Source: Rubripirellula sp.
Lineage (GTDB): Bacteria > Planctomycetota > Planctomycetia > Pirellulales > Pirellulaceae
Length of the DNA stretch: 64,000 nt
Direction: 5' to 3'
NCBI GenBank assembly: GCA_965216875.1
Contig: OZ244207.1
Location: forward strand, 2,496,001-2,560,000
In this document: piece after piece, positions 1-64,000 of the stretch
Layout of the letters: the number at the start of each line of letters is the position of its first letter
Numbering within the stretch: position 1 is the first letter of the stretch
Position numbers and translations under genes: made by a program
Notes under the pieces: generated by a model
The model's input: the letters and a program-made list of their open reading frames with translations, nothing else
What the model was told of the DNA's origin: nothing
Database searches by the model: none

Positions 1-219
1 AAAAGGGTGGTCGATCGTGGCTTCGTCCAGCGGCGGCGTTTCCCAGCGGAACGCATCGAAGGGCGAATCGCTCAAGAGAGTTGTGTAGAAGCCGCGAAAC
101 TCATCATTGGTTCGCCACAACTCAAGCGTTTCAGCGAAAGATAGTTGCTTGCCCTCACGCAAAATGGAATAACGCGTGACGCGGCCAGGCTCGACCGATT
201 CCACATCCGCTTCAAACAT
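1..219 (-). CDS. Conserved hypothetical protein, DUF6940-like (5' part; runs off the window edge)
   Basis: Not in ORF track. Hand translation from ATG at 219: MFEADVESVEPGRVTRYSILREGKQLSFAETLELWRTNDEFRGFYTTLLSDSPFDAFRWETPP..., open to base 1. Starts just downstream of trhO on the same strand. Confidence 0.7.
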   Translation of the reverse strand, partial: MFEADVESVEPGRVTRYSILREGKQLSFAETLELWRTNDEFRGFYTTLLSDSPFDAFRWETPPLDEATIDHPF

Positions 220-254
220 ACGTGCCACTTGTTTGATTTCTGGACCAATGCGGT

Positions 255-1169
255 CTATCCGGCATTCGATTCCTTGGCCTGGTCAATCTGCCGCTGTCGT
301 TGACTGAAGCGTTCCTTCTGCTGGTCGGTCGTTTCGTCGACGCAGTGAGGGCAATGCACGCCAGGGCAGTAATCGGGATGCGATTGGTCTTCGACGGAAA
401 CGGGCCAACCGCAACCAAAACACATCACATGCTCACCTTCGACCAATCCGTGACCCACCGAAACGCGTTGGTCGAACACAAAGCAGTCGCCGTTGAACTG
501 TGAATCGATCTCGTCAACGGTCTCAAGGTATTTCAGGATCCCGCCACGCAGGTGATAGACTTCGTCGAACCCGCGTTCTTTCAACAATGCGGTCGACTTC
601 TCACACCGAATACCACCGGTGCAAAACATCGCCACCTTTTTGTGCTGGCTGGGATCGAGAGTCTTCTCAACGAACTCAGGAAACTCGCGAAACGATTCGG
701 TTTCCGGATTGACGGCACCTTCGAAAGTCCCGATCGCGACTTCGTAATCGTTGCGTGTATCGATCAGAATCACATCGGGATCGTTGATCAGTTCGTTCCA
801 CTGTTCAGGATCGACGTAGGTACCAACCACATGATTCGGGTCGATTCCTTCGACGCCCATCGTGACGATCTCTTTCTTCAGCCGCACGCGCGTTCGCTTG
901 AAGGGCATCTCCTCACAGAAAGATTCCTTGACCTCGAGCGCAGCCAAACGCGGGTCGTTGCGTAAGTAGGCAAGCAGATCGTCGATTGCGGCGCGCGAAC
1001 CGGCGATGGTGCCATTGATTCCTTCGGACGCAAGGAGCAGGGAACCTTTGACACCTGGATCGTCATTGCCACCCGCTTTCAACATCGCTTCACGCACCGG
1101 CTCGCGCAGCTCCTCGAAATCGGGGAGCGCAACGAAGCGATACAGAGCGGCAACGACGATCGTACTCAT
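255..1169 (-). CDS. trhO: Rhodanese-related tRNA U34 hydroxylase (TrhO/YceA, UPF0176)
   Basis: [49 protein letters not shown] and CFVFDQR motifs. Confidence 0.92.
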
Positions 1170-1186
1170 AACAACACCGATACTCT

Positions 1187-1702
1187 TTAGACGAGCATTC
1201 GCAACGCGGCCATCGCTGCGTCATAGTCAGGTTCTTCGGTGACTTCGGCAACGATTTCTTTGTAAGCAACGTTTCCGTCGGCGTCCAAGACAACGACAGC
1301 ACGCGTCAACAACTTCAGCTCTTCGATGGTCACTCCATAGTCGTTACCAAACGCGTGCGTTTGGTAATCGCTTGCGGTACGCATCGAAACGTCCTCGGCA
1401 CCACAGAACCGGGCTTGCGCGAATGGCAAGTCACGACTCACGGTCACCGCGTTGACCTTGTCGCCAAGGCTTCCAAGTTCTTCGTTGAATCGTTTGGTTT
1501 GCACAGCACAAACGGGTGTATCGAGACTCGGCACAATGCTGATGAAGCTCGGTTTGCCCTTGAGCTGGTCGAGGGTCAATTCCTGCAAGCCGTTTTCGGC
1601 GTAGTGCAGGCTGAACGCGGGGGCAGGTGAGCCGACGGCCAGGTCTTCGCCTGCCAACGTCATTGGATTGCCCTTGAATGTGATTACTCCAGAACGTCCC
1701 AC
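1187..1702 (-). CDS. tpx: Thiol peroxidase (atypical 2-Cys peroxiredoxin)
   Basis: [35 protein letters not shown]. Start trimmed to GTG at 1702, which follows a GGAGA Shine-Dalgarno; the ORF track N-extension looks non-coding. Confidence 0.93.
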
Positions 1703-1991
1703 GTGTTTTCTCCGAAAAAAGCGGACTCGATGGATGAAAGGAAGGTTCGGCCGCTTCTGCTTGGGGCGACCCGAATTCTGCAACAAAAGTATGGTGTTCT
1801 TGGGCGATTTGGTGAATGGGGTGCCTAAAGACTTGCGACGCGACCCGTGGGGCCAGCGAAGGTTCCTTGGGGACTTGTGAGGGTTCTTTGGGTAAACTCT
1901 CATGGCTGTTTCCACACGGGTGGCCTGGCAACGCATTCTTACGCGTTCGCTCGCCCGCCTGCTTGTCACGCACCCACCACGAACCGCCACT

Positions 1992-4079
1992 GTGAACTTT
2001 TCATCCACCCGATCGGTTGGCTTTTTGCAAATGGCCCTGGGCATGCTCGCCGTTTTGGCCGCTGACGTCGCCAATGGCGCCGATTCCCGATACGCTCACA
2101 GCGACTCGAACGCTCGCTTCTTGCATTGGATCGACCTCTACGACGCAGACGGACGCAAGATCACGCCCGAATCGAACCGTCCCTATTCGGCATCAAAGAC
2201 GTGTGGCCGATGCCACGATTACGAATCGATTTCGCACGGGTGGCATTTCAACGCATTTGACCCCGAATCGGTGGCCGGGCGTCGTGGCGAACCTTGGATC
2301 TGGACCGACGCGCGGACCGGAACCCAGCTGCCATTGTCCTACCGCGATTGGTCACACACCTATCAGCCAGGCGATCTCGGGATCACAACCTGGGAGATGA
2401 CCAAGAAGTTTGGCGCGCGGATTCCTGGCGGCGGCATTGGACATGCGCCGCCTTCTCCCGCCGAGGCGGAACCAGAGGATGGCTCCGAAAACGACACGAC
2501 TGAACCGCCCGCTAATCGTTGGCCGCTTACCGGTTCTCTCGAAATCGATTGCATGATCTGCCATGCGTCCTCAGGTGCTTACGACTTCAACACGCGACGC
2601 GAACAAATCGAGCAAGAGAACTTTGCGGCTGCGGCGACCGCGGCGCTCCATTTGGGCAAGATCGACGGCAACGTCTCCCGCATCAAAGACGGCTCCGACC
2701 CAAACGACGAATCGACTCAAGCGAAACTTCCCAAGGTCAGCTATGACCCCGCACGTTTTTCGCCTGAGGGAACCGTCTTCATGGATTTGATTCGCAAACC
2801 GACGAGCAATGCCTGCTACCAATGCCATAGTCAGCGAACGGTCGACAAACACGGGATCGAAAAACGTTGGATCCATGACGAAGACGTTCACCTTCGCGCT
2901 GGAATGGAATGCACCGACTGCCACCGCAACGGAATCGATCATCACATCACTCGTGGTTTTGAAGGCGAGCAACATCCCAGCCAACAAATGGTCGGCACGC
3001 TCTCCTGCAAGGGTTGCCATCTGGGAACGGAGAGTGCTGACAGCCATGGCGAACCGAGCAAAGACATCTACGCGCGAGCGGGTCGGCTCGGATCGCCCAA
3101 ACCGGCGCACGCTGGATTGCCACCACTCCACTTCGAAAAGCTCTCCTGCACCGCCTGCCATGGCGGACCAGCACCACGCAACGAAGCGATTCGCGTGATG
3201 ACCTCACTTGCCCATTCACTGGGATCAAAGGATCACCGCACCGGAAACGAATTGCCAGCCGTTCTCGGTCCGGTCTACACCAAAGGAGAAGACGGCCGAG
3301 TTTACCCGCAACGTTCGATGTGGCCCGCGTTTTGGGGAGTTGTTGCCGACGGAAAGATCACTCCCATTGCTCCGGAAAAGGTCTACGACACCACTCGACG
3401 CACGCTACGCGTTCGCAAGGATTTTGTCAGCGAGTTGGTCAAGCCGAAATTGTCCAGCAAAGAACTTGCCGAAGTGCTTGGTGACGAGCGAGCCAAGCTC
3501 GACCGGCAAGAATGGACGGACGAAGACATCGCCAATCATGACAAGGTGCAATCTGAAAAAGGGCGAGCGTTGTTCGAAGAGAAGGTCTCCGCGGCACTCG
3601 AGGCACTGGAAAAGGAACTCGAAGTCGAACAGGTCGTTTACGTTTCGGCGGGCGTGATCTACGCTCGCGACACCGAGGAAGAGGCCGAAGCTGGCAAACT
3701 CAAATCGATTGAAGTCGATGATCCGAAAGCAACCGGCATGATCACTTGGCCGCTGGCACACAATGTTCGCCCAGCGGGTTGGTCGCTAGGAGTCGGCGGG
3801 TGCGTCGAATGCCACGCCGCCGACGGCAAGATCTTTGCCTCGACGGTTGCCGCCGCAGGGCCCGGACCCGATGCAGGCAAGCCGATCGCGATGGCAGTGC
3901 TCCAAAACATTCCAACCGACCAACGTCTGGCTTGGAATGAGCTCTTTAAAGGCCGCAAAGACTTCAAGTACATCGTGGCCGGATCGATCGCCGTCCTGGC
4001 GATGATCTTATTGATCGGAATTGGCGCCGCCGCAGGCCGGCTTGCCGGTCGCACCAAAGTCGCATCGGAGGCCAAGTGA
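1992..4079 (+). CDS. Membrane-anchored multiheme c-type cytochrome (7 CxxCH), octaheme tetrathionate reductase-like
   Basis: CGRCH, CMICH, CYQCH, CTDCH, CKGCH, CTACH, CVECH; N-terminal signal-like segment; C-terminal TM helix. Start uncertain (1902, 1992 or 2031). Confidence 0.85.
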   Translation: MNFSSTRSVGFLQMALGMLAVLAADVANGADSRYAHSDSNARFLHWIDLYDADGRKITPESNRPYSASKTCGRCHDYESISHGWHFNAFDPESVAGRRGEPWIWTDARTGTQLPLSYRDWSHTYQPGDLGITTWEMTKKFGARIPGGGIGHAPPSPAEAEPEDGSENDTTEPPANRWPLTGSLEIDCMICHASSGAYDFNTRREQIEQENFAAAATAALHLGKIDGNVSRIKDGSDPNDESTQAKLPKVSYDPARFSPEGTVFMDLIRKPTSNACYQCHSQRTVDKHGIEKRWIHDEDVHLRAGMECTDCHRNGIDHHITRGFEGEQHPSQQMVGTLSCKGCHLGTESADSHGEPSKDIYARAGRLGSPKPAHAGLPPLHFEKLSCTACHGGPAPRNEAIRVMTSLAHSLGSKDHRTGNELPAVLGPVYTKGEDGRVYPQRSMWPAFWGVVADGKITPIAPEKVYDTTRRTLRVRKDFVSELVKPKLSSKELAEVLGDERAKLDRQEWTDEDIANHDKVQSEKGRALFEEKVSAALEALEKELEVEQVVYVSAGVIYARDTEEEAEAGKLKSIEVDDPKATGMITWPLAHNVRPAGWSLGVGGCVECHAADGKIFASTVAAAGPGPDAGKPIAMAVLQNIPTDQRLAWNELFKGRKDFKYIVAGSIAVLAMILLIGIGAAAGRLAGRTKVASEAK

Positions 4080-4513
4080 TGAAAGGGATTATCGACGGGA
4101 TTCTCATCGTCGTCCTGATCGGGATTGTCGCCGCACTGTTGATCAGTCTGGTGCCTTGGTCGACAGGGCGTCCGTTGAGTGGAACGATGCTGCTCGTGCA
4201 CATGTTTGCCAGCGGGGCATTGGTCGGCATCTTGCCGCTGTTTGCGATTTCGTACCTTTGGAAATCGCTCAGCCACCTAACCGCGGGAACGCTACAGCGA
4301 ATCGGGTACTGGACACTGGTCCCCACTGGACTGATCACCATCGCCACCGTTTTTGTCTGCATGCTGCCCGTCGCCTCGACCGAGCAGATGCACGAGCTAA
4401 TGGTGGTCCACAGCTATGCCGGGTTCGCGATGGTTCCCGCATTGTTGTTGCTGGCCGTTGGAGCACTGCGTTGGCGGCGCATCCAATCGACACGCTCAAC
4501 CACTCCCGGGTGA
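4076..4513 (+). CDS. 4-TM membrane protein with intramembrane His, putative cytochrome b-like partner of the multiheme cytochrome
   Basis: GTGA overlap with the cytochrome stop; four hydrophobic segments; LLVHMF and VVHSY. Confidence 0.7.
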   Translation: MMKGIIDGILIVVLIGIVAALLISLVPWSTGRPLSGTMLLVHMFASGALVGILPLFAISYLWKSLSHLTAGTLQRIGYWTLVPTGLITIATVFVCMLPVASTEQMHELMVVHSYAGFAMVPALLLLAVGALRWRRIQSTRSTTPG

Positions 4514-5685
4514 AGCCAACTTGCTCGTTGCATCGCCGGATGATCTTCGGTCACCCGATGCAGTGCACTCGCGAGTGTTTCGGCGGCCGCATCGTAGGTC
4601 GCAGGAACGTGATCAATCGAACCGCCGATCTTTTCAGCCAACTTGCAGGCGACGACGTCGGCATCGTATTCGGTGCGATAGGCCACGGCGCGAAGCGTCA
4701 ACATCGTAAGCAAAATGCCAATCACGCTTCCGACGCCCATCGCCCAAGTGGCGCTGCCTGCGACATAGCTAATCAGTGCGCCAGCACCCCAAGCGGGTAG
4801 AACCGACAGCATGCGAATCGGGACGTGTCGCCGTTTCAAGTGTGCCGCTTCGTGTAAAACCACCATCGCGACTTGCTCGCGTGGCAGTTCGTCGAGCAAA
4901 CGATCACTGACCAGCAACGTTCGCAGCGGTGGTGCAAAGCCTGCGACCATGGCGTTGAACGACTTCCCTTCCGTCTCCCACCGAACCGACTTGGTCCGTT
5001 TGAGTCCAACCGCCGCCATCAAACTTGCGATCCAGGCCTGATCGTCCTGGTCAAGTTTCGACGTTTTAAACAGGTGCCGGATCAGCCAAGGCAAACCAAA
5101 GGGAACGAACGCAAACGCCGATACCATGGCGATGATCTGCGATGAACCATCAAAAGCGAGGGATGCGAGATCGTTGATGCCCAGCAGAATCAGGATCGGT
5201 GCGACGAGCCAAGCCATCCCGCCGCGAAAAGTGAGCCATAGCGATCGGAAGTAGTTTCGGGCGCCACGATCGGTATAGCCAAGCTTCGCACCATAGTACT
5301 GCTCGGCAGACCACGTTCCGATCGTGATCAACACCGCTGGTGAAAGGAGCGCGAGTGCTTGCAGGAACATGGAATGTTCTAGGACCGGCGCGGTGTCGAG
5401 CACGCGTGCCAGACCAAAGCCGCCTAAACACAACACGGAAACGCCTAAGCCGAGGTAACGGAACGCTTCCAGTTGCTTCTCGATCCAGTTCGCGCCCACA
5501 AGCGGGTCAAGCGAATCTTCGAGAACCTGTTTTGCAATCGCCCGGGCACCGATGTGGCAAAGCAACCACCAGCTGGTCACCATTCCCATGCTCGCGACGA
5601 TCGCTCGCAAAGGATCGACGTCACCCGGAGGTAGCGACCCACAACTGAGCGAAATCACAACGACAAGGAAATAGTAGAGCTGCAT
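4414..5685 (-). CDS. M48-family membrane zinc metallopeptidase (Ste24/HtpX-like)
   Basis: Multiple TMs, FNAMVAG, LHEAAH, EYDAD, SWLHP. Confidence 0.85.
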   Translation of the reverse strand: MQLYYFLVVVISLSCGSLPPGDVDPLRAIVASMGMVTSWWLLCHIGARAIAKQVLEDSLDPLVGANWIEKQLEAFRYLGLGVSVLCLGGFGLARVLDTAPVLEHSMFLQALALLSPAVLITIGTWSAEQYYGAKLGYTDRGARNYFRSLWLTFRGGMAWLVAPILILLGINDLASLAFDGSSQIIAMVSAFAFVPFGLPWLIRHLFKTSKLDQDDQAWIASLMAAVGLKRTKSVRWETEGKSFNAMVAGFAPPLRTLLVSDRLLDELPREQVAMVVLHEAAHLKRRHVPIRMLSVLPAWGAGALISYVAGSATWAMGVGSVIGILLTMLTLRAVAYRTEYDADVVACKLAEKIGGSIDHVPATYDAAAETLASALHRVTEDHPAMQRASWLHPGVVERVDWMRRQRSAPTASNNNAGTIANPA

Positions 5686-5836
5686 GCTGCGTTACCAAAA
5701 CGATGCCCGTGGGCAGAGAGAAGAAGATCGCAGTGTAGCCCGCGAGTTTGCCCGATACCGGAATCGCCCGAAGATTTCCGAGCACGACACGTCGCAAAGT
5801 CGAGCGGTTGTGAGGATCGTGACGCCTGGACGGCCC

Positions 5837-5927
5837 GTAGGCCGGATCAAGGAGCGTCAGCGACGCAGATCCGGCACCTGCCTGTTTGCCCCACAAAAAA
5901 CCTGGCCGCTTACGCGAGTCTCGGCTC
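5837..5927. repeat. REP mosaic: GTAGGCCGGATCAAGG...GATCCGGCA palindrome (family A) plus GGCCGCTTACGCGA..CGGCTC unit
   Basis: Family A recurs at 26968 and 63107; the second unit recurs inside the elements at 14711 and 48684. Confidence 0.85.
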
Positions 5928-5940
5928 AAGAGTGTGAAGA

Positions 5941-7341
5941 TCAGTCCTGAACGCCGTGACTGAGCAAACAGTCGTCCACCGAAACATTCGCCGTTTCGCG
6001 CAGCCAGATCGACGTCCCCTCTGCCTCCGGCCGATCATCACGAACAAGACAATCGGACACACAACTATTGGTGACTTCATCAAACAGCAGACCGCAGGCT
6101 CCATAGTCAACAATGTTGCAACCGGAAACGTTCAAACGATTGCAGCGCCGGAAAACCATCGCCGCTTCGCCCTTGACCACTCCTGAAAGCTGGTTTCCAG
6201 AAAAAGTGCAATCACTCGAATCGACGACAAAGACCCCAAGCCGAGCGTCGGCGCCATCTCCGTAGTGGTAGCGTGGGTTCCGGTCCAACACGTTCCCCGT
6301 CATCGCAACGTTGCTGCAGCGGTCGAGAATCACATTGCTTGTGTATCCCTTCCACATCGTGTTGCCCGTAATGGTCACGCCGCGCGCATTCTCAATCGCG
6401 ATGTTCACTTGCACGTCCGACAGAATGTTGTCAGCGATCGTGATGTTTCCGTGGCGGCGTTCAGGTGTGAAGGAACGCTCCGACGAAAAACCGTTGAAAC
6501 GAATGTTCGCTGAATTTGGAGCGTCGTGTGAATGTTGAATAGTGCAGCCAACAATTGCGACCTCGCCAATCGAACTTTGTGACGAATCCAGCAATACATT
6601 GGCTGTCGCTTCTGACCCAGGGCCACCCATGTTTCCTTCGATGTCGCAGGTTCCGATTTGCAGATTCCGAATCTCACTCAGCTTCGAAACCACACCACCA
6701 CCGTCGTTGTAGCTGATATGGCAGTTGGCGATATTGATTTGGTGAAGGTTCAACTGATCCAAGAACACCCCGATCCCTCGATTGTCATACAGGTGACATT
6801 CCGACAGCGTTACGTTTCGATTGCGACCGGTTAGCCTGACACCGTGAAGGCACTCTCGAACAACAACGCGTGTCAGCGTCAATTGCATCGTGCCATCGGC
6901 TTCAATCCCCGATGCATCGGGGTGATGTCCGACAATATCGATTCCATCGACCATCGGACTGTGTTCACGTTTCCAAACGCGCGCGTCAAACGTCGTCGGA
7001 TTCGCCGTACCGTCGTGCGATCCCTTGAAACGCAATGCTGGCCCAGCACCATCCATCACAATCCGGGCAACACCGTGACCTGAAAGCGACGTGTTCCCCA
7101 CTTTCGACAGGTCGATCACAATCGGCTTGGTGATCCGATAAACACCTTTCGAGAGGGAAACGTTTCCCGTCGATTGATCAATCATGCGCTGAATTGTGTC
7201 CGAATCATCGGCGACACCGTCACCTACGGGCGCGGCAGCAATTGCCCCAGCGTCTCGATTTGATTGACCGTAAATCGCCAGAAACCAGAACAACCAAACC
7301 ACAAGCAGCGTGACAAGAAAGACAGTCGTTCGGCGCATCAA
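5941..7341 (-). CDS. Secreted right-handed parallel beta-helix protein (pectate lyase-like fold)
   Basis: Signal/anchor; GDGVADDSDTIQ N-cap; many xIxNCxIxxN-type repeats. Confidence 0.85.
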   Translation of the reverse strand: MMRRTTVFLVTLLVVWLFWFLAIYGQSNRDAGAIAAAPVGDGVADDSDTIQRMIDQSTGNVSLSKGVYRITKPIVIDLSKVGNTSLSGHGVARIVMDGAGPALRFKGSHDGTANPTTFDARVWKREHSPMVDGIDIVGHHPDASGIEADGTMQLTLTRVVVRECLHGVRLTGRNRNVTLSECHLYDNRGIGVFLDQLNLHQINIANCHISYNDGGGVVSKLSEIRNLQIGTCDIEGNMGGPGSEATANVLLDSSQSSIGEVAIVGCTIQHSHDAPNSANIRFNGFSSERSFTPERRHGNITIADNILSDVQVNIAIENARGVTITGNTMWKGYTSNVILDRCSNVAMTGNVLDRNPRYHYGDGADARLGVFVVDSSDCTFSGNQLSGVVKGEAAMVFRRCNRLNVSGCNIVDYGACGLLFDEVTNSCVSDCLVRDDRPEAEGTSIWLRETANVSVDDCLLSHGVQD

Positions 7342-7368
7342 TTTCCCCCAGGAAGTAAATCGAGATCG

Positions 7369-8772
7369 TTACATCGGCGCGATTCGGCGCGAACCGACAT
7401 CGGTCGTCAACACGACGTGTGCGTCAAAAGCATCGCGAATCAATTCGCTCTTGATCGCTTGACTTTCCGGATCATCCCAAAGGTCTTCAAACTCCCACGG
7501 ATCGCGATCGAGATCATAGAGTTCGCCGACACCTTTGTCGTGATACATGCACAACTTGTGAGTTCGCGTGCGGAACATTGTGCCGTACGTACCGCTGCCC
7601 CCCGTAAAATGCGGGTCAAGTGCATCAAAGTACTCGGACCTCACATAGTCACGCAGCGTAGAGGGATCGGCATCGCCGCGCAATATCGGCAACAAGCTTT
7701 TGCCCTGCATGTCTTCGGGCTGGTCGATACCGGCAAGTTCCACCAACGTCGCGCTCAGGTCGAGTAGTTCCACAAGCGCCTCCGAGACGAGACCTCCCTT
7801 GAACTCGCGCGGCCAAGAAAAGACGAGCGGCACTCGAACGAGACCTTCGTAAAAACGGCAGCCTTTGAACATGAGGCCATGGTCGCCCAGTGCTTCGCCG
7901 TGATCGCTTGTAAAGATGATCACGGTGTTGTCGCGTTGCCCCGTTGCCTCAAGCGCATCGACGATCCTCGCGAACTGATCGTCGATTTGCTTGATCATCG
8001 CATAGTACAACGCTTGAACGCGTTTCGCGTCGTGTTGTTCGGGCGTACGAATCTCATCTTGAAAATCGAGTTTGGCGAGTTTGGCTTGCTGGTCAAGGTC
8101 GCTCTCTCGAAAGTACGGCCCCGGCATCGATTCAGGATCGAACTGATCCGCATAAACCTTTGGCGGGATGAAGGGCGGATGCGGGTCGTAAATGTTCAAG
8201 TTCAGCAGCCACGGCTCGTTCCGATCCTTGGCCTGTTCAATAAACTCGATCGCACACTCGGATGCCCAGGTGGTTTGATGCATCGACGGATCAACTCGGT
8301 CTTCGCTTTCCCGCATTGCATCAAGATCGCCGCCCAGGTTCTTCACCCAGTCGGCGTAGTGGTGTCCTTCAGCCCAGTCGTCGCGTGGCGCATGACTGAA
8401 ACGCCAATAGGAAAAGCCGTCGTCAAGCCGCGGCTCGGTCCGGCGCCCGGCGCTCTGTAAATGGAACTTGCCGACCAGCCCACAGTAGTAGCCCGCATCG
8501 GCGATCCTTTTGGTGATCAATGGCGTTCCACTCGGAAACGTGTCGTTACCATTACGCGTATTGTGCACACGGGACGGGTAAAGCCCCGTCATGAAGCTGG
8601 ACCGGCTCGGCGTGCAAATCGGACTCTGGCAATAGGCGTGCGTGAAGGCGACGCCATCGGCAACCAAGGCATCGATGTTCGGAGTGCGAACGTGAGGGTT
8701 TCCGAGAGCGGCGATGGTGTCGAAACGCTGCTGGTCGGTACAGTACCAGAGAATATTGGGGCGGGCATTCAT
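7369..8772 (-). CDS. Formylglycine-dependent sulfatase (choline-sulfatase/arylsulfatase A-like)
   Basis: RPNIL..TDQQR, HVRTPNID, CTPSRSSFMTG, GKFHL, DPHPPF, FTSDHG, ELYDL..DPWE. Confidence 0.93.
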   Translation of the reverse strand: MNARPNILWYCTDQQRFDTIAALGNPHVRTPNIDALVADGVAFTHAYCQSPICTPSRSSFMTGLYPSRVHNTRNGNDTFPSGTPLITKRIADAGYYCGLVGKFHLQSAGRRTEPRLDDGFSYWRFSHAPRDDWAEGHHYADWVKNLGGDLDAMRESEDRVDPSMHQTTWASECAIEFIEQAKDRNEPWLLNLNIYDPHPPFIPPKVYADQFDPESMPGPYFRESDLDQQAKLAKLDFQDEIRTPEQHDAKRVQALYYAMIKQIDDQFARIVDALEATGQRDNTVIIFTSDHGEALGDHGLMFKGCRFYEGLVRVPLVFSWPREFKGGLVSEALVELLDLSATLVELAGIDQPEDMQGKSLLPILRGDADPSTLRDYVRSEYFDALDPHFTGGSGTYGTMFRTRTHKLCMYHDKGVGELYDLDRDPWEFEDLWDDPESQAIKSELIRDAFDAHVVLTTDVGSRRIAPM

Positions 8773-8811
8773 GCGACCAGTTTAACAACTCGTCGCTGAT
8801 AGGTTGATAGA

Positions 8812-9002
8812 GTCGCCTTTCGCTCCGCGAAAGTTGCGCTCATGATCGCCACTCTTTCGGAGAGGCTGTGAATTTATGTGAGCCGAACGCGCTAGCGTCG
8901 GGCCTTGCGTTTCTCTTCGTCTTGAAGTGCCCGACGCTAGCGCGTGCGGCTCACGGGCCTCGGGAGCGGAGCGTCTGCGTTGCACACGGAGCGAAAGGCG
9001 AC
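8812..9002. repeat. Nested REP mosaic: outer GTCGCCTTTCGCTCCG inverted pair (family C) enclosing a GTGAGCCGAACGCGCTAGCGTCGGGC inverted pair (family B)
   Basis: C arms at 8812-8838 and 8987-9002; B arms at 8878-8906 and 8929-8954. Confidence 0.85.
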
Positions 9003-9050
9003 TATGGATAGAACTCAGCAGTGACGTGTTGCACGCCGGGCCCAACCAGC

Positions 9051-10289
9051 TCACAACGAGAACAGCATTTGTGTGCTCAAAATGTGGCGGTCATAGTCAA
9101 AGAACTTCAACCCCGACGCATTGGCTGTATTGGATTGATTGCCGATGTAGGTGTAGTCGAGCCGAAGGCTCACGCTGCGACTCGGCCACCACGTCAAACG
9201 CGGCGCAAAGCTCTTCTGGATTCCTAGCCGCACTTCCGTTCGCCGATCTCGTCTCGCGCGCCCAAGTGCATCAAGGCTGTTTGCGTTGTCATAGTCTTCC
9301 CACGCATAGCGAACGTCGGCGTCGGCAAAACAATTCCACCATAGCGATTGTTCGTAGCGAATCCCTGACTGATGCCCACGGCGGTCAAAATCAGAACCGT
9401 CCGCAGAGGTTCTGGAAAACCGGTAGACCAAGTAGACCCGGCCCGAGTTGTCAAACAAGTCGATCGCTTGCTTGACACCAACGCGATGAGTCACCCCCGA
9501 TTGATCCTGAGCGGGACGCAGGGCAATCGCCCGACTATCGAGCGGGTTGAACTCATAAAAGGCCGTTGTGTGCCCACCTGCTGCGAGACGCGAAAGGGAG
9601 GTGTTCAACCGGTGATCGCTTGCCAGACGTCGTTCGTTGAGCAACGTGTGATGGAACTCATAACGCGTTGCTCCGATCCAATCGGGACCAAAACGACGGT
9701 TGATGTAGCCGCCGCCCATGTAGTCCTGAAGATTGAAGTCCGTTGCATCGAATTGGAACGTGTCATAGGAGCTTCCGAGAATGCCAACCAACCAATCGTC
9801 CGTCGCGATCAGCCTGTAATCCAAGAACGATGCCACGAGTGATCGGTAGTCGCTCTTGTCCTCATCGGGTCCGAGTCCTGAGAGTTCTGGACGCAGTCGA
9901 ACGTTGCTGTCGTATTCACCGGCCAGCAGAACGGTCAAATCGTAGCGACGTGGTTTCGGCAGCAGCTTTGCGGCGACGTCTTGCTCGGCGATTGGCGGAG
10001 CATCGAAGGCGTCTTGAATTGTTCCCCGGCGAAGGTTCACATCATCGGGAAAGGGAAGAGAAGCAACCCGCAAAGAAGGTTCGGTTTGTGGGGTTGGGTC
10101 GGGCCGCGAAGCTGCTTCTTCGTCACTCCCATCACCCGCTTCTGGTTCGTCAGATTCAATCAGTGCGAAATCTAATCGACCGCCCTTTGTTGGCGCAACT
10201 TCATCGCCAGCCGCGAGGGCTGTCAGCAAAAAGAGCGTCGGCACGGTCGCAACGACGACGAGCCAAAGGCGTTTCACGAGGGGTTTCAT
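9051..10289 (-). CDS. Outer-membrane beta-barrel protein, Slam/DUF560-like
   Basis: Signal peptide; acidic/Pro linker; GEYDSNV start of barrel; amphipathic strands; C-terminal NQSN...FFDYDRH..MLFSL. Confidence 0.65.
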   Translation of the reverse strand: MKPLVKRLWLVVVATVPTLFLLTALAAGDEVAPTKGGRLDFALIESDEPEAGDGSDEEAASRPDPTPQTEPSLRVASLPFPDDVNLRRGTIQDAFDAPPIAEQDVAAKLLPKPRRYDLTVLLAGEYDSNVRLRPELSGLGPDEDKSDYRSLVASFLDYRLIATDDWLVGILGSSYDTFQFDATDFNLQDYMGGGYINRRFGPDWIGATRYEFHHTLLNERRLASDHRLNTSLSRLAAGGHTTAFYEFNPLDSRAIALRPAQDQSGVTHRVGVKQAIDLFDNSGRVYLVYRFSRTSADGSDFDRRGHQSGIRYEQSLWWNCFADADVRYAWEDYDNANSLDALGRARRDRRTEVRLGIQKSFAPRLTWWPSRSVSLRLDYTYIGNQSNTANASGLKFFDYDRHILSTQMLFSL

Positions 10290-10360
10290 GGCCACCGCGA
10301 TTGGAAAGGAAAGTCAGATGTCTTTTCCTTAGCCTTTTCAGCGATGGGGTGTCCACGCCG

Positions 10361-10726
10361 CTACTGCTCGAAATCGATTCGCGTCGGAATGATTGCCCGC
10401 GGCTCGGGCAATTGATGAACGACGCTTTCCGCAGCCACAAGTCCAGCCGCAGTGCTGTTGTCGCCCGCGGCGAAGCCGGTCGCGCCAATGCGGTGAACGC
10501 TGTTGTTCGGCCCCGTTGAATCGGGCAAGCGTGGCGGATTTGCAGAGGTGACGTATTGGTCTCCGATCGGCAAAAACCGCAGAAAACGGCGGTGTCCCGT
10601 TTGGTTTTCCTTTGCCGCCACTGCCTCCGATTCGTTCGGATCCGAGGTCAGCGCGGTGGGCGTGATGCAGCCACCACTGAGAACGAGCGTCAGAGCAACA
10701 AGCGTTAAAAGGTGTGCCTTATTCAT
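10361..10726 (-). CDS. Predicted lipoprotein, hypothetical
   Basis: MNKAHLLTLVALTLVLSGGC lipobox-like signal; upstream of the beta-barrel gene on the same strand. Confidence 0.5.
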   Translation of the reverse strand: MNKAHLLTLVALTLVLSGGCITPTALTSDPNESEAVAAKENQTGHRRFLRFLPIGDQYVTSANPPRLPDSTGPNNSVHRIGATGFAAGDNSTAAGLVAAESVVHQLPEPRAIIPTRIDFEQ

Positions 10727-10945
10727 ATCTCAATTATCGGTTTGTCACCGCACACGAATTTGTCAAAAGAGTGTGATCCGTCGACATCCGTGTGATGATC
10801 TCGCAATTGCGCTCGACCACCGTCAAGACCATCACGACGCTAGCAACTGATCGAAGTGGTCTCATAGCAGCCGTGACCGGGTGAGCGGCCGGGCTCTGCT
10901 CGGCAAGTCAGTCATGGCAGCGAGGTACCCAACGACTCGCCGGAT

Positions 10946-12454
10946 CTACGTCGCTGTCGCACCTTGATCGGGCCTCGAAGAGGTACGCACGGAGATGACA
11001 AGAATGACGCCCGCGATCGACATCAGGATCAAGGGGATCGGTTGAGTGAACAACGGCGCCCAGCTTCCGGCGCTTTGCATCAGGCCGGCCGACAAATGCT
11101 CTTCCGCAATGGGTGCGAGTACAAACCCGATGACCAAGGGAGCGAGCGGAATCCTCATCCGTTCGAGCAAGTAGCCGAACACGCCAAAGCCTAGCATGAC
11201 CCAAACATCAAACATGCGATTGGCCAAGGCATACGCCCCGATTACGCAGAAGGTTACGACACAGGGAATCAAGATTTCGCGGGGCGTCTTCACAAGCAGC
11301 GCGATCCAACGGGCGGAGATGACCATCAACGCAAACACGAACAGATTTGCGAGAAGCAACGTGGCCATGATTGTGTGTACAGCAAGCGGGTTCTGCTCCA
11401 TGAGAAGCGGGCCCGGCTGCAAACCATGAATCACCAACGCACCCAACAAGACGGCATCAATCACGCTGCCGGGGATTCCCATCGAGACCAATGGAATGAG
11501 CGCCCCACCGACAGTTGCATTGTTCGCAGATTCGGAGGCGACCACCGCTTCTTCACTTCCCTGACCGAACCGTTCCGGCTCGTCCGAAGCACGCTTTGCA
11601 GCCGAATAGGCAACCGCCGATCCAATGTTTGCGCCAATGCCTGGCAAGATGCCGATCGCTGTGCCAATGAAAGAAGATCGAATCAGATTGGTGGTGTGTT
11701 GCAACCATTGTCCAATCGGTATCAACGCCAAACGTTTCGTAGGTGCTTGATTCTGTGTCGGCGCGTCCTCATCATCGCCACGGCTACCACTGGCGCACTG
11801 ACGAATCACTTGGTTGATCGCAAACAGACCGATCAGCACCGGCAGTAGCTTGAATCCATCATCGAGCTCATTCACGCCGAACGTCCAACGCGGCACGCCC
11901 GTCGCCGGTGAGGTCCCCGGAACGGCAAGCAACATTCCGAGGAAACCTGAAAAGAGTCCAGCAATCGGCGTCGAGTTGCCGACCGAGGCGATCAAGACCA
12001 ACGCAACCATCACCAGCGCAAAGAAATCAAAAGGTCCGAACAGCAACGACATCTCCGCCATCGGGCCTGCGAGCGTGACGAGAAACACCCATGCGATCAT
12101 GCCGCCGACCAACGAAGCACCAATTCCGAGTGCCAATGCGCGATCCGCCTTGCCTTGCTGAGCCATTGGGTACCCGTCAAGTGTGGTCATCATCGATGCG
12201 GGCGTTCCCGGAATGCGAAGCAGCGTTGCCGTGATCAGTCCGCCCGTCACGCTGCCAACGTACATCGACACCAACAGCACCATCGCGTGTTCGCCCGACA
12301 TCGAAAACGTGAGCGGCAAAGAAAGTGCGATCAGCATCGCACCGGTCAAACCAGGAATGGCCCCCACGGCAACACCAAGCGTCGAACCAATCGCAACCAG
12401 AACCAAGGCGGTTGGCGAAAACATGAGAGAGGTAACTGCGCCAAGATCAGGCAT
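10946..12454 (-). CDS. tctA: Tripartite tricarboxylate transporter permease, TctA family
   Basis: GAIPGL, LLRIPGTPAS.MTTLDGYPMA, GILPGIG, ASESANNA, LQPGP. Confidence 0.9.
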   Translation of the reverse strand: MPDLGAVTSLMFSPTALVLVAIGSTLGVAVGAIPGLTGAMLIALSLPLTFSMSGEHAMVLLVSMYVGSVTGGLITATLLRIPGTPASMMTTLDGYPMAQQGKADRALALGIGASLVGGMIAWVFLVTLAGPMAEMSLLFGPFDFFALVMVALVLIASVGNSTPIAGLFSGFLGMLLAVPGTSPATGVPRWTFGVNELDDGFKLLPVLIGLFAINQVIRQCASGSRGDDEDAPTQNQAPTKRLALIPIGQWLQHTTNLIRSSFIGTAIGILPGIGANIGSAVAYSAAKRASDEPERFGQGSEEAVVASESANNATVGGALIPLVSMGIPGSVIDAVLLGALVIHGLQPGPLLMEQNPLAVHTIMATLLLANLFVFALMVISARWIALLVKTPREILIPCVVTFCVIGAYALANRMFDVWVMLGFGVFGYLLERMRIPLAPLVIGFVLAPIAEEHLSAGLMQSAGSWAPLFTQPIPLILMSIAGVILVISVRTSSRPDQGATAT

Positions 12455-12628
12455 CGAAGGTCAGCGGTGGGGCAGGCGGGCGGAGCAGGGTGGTGGTCGA
12501 CTGAGGCCGGCGATGGCTTAGAACGTAACAAAGTCGCCGCTGCTTCACAAAAACCACACGCTGTTTTTCAAAGCTGCTATGCTTGAACGCAACTACAGAC
12601 AGTTTGCCTGATTCATACGAGTTGTTGG

Positions 12629-13474
12629 ATGCATCGAATCAATTACGCCGCCATCTTCTTCCTAGCAACGGTGCTCTTGCCCAACCTGTCGATCGCGCAG
12701 GAGATGCCCGACGCAAAGCAGCTGCAGAAGAGCTTTGTTCGAACGGCCAAACTCTACGCGATCACAAAGAACTCAAAGCCCTTGAGACTCGAGCCGACGC
12801 CGATCCTGAACTGGACGAACCCTGAACGCTTTTCAGAACAAGGCGCTGTCTTCGTTTGGTACGAAGGCAAGCAGCCGGCGGCGGTGGGGACGTTCTTTAC
12901 GTATGTGTATGACGGGCAACTCCGCGCCAAGCACGAATTGCAATCGGTCGCTTCGGGACCACTGCGAGCGACCTTCAACGGCAAACTGGCTTGGACACCC
13001 GCCCAAGCCGGCGTCCAATGGACAAAAATCGACGTGGGACGTCCGCCGGGTGCATCCAGACCTGCAAACCTCGCTCAAATGCGTTCGATTGCGCGTCAGT
13101 TCATGGCCAAGATGACCGATCCCGAGGGAGAAATCACCGACTTGCGGCTTCTGCCTCGACCTCTGATTCGATACGCCAGTGAAGAGGAGGGCATCCCCGA
13201 TGGCAGCGTTTTTTCGTTCGCCGTTGCGACAGATCCCGAGGCTTTGTTGTTAATTCGTGCTGTCGATGACGGCACGGGCCCTGTTTGGCAATACGCCTTT
13301 GCTCGATTCAACAACTTTCGCCTCGAAGCCTTTCTGGGGCAAAAACGTGTTTGGTCGGTTGCTTATGACCAAGGAATGATGATGAATCGGTTAGGCGACC
13401 AAGAGCATTTCAAAAAGACGTACAACTCGTTTCATCCCGAAACCGATCTGCGTTACCAACCGTACGAAAAATGA
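12629..13474 (+). CDS. Secreted hypothetical protein (planctomycete-type)
   Basis: Signal peptide (SIA-Q); PILNWTNP, GAVFVW, LRLLPRPLIRY, TDPEALL motifs. Confidence 0.75.
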   Translation: MHRINYAAIFFLATVLLPNLSIAQEMPDAKQLQKSFVRTAKLYAITKNSKPLRLEPTPILNWTNPERFSEQGAVFVWYEGKQPAAVGTFFTYVYDGQLRAKHELQSVASGPLRATFNGKLAWTPAQAGVQWTKIDVGRPPGASRPANLAQMRSIARQFMAKMTDPEGEITDLRLLPRPLIRYASEEEGIPDGSVFSFAVATDPEALLLIRAVDDGTGPVWQYAFARFNNFRLEAFLGQKRVWSVAYDQGMMMNRLGDQEHFKKTYNSFHPETDLRYQPYEK

Positions 13475-13577
13475 GGTTGTTTTGCGTCGTCTTGACCGAC
13501 ATTCGGCGACGACCTGGGTGGAAGATGACTACGGAATCTGAAACAATCGTCTTTCCGCAACTTGCCCCAAGAGACGA

Positions 13578-14714
13578 TTGATGAACGCAACGATATTGGC
13601 TGGGATCGCCGACAAGAACGCTTCTCTTTATCGCCGACTACAAGTTCCCTTGGGTGACCCCGCAGCATGGATCGAAATCGGATCGATGCGAATCGCCCTG
13701 GTTCGCGATTTGGAAATGGATCGTGTGCGTCAGCGGAGTCATGCTGACGACGTCACCTGCCCAGCCGAACACGCACCACCAACCGGGCTGAGCGCCGACC
13801 GCGAAACCGCAACCGCCGAAGCCGCCGTCCAGCTGCTTCGTTCACAACACGTCGAACGAGTCGTCGCCGACCGGTCGTTGCCCTACATCTTCGCTTGGCA
13901 CCTCCAGCAAGCCGAAATCGTTGTCGAATATGACGAAGACCTTGGTGTCCTCGATCGGCGTGTCAAGACACACCAAGAAATCGATGCCCTTGCCAAAGCG
14001 CAAGCCATCACCGAAGAGGTGATGCGGCTGATTTGCGAAACGATCGCCGGCGCAACCGCTGCTGCTGATGGGTCGTTGCAAGTGGACGGCGACGACCTGA
14101 CCAGCGAGCGCGTTCGATCGATCGCCGCAATCGAATTCATGAAACGTGACTGCACGATGTCACATGGAGCGATTGTCGCCACCGCTCCACAGGTCGCCGA
14201 CTGTCATCACAGCGGCGAGGGCAAACTGTTTACCGAAAAAACGATCATCGTCGATCTCTTTCCACGCCACGAAGCATCACGCTATTGGGGCGACTGCACT
14301 CGAACGGTTGTGCATGGCCAGCCGAGCGACGACGTCAAGAAAATGCATGCTGCCGTCGTCGAAGCCAAAGCGGCCGCGACCGAAAAACTGATTGCCGACA
14401 ACACCGCCGACGCTGTCCACAAGGCCGCTGACGCCGTGCTATTGAAACATGGTTATCCCGAATCGCGTGGCGAATTGACCGACGAAGCGAGCATTCAACA
14501 TGGGACGGGCCACGGCATTGGTCTCGATCTACACGAGCCCATCCTGCTTGACCACGAGGGTGGACAACTCCTTGCTGGCGAAGTCTTCACCGTTGAACCC
14601 GGACTCTACGGCCGCAATGTCGGCGGCGTCCGGATCGAAGACATGCTTGTCGTTGGCGAAGACAAAGCCAAGAACCTCAACCAACTCCAAGACGGCCTCG
14701 ACTGGCGAAGCTAG
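13578..14714 (+). CDS. M24-family Xaa-Pro aminopeptidase
   Basis: IIVDLFP, YWGDCTRT, HGTGHGIGLDLHE, TVEPGLY, GGVRIED. Confidence 0.92.
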   Translation: MMNATILAGIADKNASLYRRLQVPLGDPAAWIEIGSMRIALVRDLEMDRVRQRSHADDVTCPAEHAPPTGLSADRETATAEAAVQLLRSQHVERVVADRSLPYIFAWHLQQAEIVVEYDEDLGVLDRRVKTHQEIDALAKAQAITEEVMRLICETIAGATAAADGSLQVDGDDLTSERVRSIAAIEFMKRDCTMSHGAIVATAPQVADCHHSGEGKLFTEKTIIVDLFPRHEASRYWGDCTRTVVHGQPSDDVKKMHAAVVEAKAAATEKLIADNTADAVHKAADAVLLKHGYPESRGELTDEASIQHGTGHGIGLDLHEPILLDHEGGQLLAGEVFTVEPGLYGRNVGGVRIEDMLVVGEDKAKNLNQLQDGLDWRS

Positions 14715-14813
14715 TGTTGCTGGGCCCGGCCGCTTACGCGATCGCGGCTCAATGGTGTGGACTTGGGGAAGGATTTCTGCTGGTGGAAGCGCTATTGCAA
14801 CCTGCAACACTAG
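14711..14813. mobile_element. About 100-bp MITE bounded by CTAGTGTTGC...GCAACACTAG
   Basis: Terminal inverted repeat with CTAG at both ends. The reverse complement matches the first ~90 nt of the element at 48684. Confidence 0.75.
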
Positions 14814-15577
14814 CGAACATCGTGAATGATGTCCGATAGGGCATCGACGAGGGGGTCATCGTCGGGACCGCAGAAGCCCCAGTGTGAACGTCTGCGCCAT
14901 CCTTCGGCATATTCGAACCGGCCGCTCATCGCTCCAACATCACGACTCAGTTGACGCGCCGTTTCCAGGTAGCTGTCTTGCCCCTGGCTCTCATCGAGCC
15001 ATCGCTTCTGACTCGCATGACAAGCCAGTGCCTCGATCTTTTGATCAACCACATCGGTGTCATCGACGAAGATGTGGGGATGAACCGGCTCGCCGACCGG
15101 CGTGGTGTTGCCAATGGGTTGGGCATGGTAGATCGTCACCGGTTCCATGTAGACATCAACCGCCGGGTCGCTGACCAAGTTAGGCATCCCATGAGCAAAC
15201 GCGGCGCTAACCGCGAGCCGCGCACTGATCTCGTGGTCTTCCATGTAGTCGATCGGCGAATGAGTCAACAGGATCGTTGGTTTGGCCATTCGAACAATCG
15301 CCGAGACCTTCTTTAAGTTCGCAGTGTTGTAGGTCGCTTCCATATCCGCATAGATCGGCGGATACCAAGTCGCGTCGAGAACCTTGCACGCCTGCTTGGA
15401 CTCTTCCATTCGTGTCGCAGCACACTCGGCCTGGTCCATGGTCGTCGAACCGCGTGAACCATCGCACAAATTCACGTAGTGTAGATCCCAGCCGCGTTTG
15501 CCAAGTTGCAGCATCGTGCCGGCCATCAGGAATTCGATATCGTCGGGGTGCGCGCAAATCGCAAGAACGGAAGGCAT
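14810..15577 (-). CDS. PIG-L/LmbE-family deacetylase
   Basis: AHPDDIE, R.EE...A, THSP.DYMEDH, ALACHASQ, YAEG. Confidence 0.9.
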   Translation of the reverse strand: MPSVLAICAHPDDIEFLMAGTMLQLGKRGWDLHYVNLCDGSRGSTTMDQAECAATRMEESKQACKVLDATWYPPIYADMEATYNTANLKKVSAIVRMAKPTILLTHSPIDYMEDHEISARLAVSAAFAHGMPNLVSDPAVDVYMEPVTIYHAQPIGNTTPVGEPVHPHIFVDDTDVVDQKIEALACHASQKRWLDESQGQDSYLETARQLSRDVGAMSGRFEYAEGWRRRSHWGFCGPDDDPLVDALSDIIHDVR

Positions 15578-15693
15578 GATTGATTCGTTTCAAAGGTGTG
15601 AACTTGAGCGGTTGAATCGAGATTCTAGCGAGGCAGTTGCCTCTCATGGAAGACGGCGGGAAGCGACCTGCAAACCAATCGCCGTCGGTCCAA

Positions 15694-16146
15694 TTACCGT
15701 GAATCGGCAACGTGAAAATCGAGGCCATGCTCCCGTCGCAATCGATTCGCGGTGTAGCGAGTGAAGTAGCGTTTGTTGAGGTCGATGCGGGGCGAGCCAG
15801 AAAGTGACTTCAAGATCTCGATCTGTGCCGGAGTCAAAACCGGCTCCGTCCAGCGAACCGACCGGACACGCTTGAACCACTCGAGTTTACGAAGTCTCGA
15901 ACGCAGCGGCAGAATACCGGGAGGCTCGACAGTCGTCGTCACAATCAGGCTGTCTGAGAGCATCGAAATCCCCTCGTTGCTCTCGACCCAAACGGCCCCA
16001 GTGTCGACCGTCTCGGCCATGTCGTTGAGCAGTTTCAAGTCGCGACGAAACTGGTTGTCGTAACTCTGCACGAAGCCAAAGGCGCAGCCGGCGACCAATG
16101 TCAGAACGAGCAGAGTGCGAATCGTGAACTTCCGCTTTCTCATCAA
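15694..16146 (-). CDS. Hypothetical protein with planctomycete-type FTIRTLL N-terminal membrane anchor
   Basis: RKFTIRTLLVLTLVAG motif followed by a hydrophobic helix. Confidence 0.65.
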   Translation of the reverse strand: MMRKRKFTIRTLLVLTLVAGCAFGFVQSYDNQFRRDLKLLNDMAETVDTGAVWVESNEGISMLSDSLIVTTTVEPPGILPLRSRLRKLEWFKRVRSVRWTEPVLTPAQIEILKSLSGSPRIDLNKRYFTRYTANRLRREHGLDFHVADSR

Positions 16147-16249
16147 GTTCGACCAACGGCGAGTGACGAAACAGAACCTGGATTATTGCAGATCTGAGAG
16201 CATCGCAGTTCGGAACGAGGGATGATTAGAAAGCGGGATGAAGTGGGTG

Positions 16250-16321
16250 GCCACGAAAAGCACGAAAAGGCACAAAAGAACAGCCAACGACCTTCTCGTG
16301 GGTTCTTGTGTTTTTTGTGGC
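16250..16321. repeat. Imperfect inverted repeat of GCCAC(G/A)AAAAGCAC(G/A)AAA units (family K); may act as terminator
   Basis: gccacgaaaagcacgaaaaggcacaaaag ... ttctcgtgggttcttgtgttttttgtggc. Confidence 0.6.
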
Positions 16322-16370
16322 TCCATCGCCGTCAGTCTTGCCAGCGCAGGCAAGAGACTGTGAACGGGAG

Positions 16371-17492
16371 CTAGGCCGGGGAGGGACGGCCAAAGAAAAA
16401 GCCTTGGGCGAGATCGAAGCCGAGTTCTTTACAAACCTCGGCTTCCTCTTTGGTCTCGATCCCTTCGGCGAGTGATTTGATGTCGAGGTCGCGTACCATC
16501 TGGACAAGCGACGAAAGCATCCGGCGACGATTGTCATCGGCGCGATCGATTTCGCGAATCAACGAGATATCAAATTTGACGAAATCAGGCCGAGCTTCGA
16601 TCAACTCGGCGAGTCTTGCTTGCCCCGAACCAAAGTCGTCGTAGGCGAGCTGAATATCAAGGTCCTTCAGTGCGCTGTGCAGTGACTGCATCAGCGCCGG
16701 GTTGGTCACTGCCGACTCATGGATTTCCAAGACCAGATCGGTATTGCCGGTCATCTCGCGGACGTTTCGAAGAGATTCGATCAGTCCTTGACCGTCTTCC
16801 ATTTCGCGTGGGTGAGTGTTGACGAAGAGCGTCGGCCGCTCGGGCAGATCGCGCCCAACGCGAATCCCTTCCCAACGCAGCAGTCGACTCAACTCGACTT
16901 CCAAGTTCAATTGCTCGGCAGCTTGGAACATTGCCGCTACCGATTCGAGACCGAAGACGCTACCGCGACCGAGGATCTCAAATCCGATCAACTTGCCGTC
17001 ATCGATCAACACGATCGGTTGGAAGTGTGGTTTGACCAACCGTTCGCTCATCAGGCGGTCAAACTGAACCAACGCAAGCGCTTGGTCACAGACATTCTCG
17101 GCGATCGTTCCTGCCGTCATGCCGGTAGGCGATTGACGTCGAACGCGGAACGGTGCTTCGGCGAAATGGATCAAGTCCTCTTCGCTGACACGGACGGTCG
17201 TCTCTCGATCGACACGCGTGCCGTTGATGTAGGTTCCGTTCGTGCTTCCAAGGTCTTTCAGAAACAGCGTGCCATCTTCGACCCAAAGCGATGCGTGGTT
17301 GCCGCTAACGGTGCGGAACTGAAGCTTCAGAGAGACGCCTGTCTTGCGGCCAACGATATAGGGGTTGCCATCAATCGGTGAATGAAGAACGGCCTCGCCC
17401 GGCTGGGTTGGTCCCGACAGAAACCAAACATCTTCGGTCACCACAGTGCTGCGGCGCAGACGTTCGATCGTAGCGTTGTCGACAGATGCCAT
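16371..17492 (-). CDS. FHA-EAL protein (putative phosphothreonine-binding c-di-GMP phosphodiesterase)
   Basis: FHA: IVGR, VSGNHA, DLGSTNGTYING. EAL: FQPI, FEILGR, LFVN, LEIHE, YDDFGSG, VKFD, AEGIE, AQGFFFGRP. Confidence 0.92.
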   Translation of the reverse strand: MASVDNATIERLRRSTVVTEDVWFLSGPTQPGEAVLHSPIDGNPYIVGRKTGVSLKLQFRTVSGNHASLWVEDGTLFLKDLGSTNGTYINGTRVDRETTVRVSEEDLIHFAEAPFRVRRQSPTGMTAGTIAENVCDQALALVQFDRLMSERLVKPHFQPIVLIDDGKLIGFEILGRGSVFGLESVAAMFQAAEQLNLEVELSRLLRWEGIRVGRDLPERPTLFVNTHPREMEDGQGLIESLRNVREMTGNTDLVLEIHESAVTNPALMQSLHSALKDLDIQLAYDDFGSGQARLAELIEARPDFVKFDISLIREIDRADDNRRRMLSSLVQMVRDLDIKSLAEGIETKEEAEVCKELGFDLAQGFFFGRPSPA

Positions 17493-17872
17493 TGGTCGGA
17501 GGCTGAGCTTGGGGTCTTTGTTTGGTTTTTCCTATCGCCACGTTGGAGACGCTCCAGTCACGAGCTTTTTGACGTCTTCAATTGGGCATTTCGGAATGGA
17601 CGGGAAACTGGAGTTCGATCCCCGCCCGACAAATCTAGGTCAGGTTTCCCCCCAAGCTAGTGAGAAGGCGAAATTTCTTCGAAGACGCTTGATTGCCGCT
17701 GTCGCTCAGGCGGCGCCGGCAAAAGTCCGCTCAACAATCCATTGCTGCACCATTCCTGAATCCCCCGCCGGGATTCCCCACCAGACTGGGAAATACGAGC
17801 TAGGTTTCAGAGATTCGTCGTGCGCGTGCGCGCACCACGGGTCTCCCAAACCCTACAGCACGCAAAACCATT

Positions 17873-19198
17873 ATGACGGCCTTAACCAACGAGACACACA
17901 CGTTTGAACCAAGCCTGCTTGGTGGGCTACTTTCAGACGACACCTTCTGGCCAACGCCACCACAAGACCTTGGTGAGACCGGTCTGAGTGAGTCCTATAT
18001 TGAAGGACTCGTGATCAAGACCATCTTGGTCGGGGGAACAGTCAGTGGACGCGATGTCGCTGAACGCATCGGGATGCCCTTTCGCGTCATCGAGCCAATG
18101 CTGGATGTGTTGCGAACACGCAAGATCGTCTCTCACGTTCGACCCGCAGCGTTCAACGACTATTACTTCTCGCTCACCGAAGCGGGTCAAAAGCGTGCTC
18201 GATCCGAGATGCAGCAATGCAGTTATGTCGGGCCCGCCCCCGTACCGCTAAACGACTATGTCCTTAGTGTTGAAGCACAAGCAGCTGGCCTGGAACCGAT
18301 CGATCGCGACCAACTGCGGGTCGCGCTTTCATCGATCTCCTACCAAGACGAACTGCTCGACCAACTTGGGCCGGCAATCAACAGCAACACTGGTCTGTTT
18401 CTGTTCGGCCCTCCGGGTAACGGAAAAACGACAATCGCACGTTGCTTGACCCAATGTTTGGGCCAGGAAGTTTGGATTCCTCACGCGGTGATCGATGACG
18501 GCAACCTCATCAAAGTGCAGGACGATGCGTTTCATCGCTTAGCACCGATTCCCGAAGCGGACGGCCAGATCCTTAAGGCGCAAGAGTGGGATCGTCGTTG
18601 GTTGCGCATCCAACGTCCGACCGTCATCGTCGGTGGTGAATTGGTGATGGATAACCTGGAAGTGCGGCATGACGAACGTTCCAACGTTTGCGAAGCCCCG
18701 TTGCAAATGAAGAGCAATTGCGGCTGCCTGCTCATCGACGACTTTGGACGGCAACGTGTTGCGCCCGAAGAGCTTCTGAATCGCTGGATCGTTCCGCTGG
18801 AGAACAACCAGGACTTCTTGACGCTTCCGACCGGCAAGAAGATTCAAATTCCCTTTGAACAGCTGATCGTTTTTTCGACCAATCTCGACCCTGGCGAACT
18901 CGTTGACGAGGCGTTCCTTAGACGCGTTCCTTACAAGGTGTTTGTGGGCGATCCGTCGGCCGATGAATTCAAGCAGCTGATGCAGGGCGTGTTGCAATCC
19001 ATGGGTTTCCCCGACACCCCCGAGGCCTCGGAGCACTTGCTGAAGTTCTACGCAACAACAGGAAAGAGCCCGCGCCGCTGCCACCCCCGCGACTTGCTGA
19101 CGCAAGTTGCCAACTTCTGCAAGTACCGAAAAATGCCGATGACCCTGCGACCGGAATACCTCGACCAAGCCTGCCGCAGCTATTTCAGCCAACTGTAA
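17873..19198 (+). CDS. AAA+ ATPase with N-terminal winged-helix-like region
   Basis: Walker A GPPGNGKTT; Walker B LLIDDFGRQ; FSTNL; DEAFLRR arginine-finger region. Confidence 0.88.
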   Translation: MTALTNETHTFEPSLLGGLLSDDTFWPTPPQDLGETGLSESYIEGLVIKTILVGGTVSGRDVAERIGMPFRVIEPMLDVLRTRKIVSHVRPAAFNDYYFSLTEAGQKRARSEMQQCSYVGPAPVPLNDYVLSVEAQAAGLEPIDRDQLRVALSSISYQDELLDQLGPAINSNTGLFLFGPPGNGKTTIARCLTQCLGQEVWIPHAVIDDGNLIKVQDDAFHRLAPIPEADGQILKAQEWDRRWLRIQRPTVIVGGELVMDNLEVRHDERSNVCEAPLQMKSNCGCLLIDDFGRQRVAPEELLNRWIVPLENNQDFLTLPTGKKIQIPFEQLIVFSTNLDPGELVDEAFLRRVPYKVFVGDPSADEFKQLMQGVLQSMGFPDTPEASEHLLKFYATTGKSPRRCHPRDLLTQVANFCKYRKMPMTLRPEYLDQACRSYFSQL

Positions 19199-19235
19199 TG
19201 ACGCCCGAACAAGCCCCGCTTCCAAGCAATTTGCG

Positions 19236-22200
19236 ATGAACGCAACCGAAACCAAAAAGATCGGACCAGGATACGTGCCGATCCCCGGATACACGCTCGA
19301 GGAAATGCTCGGTCGTGGGGGATTTGGCGAAGTCTGGCGCGCTGATGCCCCCGGTGGACTGAAGAAGGCGGTCAAGTTCGTGTTTGGTTCTCAGGATCAA
19401 TCACGTGCTTCGCGCGAGCTTCGGTCGCTCGAGCGCATCCGAGGCGTGCACCATCCGTTCCTGTTGACGCTGGAACGTTTTGAAATCGTGGAAGACCAAC
19501 TTGTGGTCGTAACGGAACTTGCCGACGGTTCACTTGAAGACGTCTACAAACGCCATCGAGAACATGGCTCGTGTGGGATTCCGCGCGACGCTTTGATTTC
19601 GCACCTGCAAGACGCTGCCGACGCACTCGATTACCTTCACGAGAAGTACCAGCTTCAACATCTCGATATCAAGCCTGGCAATTTGCTCACAGTGGGCGGC
19701 CACGTCAAAGTCGCCGACTTCGGGCTTCTCAAAGACTTGACCGAGGCGGAGTGCAGCATTGTCGGCGGCCTGACCCCGATCTACGCACCGCCGGAAGTGT
19801 TCGACGGTAAGCCAAGTCTGCACAGCGACCAGTACAGCTTGGCCGTGATGTATCAGGAGTTGCTGACGGGAACGCGACCATTCAGCGGGCGGACCATCGC
19901 CCAGCTCGCGACGCAACATGTTCACAGCGCGCCCAACCTCGAAGCCCTTCCGCCAAGCGATCGGCCGGTTGTTGCGCGCGCCCTGGAAAAGGACCCGACG
20001 CGTCGATTCGACAACTGCACCGAGTTCGTCAACGCGTTGCATAGCCCGCGCACCCGAACCGTCGTCATTTCGAGCGACGACCTTGAAGACCAAGGCGAAG
20101 CGCCGCAAGTTGTCGAGGACTTGCCACAGCTTGGTGGACACGACAGTGTCAGCGAACATGTTCGAAGTCATGCGTTGGTCGTTGCGCTCGGTGGGACGGG
20201 TGCGGACTGCTTGCGCGAATTGCGACAACGATGCTGTGACCTGCATTCGGCGACGCCCATCGATTTGCACGGCGTGCTGATTGATACCGATATCGCAACG
20301 TTGCATTCGATGCGTGTTGGGGAAGCCTCCGAACGTGTTACCAAGTGCGTTAACATCCATATCCCACTTCGGAGCGCTCACGACTATCGTCAAGAGGGAA
20401 CGGATCGACTTGGCACCATCTCGCGCCGTTGGATCTACAACGTCCCGCGAAGCCGTTCAACAGAAGGGATGCGACCGCTTGGTCGTCTTGCACTGGTCGA
20501 TCATGGTCAAGACTTCATGCGTCAGCTCGCACAAGCGGTTGAACAACTGAAACAATCGGCCGGAAGCGAAAAGCCACGCATTTATGTCGTCGGCTCCCTT
20601 TCCGGCGGGACAGCGAGCGGAATCTATATCGATGTCGTCCACGTGTTACGACATCTGCTTGACCAAGCCGGCATGGAGGAAACCGAAATCCTTTCGATGT
20701 TGTCGGCAACTGAATTCCGAGCCGACCCCGCATCACCACTTGCTCTGCACGACACCCATGCAGCAACAATCGAGCTGCAACATTTCATGCGTCCCGGAAA
20801 CAGTTACCCCGGCGACGCCGGTGCGGGGTTCCCAAGCGTTCCCGCTGCACGGTCGCCGCTAAAGAACCTTTACCTCGTCGCGATGGGGCCTCGGTCGAGC
20901 GCAACACCTTCACCGGTCAATGCGATTACCGACTACGTCTGGACGGACGCGAGCGGCGGTGGTGACTTGCTTGCTGCCGCGCGGAAAATCGCATCCGACG
21001 ATCGTTCCAGCGCCGTTGGCGAGCCGATGCTTCGCTCCGTCGGACTGGTCGCACTTGGCGTCGCGAGATCGCTCGAGCAGAAACTTCTTACGCCAGCGAC
21101 CGTCAAGGTCATGCTGGTACGATGGCTGGGACTGCCGTCGACGGCGCGCGACCTTGCCGCTCCGGTCGCCGACAGGCTGATTCGCCGATGCGCCATCTCA
21201 AGACAAGCCTTCTTCGATGCCACGCTTGACTTGTTGGGCGCCGACGAGGACGAGCGCACCGACCGACTGTCAAATCATTTGATGAATTTGCCGAAGTCAG
21301 TCCTTTCGGATGATCACGAACTTGGCGAGAACATCTACCAACTACTGCGCAGCCACAACAGCGTCGAGCATGACTTGATGCTCGAGTCGGTACTGACCAA
21401 TCTGCGTCGCGAGATTTCGGTATCGCTGCATGATGGCCGCGTGGACATCACGACCGTCGTCGAAACGCTCAAGCTGCTGATCCAATCCGCAAAGGAACTC
21501 CCGATCGAGGCCGAACTGGTCGACGAGGAAGGCGCCGAGCAAGACGAGCCGCCAATGAACCCAGCGGCGCAGCGTCAGGCCCGACAGCATCGCATTGTCG
21601 CCCAACAGGTCGATCGCATTGCATCGGAACGATTGAATCGCTTGTGCGCCACCCTCGCCGCGCTCCAGGCAAGTTTCGAAACCTTCGCGACGAGCTTGGC
21701 GATGGCCATCGTTCAAACAACCAAAGAACAATCCAACGAAGCCAATCCCTGGGACGAGATGCCAGAGGAAATTCAGGCCCACCTCGAACCCACCCTTGAA
21801 AAGCTGCATGAACTCGCCGGCACCCGCTGGCTCCTCCGTCCATTGACTGACGGCTCTGGCGTCGACGCAAAAGAAATGGTCGCGGACATGACCGACGAAG
21901 CGATGCCGCTGGTTCGGGAAATCTTTGGCGATGGCGAGTTTCAAGACGACACCGACAGTGAAGCGCTTTCGCAATCGATGACGCTTACCGACATGACCGT
22001 CGCGCTGCCCGGCATCGCCGACCCGATGGGCGAATCAACGCTGGTCACGCAGGCACTTTCTTCGACAGGCTTCGCTACGAAGCATACCGAGGGCCCGCTA
22101 CCGGTCGAACAAGCAATCCGCGCCGTTCGCCCTGAACTGCTAGCGCACGGCGGACAACAACGCGTGCTCTTGGTTGTGGGAACAGAAGCCGAGCAAAAGC

Positions 22201-22394
22201 AGCTCGAGCCCAAAGTTCGCGAGCTCTTCGATGGCGCGTTGACCGTCGCAATGATCCCCGGTGCAACGCCCAAACTGATTCACGAGGCCCAGCAAATCGA
22301 ACTCAAGCAAGTTCTCGCGGCACTCAATCGCCTCAACGGCGGCAATGCCCAGATCACGTCGCGTCTGATCACACGCACCGACGTCAACTGGTAG
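19236..22394 (+). CDS. Ser/Thr protein kinase fused to an FtsZ/tubulin-like domain (Tubulin_2/FtsZl1-type) and a helical C-terminus
   Basis: Kinase: LGRGGFGEVW, AVK, HLDIKPGN, DFG, YAPPE, SDQYSLA. Tubulin-like: LVVALGGTG, LIDTD, RPLGRLAL, VVGSLSGGTASG. Confidence 0.9.
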   Translation: MNATETKKIGPGYVPIPGYTLEEMLGRGGFGEVWRADAPGGLKKAVKFVFGSQDQSRASRELRSLERIRGVHHPFLLTLERFEIVEDQLVVVTELADGSLEDVYKRHREHGSCGIPRDALISHLQDAADALDYLHEKYQLQHLDIKPGNLLTVGGHVKVADFGLLKDLTEAECSIVGGLTPIYAPPEVFDGKPSLHSDQYSLAVMYQELLTGTRPFSGRTIAQLATQHVHSAPNLEALPPSDRPVVARALEKDPTRRFDNCTEFVNALHSPRTRTVVISSDDLEDQGEAPQVVEDLPQLGGHDSVSEHVRSHALVVALGGTGADCLRELRQRCCDLHSATPIDLHGVLIDTDIATLHSMRVGEASERVTKCVNIHIPLRSAHDYRQEGTDRLGTISRRWIYNVPRSRSTEGMRPLGRLALVDHGQDFMRQLAQAVEQLKQSAGSEKPRIYVVGSLSGGTASGIYIDVVHVLRHLLDQAGMEETEILSMLSATEFRADPASPLALHDTHAATIELQHFMRPGNSYPGDAGAGFPSVPAARSPLKNLYLVAMGPRSSATPSPVNAITDYVWTDASGGGDLLAAARKIASDDRSSAVGEPMLRSVGLVALGVARSLEQKLLTPATVKVMLVRWLGLPSTARDLAAPVADRLIRRCAISRQAFFDATLDLLGADEDERTDRLSNHLMNLPKSVLSDDHELGENIYQLLRSHNSVEHDLMLESVLTNLRREISVSLHDGRVDITTVVETLKLLIQSAKELPIEAELVDEEGAEQDEPPMNPAAQRQARQHRIVAQQVDRIASERLNRLCATLAALQASFETFATSLAMAIVQTTKEQSNEANPWDEMPEEIQAHLEPTLEKLHELAGTRWLLRPLTDGSGVDAKEMVADMTDEAMPLVREIFGDGEFQDDTDSEALSQSMTLTDMTVALPGIADPMGESTLVTQALSSTGFATKHTEGPLPVEQAIRAVRPELLAHGGQQRVLLVVGTEAEQKQLEPKVRELFDGALTVAMIPGATPKLIHEAQQIELKQVLAALNRLNGGNAQITSRLITRTDVNW

Positions 22395-22401
22395 CCGCAA
22401 C

Positions 22402-23304
22402 CTAGGCGACAGCCGCTTCACGCTCGAAGAACGCCCATTGCGGGTGCTTGAAGAGAAGATTGTCATAGGCGTAACTGGCGGCGATGTCGTGTCGCTGCAT
22501 TTCGCACCTACGATAATCGTAAACTTCGTAGCCAAGGTCTTGCAGGAAGGTCACGTTTTCGCGACAGGGCTTGTTGCCAGTCTTTTGAGTGATCCCGTCG
22601 CCCATTTCGAGACTGATCGCAGGCCGTGAACGTTGGATAATCTCCGCCATCCCTTCGAGGATCGGTCCCTCAGCGCCTTCGGCGTCAATCTTCAAAAAGT
22701 CAGGGTCGCGATGATCGCTCGCGAACTCGTCAAGCTTGACCGCAGGCACCTTGATCATTCGCCCGCTGACGATATGGGCCGGATCCACGCTTGATTGGTC
22801 GTTGACAATGAAATTGACCGAACTGCCGTTGAGCCCTTGATCCCAAAACGAAATCTCGCCAGATTCGCGAAAGGCTGCGACATTGTGACACGAAATGTTT
22901 TCGCGGCGTTCGGCGTTGGATGAAAGAACGCTGTAGGTGTTCGAAGTCGGTTCAAAAGCGAAAACATGGCCCTCATCGCCAACCAAAGCCGACGCAAGCA
23001 GGCTGAAATATCCGAAGTGGGATCCGACGTCATAGACAACCATTCCCGGACGCAGGACGTCAATGAACATGGAAGTCAAATCAGCTTCGAAGAAACCACT
23101 CTGCCCGATCTTGGAAGACACGTATTCGGGATAGACGATCGTCATCTTCTGGCCCCAAAACAGCTCCGTTTCGCGACGGCGTGGGCGGCCCGTCCACTTG
23201 GCAACCTTCTTGGTCACACGCCAGTCGATCCAGCGGGGGAGCCGATTGAGGGTTGATTGGTGGCGACAGTTTTCCCAAAGTCGGCTTAGCTCAGTGCGGT
23301 CCAC
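22402..23304 (-). CDS. FkbM-family methyltransferase
   Basis: YDVGSHFGYFS, VFAFEP, FLKIDAEGAE. Confidence 0.9.
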   Translation of the reverse strand: MDRTELSRLWENCRHQSTLNRLPRWIDWRVTKKVAKWTGRPRRRETELFWGQKMTIVYPEYVSSKIGQSGFFEADLTSMFIDVLRPGMVVYDVGSHFGYFSLLASALVGDEGHVFAFEPTSNTYSVLSSNAERRENISCHNVAAFRESGEISFWDQGLNGSSVNFIVNDQSSVDPAHIVSGRMIKVPAVKLDEFASDHRDPDFLKIDAEGAEGPILEGMAEIIQRSRPAISLEMGDGITQKTGNKPCRENVTFLQDLGYEVYDYRRCEMQRHDIAASYAYDNLLFKHPQWAFFEREAAVA

Positions 23305-23528
23305 GGCGTCGATTCCGAATGTCTTGGTCGAGAAGTGCGGGAGGTTCTGTCACGGAGCAAACCAAAAATGGCCCGCTTGTGTCAATGTGAATCGAGCGTC
23401 GGCATCCCCCGTTTTCTCGTCTCGGTCGGCCTTGAGAATTCCACAGCCGCAACGCAAACACCGCGGCTGATTATTGGCTACAATTTGCCGTTCCCACCTC
23501 CACCCAACTCCTCCAATCCTCCGTAGCC

Positions 23529-23834
23529 ATGATGGCGATGACGATGTTTTTGTTGGCTGACAACTACGCCGAAGCTGCAACCATTGCGATCGCTGGCATG
23601 CTGATCGTCGGTTGTGCCCTCACCCTAATCAGCTTGTTCATTGCGGCCCTTCCCAAGGTGCTCGGGCTGATCGAAAAGCGATGGCCCGAAGTCGATGACG
23701 GCCATGGCAACCGCAGCCACCCCGAAAGCCAAGTGCCCGACGACGGAGCCGTCTTGGCCGCGATCGGATTTGTGCTGCACACGGAGCTGCAAAAACAGAT
23801 CGACCAAGAACAGTCCGCTTCGAAATCGAAGTAG
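23529..23834 (+). CDS. oadG: Na+-translocating decarboxylase gamma subunit
   Basis: Single TM (GMLIVG.AL), AVLAAIG motif; precedes oadB. Confidence 0.8.
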   Translation: MMAMTMFLLADNYAEAATIAIAGMLIVGCALTLISLFIAALPKVLGLIEKRWPEVDDGHGNRSHPESQVPDDGAVLAAIGFVLHTELQKQIDQEQSASKSK

Positions 23835-23884
23835 CAACGTGAGATGAAGACAAGAGCGCATTGAAGGGTTTCGAAAGGACGTAG

Positions 23885-25051
23885 ATGGATATCCTCCGTG
23901 AATTCTTGAGCACGACGGGCTTTGCCACATTGACGTTTGGCAACGCCGTCATGATCGTGATCGGCATCGCCTTTATCACCTTGGCGATCACCAAGGACTA
24001 CGAACCGCTGCTGCTTGTGCCCATTGGCATGGGTGCTATCGTCGGCAATATCCCCATCGTCGAGGGGATGTCGATGTCGGTGTACGACATGCATCAGTTC
24101 GTGCTTGAGGGAGACGAAGTCAAGTATGAAATGGGTAGCGTGCTGAGCTACCTTTACTTTGGGGTCAGCTACGGCATTTACCCGCCGCTGATCTTCCTTG
24201 GCATCGGCGCGATGACCGACTTTTCGACGATGCTCTCCAATCCCAAACTCGTACTGCTTGGCGCTGCCGCACAAATCGGAGTCTTCTTGACGTTGTTTGG
24301 CGCAGTCGGACTCGGTTTCGATCTGCTCGAAGCGGGAGCAATCGGAATCATCGGCGGCGCCGACGGCCCAACGGCGATCTTCCTGGCATCAAAACTTGCG
24401 CCCGATCTGCTTGGTGCGATCGCGATTGCCGCCTATTCCTACATGGCGCTCGTGCCGGTCATCCAGCCGCCGATCATGAAGCTGTTGACGACGCGCGAAG
24501 AACGGCTGATCCGGATGAAGCCACCGCGTAACGTTTCCAAACGTGAAAAGATGATCTTTCCGATCGCGGCGTTTCTGATTTCAACCATGATCGCGCCAGG
24601 CGCGGTCGTTTTGCTTGGCATGCTGTTCTTTGGCAATCTGCTCAAGGAAAGCCTTGTCACCGAACGCTTGGCTGCAACCGCCCGAGCCGCGATGATCGAC
24701 ATCGTCACCATCCTGCTCGGTTTTTCGGTCGGTGCGAGCACTCAAGCCCAAACATTCCTGACCCGCGAATCGCTGCAGATCTTTGGTCTGGGCGCCCTCT
24801 CGTTTGCCGTGGCGACCGCGGGTGGTGTTCTGTTCGCCAAGTTCATGAACCTCTTCCTGAAAGAAAAGATCAATCCGCTTGTTGGCGCCGCGGGCGTTTC
24901 GGCCGTCCCTGATTCGGCCCGCGTCGTTCAAATGGTTGGCCAGCAAGAGGACCCCCACAATTTCTTGTTGATGCATGCGATGGCACCAAATGTTGCCGGA
25001 GTGATTGGGTCGGCGATTGCCGCGGGCGTGCTTTGGTCTGTGCTTACGTGA
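23885..25051 (+). CDS. oadB: Na+-translocating decarboxylase beta subunit
   Basis: YEPLLLVPIG, GAMTDF, GIIGGADGPT, AGVSAVP, HAMAPNVAGVIGSA. Confidence 0.95.
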   Translation: MDILREFLSTTGFATLTFGNAVMIVIGIAFITLAITKDYEPLLLVPIGMGAIVGNIPIVEGMSMSVYDMHQFVLEGDEVKYEMGSVLSYLYFGVSYGIYPPLIFLGIGAMTDFSTMLSNPKLVLLGAAAQIGVFLTLFGAVGLGFDLLEAGAIGIIGGADGPTAIFLASKLAPDLLGAIAIAAYSYMALVPVIQPPIMKLLTTREERLIRMKPPRNVSKREKMIFPIAAFLISTMIAPGAVVLLGMLFFGNLLKESLVTERLAATARAAMIDIVTILLGFSVGASTQAQTFLTRESLQIFGLGALSFAVATAGGVLFAKFMNLFLKEKINPLVGAAGVSAVPDSARVVQMVGQQEDPHNFLLMHAMAPNVAGVIGSAIAAGVLWSVLT

Positions 25052-25112
25052 GCCACCTCGATTGAAGAATTGATCCAAAAAGCGGCGACTGCTTGTAAGA
25101 AGGAAAAGCAAC

Positions 25113-26948
25113 GTGTCGAAGAAGAAAGTCAAATTCATGTGCACCGCGTTCCGCGACGGATTCCAGTCCGTCTTCGGAGCCAGAGTCTTTACGCAAGACT
25201 TTTTGCCTGCGGTCCAAGCGGCGCGTGACGCCGGCATCACGTGGTTCGAAGCGGGCGGCGGCGCTCGATTCCAGTCGTTGTATTTTTATTGCAACGAAGA
25301 CGCCTTCGCGATGATGGATGCTTTTCGCGAAACGGCGGGCCCCGATGCCGATTTGCAAACGCTGGCTCGTGGCGTGAACGTCGTCGGACTCGATTCGCAA
25401 CCGAGCGACATCGTGCGTCTGCACGCGCAACTGTTCAAAAAGCACGGGATCACCACTATTCGCAACTTTGACGCGCTCAACGACGTCAACAACCTGATCT
25501 ACAGCGGCAAGTGCATTGTCGAAGCCGGCTTGAAGCACCAAGTCTGCGTCACCTTGATGGAACTGCCGCCAGGTTGCGAAGGGGCTCACGACGCCGCCTT
25601 CTACACCAAGACACTGCGTGAAATCTTGGACGCCGAAATCCCATTCGACGCGGTTTGTTTCAAAGACGCGTCGGGAACGGCCGTGCCTTCGAAGGTCTAC
25701 GAGACGATCAAAGAAGCACGCAAGATGTTGCCCGAAGACACATTCATTCACTTCCACACTCACGAAACAGCAGGCGTCAGCGTTCTTGCCAACAAAGCTG
25801 CTCTCGACGCCGGCGCCGACGCGATCGACCTTTCGATGGCTCCCTGCTCGGGCGGAACGTGCCAGCCCGACATCCTTGTGATGTGGCACGCCCTGCGCGG
25901 TTCAGACTACGAACTTGATGTCGATGTGGAAAAGGTGCGTGAAGCCGAAGAGGTCTTCAAGGACTGCATGAAGGATTACTTCTTGCCACCCGAAGCGACC
26001 GCGGTCGAACCACTCATTCCGTGGAGTCCCATGCCGGGCGGCGCGCTCACCGCGAACACTCAGATGTTGCGTGACAACAACATCATGGAAAAGTACCCCG
26101 AGATCATCCTGGCGATGAGCGACGTGGTGCGAAAGGGCGGCTACGGCACGTCAGTCACGCCCGTGTCACAATTTTATTTCCAACAGGCCTTCAATAACGT
26201 CATGTTTGGGCCCTGGAAAAAGATCGCCGAACCCTACGGCAAAATGGTACTCGGGTACTTTGGTCGCACACCCGTTGAACCCGATCCCGAAGTCGTCGCG
26301 CTCGCCAAAGAACAGCTCGAGCTCGAACCAACGACCAAACCGGTCCTGGAACTGAACGACGCCGACCCCACCAAGGGCGTGGACGTCGCAAAAGCCGATC
26401 TTGAAAAAGAGGGCTTGCCGATCACCGATGAAAACATCTTTATCGCGGCTGCTTGTAAAGACAAAGGAATCAAATTCCTTAAAGGCGAAGCCGAAATTGG
26501 CGTCCGGAAAATTGACCGCGAGGCGGAAGCGGCGGCGGCAGCTTCGACCACCGCCAAGCCTTCGAGCGGGCCAGCCGAATACACTGTCACGGTCAACGGC
26601 GAAGACATCTACATGGCCTTCGAAGGCAACATGGTGACGGTCGATGGCAAAGTCTATCGCGTTGCGATTCGCCCTGAAGACAAAACCGCGTCGCCCGATT
26701 CGAGTGGTGGGGGCAGCGGGGGCGGAGGAAAAATCACAGAGGTCAGTTCCCAGATGCCCGGCGCCGTCTACAAACAACTCGTCCATGCGGGCGACCACGT
26801 GCGAGCCGGTGAGCCGATGTTGATTCTTGAAGCGATGAAAATGGAGATGGAAATCCAGTCTCCCGTCGATGGAACGGTCGACGAGATTCGCTTTGCCGTC
26901 GGCGATCAAGTCGCCACCGGCCAAGTGCTGGCGACTGTCCGCTCCTAG
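25113..26948 (+). CDS. oadA: Oxaloacetate decarboxylase alpha subunit (carboxyltransferase + biotin carrier)
   Basis: FRDGFQS, FDALND, FKDASG, HFHTH, PGG, VTPVSQ, biotinylation motif EAMKM. Confidence 0.92.
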   Translation: MSKKKVKFMCTAFRDGFQSVFGARVFTQDFLPAVQAARDAGITWFEAGGGARFQSLYFYCNEDAFAMMDAFRETAGPDADLQTLARGVNVVGLDSQPSDIVRLHAQLFKKHGITTIRNFDALNDVNNLIYSGKCIVEAGLKHQVCVTLMELPPGCEGAHDAAFYTKTLREILDAEIPFDAVCFKDASGTAVPSKVYETIKEARKMLPEDTFIHFHTHETAGVSVLANKAALDAGADAIDLSMAPCSGGTCQPDILVMWHALRGSDYELDVDVEKVREAEEVFKDCMKDYFLPPEATAVEPLIPWSPMPGGALTANTQMLRDNNIMEKYPEIILAMSDVVRKGGYGTSVTPVSQFYFQQAFNNVMFGPWKKIAEPYGKMVLGYFGRTPVEPDPEVVALAKEQLELEPTTKPVLELNDADPTKGVDVAKADLEKEGLPITDENIFIAAACKDKGIKFLKGEAEIGVRKIDREAEAAAAASTTAKPSSGPAEYTVTVNGEDIYMAFEGNMVTVDGKVYRVAIRPEDKTASPDSSGGGSGGGGKITEVSSQMPGAVYKQLVHAGDHVRAGEPMLILEAMKMEMEIQSPVDGTVDEIRFAVGDQVATGQVLATVRS

Positions 26949-26967
26949 CCCTCCATCGAGTGTTCTT

Positions 26968-27170
26968 GTAGGCCGGATCAAGGAGCGACAGCGACGCAGA
27001 TCCGGCAAGCTCTCAACGCTACGGACTTGAACTGTGAGTCCACCGGAAGAAGCTCTTGCCAGAGCCTCACACAACTGCGTTGAAACTCGTGCAAGCGGCC
27101 AGGCCTTAGTCCTAGTTGCCAGTGTGCAAGGGCGCGAGGCCTCACGGCCAGCGGCTCACAGGCAGTGCGT
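26968..27170. repeat. Family A REP (26968-27007) followed by a degenerate copy of the 48684 MITE
   Basis: gctacgga..tccacc..ctcacacaac..gcggccaggcctt..caagggc.cga.gcct.acggccagcggctcac.ggca is collinear with 48686-48845. Confidence 0.75.
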
Positions 27171-27442
27171 CGGCTGCGCAAGAGGACTCTTGGCCGCAGA
27201 GTTTTCCCCGCGGATCGCACTGGTCTTTCTCGCCATGGTTGTATCGACTGTATCGCTTCTACGGCGGCAACGTGTGCGTCCTTGGAACGGCAAGTGTGCG
27301 ACATTGTCAAAATGTCTGAATCGTTTGGCGCGGCAAAGATGTGACGTAGTGTTGGGCAGTTGGCAGTGCGGGTAAAGGCCGCCAACGACGTTGCCGCGAA
27401 GGCGAAAACTCGACGGCAACAGAAGCGATTAGGGGTGATACG

Positions 27443-27790
27443 ATGATTCTGAATTCGGGAGACGTCGTGCTGGTTTCGCACCGGCGGATGTTTGAGCGAG
27501 ATGAAGTGCGGTTCTTTTTGGGTCGCACGGTCGTCTGTGAAGGACCGTTGCTTAAAGCAGAAGGTTTTTCGTTCGTTCGTGACCTTTCGAACGGGCACAT
27601 CATCAAGAAAGACGAGAAGCGTTTGAAGCTCCTTTCGCTCGATTCTCCAGGCCATATCGTTTACCAATTGCCGGGCGACATCGACGTGGACAAAGTCGAC
27701 ATCGAAAGCGGCAACGGAGACGCGTTCATGGTCGAAGGGGATCGAAAGATTTTGAACTTGTCCGAAAGGACACATTGCGGACGATTCTAA
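27443..27790 (+). CDS. Small conserved hypothetical protein
   Basis: 115-aa ORF with GGGGTG SD-like site and protein-like composition (HRRMFE..RFFLG..EGFSFV). Confidence 0.7.
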   Translation: MILNSGDVVLVSHRRMFERDEVRFFLGRTVVCEGPLLKAEGFSFVRDLSNGHIIKKDEKRLKLLSLDSPGHIVYQLPGDIDVDKVDIESGNGDAFMVEGDRKILNLSERTHCGRF

Positions 27791-27916
27791 GAATTCGATC
27801 GTCTTCAAGGTAGTGAAAGCGAAGCGCCCGCGCTGCTCCGAGGTGTTGCGTTTGATAGAAGGTGCGTTGGGCGCTTCGCTTTTGCTACCCTGAAACGATC
27901 CCGCAACTCAAGCTCG

Positions 27917-28420
27917 TCAGCGACGAGCTTTCTTTTTGGCCGCACGCTTTTTGGCGGCTTTCTTTTTGACACCCTGTTTTTTGGTCGCCTTCGCCGCAAC
28001 CTTCTTAGTCACGCGTTTTTTGGCAACCTTTTTCTTCGCCGAACGTTTCGCTGTTTTCGGATTCGCTTGGCCGTCGATCTGCGCAACAAGATCCTTGTGG
28101 ACCAGCATCCGATAGCTCTCAAGCGTCCAACGCTCGAGCACTCCCTTAGGTAAGGCTTTGCCGAGTGGAAATTCGACCTTTACCCAACCGCCCTTTCCCA
28201 CGCTAACGTTTTCAGGGAATTTGGCCGCGAGTTTCTCTGCTTCTGGGATCGAATCCCCAAGCTTGACCATGACGTTGTAGCTGTCATCTTTCTCGCCGAC
28301 AAAAAGATAGCTCTTCTTGCGAGCCTTGTAGGCACTCTTGTTGCATGACACACCTTCTTCTGCCTCAGGCAATCCGAGGGCCACGACTCGCAGTGCCTTC
28401 GCGACGTCAACTTTAGCCAT
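27917..28420 (-). CDS. MmcQ/YjbR-family protein with Lys/Ala-rich histone H1-like C-terminal tail
   Basis: LGLPEAEE, VGKGGWV, WTLESYR; tail AKKKVAKKRVTKKVAAKATKK...KKAAKKRAAKKKARR. Confidence 0.82.
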   Translation of the reverse strand: MAKVDVAKALRVVALGLPEAEEGVSCNKSAYKARKKSYLFVGEKDDSYNVMVKLGDSIPEAEKLAAKFPENVSVGKGGWVKVEFPLGKALPKGVLERWTLESYRMLVHKDLVAQIDGQANPKTAKRSAKKKVAKKRVTKKVAAKATKKQGVKKKAAKKRAAKKKARR

Positions 28421-28618
28421 CCCAATATTCCTAGCGTTGTTAAGAGTTCATGGTTGACGAATGAAGGGGCGTCGATCGGCGGGGTTTGTGAAAATCGAGG
28501 GCGGTCTCGGCCGGATCGACCATCGTCCAAGCACGACGGTGTTTCTTCTTCGTCCGGAGCATTAAGATATCAGCGTTCCGCCACTCTGTCGCGCTCCAAC
28601 GGTATCGAGAAATCCAAC

Positions 28619-30769
28619 ATGATGTTTTTACGCACGTCGTTGCCAATTGTCGCAAGTCTCTTGCTGGGCTTGGTTGCAAACGCAGACCGTTTGACCCCCG
28701 AAAAGCTCTGGGACCTCTCCCGAATCGGTGGCGCCACGGTCTCGCCCGACGGCAAGCAGATCGCCTACACCGTGACTCGCTACGACCTCAAGGAAAACTC
28801 GGGCGTCACAACGCTCTATGTACAAGCCGTTGACGCATCGGTCAGCGGTGACACCAAGTCAACCGCCTTTGAAACGCCGCTCGCCAACGTTCAAGCGAAA
28901 ACTGTCTTGGCGGACGTCAAAGGACTCGGCTCACTCAATTGGCTTAACCACTCCAGCGGTCAAAAGCTCGTCTACATCGCGCCGGCAAAGATGGCCAATG
29001 GCGAAGACGATGAAGCAACCGAGAAACCTCAAGCCTGGATGACCGACGCCCAAGGCTCCGCCCCGGTCCAGCTAACGAGTGTTGAGCAGGGAATCTCCAA
29101 TCTGATCACCTCGCCATCAGGCGACGCGATTGCCTTTACCGTCGATATCAAGATGGATGCCAAGGTCACGGAAATCTACGAAGACCTGCCCAAAGCAGAT
29201 GCGAGAATCATTGACTCGTTGATGTATCGGCATTGGAACCAATGGCACGACTACGCCTACAGTCACGTCCACGTAGCCAAAATCGATGCGCAAGGTAAGG
29301 CTTCCGAGCCACTTGACTTGATGTCGACGCTGAAGGCCGATTGCCCGTTGCCGCCCTTCGGGGGAAGCGAACAGTTTTCGTTTTCGCCAGACGGCAAAGA
29401 GTTGGCTCTCACGTTGAAGCTGGTCAACAACCCTGCTGAAAGCACCGACAGCGGCATCTACCTTGTTTCGAGCGAAGGCGGAGCACTGAAGAACATCACC
29501 CCTGGCATGCCTGGCTATGACATGTCACCCGCCTACTCTTCGGACGGCCGCACCATTGCATTTCATTCGATGGAGCGTGGAGGATTTGAATCAGACCGCA
29601 ACCGAATCCTTCTCTATGACCGCAATACAGGTGTGACCACCGAAATCACCGAAGGCCTTGATCAAACGACCCACTCGGCGACATGGAGCGAAGACAACAG
29701 CGAACTCTACTTCTACAGCGAAACCCGCGGAACCAACCAGGTCTTCTCGATCCCTGCCGACGGTGGAACGCCAACGCAAGTTTCCCGAGGACGATTCAAC
29801 TTCTCGGTCGTTGCCGATGTTCCCGGAACTGATTTTGTGCTGGCTAAACAGCAGAGCATGTTGCGTCCCACCGAGCTCGCACTGGTCAACGTCGTCACGA
29901 ACCAAGTCACCACCATCACGGACGTCAACGGTGAAATCTACAAAACGCTTGAACTGCCAAGAATCGAAGAACGGTATTTCACGGCAACCGATGGCAAGAA
30001 GATTCACAACTGGGTGATCGTGCCACCTGATTACGATGCGTCGGAAGAAAAGCAATGGCCGATGCTGACGTACTGCCAAGGCGGTCCCCAAGGCCAGATC
30101 GGCCAATGGTTTTCGTATCGCTGGAACTTTCACATGATGGCCTCCAAGGGCTACGTGGTGCTCGCCGTCAACCGTCGCGGAATGCCCGGCTTTGGCCGTC
30201 AATGGAATGATCAGATCAGTGGCGATTGGGGCGGCCAAGCGATGCAAGATATTCTGGCTTCGACCGATGCGATGATCGCCGACCCCACCATCGACCGCAG
30301 CCGAGTTGCTGCGATTGGCGCCAGCTTTGGCGGCTACACGGTCTATTGGATGATGGGCAAGGCCGAGAGTCGGTTCTGCGCCATGATCGCCCACTGCGGT
30401 GTTTTCAATCTCGAGTCCATGTATGGCTCGACCGAAGAGTTATTTTTCGTCAACTGGGACTTAGGTGGTCCCTACTGGAAGAGTGACGACGTTTTGAAAA
30501 AGTACCGCGAGTTTTCACCGCACAGCTTCATTGGCAACTGGAAAACACCGTTGCTTGTCATCCATGGCGAAAAGGATTTTCGAGTGCCCGTCACTCAAGG
30601 GATGGAGGCCTTCACGGCAGCGCAAGTGCAGGGCGTCCCGAGTCGTTTTCTCTACTTTCCAAACGAAGGCCACTGGGTGCTGCAGCCTCAAAACGGCGTC
30701 GTATGGGGACGAGTCTTTTTTGATTGGCTCGATCGCCATTGCAAGACAGGTGAAGAGGCACAGCAGTAG
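28619..30769 (+). CDS. S9-family prolyl oligopeptidase / dipeptidyl-peptidase 5-like, secreted
   Basis: Signal peptide from ATG 28619; SPDG propeller repeats; QGGPQ, GASFGGY, HGEKDFRV, FPNEGHW. Confidence 0.93.
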   Translation: MMFLRTSLPIVASLLLGLVANADRLTPEKLWDLSRIGGATVSPDGKQIAYTVTRYDLKENSGVTTLYVQAVDASVSGDTKSTAFETPLANVQAKTVLADVKGLGSLNWLNHSSGQKLVYIAPAKMANGEDDEATEKPQAWMTDAQGSAPVQLTSVEQGISNLITSPSGDAIAFTVDIKMDAKVTEIYEDLPKADARIIDSLMYRHWNQWHDYAYSHVHVAKIDAQGKASEPLDLMSTLKADCPLPPFGGSEQFSFSPDGKELALTLKLVNNPAESTDSGIYLVSSEGGALKNITPGMPGYDMSPAYSSDGRTIAFHSMERGGFESDRNRILLYDRNTGVTTEITEGLDQTTHSATWSEDNSELYFYSETRGTNQVFSIPADGGTPTQVSRGRFNFSVVADVPGTDFVLAKQQSMLRPTELALVNVVTNQVTTITDVNGEIYKTLELPRIEERYFTATDGKKIHNWVIVPPDYDASEEKQWPMLTYCQGGPQGQIGQWFSYRWNFHMMASKGYVVLAVNRRGMPGFGRQWNDQISGDWGGQAMQDILASTDAMIADPTIDRSRVAAIGASFGGYTVYWMMGKAESRFCAMIAHCGVFNLESMYGSTEELFFVNWDLGGPYWKSDDVLKKYREFSPHSFIGNWKTPLLVIHGEKDFRVPVTQGMEAFTAAQVQGVPSRFLYFPNEGHWVLQPQNGVVWGRVFFDWLDRHCKTGEEAQQ

Positions 30770-30789
30770 GCCGCAGTCACGCTCGCTGG

Positions 30790-30939
30790 AAATTGCACAC
30801 GTTAGCACTCTCCCTTGGGAGAGTCGGGCTCTAAGGCCCGGAGAGGGTATGTATCGATCATTCCCTCCCCGGACTTTGCGTCCGACCCTCCCGCAAGCGG
30901 GAGGGTGATTGTTGGAGCGCGTGCAAGCACACACCCCAC
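30790..30939. repeat. About 130-bp CCCTC(T/C)CC/GGGAG(A/G)G palindromic element (family G) plus a partial family F unit
   Basis: Closely similar inverted copy at 45441-45585. Confidence 0.85.
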
Positions 30940-30964
30940 GGAATAACGGCGCATCGTGAGCGGC

Positions 30965-32281
30965 TTACGACTCAGGCTTGAGCTGCTTGCGAATCTCGGC
31001 GAGCCGTTGTTGCAGCTCCGCTTCGAAACCGCGATCAACCGGTTCGTAATAGGTTCGGTCGACGCCAAGGTAGTCCTGCTCGGCGACGCCACCTTCGCTG
31101 TTATGAGCGTACTTGTAGCCTTCGCCGTGCCCGAGATCCTTTGCGCCCGAGTAGTGTGCGCACCGCAGGGCCTTCGGAATCGGAACGATCTCGTTGTGTC
31201 GAACGTCCTGGATTGCCGCGCCGATGGCGACCGTTGCCGCATTGCTCTTCGGTGCGAGAGCCAAGTAGGCGACCGTTTGACTGAGTGTGAGTTGACACTC
31301 AGGAAGGCCCACAAACTCGCAAGCCTGCATCGCCGCCACGGCAACCTGCAGGGCTTGAGGGTCGGCGTTGCCGATGTCTTCGCTGGCCAAGATCACCAGA
31401 CGCCTGCACAAAAAGCGAATGTCCTCGCCTCCTTCGATCATCCGCGCCAGCCAGTAAAGCCCCGCGTCAACGTCGCTGCCACGAATGCTTTTGATCAATG
31501 CACTGGCAAGGTCGTAGTGATCATCTCCCGTCGCATCATAACCGCCGAGTCGATTGCCCAACGTCTCGGCAGCAATCTCTTTGGTCACGTGATCTGAACT
31601 GCGCACCGCAATCTCGAGCGCCGACAAAGCGCGTCGCGCATCCCCTTCGCACGCACGAGCCAAGTAGTCGCGAGCATCGTCATCGACTTGCGACGATGCA
31701 TCGCCAAGCCCACGCTGACGATCCCCCAGTGAGCGATCGATGAGCACGCGTACATCTTCAGGCGTGAGCGACTGCAACTGAAACAATCGACTTCGACTCA
31801 GAAGTGCGCCATTGACCGCAAAGTAAGGATTGCTTGTTGTCGCGCCGATCAACGAAACAACACCCGCCTCGACGTCTGGCAACAACGCGTCCTGTTGGCT
31901 TTTGCTGAACCGATGGATCTCGTCGATGAACAAAATGGGGCGTGGACCACCTGTTGCAACAATGTCCTGGGCCCAGGCAAGTACTTCACGAACGTCCTTG
32001 ACGCCGCTCGATACTGCACTGAGCGTTCGCAATGTGCTGCCCGTTTCGCTGGCGATCAATTGGGCCAAAGTCGTCTTCCCAGTTCCGGGAGGACCAAACA
32101 GAATGATGGAACCCAGGCGGCCCGCCTCGATCATTCGCCGAAGCAGTTTGCCGTCTCCCAAAATATGTTGCTGGCCTACGTACTCGCCCAGCGACTGCGG
32201 GCGCATACGAGCAGCTAGCGGCTGAGCACTTTGCAGATGATCCTCTTCGGCATCAGCAAACAGTGAACGAGTCTCTGCCAT
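30965..32281 (-). CDS. rarA: Replication-associated recombination protein A (RarA/MgsA)
   Basis: PLAARMRP, GPPGTGKTT, FIDEIHRF, SALIKSIRGSD, ASEDIGNADP, GYKYAH. Start trimmed to MAETR. Confidence 0.95.
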   Translation of the reverse strand: MAETRSLFADAEEDHLQSAQPLAARMRPQSLGEYVGQQHILGDGKLLRRMIEAGRLGSIILFGPPGTGKTTLAQLIASETGSTLRTLSAVSSGVKDVREVLAWAQDIVATGGPRPILFIDEIHRFSKSQQDALLPDVEAGVVSLIGATTSNPYFAVNGALLSRSRLFQLQSLTPEDVRVLIDRSLGDRQRGLGDASSQVDDDARDYLARACEGDARRALSALEIAVRSSDHVTKEIAAETLGNRLGGYDATGDDHYDLASALIKSIRGSDVDAGLYWLARMIEGGEDIRFLCRRLVILASEDIGNADPQALQVAVAAMQACEFVGLPECQLTLSQTVAYLALAPKSNAATVAIGAAIQDVRHNEIVPIPKALRCAHYSGAKDLGHGEGYKYAHNSEGGVAEQDYLGVDRTYYEPVDRGFEAELQQRLAEIRKQLKPES

Positions 32282-32313
32282 TTTGTTTTGCATCCCTTTG
32301 AGCGAACGACAAA

Positions 32314-32796
32314 TTGCAAAAGTCGACCAAACGTCCACGCACCGTTGTGATCCTCTTTCTTTCCATTTTCGCCGTCATCATGTTGAGCATCTTTGCACGA
32401 ATCGACAACTGGCGAAGAGATTGGACCGAAAACTCGGCAGCCTTGGAACCAGACCATTCTGATCCGTCACTGCGTCCGCTACTGCTCGACGCCAATTCGG
32501 CCGCCATCACCGAGTTCCTTGCCGCCTGGGCGGGCGACCAAAAACAGTGGGATTTGCAATCACAATCGGAAATCGACGGAACCATCCAGATACACCTCAC
32601 GCGGACCACAAAGATGCTGGGGTTTGTCGATGACGTTCAAATCGAACTCAAACACGCCGATCAAAAAACGGCGTTCCATGCCGAGAGCCAATCTCGGGTC
32701 GGCAAGGGCGACCTTGGCCAAAACCCACGGAATTTGAAAGAATTGGTCACCGCGGTCTCAGCCAAATTCGCGACCGACAAGCCAACGGACGACTGA
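32314..32796 (+). CDS. DUF1499 domain protein
   Basis: TRTTKMLGFVDDV, SQSRVGKGDLGQNPRN. Confidence 0.85.
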   Translation: MQKSTKRPRTVVILFLSIFAVIMLSIFARIDNWRRDWTENSAALEPDHSDPSLRPLLLDANSAAITEFLAAWAGDQKQWDLQSQSEIDGTIQIHLTRTTKMLGFVDDVQIELKHADQKTAFHAESQSRVGKGDLGQNPRNLKELVTAVSAKFATDKPTDD

Positions 32797-32894
32797 GAGG
32801 GCCCACTGACTGGCCCAGTACGAAAGAATCAGTATTTCGCTGGCTTGGCTATCTTTCGCATAATTCCATTCACCTCTCGCAACAGGATGGAATC

Positions 32895-33779
32895 ATGCAG
32901 CACCAACAACTCAACCCAGAAGAATGGCTCGGGCGACGTCTTGGACGTTACGAAATCACGGGCGTCCTGGGTACGGGCGGCAAGGGGCTGGTCTTCCGCG
33001 CCCACGACACATCGATTGAGCGCGACGTTGCAATCAAGGTGTTGACCGACCAATTGCTGACCGACGAAACCGAACGGTCGCGATTCATTTCCGAAGCCAA
33101 GAGTGCCGGAAAGGTCAAACACACCAACACCGTCACTGTGCATGAGATCGCTCAAGAAGGTGCCTTTTGGTACATCGTGATGGAGGTTGTCGCCGGCGGC
33201 AGCGCAAATGACCGACTCGCTCGCGGCCAAGCCTACGATCCCGCCGATGCAACGCGGATGGCGATCGAAGCGAGTCTCGGACTCAGCGCCGCTCATCAAC
33301 AAGGGTTCGTCCATCGCGACATCAACCCCTCCAATCTTCTGCTCACCGACGATGGGCGGGTGAAGGTGTCTGATTTCCGGCTCGCGAAAAAAACGACATC
33401 GACGACCACCACCACCCTGCAGAACTTGACGCTCGCTGGCCAGCTGATCGGAACGCCCTACTACATGAGCCCCGAGCAATGCGAAGGGGAAAAGGTCGAT
33501 GCGCGAGGTGACATTTACTCACTTGGCGCGACTTACTTTGCCTTGCTAGCCGGCCAGCCACCTTTCGCTGATCTCTCTAGCGATCTGCAAATCATGGTCG
33601 CTCACAGTAGCTACGAACGGCCGAGCCCCGTCGCAGTAAACCCCGATGTTCCCGATGCTTGCGCCCAAATCATTGAGCAGGCAATGGCCATCGATCCGGA
33701 CCAACGGTACCAGACGATGGAAGAAATGCGGGGCGATCTCGAGGCGGTTCACGAGGCACTGGCGGCCGGATACGTCTAG
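32895..33779 (+). CDS. Stand-alone Ser/Thr kinase domain with degenerate motifs (possible pseudokinase or decaying gene)
   Basis: LGTGGKG, VAIK, HRDINPSN, DFR, GTPYYMSPEQ, DIYSLG; no C-terminal domain. Confidence 0.85.
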   Translation: MQHQQLNPEEWLGRRLGRYEITGVLGTGGKGLVFRAHDTSIERDVAIKVLTDQLLTDETERSRFISEAKSAGKVKHTNTVTVHEIAQEGAFWYIVMEVVAGGSANDRLARGQAYDPADATRMAIEASLGLSAAHQQGFVHRDINPSNLLLTDDGRVKVSDFRLAKKTTSTTTTTLQNLTLAGQLIGTPYYMSPEQCEGEKVDARGDIYSLGATYFALLAGQPPFADLSSDLQIMVAHSSYERPSPVAVNPDVPDACAQIIEQAMAIDPDQRYQTMEEMRGDLEAVHEALAAGYV

Positions 33780-33951
33780 CAACCAGGTTGTGATGGTTGA
33801 ACGTCACCGCTCGGCATACTCTCGAACTCTCGTCTTGGCCCCGATCGGGTGACTTTACTATTGTCCCTCTTAGAATGCACCGGTTGCCAGCCTTGAGGCT
33901 CGCCGTCGGTGCGCGAGATCAGTGGATGGATCCACAGCTCAGAGGGAACGG

Positions 33952-35505
33952 ATGGCCAAGCGAAGAAAACCAAGACGCGCCGACGGATGTGCTCCGATCG
34001 AACAGGCTCAAGCCATCCTTGTGCACGGTACCTTCGCAAGCAGCGAGGAAGATTCCGGCGACGCTTGGTGGCAATCAGGCAGCCCGGTTGCTCAAAAACT
34101 ACAAACCCTTGTCCCGTTTTTTGTGAAAGTGGCTGACAAGGGCAACGTCTTTCATTGGTCGGGCGAAAACAGCGACCGAGCACGCAGCAAGGCCGCAGCC
34201 AAACTCTTACGCAAACTGCAAACGCTCGAAGAAGAAGGCCAGGACTATCATCTCGTCGGCCACAGTCATGGCGGATCGGTGATTTGGAATGCGTTGCAGA
34301 TGTCCGTGCTGCTAAAACGCCCGCTCAAACACCTGCAAAGCTGGACGACGATTGGCACGCCGTTCATGCAACATCGCAGTCGCGGAAAAATGAACGTGAT
34401 GAACATCGCAGGTCTCTTACTGGGCCTGCTGTTGCTTTGGCCAGCCTTTGCGGCGCCGCGCCAACTGGTCACCGAACTGACGCACATCGCCACCGACACT
34501 CGAAAGCCCTTGACACTCAAGCCCGACGATCAAGTCGGCTACACGCACATCGTGCGTGCTCCAGTCCTCGCGACCGTGGAATGGATGGGGGTCGACGTCG
34601 AGCGCGGCCCGGACGGTGTCGTTGTTGGCGGGTTCGATCCCAAAGGCGACACAACGCTTGCTCGCTATTACCTCGCGACCCCAGAGGGCTTGTTCCTGCT
34701 GGTTCTTCTCGCGGGAATCTCGTACCTGTTCATTCACGCGAGTGTCTACTGCATCAGTCCGGCGATCGAATCGTTTCGGATACGCATCGAGAATCGCTTG
34801 CGTCGCAAGACGTTCGAAACATACGGAGAAAGGTGGCTGGGAATCTGGTCGCCGGAAGACGAAGCGATCAATGGGTTGCGTGCCACGCTTGATATGTCCG
34901 TTTCGTTCCTGAGCAAGATGGCGCCAAGCGAAGTGGTCTACTTGTCCGACATCATTGGCTTGCTCTCGCGACCCTACTATTGGGTTTTTGCTCCGATCTA
35001 CAATCGCCTCATCCACCCGGCACTCGACAGCAAGATTCGAAATATCGTCGTTCGCGCGGCTCAGGGTAGCGACCGCCCCACTGCGACACTCGTCGACGTG
35101 ATGCCCTACCCGGTCGAACTCGAAGAAGTCACGCCTCAAGCGATTCCATCGCTCTTGAATATCAAGCTGCTCTCCTACGCCAACAAGAACGCTCATGGTC
35201 TGGTTCCCAAACTACGGAACCTGATCGCGACGCCCTCGTTCACATCAAGCCTCGAGCAATTTGGAAAACAGCTCACCGGCAAAGAGCTGGTCCACACCGC
35301 CTACTTCGACCTGGAAGAGATCTTGAAACTGATTGCAGCCAACATGGCGTGGCAATCGGAGGCGCTGGAGACTTCATCAAACCTTCGCGCGATGCCACCG
35401 TGGCTCAACAAGTGGTTCGTCGGCTTCAAACAGTCGCTCAGCGACGCCAGCCCCGTCGACGTCAACACGATACCGGCAGAACGCATCTATCGTAAAGCAA
35501 GCTAG
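33952..35505 (+). CDS. Membrane-associated alpha/beta-hydrolase-like protein
   Basis: LVHGTF, FHWSGENS, VGHSHGG, TIGTPF, two TM segments, late HTAYF. Confidence 0.78.
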   Translation: MAKRRKPRRADGCAPIEQAQAILVHGTFASSEEDSGDAWWQSGSPVAQKLQTLVPFFVKVADKGNVFHWSGENSDRARSKAAAKLLRKLQTLEEEGQDYHLVGHSHGGSVIWNALQMSVLLKRPLKHLQSWTTIGTPFMQHRSRGKMNVMNIAGLLLGLLLLWPAFAAPRQLVTELTHIATDTRKPLTLKPDDQVGYTHIVRAPVLATVEWMGVDVERGPDGVVVGGFDPKGDTTLARYYLATPEGLFLLVLLAGISYLFIHASVYCISPAIESFRIRIENRLRRKTFETYGERWLGIWSPEDEAINGLRATLDMSVSFLSKMAPSEVVYLSDIIGLLSRPYYWVFAPIYNRLIHPALDSKIRNIVVRAAQGSDRPTATLVDVMPYPVELEEVTPQAIPSLLNIKLLSYANKNAHGLVPKLRNLIATPSFTSSLEQFGKQLTGKELVHTAYFDLEEILKLIAANMAWQSEALETSSNLRAMPPWLNKWFVGFKQSLSDASPVDVNTIPAERIYRKAS

Positions 35506-35518
35506 CGCCTTGCCGCTC

Positions 35519-35875
35519 ACCTGTGAGCCGAACGCGCCAGCGTCGGGCCTTGCACTCGATTCCACGTTGTGCGGACGGATGTCATGCGGTGCATGACCTA
35601 CGAAGAGGACGCGGAGCGTCCGAAGCGTGCGTTACCACGCGGAGCGTCCAGAGTGCGTTACCACGCGGGGCGGGGTAACGAGGACGGGCCCAAGAGTGTT
35701 CGTAGTACCGAGCTCTAGGGGGAATCTTCTCATCTGCCGCCTAGTGGCGGGACTACCAACGGCGCTGACCACGCCGAGAGGCTGCGATTCTCTGCACCCC
35801 GAGCTTCAACATCGTCGCCTTTCGCTCCGCAAAAGTTGCGATTGCGGACGCTACTTTCGCGGAGCGAAAGGCGAC
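35519..35875. repeat. BIME-like mosaic of REP families B, E, D, H and C
   Basis: B at 35523, E 35581-35601, D 35605-35683, H 35702-35756, C pair 35814-35875. Confidence 0.85.
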
Positions 35876-35931
35876 ATTCAAAAACTCTGCCGAGCATGGC
35901 GACTCGCGTTGAGCCGTGTCACAATTAGTCC

Positions 35932-37956
35932 ATGACTGACCCCAAGGCTCGAGACGATCAGCGCCCCCAGGAGCAACGTGCGGACGAGCAGCCCGCGGAC
36001 GAATTCGCGACGCAGATTCCCGAGGGGAACGATACGGTAATCCCCGCTGACGATCACTCCACAGTCGATCTGCCCGATCGCAGGCCCCCGATCAGCTCGG
36101 CTCCGATCAATGCGCCCCCGAAGCCAAACCGCTACGACGCCCTGGTGCGTGGCGATCAAATTGGCGATTTTCGCATTCAGCGTTTGCTCGGTCGTGGGAG
36201 TTTTGGCGCGGTCTACCTTGCCCGCGAACTCATGCTTGATCGTCTTGTCGCTTTGAAGGTCGTCCTTCCTGAAGGTCAACGGGCCAGTGACGGTGAGGGT
36301 CGCAATCTTGCGCGCCTAAAACACCCAAACATCGTTGGCGTCTACGGCGAATCAAAAGACAACACCAGTGGCTGCTCACTTCTTTGGATGCAGTTTGTCG
36401 ACGGCAGTAATCTGGCCGCCCTGATCGACCGTTTGCACGGCGGCAGCACACATTCGACGTGGAGCGAGAATGACCTGCGGCGTTTGATGCCCAGTGATCC
36501 AGACAAGCTCGATGACGAAGGCGACACGGTGCGTTCGACGGAAAGCGTGTGCCGGATGGGCCAGAATCTTGCCGACGCGCTCGACCACGCGCACCAAAAA
36601 GGGATCACCCATCGCGACATCAAGCCGGCGAACATCTTGGTTGATCAAGATGGAACGGCACTGCTTGCCGATTTTAACCTTGCTCAGGAAACGGAAGCCT
36701 CTTCAAAGAGTGCTGGGGGAACGATCGCCTACATGGCTCCCGAACAGCTGGCGCGCGTGATCGATCGCGAAAGCGATACAGAAGTTGGACCACGCAGCGA
36801 TGTTTACGCTCTGGGCGTTGTTCTCTGGGAACTTGCCAGCGGCTCGCGGCCTTACGAATCGCTCGAAAGCGATGTTGTAGCCAAAGGCCACCAGCGACTC
36901 AGCGAGTACCTTCGGATCCGAAGTGGCATGGTCGAACTTGATGCCTCGTCGTTGCCAATTGGGCTGGCCGTCGTGCTTCGCCGTGCCGTAATGCCCGAGC
37001 CGTGCAAACGTTACCCTTCGGCCGCTGCACTCGCCACGGCACTCCGAGGACTCGAGCAGCAACAACAAGCCAAACGCAAATCACTTGAGTGTTCGCCAAC
37101 GTCAACGTGGATCCAGCGAAACCTGTTCTGGATCATCTTGGTCGGCGGACTCTTGCCCCACTTCGCCGCCAGCTTCTTTCAGATCGCGTACAACAATGCC
37201 TGGATCACTGGGATGAACCAGGAGGCGTTTCAGAAAGCGTTCATCACGTACAACATCATCATCTACCCAGCCTGCATCACTTGGCTTGCATGGATGCTTC
37301 TGCAGTTTCGTTCTGGATATCGAAAGCTGACCAATCACATCCCCCTGACGCGATCGCGACTGAGGCGTTTGCGGCGTCGACTGTTGAGTTTGCCGCAGCA
37401 ATTCATGATCGTGTCGGCCGTTGGATGGTTTCCTGGCGCGCTTTTGTTTTCCTACCTCGTCGGCCTTTTCGATGGCAAACCGTTGTCAATGGAAGACAAG
37501 TTTCACTTCTTCGTCTCATGGACCGTCGCAGGATTGATCGCAACGACCTACTCCTACTTCGCCGTGTTGTATTTGGTTGTCTGTCACGGATATGGGAATT
37601 GTTGGCAAACGGCAACGCGATATAAAGATCGTGTGCGCAGCGAGCTCTCGGGAATGGAGCCACGGATTGGCATGCTTGCCATTGTCGCCGGGACGCTCCC
37701 CCTTGCCGCGGCTGTTCTGTTGTCGATGATCAACCTGCCCAGCTACAGCGACATCGAGTCAATGAAGAACGTCATTCTCAATATGCCGTCCGAGGAAGCC
37801 GCTGAAATCGTTGGCCACCGTGGGATCCAAATCCAAAGGCTAACCCAATTGGTCATTGCACTGATCGTGTTCGGAGTGATCGGCCTTTACGCGGTCAACA
37901 AGTTCGCGACACGAATCACGCGAACCATCCGCGCCCTAGCACTACTCGACCGTTGA
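35932..37956 (+). CDS. Ser/Thr protein kinase with multi-TM C-terminal domain
   Basis: LGRGSFGAV, VALK, HRDIKPAN, DFN, GTIAYMAPEQ; about 6 TM helices. Confidence 0.92.
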   Translation: MTDPKARDDQRPQEQRADEQPADEFATQIPEGNDTVIPADDHSTVDLPDRRPPISSAPINAPPKPNRYDALVRGDQIGDFRIQRLLGRGSFGAVYLARELMLDRLVALKVVLPEGQRASDGEGRNLARLKHPNIVGVYGESKDNTSGCSLLWMQFVDGSNLAALIDRLHGGSTHSTWSENDLRRLMPSDPDKLDDEGDTVRSTESVCRMGQNLADALDHAHQKGITHRDIKPANILVDQDGTALLADFNLAQETEASSKSAGGTIAYMAPEQLARVIDRESDTEVGPRSDVYALGVVLWELASGSRPYESLESDVVAKGHQRLSEYLRIRSGMVELDASSLPIGLAVVLRRAVMPEPCKRYPSAAALATALRGLEQQQQAKRKSLECSPTSTWIQRNLFWIILVGGLLPHFAASFFQIAYNNAWITGMNQEAFQKAFITYNIIIYPACITWLAWMLLQFRSGYRKLTNHIPLTRSRLRRLRRRLLSLPQQFMIVSAVGWFPGALLFSYLVGLFDGKPLSMEDKFHFFVSWTVAGLIATTYSYFAVLYLVVCHGYGNCWQTATRYKDRVRSELSGMEPRIGMLAIVAGTLPLAAAVLLSMINLPSYSDIESMKNVILNMPSEEAAEIVGHRGIQIQRLTQLVIALIVFGVIGLYAVNKFATRITRTIRALALLDR

Positions 37957-37961
37957 CAAAA

Positions 37962-38247
37962 GTAGGTCATGCTGTGCATGACACCCGCCTATTGTCATAC
38001 AACGAACCGTCATTCCTGCTGACCGGTGAGCCGAACGCGCTAGCGTCGGGCCTTACGCTCAATTCCGCGTCATGCGGATACGTGTCATGCCGAACCGTCA
38101 TTCCTGCTGACCTGTGAGCCGAACGCGCTAGCGTCGGGCCTTACCTCGATTCCGCGTGATGCGGATACGTGTCATGCGGAGCATGACCTACGAAGAGGAC
38201 GCGGAGCGTCCAAAGAGTGCGTTACCACGCGGAGCGTGGTAACGAGG
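37962..38247. repeat. BIME-like mosaic: E, tandem 88-bp B-containing unit x2, E, D
   Basis: Tandem units start at 38003 and 38091; 38110-38247 matches 35519-35683. Confidence 0.88.
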
Positions 38248-38254
38248 TCAGAGG

Positions 38255-38842
38255 TCAGCGAATGGGTATTGGCGCCGTTGTCGTCGGAAGTCTTCGCAGA
38301 TTCCAGCTGCCTGGGATATCGGGCGAATAGACCAAAAGCGCGTCCTCGCGAATCATGAGCCGCTGTTGATCGCTAAGTGGTGGAGCGACGCGAATCGGCG
38401 ACTTCACAAGGAAAGCCAGAGTCTTGTTGGCGAGACGTTTGACCAACTCCTCTTCACTCAGCTGATCGCCTTCAAGCGTCCAGGCCGCGATTTTGAACAG
38501 CGGTAAGGTCAATTCCATTGGCTTGGCTTCGAGCGATCGCTGGACGACCTCTTCGGTGTAGGGCATAGCGACTATGTAAGTTTGCTCCTCTTCCTTTCCA
38601 TCCTTCAACACCGTGCGTGTCCGTTTTTCCTTGCGCACCTTTACGACCGAAACGGTCTTCTCCACCGATTCAGCGCGGTTCCAGCGGATCACAGTCGACG
38701 CAACTTCCTCGTCTGCGGCTGGTTCAAGGACAGCAACATCATTGAGCGTGAACGGAAGCTCCTCAGCCGCAAAAGCTGAACTTGTTGTCGCGATACTCGC
38801 CAGCATCACCGCTCCCGCGAGAGAGGCTTTCCGAAGCCTCAT
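38255..38842 (-). CDS. Secreted hypothetical protein
   Basis: Signal peptide MRLRKASLAGAVMLASIATTSSAFA; strand-rich V/K/T segment. Start trimmed from 38929. Confidence 0.7.
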   Translation of the reverse strand: MRLRKASLAGAVMLASIATTSSAFAAEELPFTLNDVAVLEPAADEEVASTVIRWNRAESVEKTVSVVKVRKEKRTRTVLKDGKEEEQTYIVAMPYTEEVVQRSLEAKPMELTLPLFKIAAWTLEGDQLSEEELVKRLANKTLAFLVKSPIRVAPPLSDQQRLMIREDALLVYSPDIPGSWNLRRLPTTTAPIPIR

Positions 38843-39218
38843 CAAAACACTGCGCTGCCCATTCACTGCACTGCGCTGCGTGATCACTGCCCTGCGCTGT
38901 GCCGAGCGCACCTTCCATAAAGCTCGCATGCCTATTACCCCAATATGCGTGTTTGGTGAGCAGAAGAGAAATGCAGTCTACGGGCTTGCCGTGAGCGGGG
39001 CAAACACTGCACAGACCCTCATCCAGTTCCAGCTGTGTCGATTGGTGCAGTTTTGTCGATCTTTTCGCAGCCGGCGCGCCCGGACGAAATCAGTTTTGGG
39101 GCCTAAGTCAGAGACAATTCCGCCGACACCTCATTCCACGGTCTTGAACGCACGCGTGACAGATCATAATGGGAGTGTGCATTCGATTTGCAAGAGATTC
39201 CAAACAACAGAGACGTAA

Positions 39219-40529
39219 ATGGCTGTCCCACATTGGTCCATAGAAGTCCTCCGCCGCGGCATCAGCGACGCAGCTCGGAAGGCCAGCGACCCTCAGACCC
39301 TTGCAAAGCTGAAGACCCAAGCCACCGAGTTGTTGCAAGAGATCCCTGACACAGCGGCACGCGGGATCGACACAGTGATGCGCAGCGCCGAGTCGGGCAA
39401 GAACGCTGTCCAGCGCTGGTCGCGAAAACACACCACGCTTGCCGTTCCCGCTTTGAACGCGAGCGGTGTCCTACTGGGCGAGGGAGGCATGGGTCTTCCC
39501 GTGGCTGATCAGATCGTCGAGATTGGGTGCGAGTTTTTGCATGGAGACGTGCTGGTCAACCAAGACATCGACGATCGAATCGCCAAACGCCTTGCCAAAC
39601 GCATTCCCGGTGGCGACCAAGTCGACATCGCGATCGCATCAAGTTTTCCTGCGGCCCTGTCGGCCTTTTCGTCGCTCGTCGAGTCGACTCCCTTGGTCAT
39701 TCATCGAAATCATGCCGTGCGTTTGCCAAATGGGTTGCCGCTGCCTGAGGCCTTTGGAACGTACTTGCCAGTGATTCAGGAAGTGGGTGCCGTCGGTCAT
39801 GTCGCTGCGACCGACTTTGATGGGCTTGATGAGTTCTGCGCTGTCCTCGCCGATGGTGGCTCGCGCGAAGTCGAACTACTCGAGCTTCCGGACCGCGAGT
39901 TCCTGCAGGCGGTCGTGCTGCCAGTGGGAACGGTCTCACAATCCTGCGTCGACGCGATTCCCTCAGCCGAAGCATTGATCTCGAAGGGAGCCGATTTTGT
40001 GATCCTGCCTGGTCGCGGAATCCTTGGTGGGCCAGATTGTGGCTTGGTGGTCGGTTCCAAAGAAGGCATCGCTCAGATCAAGTCGGCCGCCACTTGGCCG
40101 TCCCTTTCGGCAAGCGCTGCAACCACGGCGATGATGACCGTCGCACTCGAACTCGCGGGCGACTCAAGCACCAATCCTTGCCTTGGACTGATTGCGGCCA
40201 GCGAAGAGAACCTTCGTAGTCGCGCCGAACGAATGGCAACGCGTTTGACCGGCAGCGATTCGATTGCCAGCTGCCAGGTGACCGCCGATGATGCGCGCAT
40301 CACTCCGGATGGTCGCTGGCGGTTCCCGTCACGCCAACTACGAATTCGCCACGCCAACCAATCGGCGTCAGATTGGACCGAGAAACTGCAGGCAGACTAC
40401 CCCGCAGTCATGGCGGTTACCGATGGCGACGATCTGAAAATCGACCTCCGCTGGATCGCTGCCGCCGATGATGGCCGGTTGGCAACCGCGCTCGGATCAC
40501 CAAAGGCCGAGCCCGAATCGGACGCATAG
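39219..40529 (+). CDS. SelA-like (selenocysteine synthase fold) protein lacking the PLP lysine
   Basis: LNASGV, QEVGA, PSAEALISKGADFVILPGRGILGGPDCGLVVG and IDLR align with SelA INATGV, EVGTTN, GADLVxFSGDKLLGGPQAG and LDLR. Confidence 0.78.
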   Translation: MAVPHWSIEVLRRGISDAARKASDPQTLAKLKTQATELLQEIPDTAARGIDTVMRSAESGKNAVQRWSRKHTTLAVPALNASGVLLGEGGMGLPVADQIVEIGCEFLHGDVLVNQDIDDRIAKRLAKRIPGGDQVDIAIASSFPAALSAFSSLVESTPLVIHRNHAVRLPNGLPLPEAFGTYLPVIQEVGAVGHVAATDFDGLDEFCAVLADGGSREVELLELPDREFLQAVVLPVGTVSQSCVDAIPSAEALISKGADFVILPGRGILGGPDCGLVVGSKEGIAQIKSAATWPSLSASAATTAMMTVALELAGDSSTNPCLGLIAASEENLRSRAERMATRLTGSDSIASCQVTADDARITPDGRWRFPSRQLRIRHANQSASDWTEKLQADYPAVMAVTDGDDLKIDLRWIAAADDGRLATALGSPKAEPESDA

Positions 40530-40532
40530 GAT

Positions 40533-40627
40533 GTAGGGTGTGTGCTTGCACGCACCACTGCTCGATTACTGCCTGGTCGCATAGGAACCGCATGGAAAGT
40601 GTCGGTGCGTGCAAGCACACACCCTAC
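40533..40627. repeat. Perfect 24-bp inverted REP pair GTAGGGTGTGTGCTTGCACGCACC (family F; REPIN-like doublet)
   Basis: 40533-40556 and 40604-40627 are exact reverse complements. Confidence 0.92.
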
Positions 40628-40743
40628 GCCTACGCCGATTCTGGTAAACCTTGACGGTTGGGCTAATTATTCGGGCGTGAACCGACGATGCAAAACGATG
40701 TGCGTTACACCCATGTTGTTTCACGTCATTCTTCAGTCGAACC

Positions 40744-41697
40744 ATGCCCAGAAAAGAACCACAGGATGTGCGTCGCTACGTCGACATGTGGGCCTTGCCC
40801 GGGATCCATCCCAGCAACGTTGAATTGCTTCAAAAGCTGAAGACGGCCGACACCAACCACTTCACGACCCACATGGACACGGTCGGCACCGTCTCGACCC
40901 AGGACCAGGATTCGGGCAAGTGGGAAAAGACGCACCTGATTGGCGTCCGCACCGATATTTGGAAGCCCGATGCCGAAGAGATGGCCGATGCGCTTGACGC
41001 GATGCAGCACAAGCGACGCAAAGAGCTCAAACAAACGATCAAGAAGACCGGCAAGCTGAATCGCAAGCAGGAGAAACTGCTCGAAAACCAGCTCGAGGAC
41101 GACGACATCATGAAGATGCAGTCAGGCGAGATCGAGAAACGCCGCCTGGTGCTCAAACTCTTCAAAACGACTGGAACCCGTGTGCGTTGGTGCGGCACGA
41201 TCGAGCAAGTCACCACGACCGAAGTCCACAATTCGATCGGTTCCAAACGAAGTCTCTTGACGATGGTCGTGATGCTGCCTGGCAGCGACTTCGTGACCTA
41301 TATCCAACAGAATCATCGGACCTTTCGCATCCCGTCGGTCTTTACCTTTGGGTACTACGACGACGGACGCATGCACCATTTGATGCTAAAGCGTCGCTGG
41401 GTCTCGATCGGTGCCGATTTCGACGTCGAATGCGATGGGGAGAACATCGGCGAACTCGACGGACGCCTTTTTTCGTTCGGCTCTGACAGCTACATCGACC
41501 TCGACGCCCATCCGCTGACGGCCGACACGCAATTCGTCGATCTCGTGACGCTCTTTACCGCCACCTCGGGGTACCACCGAGCGATGCGACGCAGCGTCAA
41601 ACGCCGCGTCGAAGCGGCTCTTTCTGGGCAATCACATCGCCACATCATCGAAGACGAAGAATTGCGTCTCCGGCATAACGGCCGCGCCGCAGCCTAG
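40744..41697 (+). CDS. Hypothetical protein with LURP-one/Tubby-C-like C-terminal region
   Basis: 317-aa ORF; LKRRWVSIGADFDV..GENIGELDGRLFSFG resembles LOR/scramblase strands (by eye). Confidence 0.65.
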   Translation: MPRKEPQDVRRYVDMWALPGIHPSNVELLQKLKTADTNHFTTHMDTVGTVSTQDQDSGKWEKTHLIGVRTDIWKPDAEEMADALDAMQHKRRKELKQTIKKTGKLNRKQEKLLENQLEDDDIMKMQSGEIEKRRLVLKLFKTTGTRVRWCGTIEQVTTTEVHNSIGSKRSLLTMVVMLPGSDFVTYIQQNHRTFRIPSVFTFGYYDDGRMHHLMLKRRWVSIGADFDVECDGENIGELDGRLFSFGSDSYIDLDAHPLTADTQFVDLVTLFTATSGYHRAMRRSVKRRVEAALSGQSHRHIIEDEELRLRHNGRAAA

Positions 41698-41703
41698 GCC
41701 CTT

Positions 41704-42176
41704 ATCGGTCCCCAGAAGAAGATGGACATGAAAATGGGGGACAAAAAGATGGGGGATGGCACGAACGCGTAGTGAGATGATCGGCAAAAAGATTGGTGGC
41801 AGAAAAATGAGGGATGTCTGCTTGTCCCCAACCTTCCCCAATCGGTTCCCAGAAGATGGACAGAAAAATGGGGGACAAAAGATGAGGGATGGCACGAATG
41901 CGTAGTGAGATGATCGGCAAAAAGATTGGTGGCAGAAAAATGAGGGATGTCTGCTTGGCTTCATAGTGCCAGAACCGATCAGCACCCTTTTTCTGCCCTC
42001 CATCTTTCTGCCTCATCTTCCCCAGACAAACAAACCGCCCTGGGGACAGAGCACCAGCCGGAATTGGTCCAACCATTTTTCTGCCCCTCCATTTTTCTGT
42101 CTCATCTTCCCCCGACTCCTGCAAACCGCGTGGAGAAAACAATCCGCGCGGGCAATCCGCGCGGGGACAGAGCACC
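41704..42176. repeat. Two tandem duplications built from GGCAGAAAAAT / ATTTTTCTGCC-type units (family L)
   Basis: ~135-bp unit at 41704-41824 and 41841-41957; opposite-orientation units at about 41987 and 42076, each followed by ggggacagagcacc. Confidence 0.85.
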
Positions 42177-42330
42177 GACGCGATACGGCTGTGGAGCTAG
42201 GTTTTCCCTTGTGCCGTTTGCGTCGCGTTTTGCTTGCGGCCCACCTACTCATTTTGCCCGAGATGGGACATAATCCTCGGTTTTTCCCAGCTTTGCTGGG
42301 CGATGTCGACTCTGCACCGGATCGCGACGC

Positions 42331-43815
42331 ATGACTGACCAGAAAATCGGGGACTTGGGCGTCACCTTTGACGACGTCTTGCTTCAGCCGCGTTACAGCG
42401 AGGTTGTTCCAAGTGAGGTGGACGTCTCTAGCCGCCTGACCGATCGCATTACTCTGCAAATCCCGCTGATTTCGAGCCCGATGGACACGGTGACGGAATC
42501 AGAAATGGCGATCGCCCTGGCCAAAGAAGGTGGTCTGGGGATTGTCCACAAGAACTTGTCGGTCAAGAGCCAGACCGAGCAGGTCCTGAAGGTCAAACGC
42601 TCAGCCAACGGCATCATCGTCGATCCAGTGACGCTGCCCCCGGATGAACGCGTCGGCCGAGCTGCCGAGTTGATGGACCAAGCCAACGTCTCGGGGATCC
42701 CGATCGTCAACCAGGACCACACCCTCGCTGGAATCCTCACGCGACGCGACCTGCGATTCCTAGAAGACCCAAACCTCCCAATTTCCAACGTGATGACGCG
42801 TGAGAACTTGGTGACGGCTGTAGGGACTGTAACGCTTGAGGAAGCTGAGCGGATTTTAACGGCAAAAAGGGTCGAGAAACTTTTGCTGGTTGACGAAAAT
42901 AGAAAACTAACGGGACTGATCACGATCCGTGACATCGACATGATGAAGCGGTTCCCCCGTGCTTGCAAAGATCCGCAGGGAAGATTGCGGGTCGGAGCGG
43001 CGATTGGCGTCGGCGATTTTGAGCGAGCCGAAAGCCTGATCGGCCAAGGCGTCGATCTGCTGGTCGTCGACTCGGCACACGGGCACAGCAAGAACGTGAT
43101 CGAGACCGTTCGAGAGATAAAACAACAAAGAAACTGGGACATCGATGTCATCGCCGGGAATGTGGCGACGGCTGATGGAGCACGCGACTTGATCGAAGCG
43201 GGGGCTGACGCGGTCAAGGTCGGAATCGGGCCAGGCTCGATTTGCACGACACGCGTGATCAGCGGGATCGGTGTTCCGCAGGTAACGGCGATCCTCGAAG
43301 CGGTCTCTGTTGCTGAACAACGAAACATACCTGTGATCGCTGACGGTGGAATCCGTTTCAGCGGTGACATAACCAAGGCTCTCGCAGCCGGTGCAAGTAC
43401 GGTGATGATTGGCAGCCTCTTCGCAGGCCTGACCGAAAGTCCCGGAAAGCTGATCCTTTACCAAGGACGGACGTTCAAGTCCTACCGCGGCATGGGATCG
43501 ATGGGTGCGATGGTCAAGGGAAGTAGCGATCGGTACCGGCAAAAAGATGCCTCAGCGGACAAGCTTGTTCCTGAAGGTGTCGAAGGTCGTGTGCCGTTTA
43601 AAGGTCCGCTCGGCGACTACGTCTATCAGTTGGTAGGCGGTCTCAGGGCAGGCATGGGCTACGTGGGTACAAGGACGATCGAGGAACTGCGACGTGATGC
43701 GAAATTCATTCGCGTCTCGGCTGCAACGGTTAGGGAGAACCACCCGCATGACATTGCGATCACTCAAGAAGCGCCGAACTACAGCCCGGATGTTCAAACG
43801 GGGGACTCTGTTTAG
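42331..43815 (+). CDS. guaB: IMP dehydrogenase
   Basis: [19 protein letters not shown] pair, [32 protein letters not shown]. Confidence 0.97.
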
Positions 43816-45364
43816 TTTGGTCCTTTGTGGCACCGGCTTGATGACTCTTTCGGCCGGCGCCCAATCGCCATATTCCACTCAGTCCAACCAGGCGCAGCAG
43901 TACTCTCGCCAACGCGCGACTGCTGCTCACTATCAACCCGCTGGACAATTGCGTCCTGTGCCGAGCATGGGCTCGCGGCACGTTGCCCCCAAACCAGCTC
44001 ACAATCCAACCCACAGCGGTTGGAACTTGAAATGGGGGCGTCCCGCCAAGCAGGTCGTCTCTGCTCCTGAGCCTGTCAGCCGTCGTCCGCTGCCTCAGCA
44101 ACCAAATGAAATCGCTCGGGTCTCGCACAGCGAACCGATTCGCGTTGCCGAACCGCAGGCTGTTCAACCGGCGGCATGGATTCAACCTCAGACCGGCACG
44201 CTCGAGTTGCCAGCTGACTTGAACGCTTCCCCTGCGGCGGCTGAACCGAATGGAGGTTTCTTTAACCCATCGAATCCGTTTGGGAATCCTCAAGCCGCTG
44301 CGCAAAATGCACCAGCCGAGCAGCTCGAAGCACCCGCGATCCAACCGGCTCAAACCGATCAGCTGGGCAACCAACTTCGCGACGAAGCGAACACCTTTGA
44401 CCTTCCGGCACCGAATCAAGAAACGGAAGTCTTGCCCGAACCGGCTCCTTCCCAACCTGAACCGGCTCAAACGGTCGAAGAAGGACCCGAGAATGCCGAC
44501 AGCAATCGCTCGCTTCGCGATTTGCTTCAACAAGAATCGCCCTCGGACAACCTTGGCGGCGATCCCGAAGTCATGCGTCCGGAAACCGGCGACGAATTTG
44601 GTAACCCGTTTGACACGCTTCGACCTGGTGCTGGCGATGACGCCACAGGGCCAGGCGAACGCAAGACGCCCTACAAGACTCGATCGATCACCTGCGAAGA
44701 CTTTCGCGAGCGAATTGCACGTGACAAGATCACGATGCTTTCCCTCGACCCAAGTCCACCGTTTCGCCCCGACGTGATTGACGAAGCAGAATTCGAAAAA
44801 CTCAAAGGCGAGTTCGATGATCGCCAAGTGATTCGGACCTGGCGCAACCCCGAAGGCCGAGAGCTTGCCAGTGGACGGCTTCGCGATCTTGCCTACGAAC
44901 GTGTGCTGGTCGAGACCGAATATGGCTCCATCGAAGAACTACCGATGGACTCGCTAAGTGAGGCCGATCTGGAATACTTGTCATCCAACTGGGGTCTGCC
45001 CAAGCAGTGCTTGCTCGAACAGGTTGCGTTCCAACCGCGCAACTGGGCGGCAACCACCATGACTTGGAAGGCATCCGACCTTTGCCACAAGCCGTTGTAC
45101 TTTGAACAGGTCAACTTGGAACGTTACGGTCACACCGCTGGCCCCGTTTTGCAACCTGCGGTTTCGTCGGCACACTTCTTTCTTAGTGTGATCGTCCTAC
45201 CGTACAAGATGGGCGTGCACACACCGGTTGAGTGCCAATACGCACTCGGCTACTACCGACCGGGTGACTGTGCACCATGGATTGTTCCACCTGTGCCAAT
45301 CAGCTTGCGTGGCGGTCTTTCGCAGGCCGCGGCCACAACCGGTTTGTTCTGGCTGGTGCCGTAG
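43790..45364 (+). CDS. Secreted planctomycete-type protein: Pro/Gln-rich linker, SHD1-like segment and Cys-containing C-terminal domain
   Basis: Signal peptide from ATG 43790 (overlaps guaB end); RTWRN..G....G...[52 protein letters not shown]. Confidence 0.75.
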
Positions 45365-45440
45365 GGCGAGCTTGATCGCCGGTCAGTAGCGCCGCGGATT
45401 GGAGTTGCTGTGCCCTGAGGTGAATTGCTTGCCCCGGTTA

Positions 45441-45585
45441 ACGCGTGCTCCAAAAATCACCCTCCCGCTTGCGGGAGGGTCGGACGCAAAGTCCGGGGAG
45501 GGCACGCTCTCTGCAAGTAACCAACCCTCTCCGGGCCTTAGAGCCCGACTCTCCCAAGGGTGAGTGTTGAAATGTGCAGTTTCGA
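45441..45585. repeat. Family G palindromic element (inverted copy of 30790-30922)
   Basis: tcaccctcccgcttgcgggagggtcggacgcaaagtccggggaggg ... ccctctccgggccttagagcccgactctcccaaggg. Confidence 0.85.
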
Positions 45586-45635
45586 ACTGCCTAGTGGAAA
45601 GGCAATAACAACCTGAAACACTTGCGCCGCGCCGC

Positions 45636-46823
45636 TCACGATGCGTCACCACCGTAGAACTCTTCGGCAATGCGTTGAAGATGAAAGCTCAGCCATGGCT
45701 GGCAGGTATAGACACCGTGACCAGCCAATTTGCGGTTGAGATGTTTGGGGTCGTCGGGATAGTCGACCAACAGGGTCTTGCCTTCTTTGGCGATACGATT
45801 GCCGAACCAATAGTTCCGCTTGAACTTCAAGGGACTGATGCGTGGTTCAAAAAGCCGGCGCAGCCAACGTTCTGATCGGCGACTTGGTAGCGCAAGGAGC
45901 GGATGTGGGAAATCGGTTCCGTTGATCCCGACATGCTGAACGTAATCGCCAGCATCCGCCTGCAGTACTTCGCAAGCTTGTCGTGGAATCACCGCCGCGG
46001 TCGGCCGCTCTTGATCGACAGTTCGATGTTGCACCACGTGCAGCAGCTTACTGACGACGCGACGGTTCCAGCCATAACGTAGCGGCGTTCCCATGGTCAC
46101 GACATCGATCCTGGGAAGCCGCCGTGTCCGATCGGGGTCTTCCAACGCCGCTTCCACTCGCTGCCACATCGCACGCTGTTCGCTATGAAAGTGCGGCCGC
46201 ATCGCTCGACAGAAAATACGCTTGCCAACCGGCCCTGCGCCGAGCATCGACGTGACCATGGCGATGACGTTGCCGCCATGGCTGTGAGCCATTAGCAACA
46301 AGCGTTCATCAGGCGTCCATTCGCTCTGAAAGAACTGGTCGAGCAAAATCACTGCCGCATGCGCTCGCCCCAGGTGATGATTCTCGCCGGACCAATGAAA
46401 CCGGCCGACTGTGACGGGCGTGCTCTCACTTGGGCTCGCATTGACGATCTGCCCGAGGTTTTCGGCATACTGCTCAGTGAAGTTACCGACTTGCCCAGCC
46501 ACCTGATCAACAACCGACTTGCCGATTTGCCGAAAGACTTCGGCGAGCGATGGCGAAACCCAGCCGATGCGTCGCATCCAGCCCAGGCCGTCGTCGCCCG
46601 CGAAGGTGCCATGCAACAGAAACACGTGGCGAACGTTGGCATTGTGAAAACGCTTCGAGATCTCGGTGGCCATTTCGAGCGGCGTCTCTTGCGCCGCGGC
46701 CTGTGACGAATTCACGAACGCACATTCCCCCTCGTCGGGCTCGGCGCAAAACTCGTGGTGGTCAAAGGGCAACTGTTCCTGCATCGTCGGCGCATTATCT
46801 TCGCCGCCTCCTCGCCACGTCAA
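45636..46823 (-). CDS. Alpha/beta-hydrolase-like protein
   Basis: LLHGTFAG, FHWSGENHH, AHSHGGN, VTMGTP, GHGVY. Start uncertain. Confidence 0.78.
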   Translation of the reverse strand: MTWRGGGEDNAPTMQEQLPFDHHEFCAEPDEGECAFVNSSQAAAQETPLEMATEISKRFHNANVRHVFLLHGTFAGDDGLGWMRRIGWVSPSLAEVFRQIGKSVVDQVAGQVGNFTEQYAENLGQIVNASPSESTPVTVGRFHWSGENHHLGRAHAAVILLDQFFQSEWTPDERLLLMAHSHGGNVIAMVTSMLGAGPVGKRIFCRAMRPHFHSEQRAMWQRVEAALEDPDRTRRLPRIDVVTMGTPLRYGWNRRVVSKLLHVVQHRTVDQERPTAAVIPRQACEVLQADAGDYVQHVGINGTDFPHPLLALPSRRSERWLRRLFEPRISPLKFKRNYWFGNRIAKEGKTLLVDYPDDPKHLNRKLAGHGVYTCQPWLSFHLQRIAEEFYGGDAS

Positions 46824-46885
46824 ATCGTTACACTTGGTAACTCTGTTTTCAGTTTGCCACTCACGTCACACGGTCAGGATTTCCC

Positions 46886-48187
46886 ATGCGTTTGTTCAGC
46901 ACTCTGTTTCTCGTCCTTGGCGTGCTGGTTGGCTCGACAACAGCCGAGCCTAATCCGGACGTTGCGACGTGGCTTGACGCCGAATTGTCGACCTTGCTGG
47001 AAACCTATCAATGGTTACACACGCACCCAGAGCTTTCGTTCCAAGAAGAGGAAACGGCAAAGCACGTTGCAGAGCACTTCCGAAGCGACGGGTTTGAAGT
47101 CTCCGAGAAGGTTGGCGGGCACGGCGTCGTCGGTCTGCTCCGCAATGGCCAGGGACCAACCCTGATGCTCCGCTGCGACTTGGACGCACTTCCCGTGACC
47201 GAGAAGACCCAATTGCCCTACGCGTCGACAAAGACAGTGCAGTTGCCCGGCGGCACATCAACCGGTGTCATGCACGCTTGTGGTCATGACTTACACATGA
47301 CGAATTTGATCGGCACAGCTCGATGCCTCTCGAAACTGCGTAGCCAATGGTCAGGCACACTGATCGTGATCGCTCAACCGGCCGAGGAGCGTGGTGCCGG
47401 CGCGCGGGCCATGCTTGACGATGGTTTGTTCACAAAATTCCCGAAGCCTGACTTTGCCGTCGCACTGCATGTCGCCAGCGACCAGCCGGCCGGTGAGGTC
47501 GCGGTGCTTGCCGGCTACGCCCTCGCCAACGTCGATAGTGTCGACATCACGGTGAAAGGTCGCGGCGGCCATGGCTCAGCGCCCCACACTGCGATTGATC
47601 CGATCGTTCAGGCAGCCGACCTGATCATGTCGCTGCAAACGATCGTCTCTCGTGAAGTCAAACCAATTGAACCGGCAGTCGTGACGGTCGGTTCCATTCA
47701 TGGCGGCACCAAACACAACATCATCAGCAACGAATGCAAGTTGCAAATCACCGTTCGCAGTTACGATGATGGCGTGCGGGCGCAAGTGATCGCTGCAATC
47801 AAACGCAAAGCAGCCGCGGTGGCCACCAGCCACAACGCTCCCGCGCCTGATGTTTCGGTGAGCGAAGGGACGCCCTCGCTCAAGAACGACGCGAAACTGA
47901 CCGAGCGTCTCGAGAAGGTTTTTCGAACCGCGATCGGCACGGAAAACGTTGTACACGCGGAGCCGTCGATGGGCGGCGAAGATTTCAGTCAGTATGGTCG
48001 CGCTGGCGTGCCAATTTTGATGTATCGCTTAGGAACCATTTCGAAACGGCGATTGCAACGGTTTGACGACCTCGGTGTGCCCGCACCGCCACTCCATAGC
48101 AGTCTGTATTACCCCGATGTCGAACCTTCGCTGCGAAGCGGTGTGCTGACGATGACCGCCGCTGCAATGGAACTGTTGCCAAAGTAG
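46886..48187 (+). CDS. M20D-family amidohydrolase with signal peptide
   Basis: HTHPELSFQE, RCDLDALP, MHACGHD, QPAEE, GGHGSAPH, MGGEDF. Confidence 0.93.
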   Translation: MRLFSTLFLVLGVLVGSTTAEPNPDVATWLDAELSTLLETYQWLHTHPELSFQEEETAKHVAEHFRSDGFEVSEKVGGHGVVGLLRNGQGPTLMLRCDLDALPVTEKTQLPYASTKTVQLPGGTSTGVMHACGHDLHMTNLIGTARCLSKLRSQWSGTLIVIAQPAEERGAGARAMLDDGLFTKFPKPDFAVALHVASDQPAGEVAVLAGYALANVDSVDITVKGRGGHGSAPHTAIDPIVQAADLIMSLQTIVSREVKPIEPAVVTVGSIHGGTKHNIISNECKLQITVRSYDDGVRAQVIAAIKRKAAAVATSHNAPAPDVSVSEGTPSLKNDAKLTERLEKVFRTAIGTENVVHAEPSMGGEDFSQYGRAGVPILMYRLGTISKRRLQRFDDLGVPAPPLHSSLYYPDVEPSLRSGVLTMTAAAMELLPK

Positions 48188-48236
48188 CGGAGCGAGTGCA
48201 ACGTCAGAACAAGGCGTCGGGATCGACGATCAGTTT

Positions 48237-48292
48237 GTAGTACCGAGCTTTGGCCGGAATCTTCACACTCATCCGCCTGAAGGCGGGACTAC
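48237..48292. repeat. GTAGT(A/C)CCG...CCGCCTGAAGGCGGGACTAC REP doublet (family H)
   Basis: Similar copy at 35702-35756. Confidence 0.78.
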
Positions 48293-48398
48293 AAACGGGA
48301 TGATCGAGCTGGTGGCAGCACCTGTGAACCCAAATTCGACACGGCTTGTCTCAGCCTCAAAATAGAAGAGACGAAATCGATACAGACAAAAGGGCCCG

Positions 48399-48686
48399 AT
48401 GAACATGGCCGAAAAAGCTTGCGAACTCTGCGGACGCGTGACGCGCCGAGGGACGACCGAACACCATCTCATCCCGCGCACATGTCACTCGAACAAGTGG
48501 TTCAAGAAACGGTACAGCCGTGAGCAGATGAACGAAACCGTTTCGCTATGTCTCGATTGCCACGGATCGATCCACAAGTTCATTCCGAGTGAAAAAGAAC
48601 TCGGACGCTACTACAACACGCTCGAAGCACTGCGAGAACACGAACAATTGGGAAGGTTCGTCGAATGGGTGAGACGGCGGCGTTAG
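48399..48686 (+). CDS. Small HNH-like zinc-binding protein (YisB-like)
   Basis: CELC, TEHHLIPR, LCLDCHGSIH, ELGRYYNT. Confidence 0.82.
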   Translation: MNMAEKACELCGRVTRRGTTEHHLIPRTCHSNKWFKKRYSREQMNETVSLCLDCHGSIHKFIPSEKELGRYYNTLEALREHEQLGRFVEWVRRRR

Positions 48687-48892
48687 TGCTACGGATTGCA
48701 ATTGCGCTTCCACCAGCAGACATCCTTGCCCAAGCTCACACAACGGAGCCGCGATCGCGTAACCGGCCGGGCCTTGATCGCCTTCACGCTCGCTGCGCGC
48801 CGGCAAGGGCCCGAAGCCTGACGGCCAGCGGCTCACGGGCACTGCCCAAGAAGTTGCTCTGGTGGCACCGAGATCGCAATCCGTAGCACTAG
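48684..48892. mobile_element. About 205-bp MITE with TAGTGCTACGGATTGC...GCAATCCGTAGCACTA terminal inverted repeats
   Basis: 16-bp perfect TIR including TA; related copies at 14711 and about 27018; left TAG is the stop codon of the HNH gene. Confidence 0.82.
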
Positions 48893-48940
48893 GCTTCAAA
48901 TCCGAAGCCCCCACTTGCGTTCCAATCGGCGGCCCAAGAA

Positions 48941-49831
48941 TCACTCTAACAATTCCTGACGAAGTCGATCGATTTCGCCCGCACTCAAACCGAGGCCGTC
49001 GAGCAGGAATTGCTCGATCGAACCGTACTTGGTTTTGATTTCATCGAGTGCCGCATCAATGTATTCGCCTTCGAGTACGTAGAACGCGTTGAAATTGGTC
49101 ATGTCCACTTGGTCTGCCGCAATGCCCTGTTTCTCAGCCGCGAGTTTTCGAAACTGGGTGAGCCGCTTTTCGACTTCTTCTTTGCGGTAGACGTTCGAAA
49201 GCAGGTAATCTTCGCGGACCGATTCCCAGGGCACACCCAGCGCAGAGAGCAGAATGGCGGCGCCGGTCCCGGTGCGATGGACTCCGTGCGAACAATGAAA
49301 TGCGAGCGGTCGGTTCGTCGGATCGGCGATCATGCGCAACAGCTTCGCGTACTCAGCCCTCGCGGTTTGATCCGTAATCAACAACCGATGGATTTTCGAA
49401 TTGATATCGGGTGGAATGCTGCTGAAGTCGGCGGACTTGCGAGCTTCGACGATCTGTTGTGCCAGGTTGCCAACATCGCTTTCGATGGGACGGTGCACTT
49501 GGCGTACACCGTCCGGCAATCGGTCGGGGCCGTGGTACTCGATTTCGGTGTCGGTGAGGAAGTTTACGACGCTTCGTAGCTCGAGTTTTTCGAGCCGCTT
49601 CACATCCTTGTCGGTCAATTTGGGCAGCTCACCCGTGCGAAACACTTCGCCCCACTTCACGCTGCGCCCATCGACGGTTTTGTAGCCGCCGAGGTCACGA
49701 AAGTTGGGCTGGCCTTGCAGTTCAACATGCCGTAGATCATGAGCCCCCTCCTGCGCCAGGCACGTGTTCGAATTCGAGACCGTCCCCACGAAAATTGCAA
49801 GAACTAAGAGATGAAGCATTCGAATCGTCAT
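48941..49831 (-). CDS. Secreted protein-tyrosine/lipid phosphatase (Y_phosphatase3, IphP/MptpB-like)
   Basis: Signal peptide; NFRDLGGY, FHCSHGVHRTG (CX5R), EDYLLSN, YGSIEQFL. Start trimmed to MTIRML. Confidence 0.9.
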   Translation of the reverse strand: MTIRMLHLLVLAIFVGTVSNSNTCLAQEGAHDLRHVELQGQPNFRDLGGYKTVDGRSVKWGEVFRTGELPKLTDKDVKRLEKLELRSVVNFLTDTEIEYHGPDRLPDGVRQVHRPIESDVGNLAQQIVEARKSADFSSIPPDINSKIHRLLITDQTARAEYAKLLRMIADPTNRPLAFHCSHGVHRTGTGAAILLSALGVPWESVREDYLLSNVYRKEEVEKRLTQFRKLAAEKQGIAADQVDMTNFNAFYVLEGEYIDAALDEIKTKYGSIEQFLLDGLGLSAGEIDRLRQELLE

Positions 49832-49844
49832 GGGGCTCCCCCGT

Positions 49845-50555
49845 TCAAAGGTGCGGTTTGATCTCACTGATGGTGATCGCACCGCCAAAGCAATGGTGTA
49901 CATCGCTGCCGTCGGCACGTGGTCGTGCATGAAAGTCGTAATCGAGACTGACTTCTTTGCTGGCGAACGTTGCTTGACGCTTGTGCGGCGTATGATCGAC
50001 TTCACAGCGAACGACTTGAGGGACACGATCGCTCGGGACAACGGCAGGCAGGTTCGTGTTCCACAAAATCGCTTGGCCGTTGTTGGTCGAGATCGCGTCG
50101 CGGAATTCGTGAAGCGTACCTTCCATCCAAGCGGGCACGTGGTCCCAATCGTGTGGAACGTCGGGACGGCGATAGTGCGACACCGCCATTGCCGGAACGC
50201 CTTCAATCGACGCCTCGCGCGCTGCCGCAAACGTTCCGCTGACCAACAGATCGATGCCTAGGTTCGCACCTGCATTGACTCCCGACAGTACGGCACAAGC
50301 GTCACCGGCGAACGTCGAAAGACCGACGCGCACGCAATCGACCGGCGTCCCTTTGACAGAGTACCAACCTGGCTTGACGGTCTTCCATTTGTAGGGCCCG
50401 GACGAAACACTGTGACCGCATTCGCTTCGACAGCGATCGGGCGCGACGACGATGACCTCCACCCGGTCGCCAAAAACGGTTTGAACCGTCTGCCAGAGCG
50501 CCTCGAGCCCGGGCGCGTCGACACCATCGTCATTGGTAAGCAACAGTCGTTTCAT
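49845..50555 (-). CDS. surE: 5'/3'-nucleotidase SurE
   Basis: LLTNDDGVDAPG, VVAP, GTPVDCV, SGVNAGANLG, SGTFAAAREA; ATG overlaps the upstream TGA. Confidence 0.92.
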   Translation of the reverse strand: MKRLLLTNDDGVDAPGLEALWQTVQTVFGDRVEVIVVAPDRCRSECGHSVSSGPYKWKTVKPGWYSVKGTPVDCVRVGLSTFAGDACAVLSGVNAGANLGIDLLVSGTFAAAREASIEGVPAMAVSHYRRPDVPHDWDHVPAWMEGTLHEFRDAISTNNGQAILWNTNLPAVVPSDRVPQVVRCEVDHTPHKRQATFASKEVSLDYDFHARPRADGSDVHHCFGGAITISEIKPHL

Positions 50556-51640
50556 CAAGGAGCCGTTTGGTCGTGTAATCGAATCAGGGCGTTCGCTAAG
50601 TGTTCGTATTGTTGTTCGTTGCAAAGGAGTGCGCGTTGGTCGAGCACAAACAGCCGCTCACCGTTCCTGGCGCTCCGATCAAGTGACATCGGTTTACGGC
50701 ATCGTCGCTGACTCACACGGCTATGATCGCGAAGCCCGACACCGATCGGCAAGTCAAATTCGCTAGCGGCTGAGACGATCCGATCTCGATGATCACCCGA
50801 CTCAGCAAGCCATGCGAGCTTGTAAAATGTGGGCGTCGTCCCCTCAGCCGGAATGCTGAGCAGTTTCCAGGATGGTAGCTTGGGTTGAACGGTGTGCCGA
50901 ATGAATTCCGCGGTGCGATTCCGCGAGCCATTGATTTCGTCGAAAAGGTCGAGCTGGGGTAGCACCGCCGCTGCCTGAAGCGGCGACATGGCATAGACGT
51001 CGCCGGGGCGATCCATCAATGGACCGAGCCTGGCCGCCATCTTGTCGTCGCCCGCGACAATGACGCCGCCAGCTCCTGCGGTGATCGGCTTGCTGCCGCC
51101 AAAACTGAAAGTTGCGAAATGCCCGAACGTTCCGGCGCGTCGCTGCCCGATTTTCATCCCAGGCGTTTGGCAACCGTCTTCGATGAGGGTCCAGCCTCGA
51201 TCGTCGCACACTTGCCTGAGACGCGCGATCCCGGACGAGACCCCGAAGAGATGCGAGGCGATGACGGCGCGGACATTTTCGGAAGCGGAAAAAGAAAGTG
51301 AATCGGGATCGATCGTCAGACCATCTTCCCCCACATCGACCAAGACAGGCCTCGCCCCAAGTAGCTCCACCGACCTCAGACTAGCCGAATAGTCATACGC
51401 GGAAACGATCACTTCGTCGCCCGCGGACACCTTCGCGGCGCGAAGGGCCAGTTCAATCGCGGCTGACCCACTACTGCACAGGCGAAGCGATTGAGCCCCC
51501 AAAAAACGGCAAAACTCGGCCTCCAATTGCTCACAGACCGGGCTGTGGTAGCGCCCCCAATCGCCAGATTCGACGCATCGGCGAATCGAATCGGCGATTT
51601 CGGGCCATTCGGGGGGCCATTGGGGAGATTGGAAACTCAT
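50555..51640 (-). CDS. DegT/DnrJ/EryC1/StrS-family PLP aminotransferase
   Basis: SSGSAAIELAL, GARPVLVDV, IEDGCQTPG, FSFGGSKPITAGAGG. Confidence 0.9.
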   Translation of the reverse strand: MSFQSPQWPPEWPEIADSIRRCVESGDWGRYHSPVCEQLEAEFCRFLGAQSLRLCSSGSAAIELALRAAKVSAGDEVIVSAYDYSASLRSVELLGARPVLVDVGEDGLTIDPDSLSFSASENVRAVIASHLFGVSSGIARLRQVCDDRGWTLIEDGCQTPGMKIGQRRAGTFGHFATFSFGGSKPITAGAGGVIVAGDDKMAARLGPLMDRPGDVYAMSPLQAAAVLPQLDLFDEINGSRNRTAEFIRHTVQPKLPSWKLLSIPAEGTTPTFYKLAWLAESGDHRDRIVSAASEFDLPIGVGLRDHSRVSQRRCRKPMSLDRSARNGERLFVLDQRALLCNEQQYEHLANALIRLHDQTAP

Positions 51641-51932
51641 CGAGCAACTCTTGGAGGATGACAGCATTCCGAGACCACGATCGGGTGCCTGGGACAACCG
51701 GAGTCGGGGCGCCGGCAGCCTTTGGAACGGCCTCTCGCTGGAAATCGTTGAATCTGCTGGGCTTGTGACGTTTTTTTCGCTTCCATATCATGCCGCATTC
51801 AAGCCATTGGCCCTAGATGGGCCCAAGGACCGTTTCCCCCTCCCTTATCGGACTCCCGCAGGCTCCGAAAGGTCGGGAATTGGTCCGGCAAATTGATCGA
51901 CCCAAACGGCATCATCGCCAGGTAAATTCCCG

Positions 51933-52403
51933 TTGTTCACCGCTGATCTCATTAGTTTCGCAGCCGATCTGCACACCGATTTGCTGGCAAGTTTTCCCTT
52001 GGGTGACTTCGTCTCGGTGCTCCTTGCGGAAGAGGAAGCGGCGGTCCCGGCCGAAGACCTCAACCTTTTTCAGAAGATTCTCAGCAGTCCATTTATTCTT
52101 CCTGCTGGGCTCTTCATGCTCTTCTACTTCATGTTCATTCTGCCCGAGCGGCGGCGGAAGGCGGAAGAGTCGAAACTGATGTCGGCGATGAAAAAGAACG
52201 ACCGCGTCGTTACCGTTGGCGGAATTCACGGCACGATCGTTGCCGCACCTGCCGAAAGCAATGTGATCACGATCAAGATCGACGAAAACAGCAACACGCG
52301 CATCAAAGTTAATCGCAGTGCGATTGCGACGGTGCTTGGCGACAAGAAAGAAAACAAAGACTCAAGCGGCAAGGAAACGGCATCAGACGCGAAGGACAGC
52401 TAG
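51933..52403 (+). CDS. yajC: Preprotein translocase subunit YajC
   Basis: FYFMFILPE, KKNDRVVTVGGIHGTI, RSAI; directly upstream of secDF. Confidence 0.92.
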   Translation: MFTADLISFAADLHTDLLASFPLGDFVSVLLAEEEAAVPAEDLNLFQKILSSPFILPAGLFMLFYFMFILPERRRKAEESKLMSAMKKNDRVVTVGGIHGTIVAAPAESNVITIKIDENSNTRIKVNRSAIATVLGDKKENKDSSGKETASDAKDS

Positions 52404-52535
52404 CGACTTTCTGATGCAAATGTTTCCGCGACACGATTCACGACCACTTCGTTACCCGAACATCCACTCCGATAGCGTTGACTAGCCATGACGGCGACGC
52501 ACGCTAACGAAAACCTCTGATTCAGAAATACGACG

Positions 52536-55500
52536 ATGGACTGCTCCTTATTCACTGACCTACTAGCAAACTCGATGTTACTGGCCCAAGGGGCCGCCGA
52601 GGGTGCTGGCCAAGCAATCGAGCAACAAGAGCAAGGGATTTCTTGGGCACAGATCCAAACGATCCTGATCGCGCTGGCCGTGATGGTCTTGCCGTTTGTG
52701 GTCGGGAACTTCCTGGCAAAGTCGCTCAAGATGCCAACGCATGGGCTTCGCTTCGGCTTCGTCCTGTTGGCGTTGGTCTCAAGCGTCGTTGTTCTCGTCA
52801 GCGGTCAGATTGGCCTCGGCGTTGACCTCCGCGGTGGAACGATCCTCGTTTACGAAATCGAACCGGGCAAACTCAAAGACGACGTCGACCCCGTCAAGCC
52901 GATTCATTTGGTCAAGCCTCTGACTCAACGAATCAATCCCAGCGGTACTCAAGAGATCGTGATTCGCCCCTATGGCGATTCGCAAATCGAAATCATCGTG
53001 CCTGCAGTTGATGATCGCGAAGTCGATCGCATCAAAGGCAAGATTGAAGAAGCGGGTATCCTTCGCTTCGCAATCCTGGCCAACCAACAAGACCACCAAC
53101 GCGAAATCGACCTCGCGCTCGCCCAAGCGGAATCGAAGGTCAAAGGGGTTCGGACTCAAGAAACCGTCGAGGATGTCGACGGAAAAACGATCGCAATTTG
53201 GGCACAGGTCCCTCGTGAATCGGGTAGCAAGCCTGGTGACCTGAAACCGCTCCGAGTTGATGTTTCGGGAGCGATCATTCGCAATCCAGAAACGGGCGCC
53301 TTCATCAGCCTGCCACCGATGCTGCGTGGCGAGAACTCAGAGCAGAAGGTTTCGAACTGGATTGAACAAGAAGGCCTTCGTGGCATCGAAACCTTGATGA
53401 TCATCGACCCCGATCTCGACATCAAAGGGGAAGACCTCGCCTTCGCTTCGAGCACCTGGGACCAAAATGGTAACCCCGCGGTCGCCTTCAACCTGACCGA
53501 TGCCGGCTCAGGTCGCTTCTTTGCTTTGACCACCAACAACTCACCAACCGGTACTTTCCAACGTCAACTTGGGATTGTTCTGGACGACAACCTGCTGTCG
53601 GCACCAAACATCCTGCAACCGATTCGCAAAGAAGGCCGCATCACGGGACGTTTCACTCGCACCGAAGTCGAAGACCTCGTGGCGATCTTGAAAGCCGGCC
53701 AACTGCCCGCTGCTTTGACCAAACAACCAATCGCCGAAAACGCGATCGACGCAACACTGGGTGCCGACACGATCGACAAGGGCAAGAAAGCGATCGGTGC
53801 TTCGCTGATCCTCGTCTTGGTCTTCATCCTGCTTTACTATCGGTTCTCGGGCGTCGTCGCTTGTTTGGCTTTGATGCTGAACCTGGCAATGATCTTGGCA
53901 ACGATGGTGCTGATCAACCAACCGCTGACGCTGCCTGGTTTGGCAGGCCTCGTGTTGACCGTTGGTATGTCGGTCGACGCGAACGTTCTGATTTTTGAAC
54001 GGATTCGCGAGGAACTGAAAAAGGGCGCGGCCGCGCGAATGGCGATTCGAAACGGATTCGCCAAAGCAACCGTCACCATTGTCGACGCCAACTTGACAAC
54101 CTTGATCACCGCGATCGTGCTCTACGCGATTGGTACCGACCAGATTCGCGGTTTCGCCGTCACGTTGATCCTGGGCATCTTGTTCTCGATGTTCACCGCG
54201 ATCTACATGTCTCGCGGCTTGTTCGACATTGCGGAACGCCACGGCTTCTTGTCGCTCAGCATGGCCGATGGCGTGAATTCGATTCGCCACGCTCTTTCCG
54301 GCGAAGGAAACTTGGACTTCATCGGCAAGGGTCGCATGACTCTCGCCTTCTCGGCCGTGCTTGTTTGCGTCGGTATCGCCGCGTTGTTCTTACGTGGCAA
54401 AAGCATCTTTGACATCGACTTCGCTGGCGGTGCTTCCGTGCAGTTCCGTCTGGAAAGCGATTTGACCACCGACGAAGTACGCGACATCGTCAAAACCGCC
54501 ATGAAGGATGACGAAGGCGAAGACATTCAATTCACCGTCAACGGCGTTGAGATGGCTGACGTTCCTCCAGGAACCGTCTACAAGGTCGACTCAGGAATCG
54601 ACGACGTGAATCGCCTCAAAAACGCCATCGCCAAAGCGTTCTCGGAATCGGGAACGGGGCTGGTGACTTACAACGTCATGGTCTCGCCGGTCGGCGGCGC
54701 ATCGCTTGCACCGGCCAACAACGGTGTGATGCTGACCGCCGCTCGAGCCCAGGAAGAGGGCGACGATGCGGCCCCTACTGAAGAGACCGAAACTGAAGCC
54801 GAAGAAGCTCCAACCGCTCCGACCGATGTTGTGACGACGCGGAAAGTCACCTTTGGCATTGAAGGGGATGAAGGGGGCGCAGCGATCAACGCAGCAACCC
54901 TGAAAGAAACACTCGTCAAGGCTGCCAAGAAGGTCGACGTTCCTTTGTCCGAGCGTTTGATCGGCCTGACCCCAAGTGGCGAGGGCGCAGACGAATGGAA
55001 AGTGGAATCGTCGCTGCCGTTCTCCGTTTGGACGATCGAGCTGCCCGTTGACGAATCTGCGGCCAACATGGTCATGGCCGAAGTGAAAAGCAAAATGGAC
55101 AGCGATCCGGTTTGGATCAGCAGCAGCATGGTTGGTTCGCGAGTTGCCGATGACATGATTCGCCGTGCATTCGGCGCTCTGTTTGCCAGCTTGCTCTGCA
55201 TCATCGGATACATCTGGTTCCGTTTCCAACGAGTCATCTACGGCCTCGCTGCGGTTGCCGCGTTGCTTCACGACGTGCTCGTCACCCTGGGTGCGATTGC
55301 AATCAGTGCTTGGCTTGCCGGTGCCCTCGGATTCCTGTTGATCGACCCTTTCAAGATTTCGCTCACCGTGGTCGCCGCATTGCTGACCATCATCGGTTAT
55401 TCGCTTAACGATACGATCGTTGTGTTCGACCGAATTCGCGAAACCAAAGGCAAGGCACCACGCCTGACGGGCGAGATGATCAACGTCAGCATCAACCAAA

Positions 55501-55700
55501 CGCTGAGCCGTACATTGCTGACATCGGTCACCACGTTGATCGTGGTCTTGCTGCTGTACTTTTTCGGCGGCGAAGGCATCCACGCCTTTGCGTTTGCGTT
55601 GGTGGTAGGCGTGCTGGTCGGTACTTACAGCTCGATCTTTGTCGCCAGCCCGATCTTGTTGATGCTGCTTGAGAAACGCGACAACCCCGAGTCGGCCTAG
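52536..55700 (+). CDS. secDF: Fused protein translocase subunit SecD/SecF
   Basis: LGVDLRGG, GMSVDANVLIFERIREE, IVDANLTT, IDFAGG, GYSLNDTIVVFDRIRE, GTYSSIF. Confidence 0.96.
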   Translation: MDCSLFTDLLANSMLLAQGAAEGAGQAIEQQEQGISWAQIQTILIALAVMVLPFVVGNFLAKSLKMPTHGLRFGFVLLALVSSVVVLVSGQIGLGVDLRGGTILVYEIEPGKLKDDVDPVKPIHLVKPLTQRINPSGTQEIVIRPYGDSQIEIIVPAVDDREVDRIKGKIEEAGILRFAILANQQDHQREIDLALAQAESKVKGVRTQETVEDVDGKTIAIWAQVPRESGSKPGDLKPLRVDVSGAIIRNPETGAFISLPPMLRGENSEQKVSNWIEQEGLRGIETLMIIDPDLDIKGEDLAFASSTWDQNGNPAVAFNLTDAGSGRFFALTTNNSPTGTFQRQLGIVLDDNLLSAPNILQPIRKEGRITGRFTRTEVEDLVAILKAGQLPAALTKQPIAENAIDATLGADTIDKGKKAIGASLILVLVFILLYYRFSGVVACLALMLNLAMILATMVLINQPLTLPGLAGLVLTVGMSVDANVLIFERIREELKKGAAARMAIRNGFAKATVTIVDANLTTLITAIVLYAIGTDQIRGFAVTLILGILFSMFTAIYMSRGLFDIAERHGFLSLSMADGVNSIRHALSGEGNLDFIGKGRMTLAFSAVLVCVGIAALFLRGKSIFDIDFAGGASVQFRLESDLTTDEVRDIVKTAMKDDEGEDIQFTVNGVEMADVPPGTVYKVDSGIDDVNRLKNAIAKAFSESGTGLVTYNVMVSPVGGASLAPANNGVMLTAARAQEEGDDAAPTEETETEAEEAPTAPTDVVTTRKVTFGIEGDEGGAAINAATLKETLVKAAKKVDVPLSERLIGLTPSGEGADEWKVESSLPFSVWTIELPVDESAANMVMAEVKSKMDSDPVWISSSMVGSRVADDMIRRAFGALFASLLCIIGYIWFRFQRVIYGLAAVAALLHDVLVTLGAIAISAWLAGALGFLLIDPFKISLTVVAALLTIIGYSLNDTIVVFDRIRETKGKAPRLTGEMINVSINQTLSRTLLTSVTTLIVVLLLYFFGGEGIHAFAFALVVGVLVGTYSSIFVASPILLMLLEKRDNPESA

Positions 55701-55725
55701 TCCGCTCGGGCCTGTGTTTTTGAAA

Positions 55726-55939
55726 CCTCGTTACCACGCTCTGCGTGGTAACGCACGCTCGGACGCTCCGCGTCCTGTGCAGGTGAGCCGTACGCGCTAG
55801 CGTCGGGCCCTGCGAGATCGGCAAAATGAATGTAGGCCCCGACGCTAGCGAGTTCGGCTCACAGAAGTCTCACATCACCACGCTCTGGCGAGCGTAGCTA
55901 CGTTGGTTGTAAGGCCCGACGCTAGCGCGTTCGGCTCAC
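55726..55939. repeat. BIME-like mosaic of families D, B (three copies) and J
   Basis: D 55726-55776; B at 55783(+), 55835-55862(-) and 55911-55939(-); J 55878-55901. Confidence 0.85.
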
Positions 55940-55974
55940 GGGGAAATCGAGCCCCGACGCATGTTGGTGAGTTC

Positions 55975-57651
55975 TTACGCTAGACCTGGCAACACTGCGT
56001 TGATCGCTGCGTAGCTCGCTGGCAAGCAGAGCCCCTTGTCGCTCGCACCATAAAACTCGGCGTCTTCTTTGCTGCAAACCAAGCTCACCTGAGCGTCACC
56101 AGGATTGCCGAGTGCCTTCTTGGCATCGTCATTCTTGACTCCGAGGCAGTTCATCAGCAGCTTGTCTTCCGTCCCGCTCGGGTCGATGCACTTCCTTAGG
56201 TCGATGTTCATCGAGGCGATGATCGCGTGCAACGCATCGAACTCACACGTTGCCGCCTCAAAGTACTTCAAAGGCGTCGGTGCTTTCGATTCGGCCTTAT
56301 CGTCCTGCAAGCCTTTTCCCTTGGCCATTTTGTTGATGCACTCGGTATTCAGCCGCGTGTCGCCAATCACCGTTGGCAGTGATTCAATGTTCAGTTCGCT
56401 GATGATCGAATCATCGGGGATCTCTACGGCGTCCCAAGCGTTCCACCGACCAATCGCAAGGTCAGCGACAAGTCCCGCGAGCCGAACCAGCAAGACCTTG
56501 GTCCGCAGCGGCTTGTCCAACTTGGCGATTTCACCGTAGCTGAGGTGAACGTGGTGAAGAGGACGGAAGGGCGTGTCGCTAATTCCCCAACCACCCAAGA
56601 GCTCGGTGATCGCGTGTGATTGCGGGTCAGGAAGAAAGTCCGCTTCCAATTCAGCCAGCGATTTCCGTTGCGCTTTGCAAAGCGCGATCATGCTCTTGTA
56701 TTGATCGCGATAGAGTTTGGCCAGCGCGACCCGGCCAATGTTCTGCAACGAAGCGCACAGGACCAAGCCTTCGGCGATGTCAAAGTGATCGCCAGCTTTG
56801 ACAAGCATCTCAACAGCCAAACCGGCGGCGATACTGCGTTGCCAAGTCAATTCAACGTCGAGTGGGCTTTCTTCGTCCGCAACCAACGATGCGCGCGCCG
56901 CACAGGTCAGGGCGAGTTGGCTGACGCGTTGCAAACCGACCTGCATGATTGCTCGATCAAGGTCGCTAAAGTCCACACGTTTCGGATTGAAGAATGGACA
57001 ATTCGCGATCTGCACCACTTCTTTCGATAGCTCAGCATCCTTGGCAATCGATTCGGCCATGTCTTTTGTGTTGAACGATCCCGACTGAATCATGCGGTAA
57101 GCGTCCAAGGCAGGTTCCGAGACCTCGATCTCTTGCACCGCACGACTTAACGAGGCGCTCATCGCTTGTGCATCAATCGACTCAGGCGGTGCGGAGGGAA
57201 CTGGCTCACCCGCGGCGTCGGCACCACCGGCGCCAGGCACACCGGTACCGAGTTCGTCCTTGCTGATCGATTGTGCCAAGCGTTGAAACGTGAGTTCGGT
57301 GACCCGCTTAGCCAGTTCTTGATAGTTGACCGGCTTGAACATGATCTCATCCACGCCCCGTGCCTTGAGATCATTGGCGATCTTCGGCTCGAGCAGCCCC
57401 GTCATCACGATGATCAACGGACGCTTGGGCATTTGCAACAGTTCAACGGCGAGCGCGTGGCCGTGTTTGTTCGGCATCTTGATGTCGGTGATCACGACGC
57501 CGTAGTTCTCTCGACTAGCCAACGTCAGCGCTTCATTGCCATCGACAGCGGAGTCACACTTATAGCCTTCCAATCGAAGCGCTCGGATCGTCAGGTTTCG
57601 CACCAGTGGTTCGTCGTCGACCACCAGGGCGGTCATGTTGGTTTTGGGCAT
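55975..57651 (-). CDS. Response regulator with HDOD output domain
   Basis: REC: VVDDE, ITDIKMP, FKP. HDOD: IAKDAELSKEVVQIANCPFF, AIMQVG, WQRS, LQNIGR. Confidence 0.88.
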   Translation of the reverse strand: MPKTNMTALVVDDEPLVRNLTIRALRLEGYKCDSAVDGNEALTLASRENYGVVITDIKMPNKHGHALAVELLQMPKRPLIIVMTGLLEPKIANDLKARGVDEIMFKPVNYQELAKRVTELTFQRLAQSISKDELGTGVPGAGGADAAGEPVPSAPPESIDAQAMSASLSRAVQEIEVSEPALDAYRMIQSGSFNTKDMAESIAKDAELSKEVVQIANCPFFNPKRVDFSDLDRAIMQVGLQRVSQLALTCAARASLVADEESPLDVELTWQRSIAAGLAVEMLVKAGDHFDIAEGLVLCASLQNIGRVALAKLYRDQYKSMIALCKAQRKSLAELEADFLPDPQSHAITELLGGWGISDTPFRPLHHVHLSYGEIAKLDKPLRTKVLLVRLAGLVADLAIGRWNAWDAVEIPDDSIISELNIESLPTVIGDTRLNTECINKMAKGKGLQDDKAESKAPTPLKYFEAATCEFDALHAIIASMNIDLRKCIDPSGTEDKLLMNCLGVKNDDAKKALGNPGDAQVSLVCSKEDAEFYGASDKGLCLPASYAAINAVLPGLA

Positions 57652-57708
57652 GGTAGTAAATCTTTCTTTTCTCTATCGAGAATGAAACTCAGTCAGCAAG
57701 TCAATGTG

Positions 57709-59514
57709 TCAGTTAATCAGTGCGTCGATGTCGAGAAGAGCCGAGTCGTCAGCGCCAACCGCAGCCGGCGCCGCCGTTGATTTCGCTTGGTCCAAGACTC
57801 GACGCACCATCTTCAGCAGTTCGTCACGGTCGACCGGTTTGCGTACGACGATCGTTCCTTCGAGCTCAGGAGTATTCAGCTTCATCGCTTCAGGGTCGTA
57901 TCCCGTGCAGAACACGACCTCGATGCCAGGTTGTTTCTCGCGCAACCGTTGAAAGACTTCATGCCCGCTGAACTTTGGCATCACCACATCAAGGATCGCC
58001 AGCTGCAGCGAGTCGCCGTGTTCTTCGATTGCGTCAAACGCCTCTTGACCGTCGGTAGCAACGATGACCTCATAGCCCGCTTGACGTAGCGTCCTCAGGG
58101 AAACATCACGAACGGTCTCGTCGTCTTCGGCAAGCAGCACTTTTTCGACTCCTTTTGCCGCGCATCCATCGCTATGGTTTGTGCTGTGCGTTGGCATCTC
58201 TTCCTCATCTGCGACGATCGGTACAAGGATGCTGAAGGTCGAACCCTTGCCAACTTCGCTGTCGCACAGGACCATTCCGCCGTGGTCATGGATGGCCCCA
58301 AAGACCATGGCCAACCCCATTCCTGTTCCTTTGCCGACTTCTTTCGTCGTAAAGAACGGCTCAAAGATTCGCTCCTGCACTTCGTCACTAATACCCGACC
58401 CTGTGTCGGTGACCGAAATCAAGGCGTAGTCACCGTCAGCAAGGTTGGCGATTCGAGCGTCACGGGGCTGTCCGGACTCAAGCGTTTGGCGCGAGGTTTG
58501 GATGGTCAGCGTGCCCGATTCAGACATCGCATCACGAGCGTTGATGCATAGGTTCAGCAATGCCTGCGAAAGCAATTCGGCATCGGCCGAAACACAGCCG
58601 ACATCACCTCCGAGCACGGTATCGACATCGACATTGGCGCCCAACAACGGCCGCGCCATGTTGAGTGTCATGTCAACGATTTTGTTCGCTTTGAGCAGCG
58701 CCTTTTTGGGCGGGTTCCGTCGGCTGAAACTCAAGAGTTGCCCCGTGATCCCGGCTGCCCGGTCGGCCGCTTCGATCACGTGGGTCAAGTCGTCGTAGGC
58801 TTGGTCGGATTCAGCCAGTTGGTCCATGGCGAAACGCGTGTAGCCGCTGATCGCTTGCAGCAGGTTGTTGAATTCGTGAGCCACCCCACCGGCCAAGGAA
58901 CCGATTGCCTCGAGCTTCTGTTTCTGCCGCAAGGCTTCATCCATTTGCTTGAGCTTTTCGGTGCGTTCGTCGACCAGCTTCTCGAGCTCGTCGCGTCGCA
59001 TGGCCGCTTGTCGTTTGAGGTTCCACTTTTCGGTCAACGCGAGTGCAAGCTGGCAGACTTCTGCATTGTCAAAAGGCTTCTTCAAAATCAAAAGACGATC
59101 GGTGCTTCCCAAACGACGACAGATGTCGGCCCACGATTTGTCGCTGTATGCCGAGCAAATCACGACCTGCAGGTTCGGGTCGGCTTCCCAAAGATGCTCG
59201 ATGGTGGTCAAACCGTCCCAACCGGGAGGCATCCGCATATCAACAAACGCAACCGCGTAGGGGTTTCCCGAAGCAACTGCGGCTTTAACTTTCTCGAAGC
59301 CTTCGCGTCCTTGATCGGCGGTATCGAGTTCGATATCAAGCCGTGGCCTCGAGTCGGTAACTTCACCAAAGAACGAAGCTTCCATCTCGTCCAACGCCGA
59401 TCCACCGTCGTCAGGAACGAGGATCTTTCGAAAATCATCGTGAATCGAGGGATTGTCGTCGATCACAATCACACGTCGATTCGAATTTGCAATTCCACTC
59501 ATGACTGCCCTCAC
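57709..59514 (-). CDS. Soluble hybrid histidine kinase REC-HisKA-HATPase-REC
   Basis: IDDNPSIH..FVDMRMPPGWDG; GGVAHEFNN; NARDAM; DTGSG; FFTTK; GTGMGL; LAEDD..LDVVMP. Start is GTG 59514 (GTGA overlap) or ATG 59502. Confidence 0.92.
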   Translation of the reverse strand: MRAVMSGIANSNRRVIVIDDNPSIHDDFRKILVPDDGGSALDEMEASFFGEVTDSRPRLDIELDTADQGREGFEKVKAAVASGNPYAVAFVDMRMPPGWDGLTTIEHLWEADPNLQVVICSAYSDKSWADICRRLGSTDRLLILKKPFDNAEVCQLALALTEKWNLKRQAAMRRDELEKLVDERTEKLKQMDEALRQKQKLEAIGSLAGGVAHEFNNLLQAISGYTRFAMDQLAESDQAYDDLTHVIEAADRAAGITGQLLSFSRRNPPKKALLKANKIVDMTLNMARPLLGANVDVDTVLGGDVGCVSADAELLSQALLNLCINARDAMSESGTLTIQTSRQTLESGQPRDARIANLADGDYALISVTDTGSGISDEVQERIFEPFFTTKEVGKGTGMGLAMVFGAIHDHGGMVLCDSEVGKGSTFSILVPIVADEEEMPTHSTNHSDGCAAKGVEKVLLAEDDETVRDVSLRTLRQAGYEVIVATDGQEAFDAIEEHGDSLQLAILDVVMPKFSGHEVFQRLREKQPGIEVVFCTGYDPEAMKLNTPELEGTIVVRKPVDRDELLKMVRRVLDQAKSTAAPAAVGADDSALLDIDALIN

Positions 59515-61223
59515 GATTTTTGCGGATGCGACGAAGCGCCCGTGTCAGCGGCGACATCACCTTGCGTTATGGATTGATGTGTTTGATGGTTGAGTTGGCT
59601 GTCGTCCGACTTCGTTGTCATCGGAATACGAAGGGTGAACCGAGCCCCGTGTCCGGCGCCATCACTGTGTACCGACAGCGTTCCGCCCATGTCCTCAGCA
59701 GCCAACGCACAACTGTGGAGGCCGAAACCGTGCCCGTCTTTCTTGGTCGTGAAACCATGCTTGAAGACTTTGCCGAGGTGATCGGGCTCGATACCGATGC
59801 CGTTGTCGGTCACCTCGACGACGGCAAAGTCGGCTTCGGATCGAACCGTTAGCTTCAGCTCTTTGGATTCTTGATTTGCCTTGGTGACCGCGTATTTCGC
59901 GTTGCTGATCAGGTTGATCAGGATCTGCAGCACTTTGTGGCGATCACTCATGAATTCAGGTAGGTCTTCGAACTGGCGAATCACCTTGACCTGATGACGC
60001 ATTAGCGCGCTGTCGTTGATGCCCAACGAATCTTCAACAAGCTCCTGAAGCGACAACAACTCGACCATCCCGCCACCACGAGTGAGCGACTGCTGCATTG
60101 TCACAATGTCCTTGACGTGCGCAATGTTCTTGACCAGAGAGGCAAGCTCGTCGCGATAGGAGTCACGTTCGTTCGAAAGGTGCAGCGCCAACTCGCTCAA
60201 CAGATCTGGGAACTTCATCCCGCGGCGATCCGTGCTTACGAACGCGCCAAGATCGTCGCGGTGTTCATCGATCACCTGCGAGGCTTTGACGAGACTTCCA
60301 ACGCGGCTCGATTCAATCCGTTCGGCGATCAAATTGGCCGAAACGTTAATGCTGTTGAGAACGTTGCCTACGTTATGCAGCACGCCAGTGGCGACTTCAG
60401 CCATCCCGGCCTGTCGCGACGCGGTCGCTAGCTCGACGTAAAGCCGTTCTCTTTCTTCCTGAGTGGCAAGGTGCTTTGCGAATTCCTGCTGGAGCGATGA
60501 TTGTGCTTGTTCCAGTTGGCTCGTTCGCTCCCGCACTCGGTGTTCGATTTCGAGGTTCGTCAGCTCGAGGACGGCGCGCCGTTGACAGATCTCGCGAACT
60601 TCGCGTTGACTGCGAACACACGAAAAGATCAAGAAGACGTCTTCGAATAGAACCCAGAGCGTATGCTCGATCCAACGATAGCTGCTTTCAATGACCACGC
60701 CGTAGACCGATTGTGGCCACATGACGCCGCGCACCAAGTGGTCCGTTGCAACGACGGCACTCGCCGTGATCAACACCTTCCAATCGCGGTAGAACGCGAG
60801 AAATGCGAGTGATCCGAAGACGTGAAAATGTGTTTCAATCCGGCCTCCAGACAAATGAATCAACAGCGCTGACCATGTCGCCTGGGCGACCGCAATGACG
60901 TGCCGCGTTGCGATCGTTCCCGGAAAAAACACCGCCATCGCGATGGGCGCGAGCGATACCAGCCCTCCCAGCACGATCGCCGCCCAAACATGGACGTGGA
61001 CGTAGGAAACATCGCCAATCCATGTGCGCGGCGAAACAGAAATCGCAAGGATGATCGCGCCGGCCCATTGCAGAAGCATCAGCACAACGAACAACCGATC
61101 ACACTGACATGCGTGGCGATCCTGGTGTTCTTTCCTTATCTCGGCTGTGCGCTGTTCCAGATGGTTGCGAACATCCTCGGAGGCCTGGGTGACCTTGGTT
61201 TCGTCGCCAATCGGGTTAGTCAT
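59511..61223 (-). CDS. Membrane sensor histidine kinase with His-rich multi-TM domain (RedC-like)
   Basis: IHLSGGRIETHFHVF..YRDW, DHLVRG, WIEH; ATGVLHNVGN; NAKYA; DNGIG; GHGFGL. Start trimmed to MTNPIG, which overlaps the upstream stop. Confidence 0.9.
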   Translation of the reverse strand: MTNPIGDETKVTQASEDVRNHLEQRTAEIRKEHQDRHACQCDRLFVVLMLLQWAGAIILAISVSPRTWIGDVSYVHVHVWAAIVLGGLVSLAPIAMAVFFPGTIATRHVIAVAQATWSALLIHLSGGRIETHFHVFGSLAFLAFYRDWKVLITASAVVATDHLVRGVMWPQSVYGVVIESSYRWIEHTLWVLFEDVFLIFSCVRSQREVREICQRRAVLELTNLEIEHRVRERTSQLEQAQSSLQQEFAKHLATQEERERLYVELATASRQAGMAEVATGVLHNVGNVLNSINVSANLIAERIESSRVGSLVKASQVIDEHRDDLGAFVSTDRRGMKFPDLLSELALHLSNERDSYRDELASLVKNIAHVKDIVTMQQSLTRGGGMVELLSLQELVEDSLGINDSALMRHQVKVIRQFEDLPEFMSDRHKVLQILINLISNAKYAVTKANQESKELKLTVRSEADFAVVEVTDNGIGIEPDHLGKVFKHGFTTKKDGHGFGLHSCALAAEDMGGTLSVHSDGAGHGARFTLRIPMTTKSDDSQLNHQTHQSITQGDVAADTGASSHPQKS

Positions 61224-61875
61224 CGAGGACCTCCTGGTTTGCCAAGTCCGAACCAGCAGGAAGATGATTGATGGGACAGCCAAACACAGCAAAGTCTCGC
61301 TGAGACGTTTCGCTTCCATTGACCGCCGCAACAAGCGCTTGGCGACCTGGATTGTCGCCCTCATGACCGCGACCGTTTGAGATCCCACCACTAAAGACAA
61401 GTTGCCCCGCGGGTGTGTACACCAACACATGCCCAGAGGTTTGCACGCCGAAGCGTTTCGCCTCGAGCCCCTCTCGATCAACAACCGGTGCTTCTTGATC
61501 AAGCGTCGTCAGCCGTTTCCAATGATTCGTTCGAACCCAGTCTTCGTCGCGCCCTGCTGGTTGATAAAAGAGGGCTTTGAATTCAACGCGGCGCGTCCCG
61601 TCGGGAAAAGCGCGAGCAAGTTCGCTGATGCTCGCCTTGCTGCAAACGCACTGTGGATGCAGCAACATCACTACGGTCGGCTTGGTAGCCGACAATTTCA
61701 AAGCGGTGGTCGCGGGCCATTGCGTCGCGACCTGCCCCGGCTCGCAGGGCCGGGTCGAATAGTCCGATAGCGCAATCATTCCAGTCGCTACCAGTGACAG
61801 CCAAACCACAATGCCTGTCACGGTCAGCGCCCTGGACTTCAAATTGCGCGGATGCGCAGGCGTCACAGCGCCCAT
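61216..61875 (-). CDS. RedB-like membrane-anchored thioredoxin-fold protein
   Basis: N-terminal TM; HPQCVCSKAS..EL; FGVQTSGH..Y...G.L.FSGGI...RGHEGDN; VFGC. Confidence 0.75.
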   Translation of the reverse strand: MGAVTPAHPRNLKSRALTVTGIVVWLSLVATGMIALSDYSTRPCEPGQVATQWPATTALKLSATKPTVVMLLHPQCVCSKASISELARAFPDGTRRVEFKALFYQPAGRDEDWVRTNHWKRLTTLDQEAPVVDREGLEAKRFGVQTSGHVLVYTPAGQLVFSGGISNGRGHEGDNPGRQALVAAVNGSETSQRDFAVFGCPINHLPAGSDLANQEVLDD

Positions 61876-62181
61876 CGAACTGCCCCTATTACTGATTGTT
61901 TTGCCCTAGAGCTTCTATCCCTGACAAAGCTCCGAACGAACATTAGCTCGCGAAAGCGCCCTCGGACGGGGGATTCCCGCAATCTAGTGGTTTCCCTTAT
62001 CAGCCCCCGCGACAATCTGACGAAGTAGCAACCAGGGGCAAAACGGACGGCGAGGGGCATGCCGTCCGATGCGCAGGGTGACTCGCCACCCTGCGGCCCC
62101 GTAATACACAGTCCTAGCAACAATGAGCTTCAAAACGGCTCCACCGGTGCTAGCGACGTTAACCGTTTTGGGGGCAAAGCG

Positions 62182-62862
62182 ATGGACGCACCATCATCGC
62201 GCTATTATCGCATCGATCCGGCTGAACAGTCCGGCACGCCAGCACAGCCGGTTGATCCCGTCGTTCATCTGATTGACGATGATCCCGAAATTCGAACTGC
62301 ACTGGGGCGAGTGCTTGTTCAAGAAGGCATCAAGGTTCGCGAGTACGATTCGCCAACCGACTTTCTTACCGCGTTCGACCCTCATCTCCCGGGATGCTTG
62401 GTCATCGACCTCGAGCTACCCGAAATGAGTGGCCTTGAGCTCCACCAGCGCCTTGTCTCTCGAGGATGTCAGTCGCCCTTCTTGATCATCAGTGGCCATG
62501 GGGAAGTTCCGGACGCGTGTGAAGCGTTCCGAAAAGGCGCGGTCGACTTTATCAGCAAGCCGTTCACATGGGACTTCTTTGTTGGTCGCGTTCGCGAGGC
62601 ACTCCGCAAGGATCATCAATCGCGAGTGCAGCGTCAACGGCGTGAAGATGTCGCGCGTCGGATCGATCGCTTGACCGACCGTGAACGCGAAGTCCTCAAC
62701 CTTGTCCTTCAAGGCCGGCTGACGAAACAGATTGCCAGAGAACTCAATATCGCCATCAAGACCGTCGAGTCGCATCGTAGCAACATCACCAAGAAGCTTG
62801 GCTACGAATCGGTCCTGAAGATGGTCAGCGTGCTCAGCCAACATGATCGCATCGCTGGCTAA
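62182..62862 (+). CDS. FixJ/LuxR-family response regulator
   Basis: LIDDD, PGCLVIDL, SGHG, GAVDFISKP, LTDREREVL..KQIA.EL.I..KTVESHR. Start trimmed from 62059. Confidence 0.92.
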   Translation: MDAPSSRYYRIDPAEQSGTPAQPVDPVVHLIDDDPEIRTALGRVLVQEGIKVREYDSPTDFLTAFDPHLPGCLVIDLELPEMSGLELHQRLVSRGCQSPFLIISGHGEVPDACEAFRKGAVDFISKPFTWDFFVGRVREALRKDHQSRVQRQRREDVARRIDRLTDREREVLNLVLQGRLTKQIARELNIAIKTVESHRSNITKKLGYESVLKMVSVLSQHDRIAG

Positions 62863-63017
62863 ACTCGCCTGCGTCTTGCATCGCTATCCGACCTATCGCA
62901 ATCCGGAGCTGATGGCTGTGGCGTCAAAGCGGGCGGCTATGCTCACCGTTACAACGCCCAGCTTGGCGTAACATAGCCATCAGCTCTCGATTGCATCCAC
63001 CGCAAGAGCGCACTCCC

Positions 63018-63185
63018 ATAGCTACCTTCGCCAGAAGGTGGAATGTGCATTGTAAGCTGATCTACCCCACCAAGCTCTGGCGAGCGTCGCTACGGTTCAT
63101 CGTTGCGTAGGCCGGATCAAGGAGCGACAGCGACACAGATCCGGCATCTTCAGTTCTCCAACACGCTCTGGCTAGCGTTGCAACG
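63018..63185. repeat. REP mosaic: family J units (GTAGCTACGCTCGCCAGAGC-like) around a family A palindrome (63107-63146)
   Basis: J-like units at 63018, 63074 and 63165; the A copy differs from 26968 by one base. Confidence 0.8.
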
Positions 63186-63307
63186 GTGATCAGCCACGCG
63201 ACGCGTGACAGGGTATCATGATCACCCACGGGACCACCTGCGATTCGTTGGTTGTCATGCCCACCATGCCCCACGGGTTCGTCCATCGATCAAGTCAACG
63301 GCGGAAG

Positions 63308-64000
63308 ATGATGAAATTGATTCGCTTGTTTCTTATTGCTTCTTTTATTTCGCTATTCATGTCAGACGCCGGCAACGCCCAGCAACGTGCTCGTTCGCCC
63401 AAAATCCCGGACGATGTCGAAATCGTTCGTGATGTCGTCTTTGGCAAAGGTGGCGACCGTGAATTGAAGCTGCACCTTGCCTTTCCCAAACAACGCGCGG
63501 ACAAACCACTGCCTGTCTACGTCTGGGTGCATGGGGGTGGTTGGCGAAAGGGAAGCAAAGAGAGCGGGATCGGACACTTGGTCCGTATGACGCGCCAAGG
63601 CTATGCAGGGGCCACCATTGAATACCGACTTTCCGGTGAGGCAACGTTCCCGGCGCAGATCGAAGATTGCAAGTGCGCCATTCGTTTCTTGAGAGCACAT
63701 GCCGACAAGTACGGAATCAATCCCGATCGGATCGCCGTCGGCGGCAGTTCCGCTGGAGGTCATCTTGTCGCGTTGCTCGGAACGACCGGCGACGTCAAGG
63801 AACTCGAGGGAAGCGGAGGTTGGCCAGATCAATCGAGTCGTGTCCAAGCGGTCGTCGATCTCTACGGCCCCACCGACTTGGTGAAATTTGTTCAGACATA
63901 CAAGTCGCATGCAAAACCAGATTCGCCCGAATCGCATTTGCTCGGCGGACCTGTACTCGATCATTTGGACCGCGCCAAACGCGCCAACCCCATCACCTAT
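63308..64000 (+). CDS. Secreted alpha/beta-hydrolase esterase (BD-FAE/HSL-like), 3' truncated by window
   Basis: Not in ORF track. Hand translation MMKLIRLFLIASFISLF...VWVHGGGW...IEYRLS...FPAQIEDCK.AIR...GSSAGGHL, open to 64000. Confidence 0.9.
   Translation, partial: MMKLIRLFLIASFISLFMSDAGNAQQRARSPKIPDDVEIVRDVVFGKGGDRELKLHLAFPKQRADKPLPVYVWVHGGGWRKGSKESGIGHLVRMTRQGYAGATIEYRLSGEATFPAQIEDCKCAIRFLRAHADKYGINPDRIAVGGSSAGGHLVALLGTTGDVKELEGSGGWPDQSSRVQAVVDLYGPTDLVKFVQTYKSHAKPDSPESHLLGGPVLDHLDRAKRANPITY

Follow-up and report, generated by a model that had tools for sequence, protein, structure and literature searches.

A conserved planctomycete gene module joining a kinase-FtsZl1 fusion, an FHA-EAL protein and an unnamed ATPase: a candidate c-di-GMP switch

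Fusions of a protein kinase to the tubulin-like domain FtsZl1 were described in planctomycetes by Makarova and Koonin in 2010 (PMC2875224). Additional file 5 of that article places an FHA-phosphodiesterase beside the fusion in Pirellula staleyi and gives an FHA protein for Blastopirellula marina; in the sections of the article available to us, a reviewer proposes a signalling role and the authors discount the phosphodiesterase link as confined to few organisms. According to the accessible text of PMC11032199, a tubulin-like domain is the commonest of the partners that occur only on cytoplasmic kinases in planctomycetes. A further precedent is DgcB of Bdellovibrio, an FHA-GGDEF protein that binds its own threonine-bearing tail; the available part of PMC6733907 presents activation by this route as strongly suggested and leaves the kinase unnamed. 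Our literature search, made mostly without subscription papers, returned no study of the three-gene module described below, of its dead-enzyme version or of its ATPase family. It likewise returned no link between the ATPase and the fusion, no functional study of FtsZl1 and no study of c-di-GMP control in planctomycetes; the accessible text of PMC10936438 and PMC12918737 contained nothing relevant.

Here we analyse such a locus in a window of 64,000 nucleotides, the whole stretch of DNA under study. Our tentative reading, drawn from sequence, is that its three genes may well form a conserved cytoplasmic module, a kinase-gated c-di-GMP switch that would probably serve surface attachment.

The locus and its genome

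The ATPase and fusion genes follow one another with a gap of 37 bp, and the FHA-EAL gene diverges from them across 380 bp (ORF positions). The features referred to throughout are as follows.

16371-17492, minus strand: FHA-EAL gene, 373 aa (ORF list and Pfam)
16383..17057, minus strand: EAL domain, residues 146-370, Pfam E 1e-41; loop 6 reads DFGSGQAR
17106..17108, minus strand: codon of Thr129, a candidate regulatory phosphosite suggested by linker conservation
17163..17360, minus strand: FHA domain, residues 45-110, Pfam E 5e-17
17493..17872, no strand: divergent intergenic region, 380 bp
17797..17808, plus strand: promoter-like element, probably a -10 box, conserved upstream of the ATPase gene
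17873-19198, plus strand: ATPase gene, 441 aa; winged helix plus AAA+-type domain, unnamed family
19236-22394, plus strand: kinase-FtsZl1 (Tubulin_2) fusion gene, 1052 aa
19290..20012, plus strand: Hanks-type kinase domain, residues 19-259, Pkinase E 1e-30; non-RD (HLD)
20175..20879, plus strand: Tubulin_2/FtsZl1 GTP-binding domain, residues 314-548, E 7e-23; motifs LGGTG, DTD, EGMRPLGR and SLSGGTASG
22098..22391, plus strand: conserved C-terminal domain, about 100 residues, ending R..R.D..W

An earlier note on this DNA had described these reading frames, their lengths and gaps, and the FHA, EAL, kinase and tubulin domains, all of which are borne out by the ORF list and Pfam. The kinase and EAL catalytic motifs and the FHA phosphothreonine-binding residues are intact by sequence, and the lack of canonical FtsZ that it had stated agrees with a negative PF00091 search of the 99%-complete genome, in which 13 of 14 controls were detected. 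None of the three proteins has a transmembrane-like segment (top 19-residue hydropathy, 1.3). Their nearest named relatives are Pirellulaceae, for example Rubripirellula, Novipirellula and Stieleria.

Of 71 named loci, 28 have the motif [AG]GCTA[GC][GC]TTT upstream of the ATPase gene (in shuffles, 0.3 on average and at most 2). Searching the genome with this motif yielded 30 matches above 15 bits, without a clear functional theme; one weak match precedes cpaF. Promoter and terminator scans stayed at chance level. A FkbM gene immediately downstream (22402-23304), common to one congener only, does not belong to the module.

The 8.26-Mb genome holds one tubulin-domain gene, one ATPase paralogue and, besides the fusion, about 60 kinases. 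With only two EAL domains against 11 ORFs bearing a GGDEF motif, five HD-GYP and two Tad systems, the phosphodiesterase of the FHA-EAL protein could matter. The locus is over 2 Mb away from the Tad genes and itself has no cpaF, tadB, tadC, cpaB or pilin gene.

Motifs of the three proteins

In the window's FHA-EAL protein, the FHA domain presents the phosphothreonine-pocket residues G48, R49, S63, H66 and N85, and the EAL domain the metal and catalytic set E172, R176, N225, E256, D285, D286, K306, E343 and Q363, a list taken from RocR-type enzymes that we assume to apply here. These motifs predict an active c-di-GMP phosphodiesterase with a phosphothreonine-binding domain. Activity is not assured, because loop 6 departs from the canonical DFGTGYSS (or DFG[TA]GYSS): family-wide it reads DFG[AS]GQ.R, canonical in its first half and divergent in its second.

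Fifty-three FHA-EAL proteins split in two, 28 with all nine EAL catalytic positions and 25 without. The intact group is a clade with support 1.00 in the tree of the 53 copies, and the FHA pocket (G-R, S-x-x-H, N-G) is kept in 52 of 53, dead-EAL copies included. Between FHA and EAL, the intact copies share one invariant residue, Thr129 (28/28), flanked by columns 118-128 and 130-135 that are conserved in at most 17 of the 28; its raw offset is identical in 25 of these copies, and its usual context is T-x-x-E/D. The linker of the dead copies carries T-x-x-[ILMV] in 22 of 25, a pattern often present in the N-terminal tail too. We take both patterns to resemble known FHA ligands. The 25 dead copies pair with a REC-GGDEF-CBS protein that is itself missing the GGDEF motif in all 25 cases; a 26th row in this comparison is an intact neighbouring paralogue.

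The kinase part of the fusion has the full Hanks-type set of Gly loop, VAIK lysine, catalytic aspartate, DFG and APE glutamate. Among 73 homologues, K47 and D144 are each kept in 72, DFG and E187 in all 73, and HLD replaces HRD in 72, with HLN in one. Assignment of the tubulin-like part is supported by a PF13809 score of 82 bits (cut-off 27) and by an hhalign probability of 99.5 over 335 columns against a kinase-less planctomycete Tubulin_2 protein. Its key GTP-binding glycines are conserved in 69-73 of 73 copies, and it has T1-, T2-, T3- and T4-like motifs. At T4 position 460 the window copy has alanine (G in 57 and A in 9 of the 73). The middle region appears to be long and helical, its profile matching helical-bundle proteins only. 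The C-terminal domain, with R1047, D1049 and W1052 kept in 70, 69 and 68 of 73 copies, gave no significant match to Pfam, PDB profiles or the Atlas; our guess is that residues 955-1052 might be an FtsZ-like C-terminal subdomain.

The ATPase carries GPPGNGK, IDD, STN and R350/R351, which from consensus we take to be Walker A, Walker B, sensor 1 and the Arg finger; in 21 aligned copies these columns are invariant apart from P180/P181. No Pfam or NCBIfam model reaches its cut-off, and the matches below cut-off include Mg_chelatase and MoxR. A structural model built from 21 sequences (mean pLDDT 64) is interpretable only in residues 39-117, a MarR-type winged helix (best Z 11.6, rmsd 2.8, 78 aligned); its low-confidence AAA core matched no structure at E<=0.001 (Foldseek TM 0.12). 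A likeness to spastin was set aside, as sequence matches to spastin, and to p97, are confined to the Walker A region. The JGI label reads 'predicted ATPase with chaperone activity', which we take to be COG0606, the ComM/YifB group that the motifs of the ATPase may resemble. A possible phosphosite in the N-terminal tail was also rejected: T-x-x-hydrophobic occurs in 19 of 44 anchored orthologues (five more lack the anchor), against a shuffled mean of 10.4 and maximum of 22.

Gene order, distribution and the wider ATPase family

We compared gene neighbourhoods in 61 genomes of the order, labelling 37 fusion loci (36 outside the window) with HMMs built from these same loci. Layouts are abbreviated with KT for the kinase-tubulin fusion, FE for FHA-EAL, FE' for dead FHA-EAL, AAA for the ATPase and RGC for REC-GGDEF-CBS. 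The fusion was found in 34 of the 61 genomes and not in 27. FE is nearby in 30 loci and AAA in 22. Fourteen loci have the window's layout, FE divergent from AAA->KT; 15 have RGC divergent from FE'->KT, with the ATPase next to RGC in five and elsewhere in ten; one is FE->KT; three are AAA->KT at a contig end; and four have neither partner (one at a contig edge, one without the kinase and one with a decayed kinase).

A class-wide set comprised 40 loci chosen from 173 Tubulin_2 matches, favouring complete genomes and other families. Five are kinase-less FtsZl1 and 14 come from two families, f118 and f122, plausibly the Gemmata group. Among the remaining 21, FE is nearby in 20 and AAA in 18. Three loci read GGDEF->FE->AAA->KT as one gene run, with the GGDEF motif intact in all three, and one more has the run without the GGDEF gene; four read AAA->KT->FE, and one KT->AAA->FE, with a looser variant besides. 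The earlier note had set synteny of the three genes as a test, and synteny holds: both partners accompany the fusion in 19 of the 37 order loci, and the class has six gene orders (FE divergent from AAA->KT; RGC divergent from FE'->KT, with or without AAA; FE->KT; GGDEF->FE->AAA->KT; AAA->KT->FE; KT->AAA->FE). That note's further suggestions, a scaffold built on the tubulin domain, an ATPase that remodels it and a role in the budding cycle, drew no support. No fusion was found in 27 order genomes, and in two other families, each sampled with 48 genomes, Tubulin_2 turned up in just one and eight genomes respectively.

The 14 loci from f118 and f122 have the fusion and neither FE nor AAA; four of these genomes that were searched gave ATPase matches of no more than 31-42%, and a complete FHA-EAL in none. 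Six gene orders, co-occurrence at clade level and joint absence of the ATPase clade and FHA-EAL from these families together point to functional coupling. Within the best 80 of 586 confirmed loci from named organisms, which are close kin overlapping the order-wide set and so not independent counts, KT is immediately preceded by AAA in 74 and accompanied by FE in 62. In 11 loci, nine of which belong to Rhodopirellula sensu lato, an AAA-KT pair has no FE beside it despite room for one. Close relatives of each gene number only one to five per 4-10-Mb genome, so adjacency at this frequency is far beyond chance. At E<=2e-136, a cut-off picked post hoc, a full-length ATPase match occurs in 31 of 34 fusion-bearing and 0 of 27 fusion-less genomes. 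The only neighbours that recur beside the fusion in our gene maps are FHA-EAL, the ATPase and REC-GGDEF-CBS. The backbone of the kinase-tubulin tree is poorly supported, and we therefore make no claim on the order of rearrangements. Cultured genera with the module include Stieleria, Novipirellula, Rubripirellula and Roseiconus.

The ATPase belongs to a large family (1294 representatives at E<=1e-30). The 49 copies taken from genomes with the fusion group as a single clade (support 0.90). Its sister is a paralogue clade, four of whose eight loci have an HDOD gene alongside, and not the copies found with Tad genes. Family members do sit within Tad operons in Rhizobium, Burkholderia and four planctomycete genomes; for the first two this holds for all three annotated plasmid loci examined among 76 records with a match. 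Tad operon placement is nonetheless a minority setting, seen as core Tad genes beside the ATPase in 5 of 47 metagenome loci of at least 6 kb and in one of another 20 paralogue loci from planctomycetes; none of these 20 showed an HD-GYP/PilZ/ATPase cassette. This agrees with the accessible portion of PMC6668835, in which no further protein is systematically tied to any pilus type.

Other family members carry N-terminal signalling domains. A relaxed MshEN motif given in the available text of PMC5013675 occurs in 18 of 81 metagenome family ATPases and in none of 1553 other ORFs there, and half of the motif in 38 of 81 and again 0 of 1553. One examined N-terminus matches residues 9-60 of MshE (5htl) at E 4e-7. 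Since Pfam recognised 0 of 56 short MshEN pieces, the assignment rests on the PDB match and the published motif. Among 30 long representatives, three have an N-terminal FHA domain and one an HDOD domain. The window's clade has neither an MshEN nor an FHA extension, and the tandem 24-residue RLG MshEN motif is absent from the window ATPase and its clade, with none among 41 locus copies and none among 120 close homologues.

A candidate switch and its relation to known systems

The module that we tentatively propose would work in three steps. The kinase-FtsZl1 fusion, whose catalytic motifs are present, would phosphorylate threonines, and its FtsZl1 part, by binding GTP or oligomerising, would gate or localise the non-RD kinase. 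Its main target would be Thr129 of FHA-EAL, as conservation and the precedents of DgcB and OdhI suggest. This residue sits just ahead of a conserved segment leading into the EAL domain. EAL enzymes generally need dimerisation; phosphorylated Thr129 would be bound by the FHA domain of a second copy, bringing the EAL domains together and switching the phosphodiesterase. The winged-helix ATPase, to judge from fusions and neighbours elsewhere in its family, would be a motor that delivers the output or resets the system, and partner proteins, not an MshEN or FHA domain of its own, would link it to c-di-GMP and phosphothreonine. In the second lineage, dead FHA-EAL and dead REC-GGDEF-CBS would serve as adaptors or receptors. 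The process controlled is most likely surface attachment or pili, not division; the patchy presence of the fusion across the order makes it unlikely that the module serves division or budding. Against the switch as a whole stand the many other kinases that could be the writer, the lack of MshEN in the window's ATPase clade, the rarity of the Tad link and the loci in which partners are missing.

Other readings start from the same observations. The ATPase might act on DNA, as a winged-helix ComM/YifB-like ring motor or a transcription regulator, controlled by the kinase and c-di-GMP much like FleQ. The MarR-like fold at residues 39-117 and the JGI chaperone label lean that way; winged helices, however, also mediate protein contacts, the loci have no conserved flanking gene that could be its target, the low-confidence AAA core matched no structure, and placement in Tad operons suits a machine part better than a regulator, leaving this reading doubtful. 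It is unlikely that the FtsZl1 part polymerises as a scaffold that the ATPase dismantles, like katanin or spastin, in the service of budding or cell shape. Such a scaffold would accord with the conserved GTP-binding glycines, the long and apparently helical middle region, the lack of FtsZ and the ATPase-fusion adjacency, the tightest link among close relatives. It sits badly with the patchy presence of the fusion, with a shallow search of 250 phylum-wide genomes that found no full-length fusion beyond the window's family, and with the alanine in T4 of the window copy. Moreover, spastin and p97 matches stop at Walker A, the f118 and f122 fusions occur without the ATPase, and 0 of 80 metagenome family ATPases have a tubulin-domain neighbour; the sections of PMC2875224 at hand report T6-H7, needed for FtsZ filaments, as not identifiable in FtsZl1. 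A bolder version, in which a tubulin-like polymer with its own kinase domain and a dedicated AAA+ remodeller recruits FHA-EAL and switches it through phosphorylated Thr129 at one pole or in the bud and so makes a localised c-di-GMP sink that sets sessile-mother versus swimmer-daughter asymmetry in FtsZ-less planctomycetes, strikes us as quite unlikely.

It could also be that common regulation and expression keep these signalling genes side by side, with no complex formed by their products. Partners do drift apart in some lineages and the ATPase gene has a conserved promoter-like element upstream, but the rearranged orders, clade-level co-occurrence and joint absences make this very unlikely. 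We consider a biological-conflict (anti-phage) system highly improbable. Tubulin-domain proteins do occur in such systems, among them the GAP1-N2 GTPase systems in the available text of PMC7159879, and NCBIfam returned weak matches, far under cut-off, to IteA, over 52 residues as far as Walker A, and to the MAD6 kinase. Yet our gene maps show no vWA gene, GTPase gene or variable effector gene as a recurring neighbour of the fusion, and the module genes are strongly conserved, with trees that follow lineage.

The locus is thus real and conserved, half anticipated in 2010, and now the subject of a specific, testable switch hypothesis. Added here are the split into intact and dead FHA-EAL, the invariant Thr129, the dead REC-GGDEF-CBS partner and the ties of the ATPase family to MshEN, FHA and Tad; the dead-enzyme version and these ATPase ties also go beyond the earlier note. 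The module offers targets at the level of residues and motifs (Thr129, the FHA pocket, a kinase-dead variant and Walker B), and it points to a large unnamed ATPase family repeatedly wired to c-di-GMP, phosphothreonine or Tad pili.

Set beside known systems, the fusion shares with FtsZl1 of PMC2875224, as far as that text is available, both the domain (PF13809) and the N-terminal kinase; the canonical FtsZl1 operon, however, has vWA, GTPase and OmpA partners, none of which is among the recurring neighbours here. The rows consulted in that article show no ATPase partner, whereas here one is linked, and a FHA-EAL link seen there in few organisms extends here to several families and orders. FtsZ itself is defined by PF00091 and lineage-wide presence; the fusion matches PF13809 and was found in 34 of 61 order genomes. 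The GAP1-N2 systems (Kaur et al. 2020, PMC7159879, accessible part) likewise place in a conserved cluster a tubulin-domain protein whose extension is helical or coiled-coil, as it appears to be here, but they belong to firmicutes and actinobacteria and include vWA, FNIII and GTPase genes that do not recur here. MshEN ATPases of the MshE/PilB type (PMC5013675, available text) and Tad/Flp loci are matched by other members of the ATPase family, which carry MshEN or sit in Tad operons; the window's ATPase is not a CpaF/PilB-type motor, MshEN is absent from its clade, and its locus has no pilus genes. OdhI and GarA, as self-binding FHA switches, provide a precedent for the candidate Thr129 switch. 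DgcB, in the accessible text of PMC6733907, likewise fuses FHA to a c-di-GMP enzyme and has a conserved threonine of its own as candidate ligand, but there the enzyme is a GGDEF and the threonine lies in the N-terminal tail, whereas here a degrading EAL domain is joined to FHA by a linker that carries it. The kinase missing from that study has a candidate counterpart here, encoded next door, which, if the proposed switch is true, would be the cognate kinase for an FHA-controlled c-di-GMP enzyme.

Relatives of the ATPase

Some relatives of the winged-helix AAA+-type ATPase lie beside genes for Tad pili. Loci L128-L130, L313 and L306-L309 share an unannotated gene of 220-236 aa, grouped with the ATPase, a TPR gene and, in most cases, a small ORF. 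This set comes after TadB/TadC, and in planctomycete family f26 it is kept as a unit without Tad genes. The Rubripirellula genome itself carries two Tad systems, one divided between two loci 0.3 Mb apart.

Own genome C1:4.95-4.96 Mb, Tad locus
Own genome C1:6.478-6.483 Mb, Tad locus
Own genome C1:6.794-6.798 Mb, Tad locus
Own genome C1:3884126-3885400 (L067), ATPase paralogue (45%) facing away from a gene for an HDOD protein
L232:5845-6021, example of an MshEN repeat at an ATPase N-terminus

Pairing of the ATPase paralogue with an HDOD gene recurs in four of eight loci, and one protein, P0245, joins HDOD and ATPase in a single fusion. Among metagenome loci L214-L293, many copies of the ATPase family bear an N-terminally fused MshEN c-di-GMP-binding repeat; a literature search found no paper on such a fusion.

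Tandem and partnerless kinase-tubulin genes

In planctomycete family f118, whose sampled fusion loci lack the ATPase and FHA-EAL genes, kinase-tubulin genes stand in tandem pairs at L071:8495-15753 and L076:6907-13969, and most f118 genomes hold three Tubulin_2 copies. Such pairs could possibly form a heteropolymer. In partnerless copies at L061:8129-11482 and L062:410-3271, the kinase is decayed (HLN, altered Gly loop) or its domain absent, as if the kinase were relaxed upon partner loss, a pattern drawn from these two sequences only.

Neighbouring genes and FHA-GGDEF proteins

Window 23529-26948, genes for a small membrane subunit, a membrane protein of 388 aa and a biotin carrier of 611 aa
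Own genome C1:2742172-2743146, FHA-GGDEF protein, GGEEF intact, Thr in N-tail
Own genome C1:1738032-1738961, FHA-GGDEF protein, degenerate

Judging from their translations, we take the genes at window 23529-26948 to encode a putative sodium pump of the oxaloacetate decarboxylase type. Both FHA-GGDEF proteins, candidates for further kinase substrates, resemble DgcB of Bdellovibrio.
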